Shown one piece after another: positions 1 through 64,000 of a DNA stretch of 64,000 bases. The stretch lies in contig CAXHJY010001494.1 of the NCBI GenBank assembly GCA_964016885.1, positions 7,611 to 71,610 of the forward strand, read 5' to 3'. This DNA comes from Eledone cirrhosa. Taxonomy: Eukaryota. Each line of letters starts with the position of its first letter. Within the stretch, counting starts at the first letter, position 1. The notes below the pieces were generated by a model. The model saw nothing but the letters and a program-made list of their open reading frames with translations. It did no database searches and had not been told where the DNA came from. The position numbers and the translations under genes are program-made.

Positions 1-44
1 AACCGAAACAAATACCAGAAATCAATCTATCAGACGTTCTAACC

Positions 45-1222
45 CAGGGGTTCCAAACCTTTGCGCCATCACCCACTTTCACATTGGAAAAATTTCCACG
101 GCCCACCTGTGTAGTAAATATTCAAAAGTTTGTTACTGTTTCGTTATTTCCAATTAGCCTCCTGTACTTTTCCTATACAGGTTCTTCGCATATTTCCTTT
201 GAAATTTTTTTCAGGTACTATATGTTGAAATGCTTTCCTAACACTCAAAATTATGTATCATCACCAAACTTTCCTATCATCTGCCATTTTCCGTTCAGTT
301 TCTCATCGACCACCCAACAGATTTTTCTTTTTTATGTGGGTTCTTTGCATATCTCCTTTCAATATTATTTTCTTTCTTGGGTAGCATCTGTTGAAATACG
401 TCCTTGATACTGACATTTTTATATCACTCACAAACATTTCCAATCACCCACTATTTTTCTGTTTAGTTGCCCATTGCCCACACAACAATTGAAATTGCCC
501 ACTCAAAGTTGAAATTGCCCACTCAGCAGTTGAAATTGCCCACTCAACAGTTGAAATTTCCTACACAACAGTTGAAGTTGCCCACTCAAAGTTGAAGTTG
601 CCCACTCAACAGTTGAAATTGCCCACTCAACAGTTGAAGTTACCCACTCAAAGTTGAAATTGCCCACTCAGCAGTTGAAGTCACCCACAGAACAGTTAAA
701 ATTGCCTACACAACAGTTGAAGTTGCCCACTCAAAGTTGAATTCGCCCACACAACAGTTGGAGTTGCCCACTCAACAGTTGAAATTGCCCCCTCAACAGT
801 TGAAATTACCCAATCAGCAGTTGAAGTCGCCCACACAACAGTTGAAATTTCCCACGGAACAGTTGAGGTCGCCCACTCTACAGTGGAAATTGCCCACTCA
901 ACAGTTGAAATGCCCACACAACAGTTGAAATTGCCCACACAACAGTTAAAATTGCCCACTCAACAGTTAAAATTGCCCACTCAACAGTTGAAATTGCCCA
1001 CACAACAGTTGAAATTGCCCACTCAACAGTTGAAATTGCCCACACAACAGTTGAAATTGCCCACACAACAGTTGAAATTGCCTACACAACAGTTGAAATT
1101 GCCTATACAACAGTTGAAATTGCCCACACAACAGTTGAAATTGCCCACTCTACAGTTGAGGTCGACCACTCTATAGTTAGTCACCCACCGTTATGCGATA
1201 TCACCCATGTTGAGAAACCCTG
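45..1222. mobile_element. Non-autonomous hAT-type DNA transposon carrying an internal minisatellite
   Basis: Left end CAGGGGTTCCAAAC (45-58); right end reverse-complements to CAGGGTTTCTCAAC (11/14 match). Exact 8-bp TSD TTCTAACC at 37-44 and 1223-1230; 8-bp TSDs and CAG termini are hAT hallmarks. Confidence 0.85.
465..1175. repeat. 21-bp minisatellite (CAGTTGAAATTGCCCACWCAA)n, about 33 units
   Basis: Directly visible tandem units; explains the QQLKLPT and WAISTVV ORFs. Confidence 0.95.
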
Positions 1223-1559
1223 TTCTAACCGAAATGGCAGATGGAAAAAGGAAATTGAAAACAACAAAAAGAAAAAAAGAAGACATGCAAACGAATACCC
1301 AATCGTCGCTACCCCCAATACGAGCCCGGAGAATGTGGAGGGAGCCCTCACTGGCGTGTAGAAACCCTGCTACAAGCTGCCTCTCAGAGGAGAGAAGGAC
1401 AAAATTGAGAAAGAATTAGCCTGGAGGAAAGTGAGGGAGACGCGTTGATATAGCCATTCCAACTGGCAGGGCTCAACTCCTACCAATTACCACCATTATG
1501 GAGTTCTAAGGACTTTGCTGTTTGCACAGTTTTCGCATCATTTCGTCATTTTTAATAAT

Positions 1560-2026
1560 GGTTTGATTAAATCAACCCCAGTGCGGTGTTACTGGTACTT
1601 TATTTTATCGAACTCGTAAGAATGAACGGCAAAGCTACCCTCGGCGAGATTTGAACGCAGATCATAAAGGGCCGTAACTCTAAGCTGCAAAGCATAGAGT
1701 ATCCGACCCTCCACCGATACTGCCAAACCACCGCCCTAAGCTAAATAATAATAATAAGAAGAAGAATTTCTACTTTAGGCATAAGACCAACATTTTGAAG
1801 GGGAGGGGCAAGTTGATTAAATCGACCTCAGTACATTACTGGTACTTTATTTTATCGACTCCGATAGAGAGAATAAGAAAGAGATACAGAGGAAGAATCA
1901 AACCCAGTACATTACTGGTACTTTATTTTATCGACCCCGTAAGGATGGAAGGCAAAGTTAACCTCGGCGGGATTTGAACTGAGAATGTAAAGGAACGTAA
2001 CTATATGCCACAAAGCATATTGGCCG
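1560..2026 (-). mobile_element. Cluster of three tRNA-derived SINE-A copies/fragments
   Basis: Reverse complement of the family consensus TGGCAG..TCGG (A box), GAGTTCAAATCC (B box), CTTTCATCCTTACGGGGTCGATAAAATAAAGTACCAGT at about 1560-1736, 1766-1862 and 1895-2026. Confidence 0.8.
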
Positions 2027-2129
2027 AAAGGAGAGAAGTAAAAGATCGTTATCCTTATCATTCCTCTCAACTTCATCATCACCATTATTATCACCATAAT
2101 CATCAGCTTTAGCATCATTATTATCACCA

Positions 2130-2317
2130 GTGGATTGGCAGAGTCGGTAGAGGGTTGGACGCCATGCTTTGACACATAGAGTTACGGCCCTTGCCATTCT
2201 GAGTTCAAATCCCGCCGAGGTTAACTTTGCCTTTCATCCTTACTGGGTCGATAAAATAAAGTACCAGTAATACACTGGGATAATTGCTGGCCTTGTGCCA
2301 AAAGTAGAAACAATTAT
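2130..2317 (+). mobile_element. tRNA-derived SINE-A, full length
   Basis: A box TGGCAGAGTCGG, B box GAGTTCAAATCC, central GTCGATAAAATAAAGTACCAG, tail GGCCTTGTGCCAAAAGTAGAAAC; about 20 related copies in the window. Confidence 0.85.
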
Positions 2318-2329
2318 CACCAAAACCAT

Positions 2330-2540
2330 GCCATCATTATTATCACCATTATCATCACCATTATCATCATAATCATCATCATCATCATTATCATCATCAT
2401 TATCATCACCATAATCATCATCATAATCATCATCATTATCATCATCATTATCATCACCATTGCCATCATCATCATTATCATTATCATCATTATCATCATC
2501 ATCATTATTATCATCATCATCATAATCATCATCATCATAA
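2330..2540. repeat. (ATC)n-type trinucleotide microsatellite
   Basis: Visible degenerate ATC/ATT repeat. Confidence 0.9.
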
Positions 2541-2644
2541 TGAGGTTTATGAGCCCGTGCATAAAACAACATAATCACCCCAGACTGCCATTAGCCTGGT
2601 TTCTTTTTTCAAAGGTTCGGTTTACCTACGGTTCATATCCTTGT

Positions 2645-2728
2645 CTGTGTGTGTATATATATATATATATATATAATGTGTGTGTGTGTGCGTGTGTGTG
2701 CATATATACATATCTGTATACATACATA

Positions 2729-2779
<51 letters not shown>

Positions 2780-2866
2780 GTATATATATAAGTATATGTA
2801 TACATATATATGGATATGAATATGTATATATGTATGAATGAATATATATATATATATGTATATATG

Positions 2867-2924
<58 letters not shown>

Positions 2925-3115
2925 AATATATGTATATATGAACATATATATATATATATGTATATATGAACATATATATATATATATATGTATATATGAA
3001 CATATATATATATATATATGTATATATGAACATATATAAATATATATATGTATATATGAACATATATATATATGTATATATGAACATATATAAATATATA
3101 TATGTATATATGAAC

Positions 3116-3147
<32 letters not shown>

Positions 3148-3314
3148 GAACATATATATGTATATATATATATATATATGTATATATGAACATATATATA
3201 TATATGTATATATGAATATATATATATATGTATATATGAATATATATATGTATATATGAACATATATAAATATATATATGTATATATGAACATATATATA
3301 TATATATATATATG

Positions 3315-3359
<45 letters not shown>

Positions 3360-3400
3360 TATACATATATGTATATTTACATATATATATATATATATGT
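2645..3400. repeat. (TA)n-derived array with TGTATATATGAACA higher-order unit
   Basis: Directly visible. Confidence 0.9.
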
Positions 3401-3479
3401 ATGCATATTGTTATGCTTTGGGAGGGTCATGTTGCTAAACAAATTCAGAAACGATAAAAAAAAAATATATATATATATA

Positions 3480-3598
3480 TTTCTCCCGAATGAAACAGCT
3501 CCAGTCCAGTAGAACCCATTTCTATATTAAATATGTATACCCTGCTATGTATTGAGTACCTTACTTACTGTGGTTACACCCGATTGAACCCGGGATAA

Positions 3599-3600
<2 letters not shown>
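3480..3600 (+). mobile_element. Penelope-LTR-like short repeat, family F1 (single arm)
   Basis: Homologous to the arms at 12950-13134, 47090-47252 and 48195-48365 (GAATGAAACAG..AGTCC.GTAGAA..GAGTACCTTACTTACTGTGGTTAC). Confidence 0.6.
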
Positions 3601-3655
<55 letters not shown>

Positions 3656-4068
3656 CATGTATATACAAGTCGACAGGCAGAACGAAGGAGAGACAGAAAA
3701 TAAGGATATGGTGTGAGCGAATGTGACAGTAAATATCTTGGACCCTGGCTAAGAAGTAACACCGCTAATTCTTTCCCGGCACCCAGCTCCCGACTCCAAC
3801 CCTAAAACCCTCAGCTACCCAGCTCCCATTAACAGCTACCCATCTCTGTCCCCTAGTCCACACACCCACCCCATCAATATACTAACAGTGTTTTTATAGT
3901 AGATATCTTTTGTCAAATCTTCCATTCAGCCCACCCGCCCACCCCAACATAAGAAAAAATCTGCCAACCCCCACTACACCGCATCCCTACTCTGTTTCCG
4001 CTATTCCTTTCATCTTTTACTCAACGCATCATCTGTAATAAATACATATGTATATATATCATGTTTTA

Positions 4069-4142
<74 letters not shown>

Positions 4143-4408
4143 ATATCCTTTCGCCATTTTTTCCCATATTCCCCCTCCCCAACGTCCATTCATTTCACAC
4201 CCTCACAATAATTTCCCTTACACACACGTACACATGCACACATACACACGCACACACACACATATATATATAAGTAGCTACACCCCACCCTGGTCGTACA
4301 CCCCCGCCACTAACTTCATATTCCTCTATCTTGATCACTAATCTCTACCACGCCTATATGTATTGAGACGTTAAACTGGTCTGATTATATACATTATATA
4401 TATATTAC

Positions 4409-4461
<53 letters not shown>

Positions 4462-4628
4462 GAGTGTTCATAAGTGCAGATATCAATGTATTTCATATTT
4501 GAATATATATATATATGTATATACATATATATATATATATATAAGTATATATATATGTATAATATATACTTACAAATATACATAATTATATTTAATGTCT
4601 TTTCTTGGTCATGTAAATGAATATATGA

Positions 4629-4687
<59 letters not shown>

Positions 4688-4714
4688 TAGATAGATAGAT
4701 AGATATATATACGC

Positions 4715-4747
<33 letters not shown>

Positions 4748-4760
4748 GATATATATACGC

Positions 4761-4826
<66 letters not shown>

Positions 4827-5032
4827 ATATATGTGTGTATATATGTATATATATACATACATACATATATATATGTATCTATGGGTGTGTGTGTGTATAT
4901 GTACTACACACAGTCACAAGCAACCTTTTTACCAGTAACCATCAAATGTACTCTAGATCCTGTCGACCGTACGATGATGGCATTTCGTACTGAAACCTTA
5001 CATAGACGAGTGCATGGTATCACACACACACA

Positions 5033-5077
<45 letters not shown>

Positions 5078-5086
5078 ACACACACA

Positions 5087-5120
<34 letters not shown>

Positions 5121-5729
5121 ATACGCATACAAGCACACACATTTACATTTATACACACAAATTTGTATATATACATACATACACATTGAAAGAGTCTGGG
5201 ATACACACACACACACACGCACACGTACATGCACACGTACACGCACACTGACAAACACAAGCCCATGTACACACATACACATGCAAGCATATAAACACAC
5301 ATGTATACGCACACACACTTATACACACACACACACACAGACTCACAATCACACACTCATATACACAGACATATATACACACACATACTCACACAGACAT
5401 ACACACAAATATACACACACATAAATATACACACACATACACACACACACACACAAATATACACACACATTTGCATACATATTCGCACACAGCCCTATAC
5501 AGTCAAACATTCACTGTTAGCCCTATACTATCCAAGACTCCAGTCAGCCATTTATTTACAGTTTGTGATGTCATTGGAGATGTAGATGGAAAATATTCAA
5601 GAGAATAGCTAGACAATGCAAAACAATCATTTAACGCCATCTTCGGTGGTAGTGTGACCAGTAATTTCGAAAGGAAGGGAAAATCGTTTAAATCGACCCC
5701 CAGTGTCTCACTGGTACTTTATGTTATCC

Positions 5730-5917
5730 TCTTCTTCTTCGCCCATTTATTCCTGAGGGAGGGTCAGAGTCCTGAAACACTCCTTACAGCGAGTCCTGTC
5801 AGAAGCAACCGTTTCCAAGTGATCCGGCTGGATCCCCAAGTTTGACTAACCAAGATCATGGATGTTATTCAACCATCTTGCTCGGGGTCTACTCCTGGGT
5901 TCCCTTCCGGTTGGTTT
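5730..5917 (-). pseudogene. RTE-clade LINE 3' end remnant
   Basis: Minus strand translates KPTGREPRSRPRARWLNNIHDLG*SNLGIQPDHLETVASDR, matching the RTE C-terminal GxRPRGRPxxRW...DR motif; ends in a (GAA)n tail. Confidence 0.7.
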
Positions 5918-6209
5918 TGTATAATATATAGAAATATATATATATATTCTGATGAAATGACAGTTGATAATAACATTGAAATATTGAATGTCTGCATAAC
6001 TAATACTTTGTAGATAGCAGCTGTTTTCAGGTTATGTAACTGTTATAGAAACACGTGTCAATAAATTCCTTTTAACTAAACTATCCATTTAAATCCTTCT
6101 ATTTTTCTCCGGATTACTTTTGGAACTACAACTGGAACCGTCGAGCAAACTCTACGTGAGCTGTCCATCTACTGTGTGTAATATTTATATTACAACACTA
6201 CGGAAAATA

Positions 6210-6279
<70 letters not shown>

Positions 6280-6310
6280 AGACCAGGATATGTGTATAGA
6301 CCAGGATTTT

Positions 6311-6368
6311 TTCATTCTGATGATTAAAAGCAAAATTTTTTGCTTTTAAGAAACCACTGGTAAATGGA
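6311..6368 (+). ncRNA. Minimal type I hammerhead ribozyme motif
   Basis: TTCATT-CTGATGA-TTAAAAGCAAA/TTTGCTTTTAA (stem II)-GAAA-CCACTGG-TA-AATGGA; stem I TTCATT/AATGGA; GUA cleavage triplet. Confidence 0.75.
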
Positions 6369-6394
6369 ATAATTGCCTTATGTTGTTTATTACA

Positions 6395-6485
<91 letters not shown>

Positions 6486-6538
6486 CAGGAAAGAAGAGTG
6501 ACACGGTTTGCTATACAAAAAAGGTTTTTAATCTGATT

Positions 6539-6644
6539 GCTGACAATTGTTTCTCTGAACTGGTAGGTCTAGAGATCGCTACCCGCTTGTTTTCACGTCA
6601 TTCGATCACCAATACATTGTTGTAACCAGTCAATTCATCGGAGC
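6539..6644 (-). ncRNA. Degenerate hammerhead ribozyme motif
   Basis: Minus strand GCT-CCGATGA-long stem II (ACTGGT/ACCAGT)-GAAA-CAATTG (palindrome)-TC-AGC; core U4 changed to C. Confidence 0.55.
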
Positions 6645-6968
6645 TTGTGAGAATGAAAGGAATATACAGGCATGGCTACTATATATAGTAGTAATGGCAA
6701 TAATCTGTTACCCCGTATATATATATATATATGTTAGTATTTCCGAAGAAAAGGCAAATTAAAAGGAGCGCTCTATGTATAAAACAGAGCTATTTAATTA
6801 TATATTGTGTTGTTCACTTTCTAAATAAATAAATTATATATATATATATATATATTTTAATAAATATTTGCTCTACGGTTCTTATATATTTGATATATAT
6901 TTATCCTTATCGAGCCCTCTTTGGATTTTAGTCTTCAAATTTATTATTATTACTATATATATATATAT

Positions 6969-7140
6969 GTTTCTACTTTAGGCACAAGGCCAGCAATTAC
7001 CCAGTACATTACTGGTACTTTATTTTATCGACCCCGTAAGGATGAAAGGCAAAGTTAACCTCGGCGGGATTTGAACTCAGACTGTAAAGGGACGTAACTA
7101 TGCTAGAAAGCATGGCGTCCAACCCTCTACCGATCGGCCA
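6969..7140 (-). mobile_element. SINE-A
   Basis: Near-complete reverse-complement match to the family consensus. Confidence 0.85.
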
Positions 7141-7430
7141 CAGATCACCATGGGTTTTGCGGCGCCTAGAAAGTTCCCTCTCCAAGGCACAAGTCCAAGC
7201 AATATTGGTTTATGGAAGACCAGCAGCCTCCCATACATACCAGACTCCGCCTCTTCATGCCACCGATGTTGTCCAAGGGAAAGGCAATGGACAATACAGC
7301 TTGGCACCAGTGACGTCTCAACTCATACCTACAGCTCAGTAAACTGGAGCAACACGAAATATAAAGTGTCTTGCTCAAGGTCACATAGTATCACCCAGTC
7401 AGAGAATCGAACTAACAAACTCATGATTGC
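7141..7430 (-). mobile_element. CORE-type tRNA-derived SINE-B
   Basis: Minus strand has B box GTTCGATTC followed by GACCTTGAGCAAGACACTTTAT (CORE-like); related to 8710-8905, 21325-21545 and 51400-51530. Confidence 0.65.
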
Positions 7431-7682
7431 GCGCCGAGGTTAACTTTGCCTTTCATCCTTACAGGGTCGATAAAATAAAGTACCAGTAATGTACTGGGAT
7501 AATTGTTGGCCTTGTGCCAAAAATAGAAACAATTATATTATATGCATATAATGGCCATTACCATTCTGAGTTCAAATCCCGCCGAGGTTAAATTTGCCTT
7601 TCATCCTTATGGGGTCGATAAAATAAAGTACCAGTAATGTACTGGGTAATTGCTGGCCTTGTGCCTAAAATAGAAACAATTA
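7431..7682 (+). mobile_element. Two tandem 5'-truncated SINE-A copies
   Basis: Family consensus 3' parts at about 7431-7536 and 7552-7682. Confidence 0.8.
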
Positions 7683-8019
7683 TATATATATATATCGAGA
7701 GAGAGAGATGGATAGATAGAGAGATGGATATATATATATATAGATAGATGGATAGATAGATATAGATACATATATGGATGCCAGTGTCTACAGTAAAGGA
7801 TGATTAAATTCAGGATGTAATCAATCGCTCCTCTCTTCCTCCACCTACTCCTCTCTTCCTATCCCTCCACCTGCCCTCCATCTATGCCCGCTCCTTCTTA
7901 CTCACATCTCCAAAACTTCATCCTTGGTGTTGGTAAACATCTGTACTTATACGCTTAAAAGCAATCAAATGTACATACCTGCGTATTTGTATGTGTATAT
8001 ATGTATATATGTATATATG

Positions 8020-8053
<34 letters not shown>

Positions 8054-8067
8054 TGTATGTATGTATA

Positions 8068-8340
8068 TCAGGTCACCAGTTGGTGCTACTGGTAACATGT
8101 ATCCCAGTACAACCTGTCTCATGGTCGGGTCGTTGGCGACTAAACTGGCAACCCCACCAAGGTTTCTTGGTGAGGAGGGTGACTTTGAACATCCTGCAGG
8201 ACTAAAAACAAAACCTGTCAAAGGGCAAAGGAGCTCTTAAGTGTCAATGGCCATCCAAAATCACCGGGAGAGATGACCCCTTAGCCTTTGTCAAGGCAGA
8301 ATTCTAGGAGAAGGAAAACTCTGATATAACACCTGCAACT
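8068..8340 (+). mobile_element. Probable RTE LINE 5' UTR remnant
   Basis: Contains TCTAGGAGAAGGAAAACTCTGA, a motif I recognise from RTE-clade 5' regions; not verified by search. Confidence 0.4.
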
Positions 8341-8537
8341 CTGATGGTATTCAATGATGTTGACATGTTCTTCTTTTTGATAAATATCATCTTGGTTAAG
8401 AGAGTGGGACTGGCTTTGTGCAGTACCTTTGCTCACTATAAAAGCTTCACGGCACAGGCATTGCTTTATATCTGGAGATCTCTCTGCACTTGTCCTCACA
8501 TGGTACCATGGGCCCAGCATTATGTGTCAATAATTGT

Positions 8538-8675
8538 CACAAGTGTAGTGTTTGTACCAGAGTTTTCAAGTCGCTGGCTGGACTAAAAAGTCACACTCGT
8601 TCAGCGCATCGGTAGGGGTTCTCCTACATGGATATAAAGTAGTGGCCGTACTCGAAAACGAGTTGGCAGCCACCA
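8538..8675 (+). pseudogene. RTE-like LINE 3' end with C-terminal C2H2 zinc finger
   Basis: 8538-8615 encodes HKCSVCTRVFKSLAGLKSHTRSAHR*; short 3' UTR with ACTCG-AAAA-CGAGT hairpin. Confidence 0.65.
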
Positions 8676-8709
8676 TATATGTATGTATGTATATATATAT
8701 ATGTATGTA

Positions 8710-8905
8710 TCGATAGTTGATCAACAAGATCCCAGACCTCATTCGCTTAACGAATAGGGTGGAGCTCATCAAATCGGACCGAGGAAACAATGTTCCCATT
8801 GGCTTTGCTAATTGCTAGTACTATCTATCGGTCGCAACTCCAGGCAGAAGGAGCAACGTGAAATAAAGTGTCTTGCTCAAGGACATAATGCATTGCCCGG
8901 TCTGG
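8710..8905 (-). mobile_element. SINE-B 3' portion
   Basis: Reverse complement of 21400-21545 (GTCCTTGAGCAAGACACTTTATTTCACGTTGCTCC...GGAGTTGCGACCGATAGATAG). Confidence 0.75.
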
Positions 8906-8973
8906 GCGTATCCCATTCTCTAACTACTCTGGTGAGTAATGGTCTAACTGGTTTTTCCCACCTCCAATCTGAT

Positions 8974-9102
<129 letters not shown>

Positions 9103-9233
9103 ATATGACAAAGAAGGTATGGTAAGATTCCAGCTGGACCTTAACGTACTCGATACCAGCAGTATGGCTTAGTTCGAATCTAGCTGTCGAAACGGCCAGA
9201 GCTCAGCCGACGGGATCCTGACTATTTTCCTAT

Positions 9234-9304
<71 letters not shown>

Positions 9305-9345
9305 CGAAACATAAGTCAATTGCATGAACTCATAATCCTTTATTT

Positions 9346-9401
9346 ACTGCTATATATATTTCGATGATAGCCACTGAATGGCCATGACCTCATCAGGCAG
9401 T
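9346..9401 (-). ncRNA. Minimal type I hammerhead ribozyme in a Penelope-like LTR remnant (about 9300-9545)
   Basis: Minus strand ACTGC-CTGATGA-G..GGCCA/TGGCT..C-GAAA-TATATA-TA-GCAGT, followed by AATAAA; palindromic stem III. Confidence 0.75.
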
Positions 9402-9650
9402 TGTCAGTTCTTAGATATGCCAGCTCTGTGTTTATAGTGTTGATGGTATCAGAGCCTTGGGACATATCTCATATGAGGACGTGTGTATCCCACTTTTTAG
9501 ACTAGGTACGCTCAACCTGAATACCATTTGAATGGGTTGACCTCAGGGGGGGGGGGGGGCATCCGGCTACAAAGTATTGCCTCAAACCATCCCTTCCAAC
9601 CCATGCCAACTTGGAAATGTTACAGACATACATACACACACACACACACA

Positions 9651-9694
<44 letters not shown>

Positions 9695-9718
9695 GTGTCT
9701 GAGTGTGTGTATATATTA

Positions 9719-9899
9719 TGGCAGTATCGGTAGAGGGTCGGACACTATGCTTTGACGCATAGAGTTACGCCCCTTGTCATTCTGAGTTCAAATCTCGCCG
9801 AGGTTAACTTCGCCTTTCCTCCTTACGGAGTCGATAAAATAAAGTACCAGTAATACACTGGATAATTGCTGGCCTTGTGCCAAAACTAGAAACAATTAT
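9719..9899 (+). mobile_element. SINE-A
   Basis: A box, B box and family tail present. Confidence 0.85.
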
Positions 9900-9929
9900 G
9901 TATATATATACAGATACATAAAACCAGGC

Positions 9930-10205
9930 ATACTCACACACATACCAACACACTCACACACATACCAACACACTCACACACATACCAACACACTCACACA
10001 CATACCAACACACTCACACACTCACACTCACACTCACACACATACCAACACTCACACACTCACACTCACACACATACCAACACGCTCACACACATACCAA
10101 CACACTCACACACATACCAACACACTCACACACATACCAACACACTCACACACATACCAACACACTCACACACTCACACTCACACACATACCAACACTCA
10201 CACTC
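9930..10205. repeat. 20-bp minisatellite (CACACTCACACACATACCAA)n
   Basis: Directly visible. Confidence 0.9.
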
Positions 10206-10862
10206 GTCGGTTTACAGGACGTTACCTACATAAAATAGAATCTCTTAAACGAAAGCGGAAAGAAATATTTTTTTGAATTATACACACACACATATATATA
10301 TACACATATATATATACACATATATATTTACATATATACACACACATATATCTATGTATATATATATATACCTAGGTATAAATATATATATATATACATA
10401 TATATATATATTATATATATATATGAAGGAAAAAACCTTGTTTCTTATCAATTAGATCGTAAAGAGATTTCGTTATAAAGGGGCGTGTACATTTGGGGCC
10501 AAAGAAGTGCTGCTTAGCTTATTTTTGGTAAGGCTTCTGTCCCGTATCGGTCCCTGTTGGCAGACGATAGATTTTTTACGGGCGTAGGGGTGGGGTGTGA
10601 TGGTCTACTCCACCCACAGCCAGCGTCATTTTTTTTTGGGGGGGGGGGGGGTTGTATCGTTTGTTTGCGCTTTTTTTTGTGTCGTGTATATATATATATA
10701 CATACACACACATATATATTATATATTAAAAAAGGCAAGCACATATATATAAACATACATGTAGATATATATATATATACATATACATATATACATATAC
10801 AGATTTATATGTATATATGCATATATATATATATACATATACAGATTTATATGTATATATGC

Positions 10863-10893
<31 letters not shown>

Positions 10894-10953
10894 TTTATAT
10901 GTATATATGCATATATATATATATATATACATATACAGATTTATATGTATATA

Positions 10954-10995
<42 letters not shown>

Positions 10996-11296
10996 GTGTT
11001 GTAGTTGTGTTCATTTTTGCTTTGATGGTCATCAAAGCAAAAACTTAATGAAGTGTTACGAGAAAGAGTTTCGTTGGGGGTGGAGACACTATGGAGGGGA
11101 GGGGGAGAAGACACTATGGAGGGGAGGGGAGGGGGGGGGGGGGGGTAATGTAGTAAGTGTACAAAAAACAAGAGTGATAGTGTTTGATAATAAAATAAAA
11201 ATCCCAGTCTGATTATACATACATAAATATGTGTAGGTGTATATATATATGTGTGTGTGTGTATATATATATGTGTGTGTGTGTATGTATATACAC

Positions 11297-11329
<33 letters not shown>

Positions 11330-11394
11330 CACACATATATATATTTATATTTGTGTGTGTATATATATATATATGTGTGTGTGTGTATGTATAT

Positions 11395-11441
<47 letters not shown>

Positions 11442-11463
11442 CACACACATATATATTTATATT

Positions 11464-11510
<47 letters not shown>

Positions 11511-11587
11511 ATACATGTGTGTGTAGACATGAAGAGGGGGTGGACTCTGTTAGGTTTTAAAATGCCCCAGAAACGCCGTATGTCAAT

Positions 11588-12080
11588 TAATTTGTCACTG
11601 TGGGGAGACCACAGCTGAGAGCAATAGTCCAGTCGGCTAAGGACGAAAATCCTCCAAAGGACCAACATGGCATCTGGGTCTCTTGTCCTGAATGTCCTCA
11701 GAATCCAACCCCCCAGTTGTCTGCACATTGCCATCATTTTGGTGATGTGTGCATGAAATGATGTAATCATTGCGCATGTCAATACCCAGTTCCTGTATTG
11801 ACTTTGACTCTGGGATTTCGATTCCTCTTGGTCCAGTGTACCTTTGTTGTGGGGGGTCCTATGTTTGTAGTTTGATAGCGGAGGGTTTGAAATTTACCTG
11901 CATTAGATTACATATTGTAATCTTCACGCCATCTGTACACGGTATCTAAATCTTGTAAGAAAGTAGCATCAGCCAGTTTCTTGATTGCCTGTGTTACTTT
12001 CGTGTCATCAGCATAGCTTGTGAGGGAGGTTGCCCCTTATTATAAAGGACATGTCTGAGAGAGCCACCACAAACAATAGT
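11588..12080 (-). pseudogene. CR1-group LINE RT fragment (degenerate)
   Basis: Minus strand SYADDTKV...LQDLDTVYRW...ELGI...WILRTFRTRD...VLSRLDYCSQLWSPH, with stops and frameshifts. Confidence 0.85.
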
Positions 12081-12949
12081 TTCTACCTTTGGCACAAGGA
12101 CAGCGATTACCCCAAAGCATCTCTAGTACTTTATTTTATCGACCAATAGTAACCCAAAGACAGTAAGAATGTATATATATTAGGATTGGTGTTTCAAATA
12201 CCTTAAGGCATTTAAACATTAAATGTGGGTAGAATATACTTTTTATTTTCTTGGTAGAAACCTAACAATGATTTCGAAGTTTCAGCTCGGCTCGCTTCAT
12301 CTTTCAGTAAGATCAACCGAGTCATACTTAAACTTCGAAGTCCCAGACACTTTTCCTACTTAGCAGTCATGAAATTATACCCTCGTTAAAACACAAGAAG
12401 AAGCGTTGCTTGTGCTCTGTATATGGAAATAACACTACCTATGCCATTTTCATTTTGTCATTAGTAGCACATTCCATTTAAATCAGGCTGGGGGGAGAGG
12501 GGCTTCCTTCGGTGAGGGTGGGGGCAGTTGTAATCATCTGGTCTAAACACTACAACATGTGACCCTCTTCTGACCTGTCATATTTCTATTTTTCTTTTCC
12601 CTGTTCTCTTTTTTTATTTTATTTTATTTATTTTGTGTGTGTGTGTGTTATACTGAGGGTGACCTTTTAAATTTTACAGTGATGACATCTATTTGTCATA
12701 TACGTTAATCTGTGGGATCCTGGGTTTGAAATTTACTTCAATATTTAACCCTCCGCCCTCCTCTGCTGCTCTAGACGATGGATTACAAGGCTCGATAGAA
12801 ACAACAACAGAAATGATGACTGCCTTCCGTTTATTTCTGACGTCTCATTTATCCAAAACACCGTATTTCATGGATTTCATTTCATAAATATTTCATACTT
12901 ATTTCAGTGTATATATATATATACACACACACATATATATATATATATA

Positions 12950-13129
12950 AGTTTATCCCGGGTTCATTCGGGGGGGGGGGGGTACCACAGTAAGTAACGT
13001 ACTCAATACAAAGCAGAGTATAACTATTTAATATAGAAAAGGCTTCTACAGGACTAGAACTGTTTTATTCGGTAGAAATCATCATGATTTCTCCCGAATA
13101 AAACATTTCTAGTCCTGTAGAAGCCTTTT

Positions 13130-13134
<5 letters not shown>
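12950..13134. mobile_element. Family F1 asymmetric inverted dimer (Penelope-LTR-like)
   Basis: About 50-bp arms TATAGAAAAGGCTTCTACAGGACTAGAA... inverted around AATCATCATGATT (13032-13134); the left arm extends further. Confidence 0.7.
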
Positions 13135-13172
<38 letters not shown>

Positions 13173-13671
13173 GTTCCACACCAATTAGTTTACCATACCG
13201 AGAACAAATGGTGAACTAACTGTTGTGGAACTATTTCTACCAGACTCGTCCCATGGACTGAGTGCTCTATAACTACGGATATAACCCTCCAGTGTTCTAC
13301 TATTATATATATATATATATATATCCTTACGGGGTCGATAAAATAAAGTACCAGTAATACACTGGGTAATTGCTGGCCTTGTGCCAAAAGTAGAAACAAT
13401 TATTATATATATATATGCACACACACCCATACATGCTTACATATATGTGTCTGTATGTATACGCAAAGTGTTGCAGGGTTGTGTACATTTCTATCATTTA
13501 GACACCAAATGTACTTTGACAATGAAGTGGAGTTGACTTCCTTCAATTTCATCAACGAATGGGGATTTTGTGTATATCGTTATGTAGAAATTTGAATGAA
13601 AGACAGAAAAATGAGTTCAACGTATCGGAATTTAGTCCTTCGTCAGGAGAGTACAAAGAGTAAGATAGAAT

Positions 13672-13732
<61 letters not shown>

Positions 13733-14273
13733 TTAGACACACACACATACACACACACACACACATATATATTTCATCTATCTACTAATATTTCAAGTTT
13801 CAAATTTTTTTCAATTAAATTTCTCCAAATCTATATTTTAAATGCCGGAGGATAGTTTCGATGAGGAATTAAATTGAGGGATATATTTTATTCTGAAATA
13901 TTGAAGTATATCATTTTATTTTTCTCTTCCTTAAAATTCAATTAAGCTCGTCTTTTTTTAAGACAAAAAATAATGTATATACATATATTCAAACATACAT
14001 ACAGCCATACATAAATACATATACACACATATTTTCTCTCCCTCTCTCGCACAGATATATATATATATATATATTAGAGATATATATATATATATATATA
14101 TAGATAGATAGATATATATATGCACGTATATATATATATATATATATACGCATGTATGTATGCACATATATATGTGTGTGTGTATAGTCATGCATACAAA
14201 GAAAAAGGAGAGAGCAATGAACTATGGAAGCTCAGAATATTTATATTAAAGATTTCAGTTATTCAGGCCTGTC

Positions 14274-14359
<86 letters not shown>

Positions 14360-14420
14360 AGAGAGAGAGTGAGAGAGAGAGAGAGAGTATGCGTTTCTGA
14401 GACCGAGCAGATCACAAATC

Positions 14421-14642
14421 AAATACCGGTCGCTCTCCGACAGGTTTGCGGTTGTACTCTTGGCAGTGGAGACTTCTGGTGTCCTCTGCCCTTGGGTTAC
14501 CTCCCTACTCACCACAATAGGCGCTGAGCTGGCCAGCCGCAGGTGTGAGCGTCGCGAGCTGGAATAGCTTTTTCAGCGGGGCTCCCTTGCCGTCCTCCGA
14601 GGAAACGCCTTCTCCATTCTGTCCGCCGGGTCTGTGGAGTGA
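14421..14642 (+). pseudogene. CRE-clade non-LTR retrotransposon restriction-like endonuclease C-terminus
   Basis: KYRSLSDRFAVVLLAVETSGVL...ELE*LFQRGSLAVLRGNAFSIL matches the CRE KY..AVETxG..QRxSxAxxRGNA motif; one in-frame stop. Confidence 0.8.
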
Positions 14643-15205
14643 CCACCAATATGATTGACTGACTTGTCATTTTATCAGTCAGATGTTCTAATGATTCTAT
14701 ATATATATATATGGCTAAACTTTAGGTTTCTACTTTTTTACTTTATATACATACAGTTACATAGATTCGTCCCTTTTAACAGTTATTCCTTGCGTTCGAC
14801 TTTTCAAATTATTTCTATGAATTTTAGTTCCTGTGTTCCATTAAAATATTTGATATTAGCAGCAGTTTTTGATATTTAGCCTTCCATTTTGAAAACACGC
14901 AATAAAATTGTTCAAATTTGGATTTTTCTACAATTTTTAATTTGACAGCCTAAAATAATGAAGAATAAACAAAAAAGAAATAACGCCAAAATTTTTCGAA
15001 TAAAGCAGAAGAACGGAATCTCTGTTACAAAATGGCTGCGGTGCACGACTGATTATGTTAAATGAATGTTTATTCTAAAATAAGCATCATATTTTGAAAT
15101 AACTCGAACCGTAATTATTTTAGCACAAACATATTATACACACACACACACATACACACATACACACACAAATACATACACATGCACATACATACTTACA
15201 TACGT

Positions 15206-15291
<86 letters not shown>

Positions 15292-15375
15292 GTGTGTGTG
15301 TAGATAGATAGAGGGATAGATAGGAGGGTAGATAGATAAATAGATAGGTAGATAGATAGATAGATAGATAGATAT

Positions 15376-16008
15376 GTTTCTTTATTAGCCACAGGGGCAC
15401 AAAAGAAGGGGACAAATATAAAGGGGGAAATTTACATACCATAAAAACGTGTAAAATACTATCACAAATACAATTTAAAAGTTAATCGATTTTCCCCAAT
15501 AGGGGGAGACAGTTCATATGGGTAACACATACCCCCGAAAAAATGTGCAACCCTCATCTCCAGGAGTACGAAGAGTTTGTACTCCTTTCCTCTCCTCCTC
15601 CTTTTCCTCAACCTACAGGCTGATATAGAGAGAAGGGCCATTCACTCGGGCCATTCTCGCCACTTTCACCTTTCATAAAACTTGCTGGGGTACAGCACCT
15701 CTCTCTCCATCCTGATTCTTCTTCCAAAGTGGTATTTGAAAAAAAGAATCAGTTGTTGGCCGGAGAGAAAGGTGTCTGACCTCAGTCCTTTTAACCTCGT
15801 CCACCATACAACCTCTTTCGCCATAGCTATCACACAAAGGAAAACCGCCTCTCCTTCGTTTTTGAAGGAGGGTGGCGGTTTGATCATGACAATGGACTCG
15901 GTGGTCAACCGGATTGGTCCCACCCGCGACAAAAGTCGTTCTACATAGCCCCACAGGTCAGTGACGCCCGGGCAGTGTATGAATGCGTGCGCGACGGTTT
16001 CTTCGTTA
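15376..16008 (-). mobile_element. Tx1-family LINE 3' remnant, subfamily B, in a GATA tract
   Basis: Encodes EETVAHAFIHC...SRVGPIRLTTESIVMIKPPP...[16 protein letters not shown] plus 3' UTR ending AATAAAGAAA; GATA repeats on both flanks. Confidence 0.92.
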
Positions 16009-16202
16009 AGATAGATAGATAGGTAGATAGATAGGTTGAATTATATATATATATATATATATATTATTGAAGGTACACGTTTAAGTGCGCTGCATCGAAG
16101 GAAATAACGATATGTATACTCTGGGAGTTTATTTAAAATTACCTATTGAGTACGCTGAGATGCAACCGGTCCTAGCAGTGATACCCATGCTAGTTCCGTC
16201 AA

Positions 16203-16263
<61 letters not shown>

Positions 16264-16419
16264 TTTAAATAATAAATAAATCAACTAATACCTTAACACT
16301 TCACACAAAGTAAAACATTTCGTTTTAATCATTTTCTAACCCAGAAAAACGAGAGAGAGAGACAAAAAAAAAAGGAAAAAAAAATTTTTTCTTCCTCGTA
16401 ATCGTCTCTTTCTCCCTGT

Positions 16420-16506
<87 letters not shown>

Positions 16507-16701
16507 GCGAGAATCGTATTTCGGCTGGTAGAAAAAGCGAAACGAAACGCAAAATCGTAGAAATGCTGGCAAGCGCTCCAATAGTTAAGAAAACTAGAGC
16601 TAAACAATATGTTAAAACGCCATACAAACTGAAAAGTGGTCAAGAAGGCATTAACCACCTAAGCCAAAAAACAAATCAAGCTAAACAGGTCAAACAAAAT
16701 A

Positions 16702-16788
<87 letters not shown>

Positions 16789-16839
16789 TAGTAATATAGA
16801 GACGAAATTGTTTTCGATGTTACAATTTCAAAAGTCCAT

Positions 16840-17145
16840 TTTTGCCTTTCATCCTTACGGGGTCGATAAAATAAAGTACCAGTAATGCACTGGGTAATTT
16901 GCTGGCCTTGTGCCTAAAGTAGAAACAATTATTATTATTAATAATATAGAGTGGTTGATTGGCAGTATCGGTAGAGGGTTGGACGCCATGCTTTCTAGCA
17001 CAGAGTTACGTCCCTTTATGATCTGAGTTCAAATCCCGCCGAGGTTAACTTTGCCTTTCATCCTTACAGGGTCGATAAAATAAAGTACCAGTAATGTACT
17101 GGGTATTTGCTGGCCTTGTGCCTAAAGTAGAAACAATTATTATTA
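16840..17145 (+). mobile_element. Partial plus full SINE-A in tandem
   Basis: Family consensus at about 16840-16935 and 16952-17145. Confidence 0.85.
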
Positions 17146-17154
17146 TTAATAATA

Positions 17155-17453
17155 TTGTGGTTCTGTAACTCCTCATAGAGTCGTATGGTGCGCCATATTG
17201 ACATACGGGGTTTCTCAGGTCTGAATACAGCAGATTTCTTCCAGAGAAGGATAGGGAGTGAGAGAAAGGAAATAAGGAAGAGATATGGAGGAGGAATCGA
17301 GCCCAGTACTAGAATGGTGCTTTTTTTTTATCGGCCTCGAAAGGATGAAAGGCGAAGTTGACCTCGACAGGATTTGAACTCAGACTGTAAAGGGCCGTAA
17401 CTCCATACTGCAAAGCATGGTGTCCGACTCTCAACCGATCCTGTCAATCCACC
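17155..17453 (-). mobile_element. SINE-A variant with extended tail
   Basis: SINE-A head at 17296-17453; tail at 17155-17290 is homologous to 47940-48130. Confidence 0.6.
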
Positions 17454-17697
17454 GTTTGGAGTCAGAAAGCCGAAAGGAATGCCCTAAAGTATTCTAACTT
17501 CGTTGATACTGACGCTCTACCGACCCTGCCAAATCGCCGTGTTATTACTATAACGGAAGTCTGACGAGCTTTTGATTTCAGACTCGGGCTAGATCGATAC
17601 AGATCGAACCTTGAGCTGATCAATCACGAAAACGCGCGTGGCACCTCAATAAATGTAATGAAGATCTAACATTTCGTCCTCTTTATTATAAGTAGCA

Positions 17698-18062
<365 letters not shown>

Positions 18063-18126
18063 CACTTCGATTACCTGTACAGGCAATATTTCTTAGAATG
18101 CAGTTAACGTGTGTATACATATATAC

Positions 18127-18173
<47 letters not shown>

Positions 18174-18252
18174 CATATACATTATGTATATATATACATA
18201 TACATTATATATATACATTATATATATATACATTATATATATACATATACAT

Positions 18253-18292
<40 letters not shown>

Positions 18293-18442
18293 CATACATA
18301 TACATACATAAATATATACATACACACAAGGTATATATATTTACATATACACACACTCACACATACTTAAATTCGTACTCACTCACCTACATACACACAG
18401 ATTCATGCACAGATACGCACACATTCATACGACACACACACA

Positions 18443-18484
<42 letters not shown>

Positions 18485-18995
18485 CTCTCATATACATACA
18501 TTTACATATATAATTATATATAATAATACCTATAAACAAACATACATTCTACATCTATTTATGGTAGACTTTGTATACACATCACCGTGTATATTCTCAT
18601 CTTTCCCAATTACTTAAAATGGTGGAAATACGGAAGATTTTTTTAAAAAATCCGCCATGTTTTTTTGTGAATTTTTTTTTATATATCTCGTTTCATTTCA
18701 TTATTCTGTTGCTGTTGTTGTTGCTGTCGTTGTTTTTATTGTTGTATTCCCAGTTGTTGTTGTTTTTGCTAGTATTGCTAGTTTTGTTACTGTTCCTTTC
18801 GTTGAAGAAGAAGAAGTTGTTGTTGTTGTAATGGTGGTGATTTTTTTTAGTTGTTGTTGTTGTAATAGTAGTGATTCTTTTTTAGTTGTTGATGTTGTTG
18901 TTTGTTGGTATTCTTAGTTTATATTAGTGTTGTTGTTGTTGTTGATATAGTTGTTGCTGTTGTCATATTTATTCAAATTATTTTCGCTCTTGTTT

Positions 18996-19029
<34 letters not shown>

Positions 19030-19663
19030 CGTCGTCATTGTTGTTATTGTTGTTATTTTTTACATTTGTTTCTGTTCTAGTTGTTGTTGTCGTTGCTCTA
19101 CATACACATATACATACATACATACGGCGTATGTACATATACATACATATATACAAACGTACGTACATATATACATACATATAAATGATATATATACATA
19201 CATATAATATATATATATACATATCTACATACATACTGTGTATGTACATATAGTTGTACATACTCTATATTCATTATACACTATATACACGCACTAGTAT
19301 ACTTACCCAGTCACACTAAATACATACATGAGTGTGTATGCACTATGTACATACATAGTGCATTAAATATATATATATATACACTCACTATATAGTATGT
19401 ATATACAATAAGATACACTGCCGGTAAAGTAGTTTGGACAACCTCGATCTATCAATAATGACGAAATCGAGAAAAAATCGATAACTGGACAAGACACGAG
19501 GCACTCGGTGTCTTGATAGGAAAACAATGAGATAGCCTCTATGTGGTTCGTTGACATGCTAGAAATAGCAGTCAAATCTCTATATGTATATCAATTTATC
19601 TTTCTATTTACATGTTTCTAACCACACATCTGTCTACCTATATGTCCGTCTGTCTGTCTCTCC

Positions 19664-19737
<74 letters not shown>

Positions 19738-19740
19738 ATA

Positions 19741-20104
19741 ACCACTTTAGAAGAAGAATCAGGATGGAGAGAGAGGTGCTGTACCCCAGCAAGTTTTATG
19801 AAAGGTGGGTGAAAGTGGCGAGAATGGCCCGAGTGAATGGGCCTTCTCTCTATATCAGCCTGTAGGTTGAAGAAAAGGAGGAGGAGAGGAAAGGGGTACA
19901 AACTCTTCGCACTCCTGAAGATGAGGGTTGCACATTTTTTTCGGGACCTATGTGTTACCCATATGTAATGTCTCCCCCTATTGGGGAAAATCGATTAACT
20001 TTTAAATTGTATTTGTGATAGTATTTTACACGTTTTCATTGTATGTAAACTTCCCCCTTTATATTTGTCCCCTTCTTTTGGGCCCCTGTGGCTAATAAAG
20101 AAAC
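19741..20104 (+). mobile_element. Tx1-family 3' remnant, subfamily B
   Basis: [40 protein letters not shown] plus 3' UTR; directly follows (CTAT)n at 19664-19738. Confidence 0.92.
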
Positions 20105-20252
20105 ATATATATATGTAGAAGTTATATTTAATTTGTTGGGATTCCAACCAACTTAAAAGTTTATAACTGATATAGTTTATAACTATCCAGTGAATTTTCA
20201 ACCGTCAAGGTTGTTTTCCATGGTTATGTCACTATTTATAAAACAAACTTTG

Positions 20253-20317
20253 TATTTTATCTGATGAAAGTGCACCAAGATTGGCTTGGTTGGCCTTGAA
20301 ATCTATATAATAAAATA
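20253..20317 (+). ncRNA. Minimal type I hammerhead in a ~250-bp Penelope-LTR-like repeat (20115-20360)
   Basis: TATTTTAT-CTGATGA-AAG..ACCAAG/CTTGGT..CTT-GAAA-TCTATA-TA-ATAAAATA; 8-bp stem I; paralog at 35772-36005 (-). Confidence 0.75.
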
Positions 20318-20355
20318 ATTATGGTTTTATAAATATAGTTTCCATTTATTAATAT

Positions 20356-20408
<53 letters not shown>

Positions 20409-20551
20409 CGATAAATTAACGGAGGCATAGGCCCTCGCTATTCCCTTTAAATAATGTGCTCAAAGGAGAAGAGATTCTGAGCTCTTTAAAATACAATATG
20501 TTGAGAAGGTAACACACTATATATCTCTCTCTGGTGTGTTACCTTCTCAAC

Positions 20552-20592
<41 letters not shown>

Positions 20593-20630
20593 CAGCACTC
20601 TTCCTTTACCTTTTCTACGGAAATATATAT

Positions 20631-20680
<50 letters not shown>

Positions 20681-20794
20681 CATATATATATATATATGCA
20701 CATACATATATATATATATATGCACCTGTCTATCTGACTATCTGCCTGTAGATCTACCTGCCTATCCATCTGTATCTATCTATCTATCTATCTA

Positions 20795-20985
20795 TATGAA
20801 AATGTTCATGACACCGACGGCTGAGCTCCGGCCATTTCGACAGCTAGATCCGAACTGTTCGGCTCTAGCCGTCGAAACGGCCGGAGCTCAGCCGTCGGGG
20901 ACCTGACGTTTCATATTACCCACTCTACTGCCCCAAGTATCGAGTACTCTGGTGGGTTATGGTCCACCTGGTATTTTACTACCAC
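20795..20985. mobile_element. Family F2 asymmetric inverted dimer
   Basis: CCGACGGCTGAGCTCCGGCC.TTTCGAC.GCTAG arm and its reverse complement, then tail ACCCACTCTACTGCCC.AAGTATCGAGTACTCTGGTG. Confidence 0.7.
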
Positions 20986-21111
20986 CTATCTCATCTGCTT
21001 ATCTCTCCATTAATCTAGCCGTCTATCTACCTATCAATATGAATGATGCTGAACCTACGGCTGAGCTGATGCTGTTTCAACAGCTAATTCCGAACTGTCA
21101 ATCAGTCTGTC

Positions 21112-21178
<67 letters not shown>

Positions 21179-21324
21179 GAAGGACTAGCGTCCGAAACGT
21201 TAAGACCCTCTTCCTGCTATATCAAGCGTTAACCTAATATATCCCTTCCATATACTGTACCGATTGTGTTGTTATTTCTGTTTACCTTTTACACACACAC
21301 ACACACATATATATATGTGTGTGT

Positions 21325-21545
21325 GTGGTGAAGGCGTGTGGCTGAGTGGTTAGAGAATTGGATTCGCAATCGTAAGGTTGTGAGTTCGATTCCTGGACCA
21401 GGCGATGCGTTATGTCCTTGAGCAAGACACTTTATTTCACGTTGCTCCTTCTACCTGGAGTTGCGACCGATAGATAGTATTAGCAATTGGAAAGACCAAC
21501 GGAAACATTGTTCCCTCGGTCCGATTTGACGAAAGTCGATCGTTC
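21325..21545 (+). mobile_element. CORE-type tRNA-derived SINE-B, full length
   Basis: A box TGGCTGAGTGG, B box GAGTTCGATTCC, CORE-like GTCCTTGAGCAAGACACTTTATT. Confidence 0.8.
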
Positions 21546-21551
21546 CTTAAA

Positions 21552-21597
<46 letters not shown>

Positions 21598-21651
21598 CCA
21601 TCCATCTACCTATCAATCTATCCATCCATCTACCTATCAATCTATCTATCT

Positions 21652-22390
21652 ACCAACAACTGCACAACCAACACAATCACCACAACTACCACTACAAAAA
21701 CAACCACCACAGCTCAAACCAAAACAAAACAATGTCCAACCCATCCCCTCTACTCAAAAAACAAAAACAATTTCCAAAACACCCGTACCGCAAACACAAC
21801 CCGAAAATATACCCCTCCCCTCCAACGCGGAAGATGACCCTAGTTCGTCGTCAGACGAGGAGGAGCACTTCCACACAATCAAAAGAAAAAAAAGAAAACA
21901 CACCTCAGACACACAAATGAAAAAAACCCCTCCCCAAAACATAACACTGACACCAACACAAAAGAGCTCACAACAGCAAACAAAAAACACCACACAAAAA
22001 CAAAAACATGCATACACATACATAAATACAAGAAACAAAAAACTGTTAAACATTGTGTACAACAACAATCTAATAAAAACACAAGGGCCTAACTTCACCC
22101 AGGCAGGGGATTTCCCCCACCTCAAAATGATTAAGGCCCCACAGGACACCTATAAAACTTTAAAAAACAATTTTAAAGAGGACGTGGGTCCCCCCTGCGT
22201 CGGGCCCATTAACCGCGTCCTCCTAAAAAACTATCCCACCCCCTCCCCAAACACCCCCACAACTCCAAGCTCCCCAACCACACAACACACTGATGCCCCC
22301 ACACTTCCACAAACCACCACCCCACCCAACAACCCATCCCCCACCCTAATGGAAATTGTGCAGCCCGATACCCGGGACGCAGAGAGGTAA
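21652..22390 (+). pseudogene. Truncated ORF1 C-terminal part of copy 1
   Basis: Nearly identical to copy 2 ORF1 (PTTAQPTQSPQ...PDTRDAER*); lacks the N-terminus and zinc knuckle. Confidence 0.9.
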
Positions 22391-22414
22391 GTGCCTTTTC
22401 TCTTCACCACCAAC

Positions 22415-25400
22415 ATGGCTATGCTAAGAGTAGGCTGTTTAAATGCGCGTGGCCTGGGCTCAACTTGGAAGCAAGCAATGCTTCTAAATGACCTCAGGTC
22501 ACAACGTATAGATGTGATGGTTATTTGCGAGGCCCGGATCAGCAACGTGCGACAGCTGGCCCCCACCTTTGATGACTTTGAGATGCACGCATCTCTCTGT
22601 CAGCCCGGAGGTGGGGGTGGAGTTGTCGTTCTGCTGCAAAAACATCTGGGTCTCTCAACACAGATGGTACATTTGGACCCGGAGGGTCGACTAGTGGTTC
22701 TGGACCTTGGCAGTGGTAAAGGCGGAGCGTTTAGGTTGGTAGCCGCCTACGGCCCTTTCGGGTCAATGCGGCCGGACTTCTTCCATCGTCTGGAGACTTT
22801 TCTAGGGACGTCCCGCTCCTTGCTATTAGTGGGGGACTGGAATGGTATCCTAGATGCACGCTGGGACTACGTAGGGGCCTGCCCCGATAGAGAGGGGTGT
22901 AATAGCCTCAAAGGGTTAATCGGTCGATTTGACCTGGCCGATAGATATCGACTAGATTTTCCGACTGCGCCAACCTGGACTCGGGCAAATCGTAGCGGAT
23001 CATCTAGGTCGTACCTAGATAGGTTCTTAGTTAGAATTAAGGATAAGGACTTTTTAAGTTGTCCAAAAATGCGCATGGTTGGCTATTCAGACCACAAATT
23101 AGTGACCTGCATGGTCAACCTTGACAGAACTCATAGACAGGGCCCCGGTTACTGGAAGCTCAACTTGTCCTTGCCGGCAAGTAGAGCCTACAGGAATCGG
23201 ATTAGTACGTTAGTTAAGGAACGGTTGACTGGAGCGATCGTCAACAGCAGGTGGTGGGTATCTCTAAAGAGAGAGATTAGAGTAGTCTCGATAGAATTTA
23301 GTAAGGTTCTAGCTGCGGATAGGAATAGGAAGGAAAGGGAGCTAATAGATAGAGTAGAAGAGGCAATTAGAAGCGGCGACGTGGCCAGAGTGCTAGCGTC
23401 GAGAACGGCTTTGAGCCAGTTTTTCGACGCGAAGCACGAAGGCTGCGTTGTCCGAAGTAAAATACGTGCTCTAGGGAACGAGGGGACCAAAGCTGTTAGC
23501 TGGGCCCGCGTGACAGAGGCCAACAGTGGAACTAAATCCACCATCCGGTCTTTGCGAGACCTGGATGGACGGGCGATTCTTGAGCCTAAGCAGATGTGTG
23601 AGGCCTTTCAAAGGCACTTTGCCCGACTGTTCGGGAGGGGCGGGGAGCCGGTTGGGAACGTGGACTTCGGTCCATACCTCGACGGCCTGCCGCGCCTCTC
23701 GGACAGGGAGGCGAAGTCCTGCGAGGGGCCGATTTCGGCCGCTGAGATAGAGGACGTGCTGAGCCAATGCGGCAAACGCAAATCCCCGGGTCTCGATGGT
23801 CTTCCTTACGAATTATATCTAGCTATGCCGGACTTGTTCCCCGATCTCCTCGAGGCGGTCTACTGCAACTGGCAACAGAACGGGAGAATTCCCTGTACTG
23901 TGACCAAGGGCGTAGTCACGCTAGTGAGGAAGGACGAGAACAAGGGGGACGAAATAAGTAACTTCAGGCCCATAACTCTGCTAAATACAGAGTTACAGAT
24001 TTTGGCCAAGGTGCTAGCAAAGAGGTTGGCGCTTGTCGTGGGCAACCTGGTGGGAGATGCGCAGACATGCGCTATCCCGTCCAGGTCCATCCATGACAAC
24101 CTCCACCTCATGCGATACATCATAGAGAGGGTTGGGAACGAACCCGGCTTTGGTGGGGCTCTGATCAACTTGGATCAATCTAAGGCGTTCGATAGGGTCG
24201 ACCATGGTTACCTGGATGCGGTGCTAGCGGCGGCAGGCTTCGGACCCGTTTTCAGGGGCTGGATCACTGCTATGCACAGCAGCCGCATCTGCTCTAGGGT
24301 CAAGGTGAACGGCTACCTCTCGGAGCCGTTCAAAATCGCGCGGTCCATCCGACAAGGGTGCCCTCTCTCCTCCCTTCTGTATGTGTTGACTCTCGAGCCA
24401 CTACTGCGGAAGTTGGAGTTGTTGCAGGGCATCCCTTTGGAACCGGGATTGCGGAAAGCGGTGTCGGCCTACGCCGATGACGTGACAGTAATGGTGTCGA
24501 CGGCCTCCGAAATCGAGGCGGTCGGCACCTTACTGGAGGAGTACGAAAAATTCACAGGGGCTAAGCTGAACCGGGACAAGTCGATCGGTTTGCAACTCGG
24601 CACGTGGAGGGGCAGACCGATGCCCTCCGATAGCGTCGTCGGACGCTGGACGGAGGGCCCGGTGAAGTTGCTCGGGGTCTGGTTCGGACCGGACCTCCAG
24701 GTAGAGAAAAACTGGGCGGAGGTTACGAACAGGGTGTTTGCACTGACCCAGAAGTGGGCCAGTTGCAAACTATCCCTGAAAGGTCGGGCGGAGGTGGCGA
24801 ACACCTACATAGCGTCCGTCATCTACTACCGCCTGACCGTAGTACCCTGCCCAAGGGAAACCCTCACCAAGATGGAGCGCGCGCTCTTCCAATTCCTTTG
24901 GAAGAGGCGGGCTCCTATGGTGAGGAGATCCATCTGCTGTCAACACCCTTCGAAAGGAGGGCTGGGGATGCCGTGGCTAATGATGCGTAAACACGCATTA
25001 AGGCTACGGCACCTCTACGTATTCCTCACCGGACAACCGGTGTGGGCCTCGTTTGTGAGACGAACCTTTCCCAGACTCGTCTCACTCACCGAGCTGCAAT
25101 CCTGGGTCAAGCAGAGACCGAGAAAACTGGGCGCCTGGCACACTGAGTGTGCCCAGGCGCTCACCGCCCTCTGGCAGGCGGATCCGGTTATCAGTGGAGA
25201 CTCCACCGCAACATTCTATAGAGGGCTGGTACGCAGCAGGTGCGACGACGCCCTCGGAGAAGCCCTAGACATGGAGGAGGACGAACTGGCCAGCCTGTTC
25301 GGTAGGACATTCAGCCCGGGACCTATGGACAACTTCCAGAAGTCCCTGGCCTGGCAGTGCTACCGAGGGGCTTTACCCGTTCGAGAAAGGCTCTACAGAC

Positions 25401-25852
25401 ACGGGCGCCCGGGTAGGGACCCCGCCAAAAAGATCTGTCCCAGATGCGTGTGCGACGAGGAAACCGTTGCACACGCATTAGTACACTGCTCGGGCGTAGC
25501 CGATCTGTGGGGCTATGTCGAACAACTGCTGTCAAGGGTGGGACCGATCCGGTTGACCACCGAGTCTATTGTAATGATCAAGCCGCCTCCCCCCTTCAAA
25601 GATGAAGCAGAGGCGGTGTTTCTGTGCGTAATAGCCATGGCGAAAGAGGTTGTATGGTGGACGCGTCTGAAAGGACTGAGGTCGGGCACCTTTCTCTCTG
25701 GCCAACAACTGGTCCGTTTCTTCCGATATCATTTCGGAAGAAGGATCAGGATGGAGAGAGAGGTGCTGCACCCCAGCCGTTTCTATGAAAGATGGGTGAA
25801 AGTGGCGAGAATGGCCCGTGTGAATGGGCCTTCACTCTACATCAGACTATAG
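22415..25852 (+). CDS. Tx1/L1-group ORF2: APE endonuclease, reverse transcriptase, C-terminal CCHC
   Basis: LNARGL, ICEAR, GDWNG, YLDR, SDH (APE); SPGLDG, FRPITLLN, DQSKAFDRVDH, RQGCPLS, YADD (RT); CPRC..ETVAHALVHC. First ATG at 22415 (CAACATGG); the frame is open from 22391. Confidence 0.96.
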   Translation: MAMLRVGCLNARGLGSTWKQAMLLNDLRSQRIDVMVICEARISNVRQLAPTFDDFEMHASLCQPGGGGGVVVLLQKHLGLSTQMVHLDPEGRLVVLDLGSGKGGAFRLVAAYGPFGSMRPDFFHRLETFLGTSRSLLLVGDWNGILDARWDYVGACPDREGCNSLKGLIGRFDLADRYRLDFPTAPTWTRANRSGSSRSYLDRFLVRIKDKDFLSCPKMRMVGYSDHKLVTCMVNLDRTHRQGPGYWKLNLSLPASRAYRNRISTLVKERLTGAIVNSRWWVSLKREIRVVSIEFSKVLAADRNRKERELIDRVEEAIRSGDVARVLASRTALSQFFDAKHEGCVVRSKIRALGNEGTKAVSWARVTEANSGTKSTIRSLRDLDGRAILEPKQMCEAFQRHFARLFGRGGEPVGNVDFGPYLDGLPRLSDREAKSCEGPISAAEIEDVLSQCGKRKSPGLDGLPYELYLAMPDLFPDLLEAVYCNWQQNGRIPCTVTKGVVTLVRKDENKGDEISNFRPITLLNTELQILAKVLAKRLALVVGNLVGDAQTCAIPSRSIHDNLHLMRYIIERVGNEPGFGGALINLDQSKAFDRVDHGYLDAVLAAAGFGPVFRGWITAMHSSRICSRVKVNGYLSEPFKIARSIRQGCPLSSLLYVLTLEPLLRKLELLQGIPLEPGLRKAVSAYADDVTVMVSTASEIEAVGTLLEEYEKFTGAKLNRDKSIGLQLGTWRGRPMPSDSVVGRWTEGPVKLLGVWFGPDLQVEKNWAEVTNRVFALTQKWASCKLSLKGRAEVANTYIASVIYYRLTVVPCPRETLTKMERALFQFLWKRRAPMVRRSICCQHPSKGGLGMPWLMMRKHALRLRHLYVFLTGQPVWASFVRRTFPRLVSLTELQSWVKQRPRKLGAWHTECAQALTALWQADPVISGDSTATFYRGLVRSRCDDALGEALDMEEDELASLFGRTFSPGPMDNFQKSLAWQCYRGALPVRERLYRHGRPGRDPAKKICPRCVCDEETVAHALVHCSGVADLWGYVEQLLSRVGPIRLTTESIVMIKPPPPFKDEAEAVFLCVIAMAKEVVWWTRLKGLRSGTFLSGQQLVRFFRYHFGRRIRMEREVLHPSRFYERWVKVARMARVNGPSLYIRL

Positions 25853-26114
25853 GTGAGGAAGATGAAAGACCAAGGGAGCACCCCTTCTCTGTGCTCCTGA
25901 GGAGAAGGGTTGCACACTTTTTTCGGGGGTGTGTGCGACCCCCCAAGGCGCCTCCTCTCTATTGAGGATTTTGTTAAAAATTTTATTTTTTGTTATATCT
26001 TATTTTATTTTTATATTTTGTTATTGCCTCCTCCTTATTGAGGACGCCTTTTTGTGTAAACTCCCCCCTTTGTACTTGTCCCACTTTTGATGCCCTAGTG
26101 GCAAATAAAAGAAA

Positions 26115-26225
26115 TCTATCTACCTATCTACCTATCTATCTATCCATCCATCTACCTATCAATCTATCTACCTATCTATCTATCCATCCATCTACCTATC
26201 AATCTATCTATCTATCTACCTATCT
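26115..26225. repeat. (TATC)n-derived spacer between the two Tx1 copies
   Basis: Same TATCCATCCATCTACCTATCAATC variant unit as upstream of copy 1 (21595-21651). Confidence 0.9.
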
Positions 26226-26440
26226 GGGGATGGACACACGCGTATAACTTGCTGAGTAAATTCTGTTTAAATTTCTATAGAAATTCTTGTCTGATAACTT
26301 TAATTTTTGTACCATTTTGTAGAGGGACTGCCAGGTCAAACTTTGATCTGGTCAGTCTCTCAAAATATTCTACGCCTTTAGGCGAAATAGTTAAAAAAAA
26401 AAAAAAGTTTTTTCTTGTTGAAAAGTCAATATTTTTTTAA

Positions 26441-28229
26441 ATGGCCGAAACTTCTTCACCAAAATTCGAAGGCGGAAAGGGGAAGATGAACTTACAGCTT
26501 CCCCCTGCCACTGTCACAGTAGCAGAGGTCAAGAAGAAAGGTCAGCCAGAGGAAGAATTCTCTCCACCTGTTAACCGACAACTTGACGTTGCCATGGCAA
26601 CAACCCAAAGCAGCAACAGCAACAACAACAACAATGCGACGGACGAAAACAACACCAATAACAATAACAATAACAACAACAACAAGACCAATAACGGTGA
26701 CAACAACAACAATGATAACAACAACACCACCAACGACAACAACAACACAAACAAACAAAATTTCTCCTTCGCCGAGACGACAAGGAAAACCCTCGACTAT
26801 CTGCCAGTAGATATAACAAAAGCGAAGGAGCTACTGGCGGATGCGAAAAAATATATAGTGTACGGGGAAAATGGTTCTTTCACAATCCATTCCCCCCCCG
26901 GAACTAAAAAGCCAGAGACTCCTAAACACGGTCATGTTTAGGACAATCTCGAACAAAAGTAAAAAACCAGCTCAACCATCACAGAGCGAGATAGAGCTGG
27001 TTTTAAAAGACGTCATGAAGGACATCACCTTCATTCAGAAGGATAGACTCTACGGGAGTCTATCCATTCTCATGAAGGACAGGGACACAGCAGTGAAACT
27101 GTCCATCAAACCAATCACATCCACCGCATACACCTTCTACCCTACGTACATGGGTAGAAGAACACAAAAAATAAAAATCCACACCATCCTGCCGATTATG
27201 GACATATGGTGGGTTTTGACAGGTTTTCTGGACCTGGAGGATGACATGCTGGTGTCCATGGGAAAGGCATCGGGTGACGCGTTCAGTGGAACGAGCCTCG
27301 AACTTGTAGTTCAAATGAGGCCCGAAAGGATCGCCCAGATCCCTGAACGCGTCATACTGGATGATCTAACCTTCATCAACATTACCGTTGAGGGTAGACG
27401 GCCCTCGTGTTACCTCTGCGGAACCAGAGGTCACCTGAGGGCTGTCTGTCCCCAACTTAATAAGAAAACCCCAATCCTGCCTACACCACCAACAACTGCA
27501 CAACCAACACAATCACCACAACTACCACTACAAAAACAACCACCACAGCTCAAACCAAAACAAAACAATGTCCAACCCATCCCCTCCACTCAAAAAACAA
27601 AAACAATTTCCAAAACACCCGTACCGCAAACACAACCCGAAAATATACCCCTCCCCTCCAACGCGGAAGATGACCCTAGTTCGTCGTCAGACGAGGAGGA
27701 GCACTTCCACACAATCAAAAGAAAAAAAAGAAAACACACCTCAGACACACAAATGAAAAATAACCCTCCCCAAAACATAACACTGACACCAACACAAAAG
27801 AGCTCACAACAACAGCAAACAAAAAACACCACACAAAAACAAAAACATGCATACACATACATAAATACAAGAAACAAAAAACTGTTAAACATTGTGTACA
27901 ACAACAATCTAATAAAAACACAAGGGCCTAACTTCACCCAGGTAGGGGATTTCCCCCACCTCAAAATGATTAAGGCCCCACAGGACACCTATAAAACTCT
28001 AAAAAACAATTTTAAAGAGGACGTGGGTCCCCCCTGCGTCGGGCCCATTAACCGCGTCCTCCTAAAAAACTATCCCACCCCCTCCCCAAACACCCACACA
28101 ACTCCAAGCTCCCCAACCACACAACACACTGATGCCCCCACACTTCCACAAACCACCACCCCACCCAACAACCCATCCCCCACCCTAATGGAAATTGTGC
28201 AGCCCGATACCCGGGACGCAGAGAGGTAA
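26441..28229 (+). CDS. Tx1 ORF1 (gag-like, CCHC zinc knuckle), split by a +1 frameshift at the C8 run 26892-26899
   Basis: ORFs 26441-26941 and 26871-28229 join into about 595 aa if one C is removed; CYLCGTRGHLRAVC knuckle; poly-Asn tract. Confidence 0.85.
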
Positions 28230-28253
28230 GTGCCTTTTCTCTTCACCACCAAC

Positions 28254-31200
28254 ATGGCTATGCTAAGAGTAGGCTGTTTAAATGCGCGTGGCCTGGGCTC
28301 AACTTGGAAGCAAGCAATGCTTCTAAATGACCTCAGGTCACAACGTATAGATGTGATGGTTATTTGCGAGGCCCGGATCAGCAACGTGCGACAGCTGGCC
28401 CCCACCTTTGATGACTTTGAGATGCACGCATCTCTCTGTCAGCCCGGAGGTGGGGGTGGAGTTGTCGTTCTGCTGCAAAAACATCTGGGTCTCGCAACAC
28501 AGATGGTACATTTGGACCCGGAGGGTCGACTAGTGGTTCTGGACCTTGGCAGTGGTAAAGGCGGAGCGTTTAGGTTGGTAGCCGCCTACGGCCCTTTCGG
28601 GTCAATGCGGCCGGACTTCTTCCATCGTCTGGAGACTTTTCTAGGGACGTCCCGCTCCTTGCTATTAGTGGGGGACTGGAATGGTATCCTAGATGCACGC
28701 TGGGACTACGTAGGGGCCTGCCCTGATAGAGAGGGGTGTAATAGCCTCAAAGGGTTAATCGGTCGATTTGACCTGGCCGATAGATATCGACTAGATTTTC
28801 CGACTGCGCCAACCTGGACTTGGGCAAATCGTAGCGGATCATCTAGGTCGTACCTAGATAGGTTCTTAGTTAGAATTAAGGATAAGGACTTTTTAAGTTG
28901 TCCAAAAATGCGCATGGTTGGCTATTCAGACCACAAATTAGTGACCTGCATGGTCAACCTTGACAGAACTCATAGACAGGGCCCCGGTTACTGGAAGCTC
29001 AACTTGTCCTTGCCGGCAAGTAGAGCCTACAGGAATCGGATTAGTACGTTAGTTAAGGAACGGTTGACTGGAGCGATCGTCAACAGCAGGTGGTGGGTAT
29101 CTCTAAAGAGAGAGATTAGAGTAGTTTCGATAGAATTTAGTAAGGTTCTAGCTGCGGATAGGAATAGGAAGGAAAGGGAGCTAATAGATAGAGTAGAAGA
29201 GGCAATTAGAAGCGGCGACGTGGCCAGAGTGCTAGCGTCGAGAACGGCTTTGAGCCAGTTTTTCGACGCGAAGCACGAAGGCTGCGTTGTCCGAAGTAAA
29301 ATACGTGCTCTAGGGAACGAGGGGACCAAAGCTGTTAGCTGGGCCCGCGTGACAGAGGCCAACAGTGGAACTAAATCCACCATCCGGTCTTTGCGAGACC
29401 TGGATGGACGGGCGATTCTTGAGCCTAAGCAGATGTGTGAGGCCTTTCAAAGGCACTTTGCCCGACTGTTCGGGAGGGGCGGGGAGCCGGTTGGGAACGT
29501 GGACTTCGGTCCATACCTCGACGGCCTGCCGCGCCTCTCGGACAGGGAGGCGAAGTCCTGCGAGGAGCCGATTTCGGCCGCTGAGATAGAGGACGTGCTG
29601 AGCCAATGCGGCAAACGCAAATCCCCGGGTCTCGATGGTCTTCCTTACGAATTATATCTAGCTATGCCGGACTTGTTCCCCGATCTCCTCGAGGCGGTCT
29701 ACTGCAACTGGCAACAGAACGGGAGAATTCCCTGTACTGTGACCAAGGGCGTAGTCACGCTAGTGAGGAAGGACGAGAACAAGGGGGACGAAATAAGTAA
29801 CTTCAGGCCCATAACACTGCTAAATACAGAGTTACAGATTTTGGCCAAGGTGCTAGCAAAGAGGTTGGCGCTTGTCGTGGGCAACCTGGTGGGAGATGCG
29901 CAGACATGCGCTATCCCGTCCAGGTCCATCCATGACAACCTCCACCTCATGCGATACATCATAGAGAGGGTTGGGAACGAACCCGGCTTTGGTGGGGCTC
30001 TGATCAACTTGGATCAATCTAAGGCGTTCGATAGGGTCGACCATGGTTACCTGGATGCGGTGCTAGCGGCGGCAGGCTTCGGACCCGTTTTCAGGGGCTG
30101 GATCACTGCTATGCACAGCAGCCGCATCTGCTCTAGGGTCAAGGTGAACGGCTACCTCTCGGAGCCGTTCAAAATCGCGCGGTCCATCCGACAAGGGTGC
30201 CCTCTCTCCTCCCTTCTGTATGTGTTGACTCTCGAGCCACTACTGCGGAAGTTGGAGTTGTTGCAGGGCATCCCTTTGGAACCGGGATTGCGGAAAGCGG
30301 TGTCGGCCTACGCCGATGACGTGACAGTAATGGTGTCGACAGCCTCCGAAATCGAGGCGGTCGGCACCTTACTGGAGGAGTACGAAAAGTTCACAGGGGC
30401 TAAGCTGAACCGGGACAAGTCGATCGGTTTGCAACTCGGCACGTGGAGGGGCAGACCGATGCCCTCCGATGGCGTCGTCGGACGCTGGACGGAGGGCCCG
30501 GTGAAGTTGCTCGGGGTCTGGTTCGGACCGGACCTCCAGGTGGAGAAAAACTGGGCGGAGGTTACGAACAGGGTGTTTGCACTGACCCAGAAGTGGGCCA
30601 GTTGCAAACTATCCCTGAAAGGTCGGGCGGAGGTGGCGAACACCTACATAGCGTCCGTCATCTACTACCGCCTGACCGTAGTGCCCTGCCCAAGGGAAAC
30701 CCTCACCAAGATGGAGCGCGCGCTCTTCCAATTCCTTTGGAAGAGGCGGGCTCCTATGGTGAGGAGATCCATCTACTGTCAACACCCTTCGAAAGGAGGG
30801 CTGGGGATGCCGTGGCTAATGATGCGTAAACACGCATTAAGGCTACGGCACCTCTACGTATTCCTCACCGGACAACCGGTGTGGGCCTCGTTTGTGAGAC
30901 GAACCTTTCCCAGACTCGTCTCACTCACCGAGCTGCAATCCTGGGTCAAGCAAAGACCGAGAAAACTGGGCGCCTGGCACACTGAGTGTGCCCAGGCGCT
31001 CACCGCCCTCTGGCAGGCGGATCCGGTTATCAGTGGAGACTCCACCGCAACATTCTATAGAGGGCTGGTACGCAGCAGGTGCGACGACGCCCTCGGAGAA
31101 GCCCTAGACATGGAGGAGGACGAACTGGCCAGCCTGTTCGGTAGGACATTCAGCCCGGGACCTATGGACAACTTCCAGAAGTCCCTGGCCTGGCAGTGCT

Positions 31201-31691
31201 ACCGAGGGGCTTTACCCGTTCGAGAAAGGCTCTACAGACACGGGCGCCCGGGTAGGGACCCCGCCAAAAAGATCTGTCCCAGATGCGTGTGCGACGAGGA
31301 AACCGTTGCACACGCATTGGTACACTGCTCGGGCGTAGCCGATCTGTGGGGCTATGTCGAACAACTGCTGTCAAGGGTGGGACCGATCCGGTTGACCACC
31401 GAGTCTATTGTAATGATCAAGCCGCCTCCCCCCTTCAAAGATGAAGCAGAGGCGGTGTTTCTGTGCGTAATAGCCATGGCGAAAGAGGTTGTATGGTGGA
31501 CGCGTCTGAAAGGACTGAGGTCAGACACCTTTCTCTCTGGCCAACAACTGGTCCGTTTCTTCCGATATCATTTCGGAAGAAGGATCAGGATGGAGAGAGA
31601 GGTGCTGCACCCCAGCCGTTTCTATGAAAGATGGGTGAAAGTGGCGAGAATGGCCCGTGTGAATGGGCCTTCACTCTACATCAGACTATAG
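28254..31691 (+). CDS. Tx1 ORF2 of copy 2 (APE-RT-CCHC), intact
   Basis: Same motifs as copy 1; six amino-acid differences by visual comparison. Confidence 0.96.
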   Translation: MAMLRVGCLNARGLGSTWKQAMLLNDLRSQRIDVMVICEARISNVRQLAPTFDDFEMHASLCQPGGGGGVVVLLQKHLGLATQMVHLDPEGRLVVLDLGSGKGGAFRLVAAYGPFGSMRPDFFHRLETFLGTSRSLLLVGDWNGILDARWDYVGACPDREGCNSLKGLIGRFDLADRYRLDFPTAPTWTWANRSGSSRSYLDRFLVRIKDKDFLSCPKMRMVGYSDHKLVTCMVNLDRTHRQGPGYWKLNLSLPASRAYRNRISTLVKERLTGAIVNSRWWVSLKREIRVVSIEFSKVLAADRNRKERELIDRVEEAIRSGDVARVLASRTALSQFFDAKHEGCVVRSKIRALGNEGTKAVSWARVTEANSGTKSTIRSLRDLDGRAILEPKQMCEAFQRHFARLFGRGGEPVGNVDFGPYLDGLPRLSDREAKSCEEPISAAEIEDVLSQCGKRKSPGLDGLPYELYLAMPDLFPDLLEAVYCNWQQNGRIPCTVTKGVVTLVRKDENKGDEISNFRPITLLNTELQILAKVLAKRLALVVGNLVGDAQTCAIPSRSIHDNLHLMRYIIERVGNEPGFGGALINLDQSKAFDRVDHGYLDAVLAAAGFGPVFRGWITAMHSSRICSRVKVNGYLSEPFKIARSIRQGCPLSSLLYVLTLEPLLRKLELLQGIPLEPGLRKAVSAYADDVTVMVSTASEIEAVGTLLEEYEKFTGAKLNRDKSIGLQLGTWRGRPMPSDGVVGRWTEGPVKLLGVWFGPDLQVEKNWAEVTNRVFALTQKWASCKLSLKGRAEVANTYIASVIYYRLTVVPCPRETLTKMERALFQFLWKRRAPMVRRSIYCQHPSKGGLGMPWLMMRKHALRLRHLYVFLTGQPVWASFVRRTFPRLVSLTELQSWVKQRPRKLGAWHTECAQALTALWQADPVISGDSTATFYRGLVRSRCDDALGEALDMEEDELASLFGRTFSPGPMDNFQKSLAWQCYRGALPVRERLYRHGRPGRDPAKKICPRCVCDEETVAHALVHCSGVADLWGYVEQLLSRVGPIRLTTESIVMIKPPPPFKDEAEAVFLCVIAMAKEVVWWTRLKGLRSDTFLSGQQLVRFFRYHFGRRIRMEREVLHPSRFYERWVKVARMARVNGPSLYIRL

Positions 31692-32909
31692 GTGAGGAAG
31701 ATGAAAGACCAAGGGAGCACCCCTTCTCTGTTCTCCTGAGGAGAAGGGTTGCACACTTTTTTCGGGGGTGTGTGCGAGCCCCCAAGGCGCCTCCTCTCTA
31801 TTGAGGATTTTGTTAAAAATTTTATTTTTTGTTATATCTTATTTTATTTTTATATTTTGTTATTGCCTCCTCCTTATTGAGGACGCCTTTTTGTGTAAAC
31901 TCCCCCCTTTGTACTTGTCCCACTTTTGATGCCCTAGTGGCAAATAAAAGAAACTTATCTATCTACCTCTCAATCTTTCTATATCTACCGATCCATCTAT
32001 CTATCTATTTATTTACCTCCCAATCAATCCATATATATATATATATATATATGTCTATCTATATATCTATCCTTCTATCCAGTTCTATTCACAAACAGTT
32101 ATCTGTCTAACAAGCTAGTTAGCAAGTACGCCATTCAACTACTTGTGCCTCTCATTGTCAATGCTTCTGTCCACCCAGCCACATAACCACCCAGCTACCC
32201 TGTCTATCAGTCACCCAGAAGTCCATCTAGCTGATCTGTGTGTCGTGAGTGGACACGTAAAATGGTGTCCATCTTGAGTGTCCTTCAAAACAACACTGAC
32301 CACTCCAGAAACAAAGAAGTTCGGTCTATAAACGCAAATGATCCAACATACACATATGTACACACATATATACATACATGTACATATACACATATATATA
32401 CACATATATACACATATATACACATACTTACACACGTTTACATATAAGCTCGCGTGTGTGTGTACACACACACACACACACACATATGTGTGTGTGTGTG
32501 CATTTAAATATATATATATTTACATGTATACATATATAATATATATATATATATATATGTGTGTGTATATATATATATAAGCTTAATGGATCTTTATGAA
32601 TATATATATTTACATACATATATATATATATGATTATATATATATATAGATAGATAGATATATATATGTATATACATTTATATATATATATGATATCACA
32701 CACACATAATATATATATATATATATAACACACACACATAATATATAAATATATATATTATGAGTGTGTATACATATTACATATATATGTGTATATATGC
32801 GTATCTATAAACTGCAAATGTATGTTTATACATACGTATATTTATGTATATATATATACGTGTATATGTATTATATATGTGTGTGTATGCATATATATAT
32901 GTATATAAG

Positions 32910-32995
32910 AAGGAAGCCGGTGGTGTTTCTGTAGAGATTGTCCAATGCACGAATTATAATGGATTCTTGTCCGTGCGTGAGAAGTGTTTGCAGAC
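32910..32995 (-). pseudogene. Short LINE RT fragment (RTE-like)
   Basis: [28 protein letters not shown] resembles the RT segment after AFD; short. Confidence 0.4.
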
Positions 32996-33160
32996 AGACA
33001 GACGGGCGCACTGAGACACATGTACGTTCACACACATACACACACATACACACATACACACATATATATATATAGTATATATATATATACTCATGTATAT
33101 ATATATACACACACAAACACAATTACTTACACATACACATACACGTATATATATATAAAT

Positions 33161-33191
<31 letters not shown>

Positions 33192-33432
33192 AATGAATAT
33201 ATATCTATGTATATATATGTATGTATATATATATATATATGTGTATATGCATGTATGTATATGTATATGTATATATATATATATGTGTGTATATATATGT
33301 ATGTATATGTATATCTATATATATATGTATAATATGTATATATATATGTATAATATGTATATATATATGTATAATATATATATATGTATAATATATATAT
33401 ATATATATATATGTATAATATATATATATATG

Positions 33433-33464
<32 letters not shown>

Positions 33465-33559
33465 AATACATATATATACATATATATAAACATATATATA
33501 TATGCATATATATATACATATATATATATATAGACAGAAACACACACACAAGTATATAT

Positions 33560-33634
33560 AAAGGGTATCCCAAAAATTGTATACACATATTTATTAGAAT
33601 GCTGTTGAAGTGTGTATACAATTTTTGGGATTCC

Positions 33635-33640
<6 letters not shown>
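33560..33640. mobile_element. Tc1/mariner-type MITE (~80 bp)
   Basis: Degenerate TIR CAGGGTGTCCCAAAAA.TGTATACAC in a TA context; family also at 34695, 38485, 46472 and 52287. Confidence 0.65.
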
Positions 33641-33692
<52 letters not shown>

Positions 33693-34210
33693 GCGTGTGT
33701 ATGTGTTTGTGTGTGTGTTCATATATATATATATATGAATATATATAAATATATATATATGTATATACACATATACATTCATATCTATATGACTATATAT
33801 GTGCGTGTGTTCATATATATATATAAATATATATACATATATATATATATTCATCTTTATATATATATATACAGTGTATACATATATATGTGTGTGTATA
33901 TTCATATAATATATATATATATATATAAATATATATATATATGTATGTATAAAGGAAAAGTGATAATATCCACAGAACTATACACACACGCACACACAGA
34001 CACACACACAAACACACAAACACACACACACGGACACTACTACAGTGTAATGACAGTCAGTATTTCATGTGTGACCAAGAAGAACAAGGAGAATATTTAC
34101 CCAAGGTAAACAAGACACGTATGAAATGATGGAATTATAGATTTATAGGAGCTACTGGGAATTGGGTATTGTTTAGGAACCATTGCTGTAGCAATAGTAC
34201 ACGTCAAACA

Positions 34211-34261
<51 letters not shown>

Positions 34262-34281
34262 GTATATCTATCTATCTATAT

Positions 34282-34472
34282 ATAGGAAAATGTTTGATCC
34301 CGACGGCAGAGCTCAAGCCGTTTCGACGGCTATTTCTCGACAGAAATAGCCGTCGAAACGGCTTGAGCTCTGACGTCGTGGGTCAAACATTTTCCTATTA
34401 CCCACTCTACTGCCCTAAGTATTGAGTACTCTGGTGCGTACGGTCCATCTGGTTCCTTACCACGCCTCCTTC

Positions 34473-34475
<3 letters not shown>
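34282..34475. mobile_element. Family F2 inverted dimer
   Basis: About 55-bp near-perfect inverted repeat at 34282-34398 plus family tail. Confidence 0.75.
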
Positions 34476-34549
<74 letters not shown>

Positions 34550-34575
34550 CTCTCTCTCTCTATCTCTCTCTCTAC

Positions 34576-34680
<105 letters not shown>

Positions 34681-34694
34681 TATATAGTTAGATA

Positions 34695-34771
34695 CAGGCT
34701 GTCCCAAAAAATGAATACACACATTGATTCAGAATGCTGTTGAAGCCCGTATGCGTTTTTGGGACACCCTG

Positions 34772-34773
<2 letters not shown>
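34695..34773. mobile_element. Tc1/mariner-type MITE
   Basis: TA-CAGGCTGTCCCAAAAA...TTTTTGGGACACCCTG-TA. Confidence 0.75.
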
Positions 34774-34848
<75 letters not shown>

Positions 34849-34997
34849 GTGTGTGTGGTTACGCGTGTGTGTGTGTATATATATATATATATTTGTTACC
34901 TGAATGACTCAGAGGCCAACAGTCCCTGACACTTTTTCCATTCATTTACCAATGTACTTTTTCCAGTGGTACTCACACTCACACATACATAAAGTAC

Positions 34998-35080
<83 letters not shown>

Positions 35081-35134
35081 AATATATATATATACATATA
35101 CATATTCATATATATATACATATACATATACATA

Positions 35135-35172
<38 letters not shown>

Positions 35173-35179
35173 CATATTC

Positions 35180-35210
<31 letters not shown>

Positions 35211-35217
35211 CATATTC

Positions 35218-35248
<31 letters not shown>

Positions 35249-35259
35249 CATATTCATAT

Positions 35260-35290
<31 letters not shown>

Positions 35291-35294
35291 CATA

Positions 35295-35355
<61 letters not shown>

Positions 35356-35594
35356 GTATGTGTGTGTGTGTGTGTGCGCGCGCGCAGTATGCTGTTGGTA
35401 CATTAATAGTTCCGAGATAATACCAAATACCCGGTAGCTCGACACACATACACACACACACATATATATATATATTCACACACACACACACACACACATA
35501 CATTGATACATACACGCAAACACTCATGCACACATTTTTATATAATTGAATTTAGGCATGTCTATATATATATATACATATATATAAATATATA

Positions 35595-35636
<42 letters not shown>

Positions 35637-35698
35637 TATACCTATATATATATATTTATATATATGTATATATATATATATATAGGTATATATTTATA

Positions 35699-35771
<73 letters not shown>

Positions 35772-35814
35772 TATGATATTAAATAAATGGAAACTATATT
35801 TATAAAACCCTATT

Positions 35815-35874
35815 TATTCTATTATATATATTTCAAGGGTACAAAAATGTTATACGTTCTCATCAGATAAAATA
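35815..35874 (-). ncRNA. Hammerhead motif, paralog of 20253-20317
   Basis: TATTTTAT-CTGATGA-...-GAAA-TATATA-TA-ATAGAATA on the minus strand; stem II degenerate. Confidence 0.6.
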
Positions 35875-36009
35875 CAAAGTTTTTTTTTATAAATATAGGA
35901 TAACCAAGGATAATATCGTTGACGGCTGAAGGTATCCCTGGTTGCTCTGACTCGGTTATAAACATTTATATTTGTTGAATTACCAACAAATTGAATATCC
36001 CTTCTGCTT

Positions 36010-36044
<35 letters not shown>

Positions 36045-36176
36045 GGAACGAGTAGGACCCCGACGGCTGAGCTCAAGCCGTTTCAACGGCTAATTCAGTC
36101 CAGAATTAGTCGTCGAAACGGCTTGAGCTCAGCCGTCGGGGTCCTACTCGATCTGATTCCTTACCACATTTCCTTC

Positions 36177-36180
<4 letters not shown>
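36045..36180. mobile_element. Family F2 inverted dimer
   Basis: CGAGTAGGACCCCGACGGCTGAGCTCAAGCCGTTTC.. and its reverse complement. Confidence 0.75.
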
Positions 36181-36244
<64 letters not shown>

Positions 36245-36419
36245 TGTGTGTGAGTATGTGTGTGTGTGTGCATCGGGAGCGAGAGAAAGGCAGGAAGATA
36301 GATATATGTAACTCTATGTATATATATATATGTGTGTGTGTGTGTGTAAAGTATATAGATATAGATATACATATATATATATATATATATAGAAGAGAGA
36401 GAGAGAGCGAGAGAAAGAG

Positions 36420-36538
36420 AGAGTGCGACACAAAGATAGATAGATAGATCTAACTGTATATATAATATATATATATATATATATGTATACGTAGAGAGAT
36501 AGAGAGAGTGCGACACAAAGATAGATAGATAGATCTAA

Positions 36539-36574
<36 letters not shown>

Positions 36575-36650
36575 ACGTAGAGAGATAGAGAGAGTGCGAC
36601 ACAAAGATAGATAGATAGATCTAACTGTATATATATATATATATATATAT
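36420..36650. repeat. ~85-bp tandem repeat x3 (GAGAGTGCGACACAAAGATAGATAGATAGATCTAACTG...)
   Basis: Directly visible. Confidence 0.85.
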
Positions 36651-36775
36651 GTATACGTGTGTGTTACAGCGGCTGACGAAATGCCATGTGTTATATATGA
36701 CGGCAAGTTTTGCCTTGAGTTCAATCCCCGTTCTGTCCAGCTTTGCCTTTCACCCCTACTGTTTCCTTAGAATGG

Positions 36776-37180
36776 GTTTCGGATTTAGGCACAAGGCCAA
36801 CAATTTGGTGGAGGGGCAAAGTCGATCAAATCGACCCCAGCACATGACTGGTACTTTATTTTATCGATCCTGTAAGGATGAAAGGCATAGCTAACCTCGG
36901 CGGGATTTGAACTCTGAACGTAAAGGGCCGCAACTCTATGCTGCAAAACATGGTGTCTGACCCTCTATCTGCCAATCCACCGCCCTTAACAATAATGGTT
37001 TCTACTTTTTGGCACAAGGCCAGCAATCATACCAGTGTATTACTGGTACTTCATTTTATCGACCCCGTAAGAATGAAATGACAAATTCTAACTTCGGCAG
37101 GATTTGAACTCAGATTGTAAAGGGCCGTAACTCTATTCCATAAAGCATGTTTTCCGACGCGCCTCTGATTCTGCTAATCC
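36776..37180 (-). mobile_element. Two SINE-A copies
   Basis: Reverse-complement consensus matches at about 36776-36985 and 36997-37180. Confidence 0.8.
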
Positions 37181-37801
37181 ATCAAAATAATATAGAATAC
37201 TAGCCGTTGCCGGTGGTTTGGCGGGATGTTTTTCTTTAGACATGGTACCTTGCGGTATTTGTTATGGGTATTTGCGTTTTGTGAATATATACCTCTCTCC
37301 ACACACACATACACACATACATAGCCGCGCATACACATACATACAAGGATACACACACTAAAATATAGACATACACATACTTGCATGTATAGAAACCGGC
37401 ATACACACACACGCCGTTACACATAGGCATACACAAACACACACGCACATAGAAAGAAACAAATACACACACATATATTCACATACATATAGGCACATAT
37501 ACGCATATGCACAGGAACCGACTCACACACACAAGCCCATGTATACACAAACACACATATACATACATATATAGGCACATAAGATATTCACGGAAACCGA
37601 TACACACACACACACACACATACACATACACACACATACACACACACGCACAGAGCGAGCAAAATTTTCACACATATACATATATAGGCACATAAGATAT
37701 TCACGGAAACCGATACACACACACATACACACACACACATACACACACACATACACGCACACACACATACACGCACACACACATACACGCACACACACGC
37801 A

Positions 37802-37838
<37 letters not shown>

Positions 37839-37905
37839 CGAAGGAAATGTGGTAAGGAACCAGATGGACCATAACGCACCAAAGCACTCAATACTTAGGG
37901 TACAT

Positions 37906-37971
<66 letters not shown>

Positions 37972-38484
37972 ACACACAGAAATTCACATATGGGACATCG
38001 AAGTAGCTTGACCTGTTAAAACTAGCAGCCAATTAAAAAATTACATGTTACCGTTAGAAGAAAAAAGATAACTTACATAATTTGATCCTGGGTTGAGTTA
38101 TGTCCCGGGGGTAAAAAAAAACAAAAAGCTGGGTTTGTCCCGGCTAGAACGCTTTTCCTCATGTCTGTTGTATGATAAGAACTGACTATCTCTGGGGGCC
38201 AACAATTTCAACACATACACCCACACAAACTCACTTATAATACCCCTATATATGTGTATATGTGTGTGTATGTATGTGTGTGTGTGTGTATGTAAGTGTG
38301 TGTGTGTGTGTGCACATATATACATATATACATATGCACATATGCATATATATATATGTATGTGCACGTGTGTGCGTGTGTGCGTGCATATGTATATATA
38401 TGTATATATATATGTATATATATATGTATATATATATATGTACATATATATGTATATATATATATATATATATACATACATGTA

Positions 38485-38585
38485 TACATTGTCCTAAACA
38501 TTTATATACACTTCAACAGCATTCTAATAAATATTGCCTGTACAGGTAATCAAAGTATGTATACATTTTTGGGGGACACCCTGTA
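38485..38585. mobile_element. Tc1/mariner-type MITE (~100-bp variant)
   Basis: Right TIR TTTTTGGGGGACACCCTG-TA; internal sequence shared with 52287-52381. Confidence 0.65.
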
Positions 38586-39059
38586 TGTGTATATATACAC
38601 TATATATATACACATAGCCATATATACACACACTCTATATATACTCTCTACACATATACACTCTACACATATACACACACACTATATATATATACACACT
38701 ACATATATACACACTATATATATACATATACACTCTACATATACACACACTATATATATACACTATATATACATACACTATCTATATATATATATACACT
38801 ATATATACATACACTATATATATATATACACTATATATATATATACACTATATACATATATACACTCTACTTATACACACACACTATATATATATATATA
38901 TATGCACTATATATATATATACATACACTATATATACATACAAATACATTTAAAGATAAACGTGTCAAAAGAAAAAAAAAGAGGGGTGTCTTATTTTTTT
39001 TATATTTAGGGCTTCATGTTTATATATTTATTTTAGGGGTTAGGGGCTTATTTTATTGT

Positions 39060-39525
39060 TGTTACCCTTATGTTTGTTGCTGTTGTTGTTGTTGTTGTTG
39101 CTGTTGTAGTAAATCTTGCTGTTATTGTTGTTGTTGTTGTTGTTGTTGCTGTCGCTGTTATTGTTGTAGTTGTTGTTGTTGCTGTTGTAGTAAATCTTGC
39201 TATAGCTGTTGCTGTTATTGTTGTTCTTGTTGCTGTTATTGTTGTTCTTGTTGCTGTTATTGTTGTTCTTGTTGCTGTTATTGTTGTAGTTGTTGCTGTC
39301 GTTGTTGTTATTTATGTTGTCGTTGTTGTTTTTGTAACTGTTGTTGTTGTTTTTGCTGTTGTTGTTGTTGCATTGCTGCTGTTTTTGCTGTTTTTGTTGC
39401 TGCTGTTGTTGTTTTTGCTGTTATTGTTGTAACTCTTGTTGTTGTAACTGTTGTTGTTGTTTTTGCTGTTGTTGTTGTTTTTGCTGTTGTTGTAACTGTT
39501 GTTGTTGTAACTGTTGTTGTTATCG
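39060..39525. repeat. (GTT)n-type degenerate microsatellite
   Basis: Directly visible; a similar tract lies at 18700-19090. Confidence 0.9.
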
Positions 39526-39940
39526 TTTATTTATTTTTCAAAATATAGGAGGGGCCAGTAAGATAGGAAGGAAATGGGTGGGGAGAAACTAAACAAAGTT
39601 TATTTAACCAAGGATCGTTTAAATATTCACCCCCTCTCCCCTCCCCCTCTCTCTCTCTCTCTATCTCTCTATCTATCTATCTATTTCTCTCACTCTTTAT
39701 CTCTTTATCTCCCTCCCTTTCACACACACACACACACTCATTCATTCTATTATGCATATCTATCTTTCTGTCTATTTATCTATGTATGCATGGATATATC
39801 TATCTATCTACCTATGTATCTGTCTGTTGGTCTATCTATCTACCTCTCTCTGTCTGCCAGTGTCTATCTATCTATCTGTCTATCTATCTATCTACCTCTG
39901 TCTCTCTGCCAGTGTCTATCTATCTATCTATCTATCTATC

Positions 39941-40254
39941 TACCCCAGCAAGTTTTATGAAGGGTGGGTGAAAGTGGCGAGAATGGCCCGAGTGAATGGG
40001 CCTTCTCTCTATATCAGCCTGTAGGTTGAGGAAAAGGAGGAGGAGAGGAAGGGAGTACAAACTCTTCGTACTCCTGGAGATGAGGGTTGCACATTTTTTC
40101 GGGGGTATGTGTTACCCATATGAACTGTCTCCCTCTATTGGGGAAAATCGACTAATTTTTTAAATTGCATTTGTGATAATATTTTACACGTTTTTATTGT
40201 ATGTAAACTTCCCCCTTTGTATTTGTCCCCTTCTTTTGTGCCCCTGTGGCTAAT
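39941..40254 (+). mobile_element. Tx1-family 3' remnant, subfamily B
   Basis: [27 protein letters not shown] plus UTR; inside a (TATC)n tract. Confidence 0.92.
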
Positions 40255-40277
40255 CTACCTCTGTCTGTCTGCCAGTG

Positions 40278-40307
<30 letters not shown>

Positions 40308-40313
<6 letters not shown>

Positions 40314-40426
40314 ATTTTATTTTTATATTTTGTTATTGCCTCCTCCTTATTGAGGACGCCTTTTTGTGTAAACTCCCCCCTTTGTACTTGTCCCACTTTT
40401 GATGCCCTAGTGGCAAATAAAAGAAA
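40308..40426 (+). mobile_element. Tx1-family 3' UTR tip, subfamily A (same as copies 1 and 2)
   Basis: Essentially identical to the last ~120 bp of copies 1 and 2; (TATC)n on both sides. Confidence 0.92.
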
Positions 40427-40485
40427 CATATCTATCTATCTATCTATCTATCTATCTACCTACCTAAGTATCTTTTTTTAAGTAC

Positions 40486-40562
40486 ATTTTTTCGGGGTGT
40501 GTACAACCCCTGTGTAACGCCTCCCCCCATTGGGGATTTCAATTGTTATTTGTTATTTTGTT
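40486..40562 (+). mobile_element. Tx1-family 3' UTR fragment, subfamily C-like
   Basis: TTTTTTCGGGGTGTGTACAACCCC...CCCCATTGGGGATTTCAATTGTTATTT, matching 47575-47640. Confidence 0.65.
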
Positions 40563-40564
40563 AA

Positions 40565-40745
40565 TTGGCAGTATCGGTAGAGAGTCGGACGCCATGCTTT
40601 CTAGCATAGTTATGTCCCTTTACGATCTGAGTTCAAATCCCGCCGAGGTTGACTTTGCCTTTCATCCTTACGGGGGTCGATAAAATAAAGTACCAGTAAT
40701 GCACTGGGTTATTGCTGGCCTTGTGCCTAAAGTAGAAACAGTTAT
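40565..40745 (+). mobile_element. SINE-A
   Basis: Full consensus match. Confidence 0.85.
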
Positions 40746-41124
40746 TTTACTAGTGATGCTAGTAGTGGTAGTGGTCTTACTAGCGATGACCATGGTGGTT
40801 ATTGGTGTTGATGGTGATGATGATTGTTGTATTGTTGATGATGGCGATGATGGTGGTTGTGGTGGGGGGGGGGGGGGTAATAGTACTATTATTATTATTA
40901 TTAGTAGTGCTAGTAGTAGTAGTAATATTAGTGGTGGAAAGTAAAATAGTTTATAGTGGTAGTGATGAGAAGGAAGATGACGTATGGGGTAGAGGTGGTG
41001 GAGGATGAGAAGGTGGCAGAGGAGGGCCTGCCACCCTTATTATACCACATATACACCAGCCTCCCACTACCACCCACTCACTACCCCCTTCTAATTGAAT
41101 GTGTAAATAAAGATTGTCTGTCCT

Positions 41125-44100
41125 GCACCATCACCTCCATCTCCTCCACCATCACCACCACCTATGCCATCACCACACCATCTACATCATCAACACCGCC
41201 GCCACCATCAACACTATCAGCACCATTACAACACCACCGCCGCCACCACCACCATATTATTACACCATCAACAACACGCCCCCCCCCCCAACCACCACTA
41301 CCACAATACCATCACCACCACTACCACCAACAAAACCACCACCTCCACCACATTACCATTACATCACCAGTATTAAGCTACCGCCACATCCCCCACCACA
41401 ACCATTACACAATCACCACCACCACCACCATCATTATTACACCATCATCAACACCACCACCACCTCAACGATACCACCACCACCATTACACCACCACCAC
41501 TATCACCACCACCATTACACCATCTCCTTCACAACACCACCACCATACCACTACCACCTCCACAACACCACCACCATACCACTACCACCTCCACAACACC
41601 ACCATTACACCACCACCATCACGACACCTCCCCACACCACGACACCTCCCCACACCACCAACACCACCACCACACCACCACTACACCACCTCTACAACAC
41701 CACCACCACCACTACCATTACACCATCTACCCCCTTCAAACCTTTCTCAGCCACCTCACTGCCACCCAGTTATCCCAACTCCACCCAGAATGGTGAAGAA
41801 AAGTGGTGCGGCGGCCGAGCAGGCTCCGGGTTTCTCCCACTAGGGGGCGTGCGTCAATTACCGTCGCCGCCGCCGCTACTCCTTTATATATCACCACCAC
41901 CACCACCACTAATATTCATTGCCACTGCCACTATATCACAACTGCCACGACACCACCACCACCAACAACAACAACACAGTCATCTCCACCACCACCACAG
42001 TCACCACTACCACCACCACCAGTCATCTCCACCATCAACACCACCACCACCACCACCACTACCACCACTACCACCACTACCAGTCATCTCCACCATCAAC
42101 ACCACCACCACCACCACAGTCACCACTACCACCACCACCACCACTTACATCAGCATCATCATCACCACAACCATCAACAACACCACTACCACCAACAACA
42201 TCACCATCATCACCACCCACCACCACTACTACTGTCACCACCACCACCACCACCAATATATATATAAATTCATCATCATCATCATCATTAGCACTAGCAC
42301 AGTTACCACCACCACCGCCACCACCACCACCACAATCACCTGCACTACTACCACCAACACCACTACCACCACCACCATCACCACCACGACAATCACCTGC
42401 ACTACTACCACCAACACCACTACCACCACCATCACCACCACCACCATCAACACCACCACCATCACCACCACGACAATCACCTGCACTACTACCACCAACA
42501 CCACTACTACCACCACCATCACCACCACTACTACCACCACCATCAACACCACCACCACCAACACCACTACCACCACCACCACCACCACCACCACCATCAT
42601 CACCACAATCACCTGCACTACTACCATCACCACCACCATCACCACCACAACAACAACAACATCCACCACCATCATCACAATAACCACCACCACTGTCGCC
42701 AACGCCGTCCTCATCCAGGCGTTATCACCAACAAAACCAGCTACCCTCAACTCCACCTTCCACTCCAGCCTCCAACAAGCCCCTCCTCCCGTCCTTTCTC
42801 ACTCCTCTTGCTGCCATCATTCTCCGATACTACCTCCCCCACTACACTTCACTCCACTTCACATCACCTCACTCTACTCCACTCTACTCCACTCCATCTC
42901 AATCTACTCCACTCCACACTGTCACTCAGAAACTGGCTCTCACTCTTACTGACACCACCACCATCGCTTACAGCCGCACTAACTACTACAACCAACACCA
43001 CCTCTACGAACGCCACCACCACCACTAACGCCACCACCACCACCACCTCTACTAACGCCACCACCACCACCACTTCTACTAACGCCACCACCACCACCAC
43101 CTCTACTAACTCCACCACCACCACCACTTCTACTAACGCCACCACCACCACCACCTCTACTAACGCCACCACCACCACCACCTCTACTAACGCCACGACC
43201 ACCATCACCTATACTAACGCCACCACCACCACCTCTACTAACGCCACCCCCACCACTAACGCCACGACCACCATCACCTATACTAACGCCACCACCACCT
43301 CTACTAACGCCACCACCACCTCTACTAACGCCACCACCACCACCACTATCGCTGACACCCTCACCAACTACTACAACCAGCACCACCTCTACTAACGCCA
43401 CGACCACCACCACCACTTCTACTAACGCCACCACCACCACCACCACCACCACTATCGCTGACACCCTCACCAACTATACCCAACACCACCACCATCACCA
43501 CTACTGGCCCCTAACCCTAACCCTGACCCTCACCAGCTATTGGAACGACGACCACTTCTACTACCACCTCTACGACAACTCTGAAGCTCCCCACCACCAC
43601 CACCATCACCATTATCGCTAACTATCCGTACTATCACCACCACCACCACCACTCAACTACTACAGCCAGCACCACCACTACCACCATCATTGACATCCTT
43701 AACTACTACCACCACCACCACTACCACAACCCGACCACCCTCACCACCACCACCACCACCACCACCATTACCACAACCCGACCACACTCACCACCACCAC
43801 CACCATCAACACTACCATCGCTGACACCCTTAACTACTACTACCACCACCACTACCACAACCCGACCACCCTCACCACCACCACCACCATCAACATTACC
43901 ATCGCTGACACCCTTAACTACTATTACCACCACCACTACCACAACCCGACCACCCTCACCACCACCACCACCATCAACATTACCATCGCTGACACCCTTA
44001 ACTACCACCACCACCACCACCACAACCCTCACCAGCTCTCACCGACCACCACCACCACTACCATCACCACCACCCTCACCACCACCACTACCATCACCAC

Positions 44101-44360
44101 CACCCTCACCACCACCACCACCCTCACCAACACCACCACTACCACCCCACCACCACCACAACCCTCACCACTAATTCCGCTTACCCACCTTTTTTCACTA
44201 ACTCCACCACCACTACAACAACCTTCACCACCACCACCACCACAATCGCTGACACCCTCAACAACCGCCGCCACCACCACCCTCACCACCACCCTCATCA
44301 CTAATCTCTCTTACCCACCTTTCTTCACTAACCCCCACCCTCACCACCACCCACACTCTA
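41125..44360. repeat. (ACC)n-derived low-complexity region with embedded ~27-bp and ~80-bp minisatellites
   Basis: Degenerate ACC repeats; CTCTACTAACGCCACCACC units at 43000-43450; CCACAACCCGACC...GCTGACACCCTTAACT units at 43720-44030. Confidence 0.9.
41837..41849 (+). promoter_or_regulatory. Candidate CTCF-binding motif
   Basis: CCACTAGGGGGCG matches the CTCF core consensus and lies in a ~100-bp CpG-rich non-repetitive island. Confidence 0.45.
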
Positions 44361-45769
44361 CTATCACTGCAACAATTATCGTCCTGTGCCTCCCCATCCC
44401 CACTCTCTCTCTCTATCCCCCTCTCTTTCGTCCCTCATTCTCCCTCCTCTGCCCTGCCCCCTTCTTCCTTCGCCCCGCCTCACCCTCCCACCTCTACCAC
44501 TTACTTCTTCAATCCTTAATCCTCATCCTTCTACTCACCCCCCACCTACACATCACCTCCATCTCCCCCTCTGTCTCTCTCTCTCTCTCTACATACACAC
44601 ATATACATCGTATATATACATATACACATATACTATATTATACGCAAACTCATATAATATATACATATTTAAACACACACACACACACACATATATATAT
44701 TTATATATATTTACACAACACAACCTTATATATACATTCAAACAGATATATATATATATATATACACACACACTCAAGCACACATATATCATATATACAC
44801 ACACATATATATATATATATACACACCACACCACCCCACACATACCCCACATACACCCCACACACATCCCTCACACACCTCACATCACACCACAGTCACA
44901 TACATACACCACATACACACACATACAGAAACATATATATACATATACATACACACACACACTCATATATATATATATATAAGACGGTGCGCTTATCCGC
45001 TGACTGGACTCACTTCTTGCTGGATTCGCTAAGGGACGGACGTACAGAGACACAGCTCCTTCCTTCCTTTTTTTCCCTCTTTTCTTCCTTTCTTCCTTCC
45101 TTCCCTTGGATTAGTTTCCTTATTCTTCGTTTGACATCTCTTTCCTCTCTCTCCCGGGACAAAATATATACACTCATATATATATATATACACACACACA
45201 CGCATCTTCGTCGTCGTTTTAACGTACGCTTTTCCTTCTAGCAATATATATAATATATATTATATATATATATATATAATATATAATATATATATATATA
45301 TATTATATTATATTATATATATATATATTATATCTAAGGTATATATTCGTCACTGAACGAACAATCAACTTTCTCCGCGCCACACTTTTATATATATATA
45401 TATATATACATATATATACATATATAAAGGACGAAGCATTAGATTTTCATTGCATTTGGTAAACCTACAGTAACTGGACGTTACTTTCCCTAAACATTTA
45501 TATATATATGCGGGAAGTTTTATTTTTTGCGGAAAACCAGCTGAAAAACTCTATTAGGTTGTTTTTTTTAAACATTATATTATATATATATGATTTTAAT
45601 ACCTGGATCTTTGCTTTCATATATTATCATACAATTCCGTTGAGGACGGCTGTATATCCAGGCTGGTCTGTCTATCTTGCTATATATTTCTTTATCTAAG
45701 CTGTCTCTATACTATTATCTAACTTGCCTATATACCTATCTTTCTATTTAACTAATTAGCTAGCTTACC

Positions 45770-45825
<56 letters not shown>

Positions 45826-45912
45826 TTTATCTAATCAGCTATATATCAAACTACCTAAGCTACCTGTCTAATAATTTGATTAATTTTCTAGCTAACTTAA
45901 CTACTTAGCTAC

Positions 45913-45943
<31 letters not shown>

Positions 45944-46472
45944 TCTATATGTCCATCTATCTATCGACCCTCAACAAGATCGATTACTTCACATAAGCAC
46001 AGACGTGGAAGAAAAAGGATTTTTCCACCAACACCGCCAGAAATTAAAAATTTCAACAAATATAATTTTATCGAGAAATTTTTCAAATCAGAAATTTCAC
46101 ATTGATGAAGGAAAACTTTCTTTAAAAAAAAAAGGAAAAAAAAAAGGGAAAGAAAAAGGGAAAGAAAAAGGGGCGAAAATCCCAGCCGTTCTCTCCACCT
46201 TAAGAAAAAAGGGCCCAACTTACTTTTAATGTACCGAAATTTGGAGCATTGTAAAGGATATTTATTCTTCCACGATGTGGTACCGACTCCCTTGGTAAGT
46301 AACCAACACACCCTTTGTTTAAACCCTTTATTTTTAATCACACATTTTGGTAGTGTCGTTAGAACGTCAGAATCTGCTCCTTTCTGAGTTCAAATCCCGC
46401 TGAGTTCATCCATTCGAGGTCGTGTTAAAAATGTACCAGTTTAGTACTGGGCTCGATTCTTCCTCTATTATA

Positions 46473-46553
46473 CAGAGTGTCCCCAAAAAATGTATACACA
46501 CTTCAACAGCATTCTAATCAAATTGTGTATACATCTTTTGGGGGACACCCTCT
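46473..46553. mobile_element. Tc1/mariner-type MITE
   Basis: TA-CAGAGTGTCCCCAAAAAATGTATACAC...GTGTATACATCTTTTGGGGGACACCCT. Confidence 0.7.
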
Positions 46554-46810
46554 GTCTCTTCTTGCTATATCAAGCGTTAACCTCATATATCCCTTCGATA
46601 TTCTGTACCGATTGTGTTGTTATTTCTGTTTACCTTGTACATACACACACACACATATATATATATAGGAAAATAATCAGGACCCCGACGGTTGAGCTCC
46701 GGCCGTTTCGTCAGCTAGATCCGAACTCTACTACCCTAAGTATCGAGTAATCTGGTGCTTTATGGTCCACCTGGTTCCTTACCACACTTTGTTATATATA
46801 TATATAGGGC

Positions 46811-46998
46811 AGTGGATTGGCAGTATCGGTAGAGGGTCGGACGCCATGCTTTGACGCATAGTTACAGCCCTTGCCATTCTGAGTTCAAATCCCGCCAAGG
46901 TTAACTTTGCCTTTCATCCTTATGGGGTCGATAAAATAATGTACCAGTAATACACTGGGTAATTGCTGGCCTTGTGCCAAAAAAGTAGAAACAGTTAT
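46811..46998 (+). mobile_element. SINE-A
   Basis: Full consensus match. Confidence 0.85.
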
Positions 46999-47089
46999 AT
47001 ATATATATATATTTATATATACTCTGGTGCGTTATGGTCCACTGGTTCCTTACTACACCTTCTATATATGAGAGAGAGAGAGAGAGAGA

Positions 47090-47252
47090 GAAAAGCTTCT
47101 ACAGGACTAGAATTGTTTCAATCGTGATAAATCATCAGGAATGAAACAGTTCTAGTCCTGTAGAAGCTTTTCTATATTAAAACATTTAAACCCTGCTATG
47201 TATTGAGTACCTTACTTACTGTGGTTACCCCCGATTCAACCCAGAATAACTT
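47090..47252. mobile_element. Family F1 inverted dimer
   Basis: GAAAAGCTTCTACAGGACTAGAA..TTCTAGTCCTGTAGAAGCTTTTC; minus arm contains CTGATGA...GAAA. Confidence 0.7.
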
Positions 47253-47316
47253 ATATATATATATATATATATAAATCACACCCCTGTCTATCAATCTCTC
47301 TCTCTATCTATCTATC

Positions 47317-47753
47317 GAGGGCAAACACCTTTCTCTCCGGACAACAACTTATCCCCTTCTTTAAGTATCACTTCAGAAGGAAGGTGAGAGTGGAGAGAGA
47401 GGTGCTACACCCCCAGTAAATTCGCTGAAAGGTGGGTGAATGTGGCGAAAATGGCCCGAGTGAATGGGCCTTCTCTGTATATCTAAACCTGTAGGGTGGG
47501 GAAGATAAACAGAGGGAAGACAAACGGGAACACCTACAAAACGTGTTCCTGGTGTTGAGGGTTGTTCTATCCACGGGGTGTAAAACAACCCTGCAGTAAC
47601 GTCCTCCGTCCCCCTATTGGGGATTTCAATTGTTATTTTATTATATATAGTTTATTGTTATTTATTAATGTTAAAGTTATTTTTATGTAAAACCCCCCGC
47701 CGTCACGTCTTGTAATGTCCCATTTTTGTACGCCCCTGTGGCAAATAAAGAAA
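47317..47753 (+). mobile_element. Tx1-family 3' remnant, older subfamily C
   Basis: [55 protein letters not shown] (frameshifted); UTR ends AATAAAGAAA; CTAT-type flanks. Confidence 0.9.
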
Positions 47754-48134
47754 GATATCTATTTATCTGTATGTGTCTGCCTGTGACTCTCTTCTCTCAA
47801 TGCAACATTTTTGTCAGAGTCGTTAGAACGTCTTCGCAGTATTCTTCCCTGCCATCTGGTTTCTCAGTTCAAATCCCGCTCAGCTCAACTTTGCTTATCC
47901 TCCATCCCAGATCGATAAAAAAACAAAAAGTACCAGCCTCCCCTTATATCTCTTTCTCTCTATTCCTTTCTCTCCTCTTTCTCTCTCTATCCTTCTTCTC
48001 TGGAAGAAGTCTGCTGTACCCACACTGGAGAGGGGCTTGGCTGGGGCTCTGCCAGGTTTTTTAAATGCCCAAAATACACCTTAAGTCAATGTGGTGCCCT
48101 TACGACTCCCTCGGGAGTGTCAACCCATACCATA

Positions 48135-48194
<60 letters not shown>

Positions 48195-48365
48195 GTTGGT
48201 CCCGGGTTGAGTCGGGGATAACCACAGTAAGTAAGGTACTCAATATATGGCAGAGTAAAATTTTTTTATTTTATAGAAGGAGCTTCTACAGGACTAGTAC
48301 TGTTTCATTTCATCTGAATGAAACAGTACTAGTCCTGTAGAAACTCCTTCTATAAAATAAAATAA
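48195..48365. mobile_element. Family F1 inverted dimer
   Basis: About 50-bp arms around TTTCATCTGAA; the left arm is longer. Confidence 0.7.
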
Positions 48366-48389
48366 AAAATATATATATATATTATATAC

Positions 48390-48450
<61 letters not shown>

Positions 48451-48588
48451 TATCTATCTATCTATCTAAGGCGGGTAAAATTCCCGCGATCCATGGACGA
48501 GTTCTCTCCAGCGGTCTCTGTCCCTCATTATCGCTGCCATATCCTGCATCTCCAACAGACCAGTGTCTGTCCTTAGGGCATCAACTAT
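48451..48588 (-). mobile_element. RTE LINE 3' tip with (GATA)4 tail
   Basis: [39 protein letters not shown], near-identical to the 55079 copy. Confidence 0.9.
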
Positions 48589-48619
48589 GTATATATATAT
48601 ATGTATGTATGTATGTATG

Positions 48620-48657
<38 letters not shown>

Positions 48658-48736
48658 TACATATATATGTGAATATATATATATGTATATGTGTGAATAT
48701 ATATATATATGTGTGAATATATATATATATATGTGA

Positions 48737-48771
<35 letters not shown>

Positions 48772-48831
48772 TGTATATATATGTATGTATATATATATAT
48801 ATATGTATGTATATATATATATATATGTATG

Positions 48832-48862
<31 letters not shown>

Positions 48863-49967
48863 GTATATATATGTATGTATACATATATATATATGTGAAT
48901 ATATATATATATATATATATATGTATATGTGAATATATATATATATATATGTATATGTGAATATATATATATATATATGTATATGTGAATATATATATAT
49001 ATATATGTATATGTGAATATATATATATATATATGTATATGTGAATATATATATATATATATATGTATATGTGAATATATATATATATATATATGTATAT
49101 GTGAATATATATATATATATATGTATATGTGAATATATATATATATATATGTATATGTGAATATATATATATATATATGTATATGTGAATATATATATAT
49201 GTATATGTGAATATATATATATATATATGTATATGTGAATATATATATATATATGTATATGTGAATATATATATGTATATGTGAATATATATATATATAT
49301 GTATATGTGAATATATATATATATATGTATATGTGAATATATATATATATATGTATATGTGAATATATATATATATGTATATGTGAATATATATATATAT
49401 ATGTATATGTGAATATATATATATATATATGTATATGTGAATATATGTATATATATATGTATACATATATATATATGTATATATATATATGTATACATAT
49501 ATATATATGTATATATATATATGTATACATATATATATATGTATTTATATATATATATGTATATATATATACACAAATATATATATATGTATTTATATAT
49601 ATATATGTATATATATATACACAAATATATATATATGTATATATATACACATATATATATGTATATATATATATACACATATATATATGTATATATATAT
49701 ATACACATATATATATGTATATATATATATACACATATATATATGTATATATATATATACATATATATTTGTATATATATATATACATATATATATGTAT
49801 ATATATATGTATATATATATATATGTATATATATATGTATATATATATATATGTATATATATATGTATATATATATATATACATATATATATGTATATAT
49901 ATATATATACTTATATATATATATACATATATATATGTATATATATATATATGTATATATATATATG

Positions 49968-49998
<31 letters not shown>

Positions 49999-50243
49999 GT
50001 ATACATATATATATATGTATATATATATATGTATATATATATATATGTATACATATATATATATGTATATATATATATGTATATATGTATATATATATAT
50101 GTATATATATATATATGTATACATATATATATATATGTATATATATATATGTATATATATATATATGTATACATATATATATATATGTATACATATATAT
50201 ATATATGTATATATATATATATGTATACATATATATATATATG

Positions 50244-50290
<47 letters not shown>

Positions 50291-50311
50291 GTATACATAT
50301 ATATATATATG

Positions 50312-50342
<31 letters not shown>

Positions 50343-50363
50343 GTATACATATATATATATATG

Positions 50364-50396
<33 letters not shown>

Positions 50397-50442
50397 GTAT
50401 ACATATATATATATATGTATACATATATATATATATGTATAC

Positions 50443-50506
<64 letters not shown>

Positions 50507-50803
50507 GTATACATATATATATATATGTATACATATATATATATATGTATACATATATATATATATGTATACATATATATATATATGTATACATATATAT
50601 ATATATATGTATACATATATATATATATATGTATACATATATATATATATGTATACATATATATATATATGTATACATATATATATATATATGTATACAT
50701 ATATATATATATATGTATACATATATATATATATATGTATACATATATATATATATATGTATACATATATATATATATGTATACATATATATATATATGT
50801 ATG
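48589..50803. repeat. 2.2-kb (TA)n-derived array with successive variant units
   Basis: TGTATATGTGAA units followed by TGTATACA units. Confidence 0.95.
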
Positions 50804-50925
50804 TAAAAGGTAAACAGAAATAACAACACAATCGGTACAGTATATGGAAGGGATATATTAGGTTAACGCTTGATATAGCAGGGAAAGGGTCTTAACGTTT
50901 CGGACGCTAGTCCTTCATTAGAAGA
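50804..50925 (-). mobile_element. Penelope-LTR-like repeat family F3 with mutated hammerhead (50890-50925)
   Basis: TCTT-CTAATGA-A-GGAC-TAGC-GTCC-GAAA-CGTT-AAGA; homologs at 21178-21290 and 46555-46640. Confidence 0.65.
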
Positions 50926-51144
50926 AAGAATGAGAAATAGGATATATTGAGGGGACAAGTGGGGTTGAATTGGAAAAAATGTCTTCTGATAAAAATAACA
51001 GGTCCATTTATGTTGACATCTCTGAAGAACAGATTAAAGTTTAAGCAAATAATCGCTTCTTTCGCTCTTAACGAGCCCTCTTCGGATTTTAGTCTTCACA
51101 TTTATCACTACTATATATATATCATTACTATGTATATATATATA

Positions 51145-51180
<36 letters not shown>

Positions 51181-51399
51181 GATGAGATTCTGGTTTTGCT
51201 TGCTTGTCTGATGAGAGGATTCGGGTTGGAATTGGGTCTAGAGTACAAATATGGATCTTGAGCCACCCGTCTCTGAAACGTTCGTAATATACGCCATTTG
51301 AATGCATTTAGTAGACTGTGGCCGCAGAAGATTTATCGTACACACACAGGAGACGGAAACCGTAAAAGAACTGTTGCATACATACACACACAAACACAG

Positions 51400-51530
51400 C
51401 TGAGTAAACTGGAGCAACGTGAAATAAAGTGTCTTGCTCAATGACACAACACATCATCCGGTCCGAGAATCGAACTCACAACCTTTCGATTGCAAGCCCA
51501 ATGCTCTAACCACTAAGCCATGCGCCTTCA
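51400..51530 (-). mobile_element. SINE-B
   Basis: Reverse complement of the 21325 copy head and CORE-like region. Confidence 0.75.
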
Positions 51531-51552
51531 GAGATAAGTCTAAATATAAACA

Positions 51553-51800
51553 CGGTCGCTCTCCGACAGGTTTACGGTCGAGCCCTTAGCAGTGGAGATT
51601 TCTGGTGTCCTGGGCCCTAGGATCACCTCTCTATTCACCACCATCGGCACGGAGTTGGCTATCCACAAGTCTGAGCCTTGCGAATTGGAATGGCTCTTCC
51701 AACGCGTCTAGATCACCTTCCTTCGGGAAAAAGCCCTTTCTATTCTGTTCGCCCGGGCCGCAGGGCGGCGAGCGCGTGGGAACCCATTTGCTTATAATAA
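51553..51800 (+). pseudogene. Second CRE-clade endonuclease 3' remnant
   Basis: RSLSDRFTVEPLAVEISGVLGPRITSLFTTIG...LEWLFQRV*, homologous to 14421-14642. Confidence 0.8.
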
Positions 51801-51843
51801 TGAGATTGGGAGAGCCAGAGAGATGGAGACAGTATCAATGGGA

Positions 51844-52029
51844 GTGGTTTGGTAGTATCGGTAGAGCGTGAGACACCATGCCTTGCAGCATAGTTATGGC
51901 CCTTTACGTTCTGAGTTCACATCCTGCTGAGGTTAACTTTGCTTTTCATGCTTACGAGGTCGATAAAATAAAGTACCAGTAATACTCTGGGGTAATTGCT
52001 GGATTTGTGCCAAAAGTAGAAACAATTAT
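51844..52029 (+). mobile_element. SINE-A
   Basis: Diverged consensus match. Confidence 0.8.
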
Positions 52030-52072
52030 GCTCACACATAATATATATGTATATATTTATTTACCACACTAC

Positions 52073-52227
52073 CAGCGCCGGATTTACCATTGTGTTTAAG
52101 CACAGGGCCCCGTTGACCAGAGGGACCCATCTTCCTGCCCCAAAATATTCTCACCCCCTCCAGGGTCAAGTAAGGGGCCTCATGTCTTAACTATCATAGG
52201 GCCTCATTTGTCCTAAATGCAGCACTG
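52073..52227. mobile_element. hAT-type MITE
   Basis: TIRs CAGCGCCGGATTTA / reverse complement CAGTGCTGCATTTA; 8-bp TSD CACACTAC/CCCACTAC (7/8). Confidence 0.7.
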
Positions 52228-52287
52228 CCCACTACTACACTACATTCATTCCCACTTTACATCATAACCATTGTATGGAGATATATA

Positions 52288-52378
52288 CACGGTGTCCCTC
52301 CAAAATGTATACAGCATTCTAATAAATATTGCCTGTACAAGTAATCGAAGTGTGTATACATTTTTGGGGGACACCCTG
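52288..52378. mobile_element. Tc1/mariner-type MITE
   Basis: TA-CACGGTGTCCCTCCAAAATGTATAC...GTATACATTTTTGGGGGACACCCTG-TA. Confidence 0.75.
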
Positions 52379-52567
52379 TATATGCTAGTGTGTGGATATA
52401 TTGCAACATTGACGAATGGTTAAGGAGATCGTTTCGTAACCTGGGTTCGATTATACTGCGTGGAATTTGGGGCCACTGTCCTTTACCGTAGCCCTTGATA
52501 TGAGTCAACCCACTATGGGGTGAAATTTGGTAGACGGAAACTGTCTGGAAGCCCGTCTATCTAACAC

Positions 52568-52775
52568 CAGCTTTGTCACACACTGTGCCATGGTAAATCT
52601 CCCTGAGAATTACGTCAAGGTTACACGAGCCTGTCGAATACTCAGCCAGCTACATTATAATTCAAAGAACCAGACTTGTCACACACTGTGTCATGCTGAA
52701 TCTCCCTGAGAATTACATTAAGAGTACACGTGTCTGTGGAATGCTCAGCCACTTACACGAACTTAATTTCACGAG
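52568..52775 (+). repeat. Diverged ~102-bp tandem duplication, probably a SINE tail
   Basis: Two copies of TTGTCACACACTGTG.CATG..AATCTCCCTGAGAATTAC...CTCAGCCA. Confidence 0.65.
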
Positions 52776-52959
52776 CTGGAGCACACTGTTCTTCTATTTT
52801 TACTGCGGCCATGCTGGAGCAACATCATCAATAGATTTAGTTGATCATATCGATCACTAATAATCGAACTATATTGGTTTAAAGGATAAGTTACAGGGTA
52901 TATACAAACAGTAAACACACACACATTACATATAGACACACATGTACATACATACAGAC

Positions 52960-53172
52960 ACACACACATATAGCCACATACGCATATACATATAGATACA
53001 CACACACACACATATAGCCACATACGCATATACATATAGATACACACACACACATACATATAGCCGCATACGCATATACATATAGATACACACACACACA
53101 CATATAGCCACATATGCATATACATATAGACACACACACACACACACATAGCCACATACGCATATACATATA

Positions 53173-53231
<59 letters not shown>

Positions 53232-53480
53232 CCACATACGCATATACATATAGATACACACACATATAGCCACATACGCATATACATATAGATACACACA
53301 CACACATACATATAGCCGCATACGCATATACATATAGATACACACACACACACACATAGCCACATACGCATATACATATAGATACACACACACACACACA
53401 CACACATATAGCCACATACGCATATACATATAGATACACACACACATACATACAGCCACATACGCATATAGATACACACA
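52960..53480. repeat. Minisatellite (ATAGCCACATACGCATATACATATAGATACAC..)n
   Basis: About 12 units with a variable CA tract. Confidence 0.9.
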
Positions 53481-53627
53481 AACACACATACGCATATATA
53501 TATATATATATATATACACTTACAGACATACGCATATACTCACATATATATGTACAGACACACACACATATATATATACACACACACATATATATATATA
53601 TATGCACACACACACACATATATATAT

Positions 53628-53664
<37 letters not shown>

Positions 53665-54109
53665 AATGCACACACACACACACACACACACATATATGCA
53701 CACACATATATGCACACACACACACACATATATATATACACACACACATACATCAACGTTGTCATTCTACCTACAGAAAAAAACAGCTAAAAGCTTTCTT
53801 AAATTATAACCAAAACATCTTGTAAAAAAGGTTGTGGTGGGGATGGGGGGAGGACATTAGAGAATGTGTGAGAGAGGGGGAGAGAGGGAACGAGGGAGCG
53901 AGAGAGAGAGAGAGAAAGAGGGAACGAGGGAGCGAGAAGGACATTAGATAATATGGGTTTATATACGTAGAGAGAATGTGTATGTGTATGTGTGTGAGAG
54001 AGAGAGAGAAGATTAGATAATTTGGGTTTAGATAGAGAGAGTGTGTGTGTGAGTGAGTGTGAAAATGTATATGTGTGTGAGAGAGAGAGAGGGAGAAAAG
54101 AACGTTAAA

Positions 54110-54293
54110 TAATTGTTTCTACTTTAGGCACAAGGCCAGCAATTATCCAGTGCATTACTGGTACTTTATTTTATCGACCCCGTAAGGATGAAAGGCAAAG
54201 TCAACCTCGGCGGGATTTGAACTCAGATCGTAAAGGGACGTAACTATGCTGGAAAGCATGGCGTCCGACCCTCTACCGATACTGCCAATCCAC
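54110..54293 (-). mobile_element. SINE-A
   Basis: Near-consensus copy. Confidence 0.85.
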
Positions 54294-54533
54294 AAGAACG
54301 TTAAATATGAAGGTATAGATACGTAAAGGTGCGTGTGAGAGAGAAATAGATAGATAGAGAGCTAGATAGATGGATAAAGAGTGAGGGGGATCGAAAATGG
54401 TGATGGAACTTTATTTGACAAGCCGGAAAGATTGAAAGGCGCAGAGTTAGCCTAGGCGAGATTTGACCTGAGGAGGAGGAGGTCTGGAGATGGACAGCAT
54501 TAAGTACTGTTAAACGAAGCAGCAACAACTCTG

Positions 54534-54577
<44 letters not shown>

Positions 54578-54734
54578 CGTGTGTGCGTGCGTGTGTGTGT
54601 GCGTGTGCGTGTGTGCGTGTGTGTGTGCTAGTCCCGGGTTCAATCGGGGGTAAGTGAGGTACTTGATGATATTCTTCTAGTGAAACAGTTCTAGTCCTGT
54701 AGAAGCCATGTCTATATTATATATATATATATAT

Positions 54735-54772
<38 letters not shown>

Positions 54773-54875
54773 AGTAAGGGGTTAATCAAATAAGGATATG
54801 CGGACCACATAGTGCTCTGTCGGTTTAGAAGTAGATAAAAGGAATACGGCCTCGGATTTTTTTCTTGATATATAC

Positions 54876-54918
<43 letters not shown>

Positions 54919-54923
54919 TATAC

Positions 54924-54954
<31 letters not shown>

Positions 54955-54964
54955 TATATATATT

Positions 54965-55013
<49 letters not shown>

Positions 55014-55022
55014 GTATACATA

Positions 55023-55068
<46 letters not shown>

Positions 55069-55070
<2 letters not shown>

Positions 55071-55640
55071 TCTATCATCTAAGGCGGGTAAAATTCCCGA
55101 GATCCATGGACGAGTTCTCTCCAGCGGTCTCTGTCCCTCATTATCGCTGCCATATCCTGCATCTCCAACAGACCAGTGTCTGTCCTTAGGGCATCAACAT
55201 ATGTTAACCTTGGTCTTCCTCTTCTAGTGTGTCCATGTAGGGGCTCCCAAAGGAGCACTGAGTGCAATGTCAACTCTGGATGTCGGTGAGCATGTCCAGC
55301 CAACCTCAGTCTCCTCTGTGTCACTTTTGAGCTGACTTTTGGGATGCTCCCATACAGCTCTGAGTTTTTCATCCTCAGTGTATACTGATTAATGTTCAGA
55401 GCCATCCTCAGCATTCTCGTGTAGCACCCATCCACCATCTGAGTGAGTCTCTTGGTCAGTGTCCAAGTCTCAGACCCATACAGCAGCACAGACTCCACTA
55501 CAGCAATGAAGATGCGGATTTTCAGGTCTCTACGAAGGTCCGACTTCCACACCGATCTGAAGCTGTGACACGCCGCCCAGGCCTTGCTCTTCCTCTCAAC
55601 CACATCATCTTCCGTATTCCCAATCTTTGCTCCCAAATAT
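55069..55640 (-). mobile_element. 5'-truncated RTE-clade LINE (RT thumb and C-terminus, uninterrupted)
   Basis: YLG...[14 protein letters not shown]...RRLRLAGH...GRPRLTY...DRDRWR; inserted in (TA)n; GATA-like tail directly after the stop. Confidence 0.92.
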
Positions 55641-55650
55641 ACATATATAT

Positions 55651-55697
<47 letters not shown>

Positions 55698-55850
55698 CAT
55701 ATATGTATATATATATATGTATATATATACATACATATATGTATATATATACATACATATATGTATATATATATGTATATATATACATACATTTATATAT
55801 GTATATATATACATACATATTTATATATATGTACATATATTTATATATAT

Positions 55851-55921
<71 letters not shown>

Positions 55922-55956
55922 CATATATATATATACATATATATATATACATATAC

Positions 55957-56003
<47 letters not shown>

Positions 56004-56004
56004 C

Positions 56005-56085
<81 letters not shown>

Positions 56086-56092
56086 CATATAC

Positions 56093-56209
<117 letters not shown>

Positions 56210-56363
56210 CATATATATATGTATATATATATATGAATATATATATATATATACATATATATACATATATTAAGATAAGCAAAATTCAACCAATTTTTTA
56301 AAATAAATTAAAATATATAATTTAAATATTTACCTACTCAAGTCGCTCTTACCGATCGGTTTC

Positions 56364-56395
<32 letters not shown>

Positions 56396-56444
56396 ATATA
56401 TATATGTATACATATATGTATATATATATATATATATGTATACA

Positions 56445-56489
<45 letters not shown>

Positions 56490-56498
56490 ACCTATATG

Positions 56499-56531
<33 letters not shown>

Positions 56532-56538
56532 TTATATA

Positions 56539-56581
<43 letters not shown>

Positions 56582-56804
56582 GACAGTTGAAAATTGCAAA
56601 CTCGACTGTCACCACATATCATGAACCTGAAAAAGCATGAAAGTACTTGTTCAATTAACACTTAGAATTTAATATTCTATCATACTATTTCATTATAATA
56701 CCATTATATATATTTTTAAAGGATGTAAATAAAACGAGTAAATCAGACAAAGTTGGAATTCCTCTTATTAATATAATCTTCTATACACAATCATACACAC
56801 CCGT

Positions 56805-58570
<1,766 letters not shown>

Positions 58571-58861
58571 CAAAAACAAATAACGAAACGAAATTAAATT
58601 TCGTTTCGCTTCTAACTCACTTTTGTATGACTGACGCTTAAACAATTAAGTTAAAGTGTACATCTACATATGTATACGGAAGTATTAGTATGCATATAAA
58701 TACACACATGTATACATATGTACATGTACTCAGCTTTTCACTAGACACTTTACAGTGAGTGTCAGCTAGTCTGTATGTAACCACACAGGCGGACCGGGTT
58801 TTAGAGTCATACGAGTTTTCAAGGAAACACATTTCCTCTATTCCCCAGAGGGCCAGACAGG

Positions 58862-58906
58862 AATATTGGACTAGTTTCGATGTTATTACATCTCATCAGC
58901 AATATT
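58862..58906 (-). ncRNA. Type I hammerhead ribozyme (perfect consensus)
   Basis: Reverse complement of 59222-59266. Confidence 0.9.
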
Positions 58907-59221
58907 TACCCATCTTCCGGCTTCTCTGGAGAATTGTAAAAGTACATATCGTTATATGCTATTTCTATGAAAATTAGTAGTGGGTAGACTAATTTGCATA
59001 GAACGTGAGTCATTGTACGCACCGGTTCAGCGGAAACGATAAAAACAAATAACGAAACGAAATTAAATTTCGTTTCGCTTCTAACTCACTTTTGTATGAC
59101 TGACGCTTAAACAATTAAGTTAAAGTGTACATCTACATATGTATACGGAAGTATTAGTATGCATATAAATACACACATGTATACATATGTACATGTACTC
59201 AGAGAAGCCGGAAGATGGGTA

Positions 59222-59266
59222 AATATTGCTGATGAGATGTAATAACATCGAAACTAGTCCAATATT
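59222..59266 (+). ncRNA. Type I hammerhead ribozyme (perfect consensus)
   Basis: AATATTG-CTGATGA-GATGT-AATA-ACATC-GAAA-CTAG-TC-CAATATT: 7-bp stem I, G-C-closed stem II, palindromic ACTAGT stem III, GUC site (cleavage after 59259). Confidence 0.92.
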
Positions 59267-59479
59267 CCTGTCTGGCCCTCTGGGGAATAGAGGAAATTTG
59301 TTTCCTTGAGAACTCGTATGACTCCTAAAACCCGGTCCGCCTGTGTGGTTACATACAGACTAGCTGACACTCACTGTAAAGTGTCCTAGTGAAAAGCTGA
59401 GTACATGTACATATGTATACATGTGTGTATTTATATGCATACTAATACTTCCGTATACGTAGATGTACACTTTAACTTA

Positions 59480-62447
<2,968 letters not shown>

Positions 62448-64000
62448 ATATGAAGCAACTACAGACGGTAATATGTGTCACATATCGGCCGCCCGATGCC
62501 CCCAGTCATGAGGGTAAATTTGAGGATAGCCTAAGTAGGATAGAAGAGGTCCTTGACAAACTGGACCAGGGTCTCAACATCCTACTGCTGGGAGACTTCA
62601 ACCTACCAAAGGTCAAATGGCCTGAGGGCCACCTCCTCCCTGGAATGACGTCAATAGAACAGAGACAGACGGAATCCCTGCTGGCCCTCACACACAGGCT
62701 GTTCATGGAGCAAGCAATACTCCTCCCAACAAGAGGCGAAAATGTCCTGGACCTCTGTTTTACAAACAACGAAGTGCTCATCCACAATGTAAAGGTGACA
62801 CCAACAATTCTCTCGGATCATAACTTGGTAGAGCTAATGATATGTGGTCCAAGAGAACCAACAGAGACAAAACCACCAAGAAGCTCCGGGACGCTATCCA
62901 GCCTTAACTTCTACGGGGCTGACTGGAAGAAGATTAAGAGTGAAATCCGGAAGCAAACATGGAGTGCAAACATCGCCACACAAGACACTAACACACAATT
63001 TCAACACTTCATGACAACGATACACACCATATGCAAAAAGTGTGTCCCGGAGAAAGAGGCAAACAGACACAAAAATCTTATTCCCAGAGATAGGAAAATC
63101 CTTATGAGACGTAGAACTAAACTCTCAAACCAGTTGAATAGTCAACAAAACCAAAACAAGAAGGAATCCTATTTGAAACGTGCACTACTTGACACCGAGA
63201 TTGCACTCAAGCTTTCACATGAGAATGAGAGGGCAAGGAAAGAGAACAGGGCCATAGAAAACATTAAAACAAACCCTAAGGCCTTCTTTAAATTTGCAAA
63301 AGAAACTGCCTCAGTACACTGCAAGATTGGACCACTCTTCCACACGGGACGGTTCATTAACCGAAAATCCCCAAGAGATATGTGAAATACTGAACGAACA
63401 GTACAAAAGTGTCTTCACATGTCCACTGAGGCACATGCAAATAACGAAGCCAGAGGAGTTCTTTGATGCCACAACACTACATCAAGAAATGGCAACCATC
63501 AACCACATAGACATAACGGAGGAGGATGTGGTGTACGCCATTGATGAAATTAGAACAGACTCGGCTGCTGGACCTGATGGATTCCCAGCAGTTCTCCTAA
63601 AAATATGTAAGCGGGCCTTAGCAACTCCACTGAAGATGCTCTTCAGAAGCTCCTTGGCTAGCGGTGTACTACCCAGGGAGCTGAAAGAAGGCACAATATG
63701 CCCTATCCATAAAGGAGGTAGTAGAGCGGAGGCCAAGAACTATAGGCCAGTCTCCCTGACGTCGCATATCAGTAAGGTCATGGAGCGAGTCGTCAGAAAG
63801 AAACTAATCACTTTCCTCGAAGAAAATGACCGCCTGACTAGCACGCAACATGGCTTCCGCCAGGAAGAAGCTGCCTTACACAGCTGCTACATCACTACGA
63901 CTGGGTACTGAGACAGCTACTAGACAGCTCACATGGAGACGTGATATATCTTGACTTTGCGAAGGCCTTTGACAAGGTCGACCACGGAATGATATGTCAC
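62448..64000 (+). pseudogene. CR1-group LINE ORF2 (APE + RT), 5'-truncated, two frameshifts, continues past the window
   Basis: YRPP, LLGDFN, LDL, SDH (APE); AGPDG, NYRPVSLTS, QHGFR/GRSCLTQL, YLDFAKAFDKVDH (RT); frameshifts near 63340 and 63860. Confidence 0.92.

What the first reader, a model, noticed from the sequence alone, without database searches (positions are those of the whole stretch)
25853..26114. Three covarying stem-loops in the Tx1 3' UTR conserved across subfamilies
Seen: hairpin 1 has a 7-bp stem and exactly 9-nt loop in all three subfamilies, with compensatory changes: A GGAGCAC-cccttctct-GTGCTCC (~25875), B GGAGTAC-aaactcttc-GTACTCC (~40052), C GGAACAC-ctacaaaac-GTGTTCC (~47527). 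Hairpin 2: GGGGGT..ACCCCC (A), GGGTA..TACCC (B), GGGT..ACCC (C). Hairpin 3: TCCTC-tctatt-GAGGA (A) versus TCCCC-ctatt-GGGGA (B, C). In A the hairpin 1 loop is complementary to downstream GAGAAGGG, so a pseudoknot is possible; this is weaker in B and C. Copy 2 has one mismatch in stem 1. The elements end in AATAAA(A)GAAA with no poly(A). Inference: a selected RNA structure for stringent ORF2 template recognition, unlike poly(A)-dependent mammalian L1.
Basis: partly seen in the sequence, partly recalled or inferred. Interest (0 to 1): 0.72.

Follow-up and report, generated by a model that had tools for sequence, protein, structure and literature searches.

The report
Covarying hairpins in octopus retrotransposon tail
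The untranslated tail of a jumping gene that sits in TATC repeats of what is probably an octopus genome keeps two stems paired through matched mutations in three subfamilies, and these likely fold into an RNA handle that the element's own enzyme would grip when copying itself.

Summary
The feature is real but partly misdrawn. The window holds eight pieces of an L1/Tx1-type LINE in four subfamilies; the best named ORF2 hit is from Argonauta (59%). Hairpin 1 is confirmed: 8 bp, 9-nt loop, two both-side changes. The real stem is 11 bp (25907-25941) with four both-side changes, and its arms differ at 10-11 of 22 positions between C and A/B. Hairpin 3 is present but statistically weak. Over 24 pairs in A/B/C there are 7 both-side changes and 2 broken cells; 0 of 40,000 independent-substitution simulations matched this. 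Most likely this is a selected RNA handle for ORF2p, with priming by a target-like tail instead of poly(A); no function was tested. Limits: three informative lineages, template switching not modelled, strand not settled by folding, no partner SINE seen. Structured LINE tails are known (L2, SART1, maize L1); my searches found none described for Tx1.

The parts
21652..26114 (+). Copy A1, 5'-truncated L1/Tx1-type LINE; ORF2 frame 22391-25852 open (endonuclease, RT, zf-RVT)
25874..25898 (+). A1 hairpin 1: 8 bp, 9-nt loop, starts 22 nt after the ORF2 stop; 2 both-side changes among A/B/C
25907..25941 (+). A1 hairpin 2, corrected register: 11 bp, loop 25918-25930 with a conserved CGGG(G) core; 4 both-side changes
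25953..25968 (+). A1 hairpin 3: 5 bp, one both-side change, weak on its own
26029..26044 (+). Second copy of hairpin 3, only in subfamily A; predicted to cross-pair with the first
26054..26075 (+). Possible weak hairpin with a C-rich loop (A and B; poor in C)
   Evidence: not tested against a null
26084..26111 (+). Predicted terminal hairpin: U/A-rich lower stem, internal loop, invariant GCC/GGC upper stem with 5-nt loop; covers the AATAAA at 26104-26109
   Evidence: same shape in A, B, C; z -0.8 to -3.5; no both-side change in the upper stem
26115..26225 (+). Degenerate (TATC)n array between A1 and A2: inferred insertion target
26226..31953 (+). Copy A2, apparently full length; ORF1 with CCHC knuckle split over two frames (26441-26941, 26859-28229), ORF2 28230-31691; hairpins 31713-31737, 31746-31780, 31792-31807 with private mismatches at 31732 and 31778
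15377..16007 (-). Copy B1, 5'-truncated; hairpins 15586-15562, 15553-15520, 15507-15493
19740..20103 (+). Copy B2, 5'-truncated, more decayed; hairpins 19892-19916, 19925-19960, 19973-19987
39942..40254 (+). Copy B3, truncated at both ends; hairpins 40051-40075, 40084-40117, 40130-40144
40308..40426 (+). Fragment A3: last 119 nt of subfamily A, identical to A1/A2, in (TATC)n
40482..40565 (+). Fragment D, fourth subfamily: inner 6 pairs of hairpin 2 (one U-A where A/B have C-G) and hairpin 3; ends at a SINE-like repeat
47318..47753 (+). Copy C1, 5'-truncated; hairpins 47526-47550, 47559-47591, 47609-47623

Best explanation
The 3' UTR of this L1/Tx1-type LINE carries two stems (hairpin 1 and an 11-bp hairpin 2) kept paired by matched changes across three subfamilies, and they likely form a selected RNA handle that ORF2p would bind so as to copy its own RNA into (TATC)n repeats without a poly(A) tail. 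SHOWN: element anatomy, covariation of both stems, fixed loop and linker lengths with freely changing letters, a common 3' end without poly(A), and (TATC)n at the junctions. INFERRED: (1) the stems act as RNA on the sense strand; (2) ORF2p, made just upstream, binds the hairpin 1-3 domain in cis; (3) the predicted terminal hairpin sets the start of reverse transcription and may hide AAUAAA so that the RNA runs on into target-like repeats; (4) the endonuclease nicks the (GATA)n strand, whose 3' end anneals to that tail and primes synthesis.
For: 7 both-side changes and 2 broken cells in 24 pairs x 3 lineages, against null means 0.87 and 12.7, reached in 0 of 40,000 runs; hairpin 1 39, hairpin 2 23 of 40,000. 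Column shuffles with a free helix search: 0 of 1500 reach hairpin 2's score, 8 of 1500 hairpin 1's. A model built from A and B only put the unseen copy C1 in the same register at 43.9 bits, against 22.1 for sequence alone. 95.3% of 149 cells paired against 34-62% in slid registers. Loop 1 differs at 6-8 of 9 letters while keeping its length; fourfold sites differ at 20 of 54 (A-B) and 8 of 19 (A-C). One-side changes give G-U four times and C-A once on the sense strand (read). 7 of 8 5' junctions have a TATC 8-mer within 20 nt against 0.7-1.2% of background positions; 5 of 6 complete ends continue (C/G)(A/T)TAT. Precedent: ZfL2 stem-loops are essential and bound by ORF2p (PMC4176376); target-like RNA raises accurate priming in SART1 (PMC7265360).
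Against: No functional data. Only three informative lineages plus one fragment. The null ignores template switching, which makes both-side changes in one step (PMC8794818); C's changes in hairpin 2 are clustered. The antisense strand folds as well or better against shuffles (z -2.1 to -5.0 versus -1.5 to -2.6). In the whole A1 UTR the free ensemble favours other helices (hairpin 1 about 0.2, hairpin 2 below 0.15), though forcing both costs 1.0 kcal/mol (A1), 0.4-0.7 (B1, B3, C1) and 6.6 (B2). The full-length copy A2 has a mismatch in each stem. The terminal hairpin beats shuffles clearly in 1 of 4 copies tested. No SINE with this tail in the window. No match of the model in 36 of the 129 related loci searched. 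The junctions fall in about five arrays, not eight independent ones.
Confidence: 0.5

Rival explanations
1. The stems are selected RNA structures but serve host-facing steps (RNA stability, export, escape from decay after the ORF2 stop, or 3'-end formation), not ORF2p recognition.
For: Hairpin 1 starts 22 nt after the stop and 240 nt from the end; the tested L2 handle is in the 3' tail. AATAAA is kept in 6 of 6 complete ends. No partner SINE in the window.
Against: All complete copies end at the same place with no poly(A), which needs an RNA feature that positions priming. In SART1 the 3' UTR is reported as essential (PMC3472496 passage).
Confidence: 0.27
2. Only the terminal hairpin and target-like tail are the ORF2p handle; hairpins 1-3 are an accessory fold.
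For: Same two-part shape predicted in A, B and C at the very end, like the upper and lower stems of ZfL2 tails; GCC/GGC invariant in 7 of 7.
Against: No both-side change in its upper stem; the lower stem is a U run against an A run; z only -0.8 to -3.5. The covariation signal is in hairpins 1 and 2.
Confidence: 0.13
3. No selection on structure: old inverted repeats repaired by template switching during replication or reverse transcription.
For: The mechanism is described (PMC8794818 abstract); C differs from A in a block of hairpin 2; folding does not prefer the sense strand.
Against: Hairpin 1 changes are isolated single pairs; G-U pairs and mismatches persist where switching would give perfect complements; loop and linker lengths are fixed while their letters change; hairpin 1 arms differ at 2-5 of 16 against about 40% at fourfold sites.
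Confidence: 0.1

Closest known systems
Tx1-clade microsatellite-targeting LINEs Kibi (TC)n, Koshi (TTC)n and crocodilian Tx1 families in (TTCC)n/(TTTC)n (PMC4494074, passages and section 15)
   Same: L1/Tx1-type domain layout and insertion into a pyrimidine-rich microsatellite.
   Different: Target here is (TATC)n in an octopod-like genome; no 3' UTR structure is described there (0 hits for 'stem' or 'secondary structure'). No tree with named Tx1 references could be built.
Zebrafish ZfL2-1/ZfL2-2 stringent 3' tail stem-loops (PMC4176376, abstract, passages, sections 13 and 20)
   Same: Structured 3' tail with upper and lower stem, bound by ORF2p; loop letters differ between families.
   Different: L2 clade, one terminal stem-loop, tested by experiment. 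Here an L1/Tx1-type element with several hairpins, the covarying ones 146-240 nt upstream, untested.
Maize/sorghum L1 lineage with a covarying 3' hairpin shared with SINEs (PMC3472496, PMC3747384, passages)
   Same: L1-superclade element, compensatory changes in a 3' stem, stringent recognition inferred from sequence.
   Different: One hairpin of about 50 nt, a partner SINE, poly(A) ends common; here two or three stems, no poly(A), no partner SINE seen.
SART1Bm and R1Bm (PMC7265360, passages)
   Same: Repeat-targeting LINE with stem-loops in the 3' UTR; target-like RNA is proposed to anneal to the nicked strand.
   Different: R1 clade; SART1 needs a long poly(A), absent here.
L1-Tx1 families of Octopus vulgaris (PMC13282606, part 1 of 3 and supplement search)
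   Same: 80 L1-Tx1 families annotated, 13 with recent insertions; this element may be among such families.
   Different: What I read gives counts only, no target and no RNA structure; the consensus library was not available.

Membership tests
L1/Tx1 superclade non-LTR retrotransposon | ORF2 with APE-type endonuclease, RT and C-terminal zinc motif | tested here: met
   Pfam Exo_endo_phos and RVT_1 above cut-off, zf-RVT just below; best solved relative is human L1 ORF2p, E 6e-48, against 4e-19 for R2
L1/Tx1 superclade non-LTR retrotransposon | 5'-truncated copies sharing one 3' end | tested here: met
   6 copies end at the same motif; 5 of them are 5'-truncated
Tx1 clade | ORF1 of RRM/CCHC type rather than Transposase_22 | tested here: inconclusive
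   CX2CX4HX4C motif in the translation; Atlas neighbours carry zf-CCHC/RRM at 0.90-0.92; Pfam gave no hit; feature fits Tx1 per PMC5203782
Tx1 clade | RT phylogeny groups with named Tx1 families | not testable with these tools
   No named Tx1 reference sequence was returned; cluster names could not be looked up
Target-specific Tx1 family (over 20% of flanks one sequence type, criterion of PMC4494074) | Flanks share a target | tested here: met
   7 of 8 5' flanks and 4 of 8 3' flanks carry a TATC 8-mer; background 0.7-1.2%; one window only, about five arrays
Stringent-type LINE | Conserved 3' stem-loop with compensatory changes | tested here: met
Stringent-type LINE | A SINE that shares the 3' tail | tested here: inconclusive
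   Neither SINE-like family of the window matches the tail; no genome was held to search
Stringent-type LINE | 3' UTR structure needed for retrotransposition and bound by ORF2p | not testable with these tools
   needs an assay
Any Rfam family | Score at or above gathering threshold | tested here: not met
   0 hits in the window; best weak hits 26.6 of 75 bits and 22.3 of 50 bits, different in A and C

The most novel reading that the evidence does not exclude
An octopod Tx1 lineage is a poly(A)-independent, (TATC)n-specific member of the L1 superclade whose ORF2p reads a multi-hairpin 3' UTR domain (with a YNCG tetraloop on hairpin 2) while a terminal hairpin hides its own poly(A) signal, so that a target-like RNA tail primes insertion. 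It would be an animal model of the ancestral stringent state that mammalian L1 lost.
Probability: 0.2. Interest if true: 0.68.

Novelty: new variant of a known kind. Interest (0 to 1): 0.42.

Why it matters
Whether the L1 superclade began with strict RNA recognition and relaxed to poly(A) in mammals is an open model that rests, in the papers I read, on plant and algal examples. A covarying 3' UTR domain in an animal Tx1-type element with an open ORF2 and natural subfamily variants gives ready stems, loops and swaps to test it. A (TATC)n-targeting, poly(A)-free LINE would also add a target to the site-specific retrotransposons and help explain how these elements cluster in octopus microsatellites. 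The kind of feature itself is not new.

Tried and rejected
Long-range pairing of the purine-rich UTR start with the pyrimidine-rich end: predicted in each subfamily but in different registers and no better than shuffles (656-986 of 1000 as good, 6 of 6 copies). Hairpin in the last ORF2 codons: no drop in synonymous change (4 of 10 fourfold sites against 16 of 44 upstream). Lower helix between the linker and the stretch after hairpin 2: suggestive in A1, B1, B3 (29-65 of 2000 shuffles), not in B2 or C1 (1066, 800 of 2000); left open. G-run of loop 2 pairing with a C-run: no lineage-specific match in swaps; left open. One search had off-by-one cuts for C1 hairpin 3 and D; one search replaces those numbers. 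No genome held. Octopod DNA in viral, metagenome and genome collections: none. Distant relatives: model R1 found nothing in 36 of 129 loci. Read laying gave no new subfamilies; contigs in two runs match A1 across the three hairpins (0 and 1 other letter, the one in the ORF), which marks A2's mismatches as likely private. No RNA holder listed. Cluster names for homologues could not be looked up. ZCCHC3-Tx1 link: not in PMC9004415. Earlier scan findings: none.

Full report
SETTING. The window is microsatellite-rich animal DNA; no genome was held. Two open frames of 1153 codons (22391-25852, 28230-31691) encode endonuclease, RT and a zf-RVT-like motif. The best solved relative is human L1 ORF2p. 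The best named homologue among 48 hits is a protein of Argonauta hians at 59% over the C-terminal part, so the host is inferred to be an octopod. ORF1 of copy A2 has a CCHC knuckle and is split over two frames. BLAST and a covariance model found eight pieces: A1, A2, A3; B1, B2, B3; C1; D. A1 and A2 differ at 27 of about 4466 columns. Fourfold sites differ at 20 of 54 between A and B and 8 of 19 between A and C.

CHECK OF THE OBSERVATION. Hairpin 1 is as described, with an eighth G-U/A-U pair. Hairpin 2 was drawn in the wrong register: the ACCC arm pairs with the invariant GGGU upstream, giving 11 pairs (A 11 of 11, B 10, C 10; D keeps the inner 6). RNAalifold recovers the corrected stem. Hairpin 3 has one both-side change. 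The pseudoknot is an A-only complementarity; in A the same pairing appears as a nested alternative that excludes hairpin 1.

IS IT MORE THAN CHANCE? With one copy per subfamily (A1, B1, C1; the other five pieces left out to avoid counting kin twice), 24 pairs show 7 both-side changes and 2 broken cells. Placing the same numbers of substitutions independently gave means of 0.87 and 12.7 and never reached the observation in 40,000 runs; per helix 39, 23 and 2169 of 40,000. Shuffling alignment columns and searching freely, 0 of 1500 reached hairpin 2's score, 8 hairpin 1's and 555 hairpin 3's. A model from A and B only aligned C1 in the same register and scored it 43.9 bits, against 22.1 without structure; for fragment D the sequence-only model scored higher (29.8 against 25.2). 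Pair counts on the fitted 7-row alignment: 95.3% paired, slid controls 34-62% (this alignment leans to the structure). Hairpin 2 arms differ at 10-11 of 22 positions between C and A/B, loop 1 at 6-8 of 9. So hairpins 1 and 2 are beyond chance and hairpin 3 is not, on its own.

RESULTS AGAINST. The null does not model template switching, which can make both-side changes at once (PMC8794818, abstract). The antisense strand folds as well or better against shuffles; only the G-U to C-A count (4 to 1) favours the sense strand. The free ensemble of the whole A UTR prefers other helices, although forcing both hairpins costs about 1 kcal/mol. A2, the full-length copy, has a mismatch in each stem; contigs from two other runs match A1 there. 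Model R1 finds nothing in 36 of 129 distant loci, and Rfam has no match.

(a) Target: 7 of 8 5' junctions have a TATC 8-mer within 20 nt on the sense strand, against 0.7-1.2% of other positions; 4 of 8 3' flanks do; by coordinates they lie in about five arrays. Tx1 families targeting (TC)n, (TTC)n and (TTCC)n/(TTTC)n are known (PMC4494074). (b) 3' end: after AATAAA(A)GAAA, 5 of 6 complete copies continue (C/G)(A/T)TAT, so the element may end in a target-like tail; B3 stops early at a two-letter overlap with the repeat unit. (c) A terminal hairpin with a U/A lower stem and an invariant GCC/GGC upper stem is predicted in A, B and C and covers the AATAAA; it beats shuffles clearly only in B1 (2 of 500; A1 31, C1 56, B2 105). 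(d) The loop of hairpin 2 can be read as a YNCG tetraloop closed by Y-G (UUCG in A, B, D; CACG in C); both belong to the YNMG consensus (PMC5633025 passages). This is a reading by eye, not a test.

MECHANISM. Most likely (0.5) the UTR folds into a selected handle that ORF2p binds in cis, the terminal hairpin positions the start, and a target-like tail anneals to the nicked (GATA)n strand in place of poly(A). The structure's reality and selection I put near 0.85; each functional step is inferred from ZfL2 (PMC4176376) and SART1/R1 (PMC7265360). Rivals: host-facing RNA functions (0.27), terminal hairpin only (0.13), no selection (0.10).

COMPARISON AND NOVELTY. It works like a stringent-type LINE tail; membership needs an assay, and no partner SINE was seen in the window. 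Tx1 membership fits the domains and target but was not tested by a tree. Covarying 3' hairpins are in print for a maize L1 lineage (PMC3472496, PMC3747384, passages). Searches listed no paper describing a Tx1 3' UTR structure, and searches none describing a (TATC)n-targeting octopus Tx1; I judged most listings by title and abstract start, and the library lacks most subscription papers and Repbase. O. vulgaris has 80 annotated L1-Tx1 families (PMC13282606, part 1 of 3 and supplement search), so the element may already sit in a repeat library. Verdict: new variant of a known kind, interest 0.42.

Noticed in passing
window 26441-28229: ORF1 of the full-length copy A2 is split over two overlapping frames near 26860-26940, by mutation or assembly error; its N-terminal part is asparagine-rich.
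   Followed up: partly
window 40566-40760 and about 20 other places: Abundant SINE-like family at 80-96% identity; one copy starts where fragment D ends. No similarity to the LINE tail.
   Followed up: partly
window 21326-21548: tRNA-like SINE with three further partial copies (8766-8902, 51411-51530, 7346-7431); ARAGORN calls no tRNA.
   Followed up: partly
L081-L121, L125, L129: A bacterial MAG holds contigs full of closely spaced LINE copies, 40-43% identical to this ORF2, probably animal host DNA. 36 UTRs fall into 9 variants (80-93% identical) with their own long conserved stems and a U-rich CGGGG motif like loop 2 here; not matched by model R1 in the 5 such loci searched.
   Followed up: partly
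window 20487-20573: Isolated inverted repeat of about 12 bp that scores weakly on the model (17.2 bits, E 0.078); no ORF2 nearby, probably unrelated.
   Followed up: no
window 20810-20900: GC-rich stretch with what look by eye like inverted repeats next to a (TATC)n array, partly repeated near 21055-21100; possibly a small DNA-transposon remnant.
   Followed up: no
window 25669-25783: Loose inverted self-similarity (about 70% over 120 nt) near the end of ORF2.
   Followed up: no
window 473-1159: Tandem array of a 21-nt unit, 33 copies, 85% matches.
   Followed up: no
window 21587-21652 and 26115-26225: The arrays on both sides of A1 share the same variant higher-order unit, so A1 and A2 sit in one older array.
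   Followed up: partly
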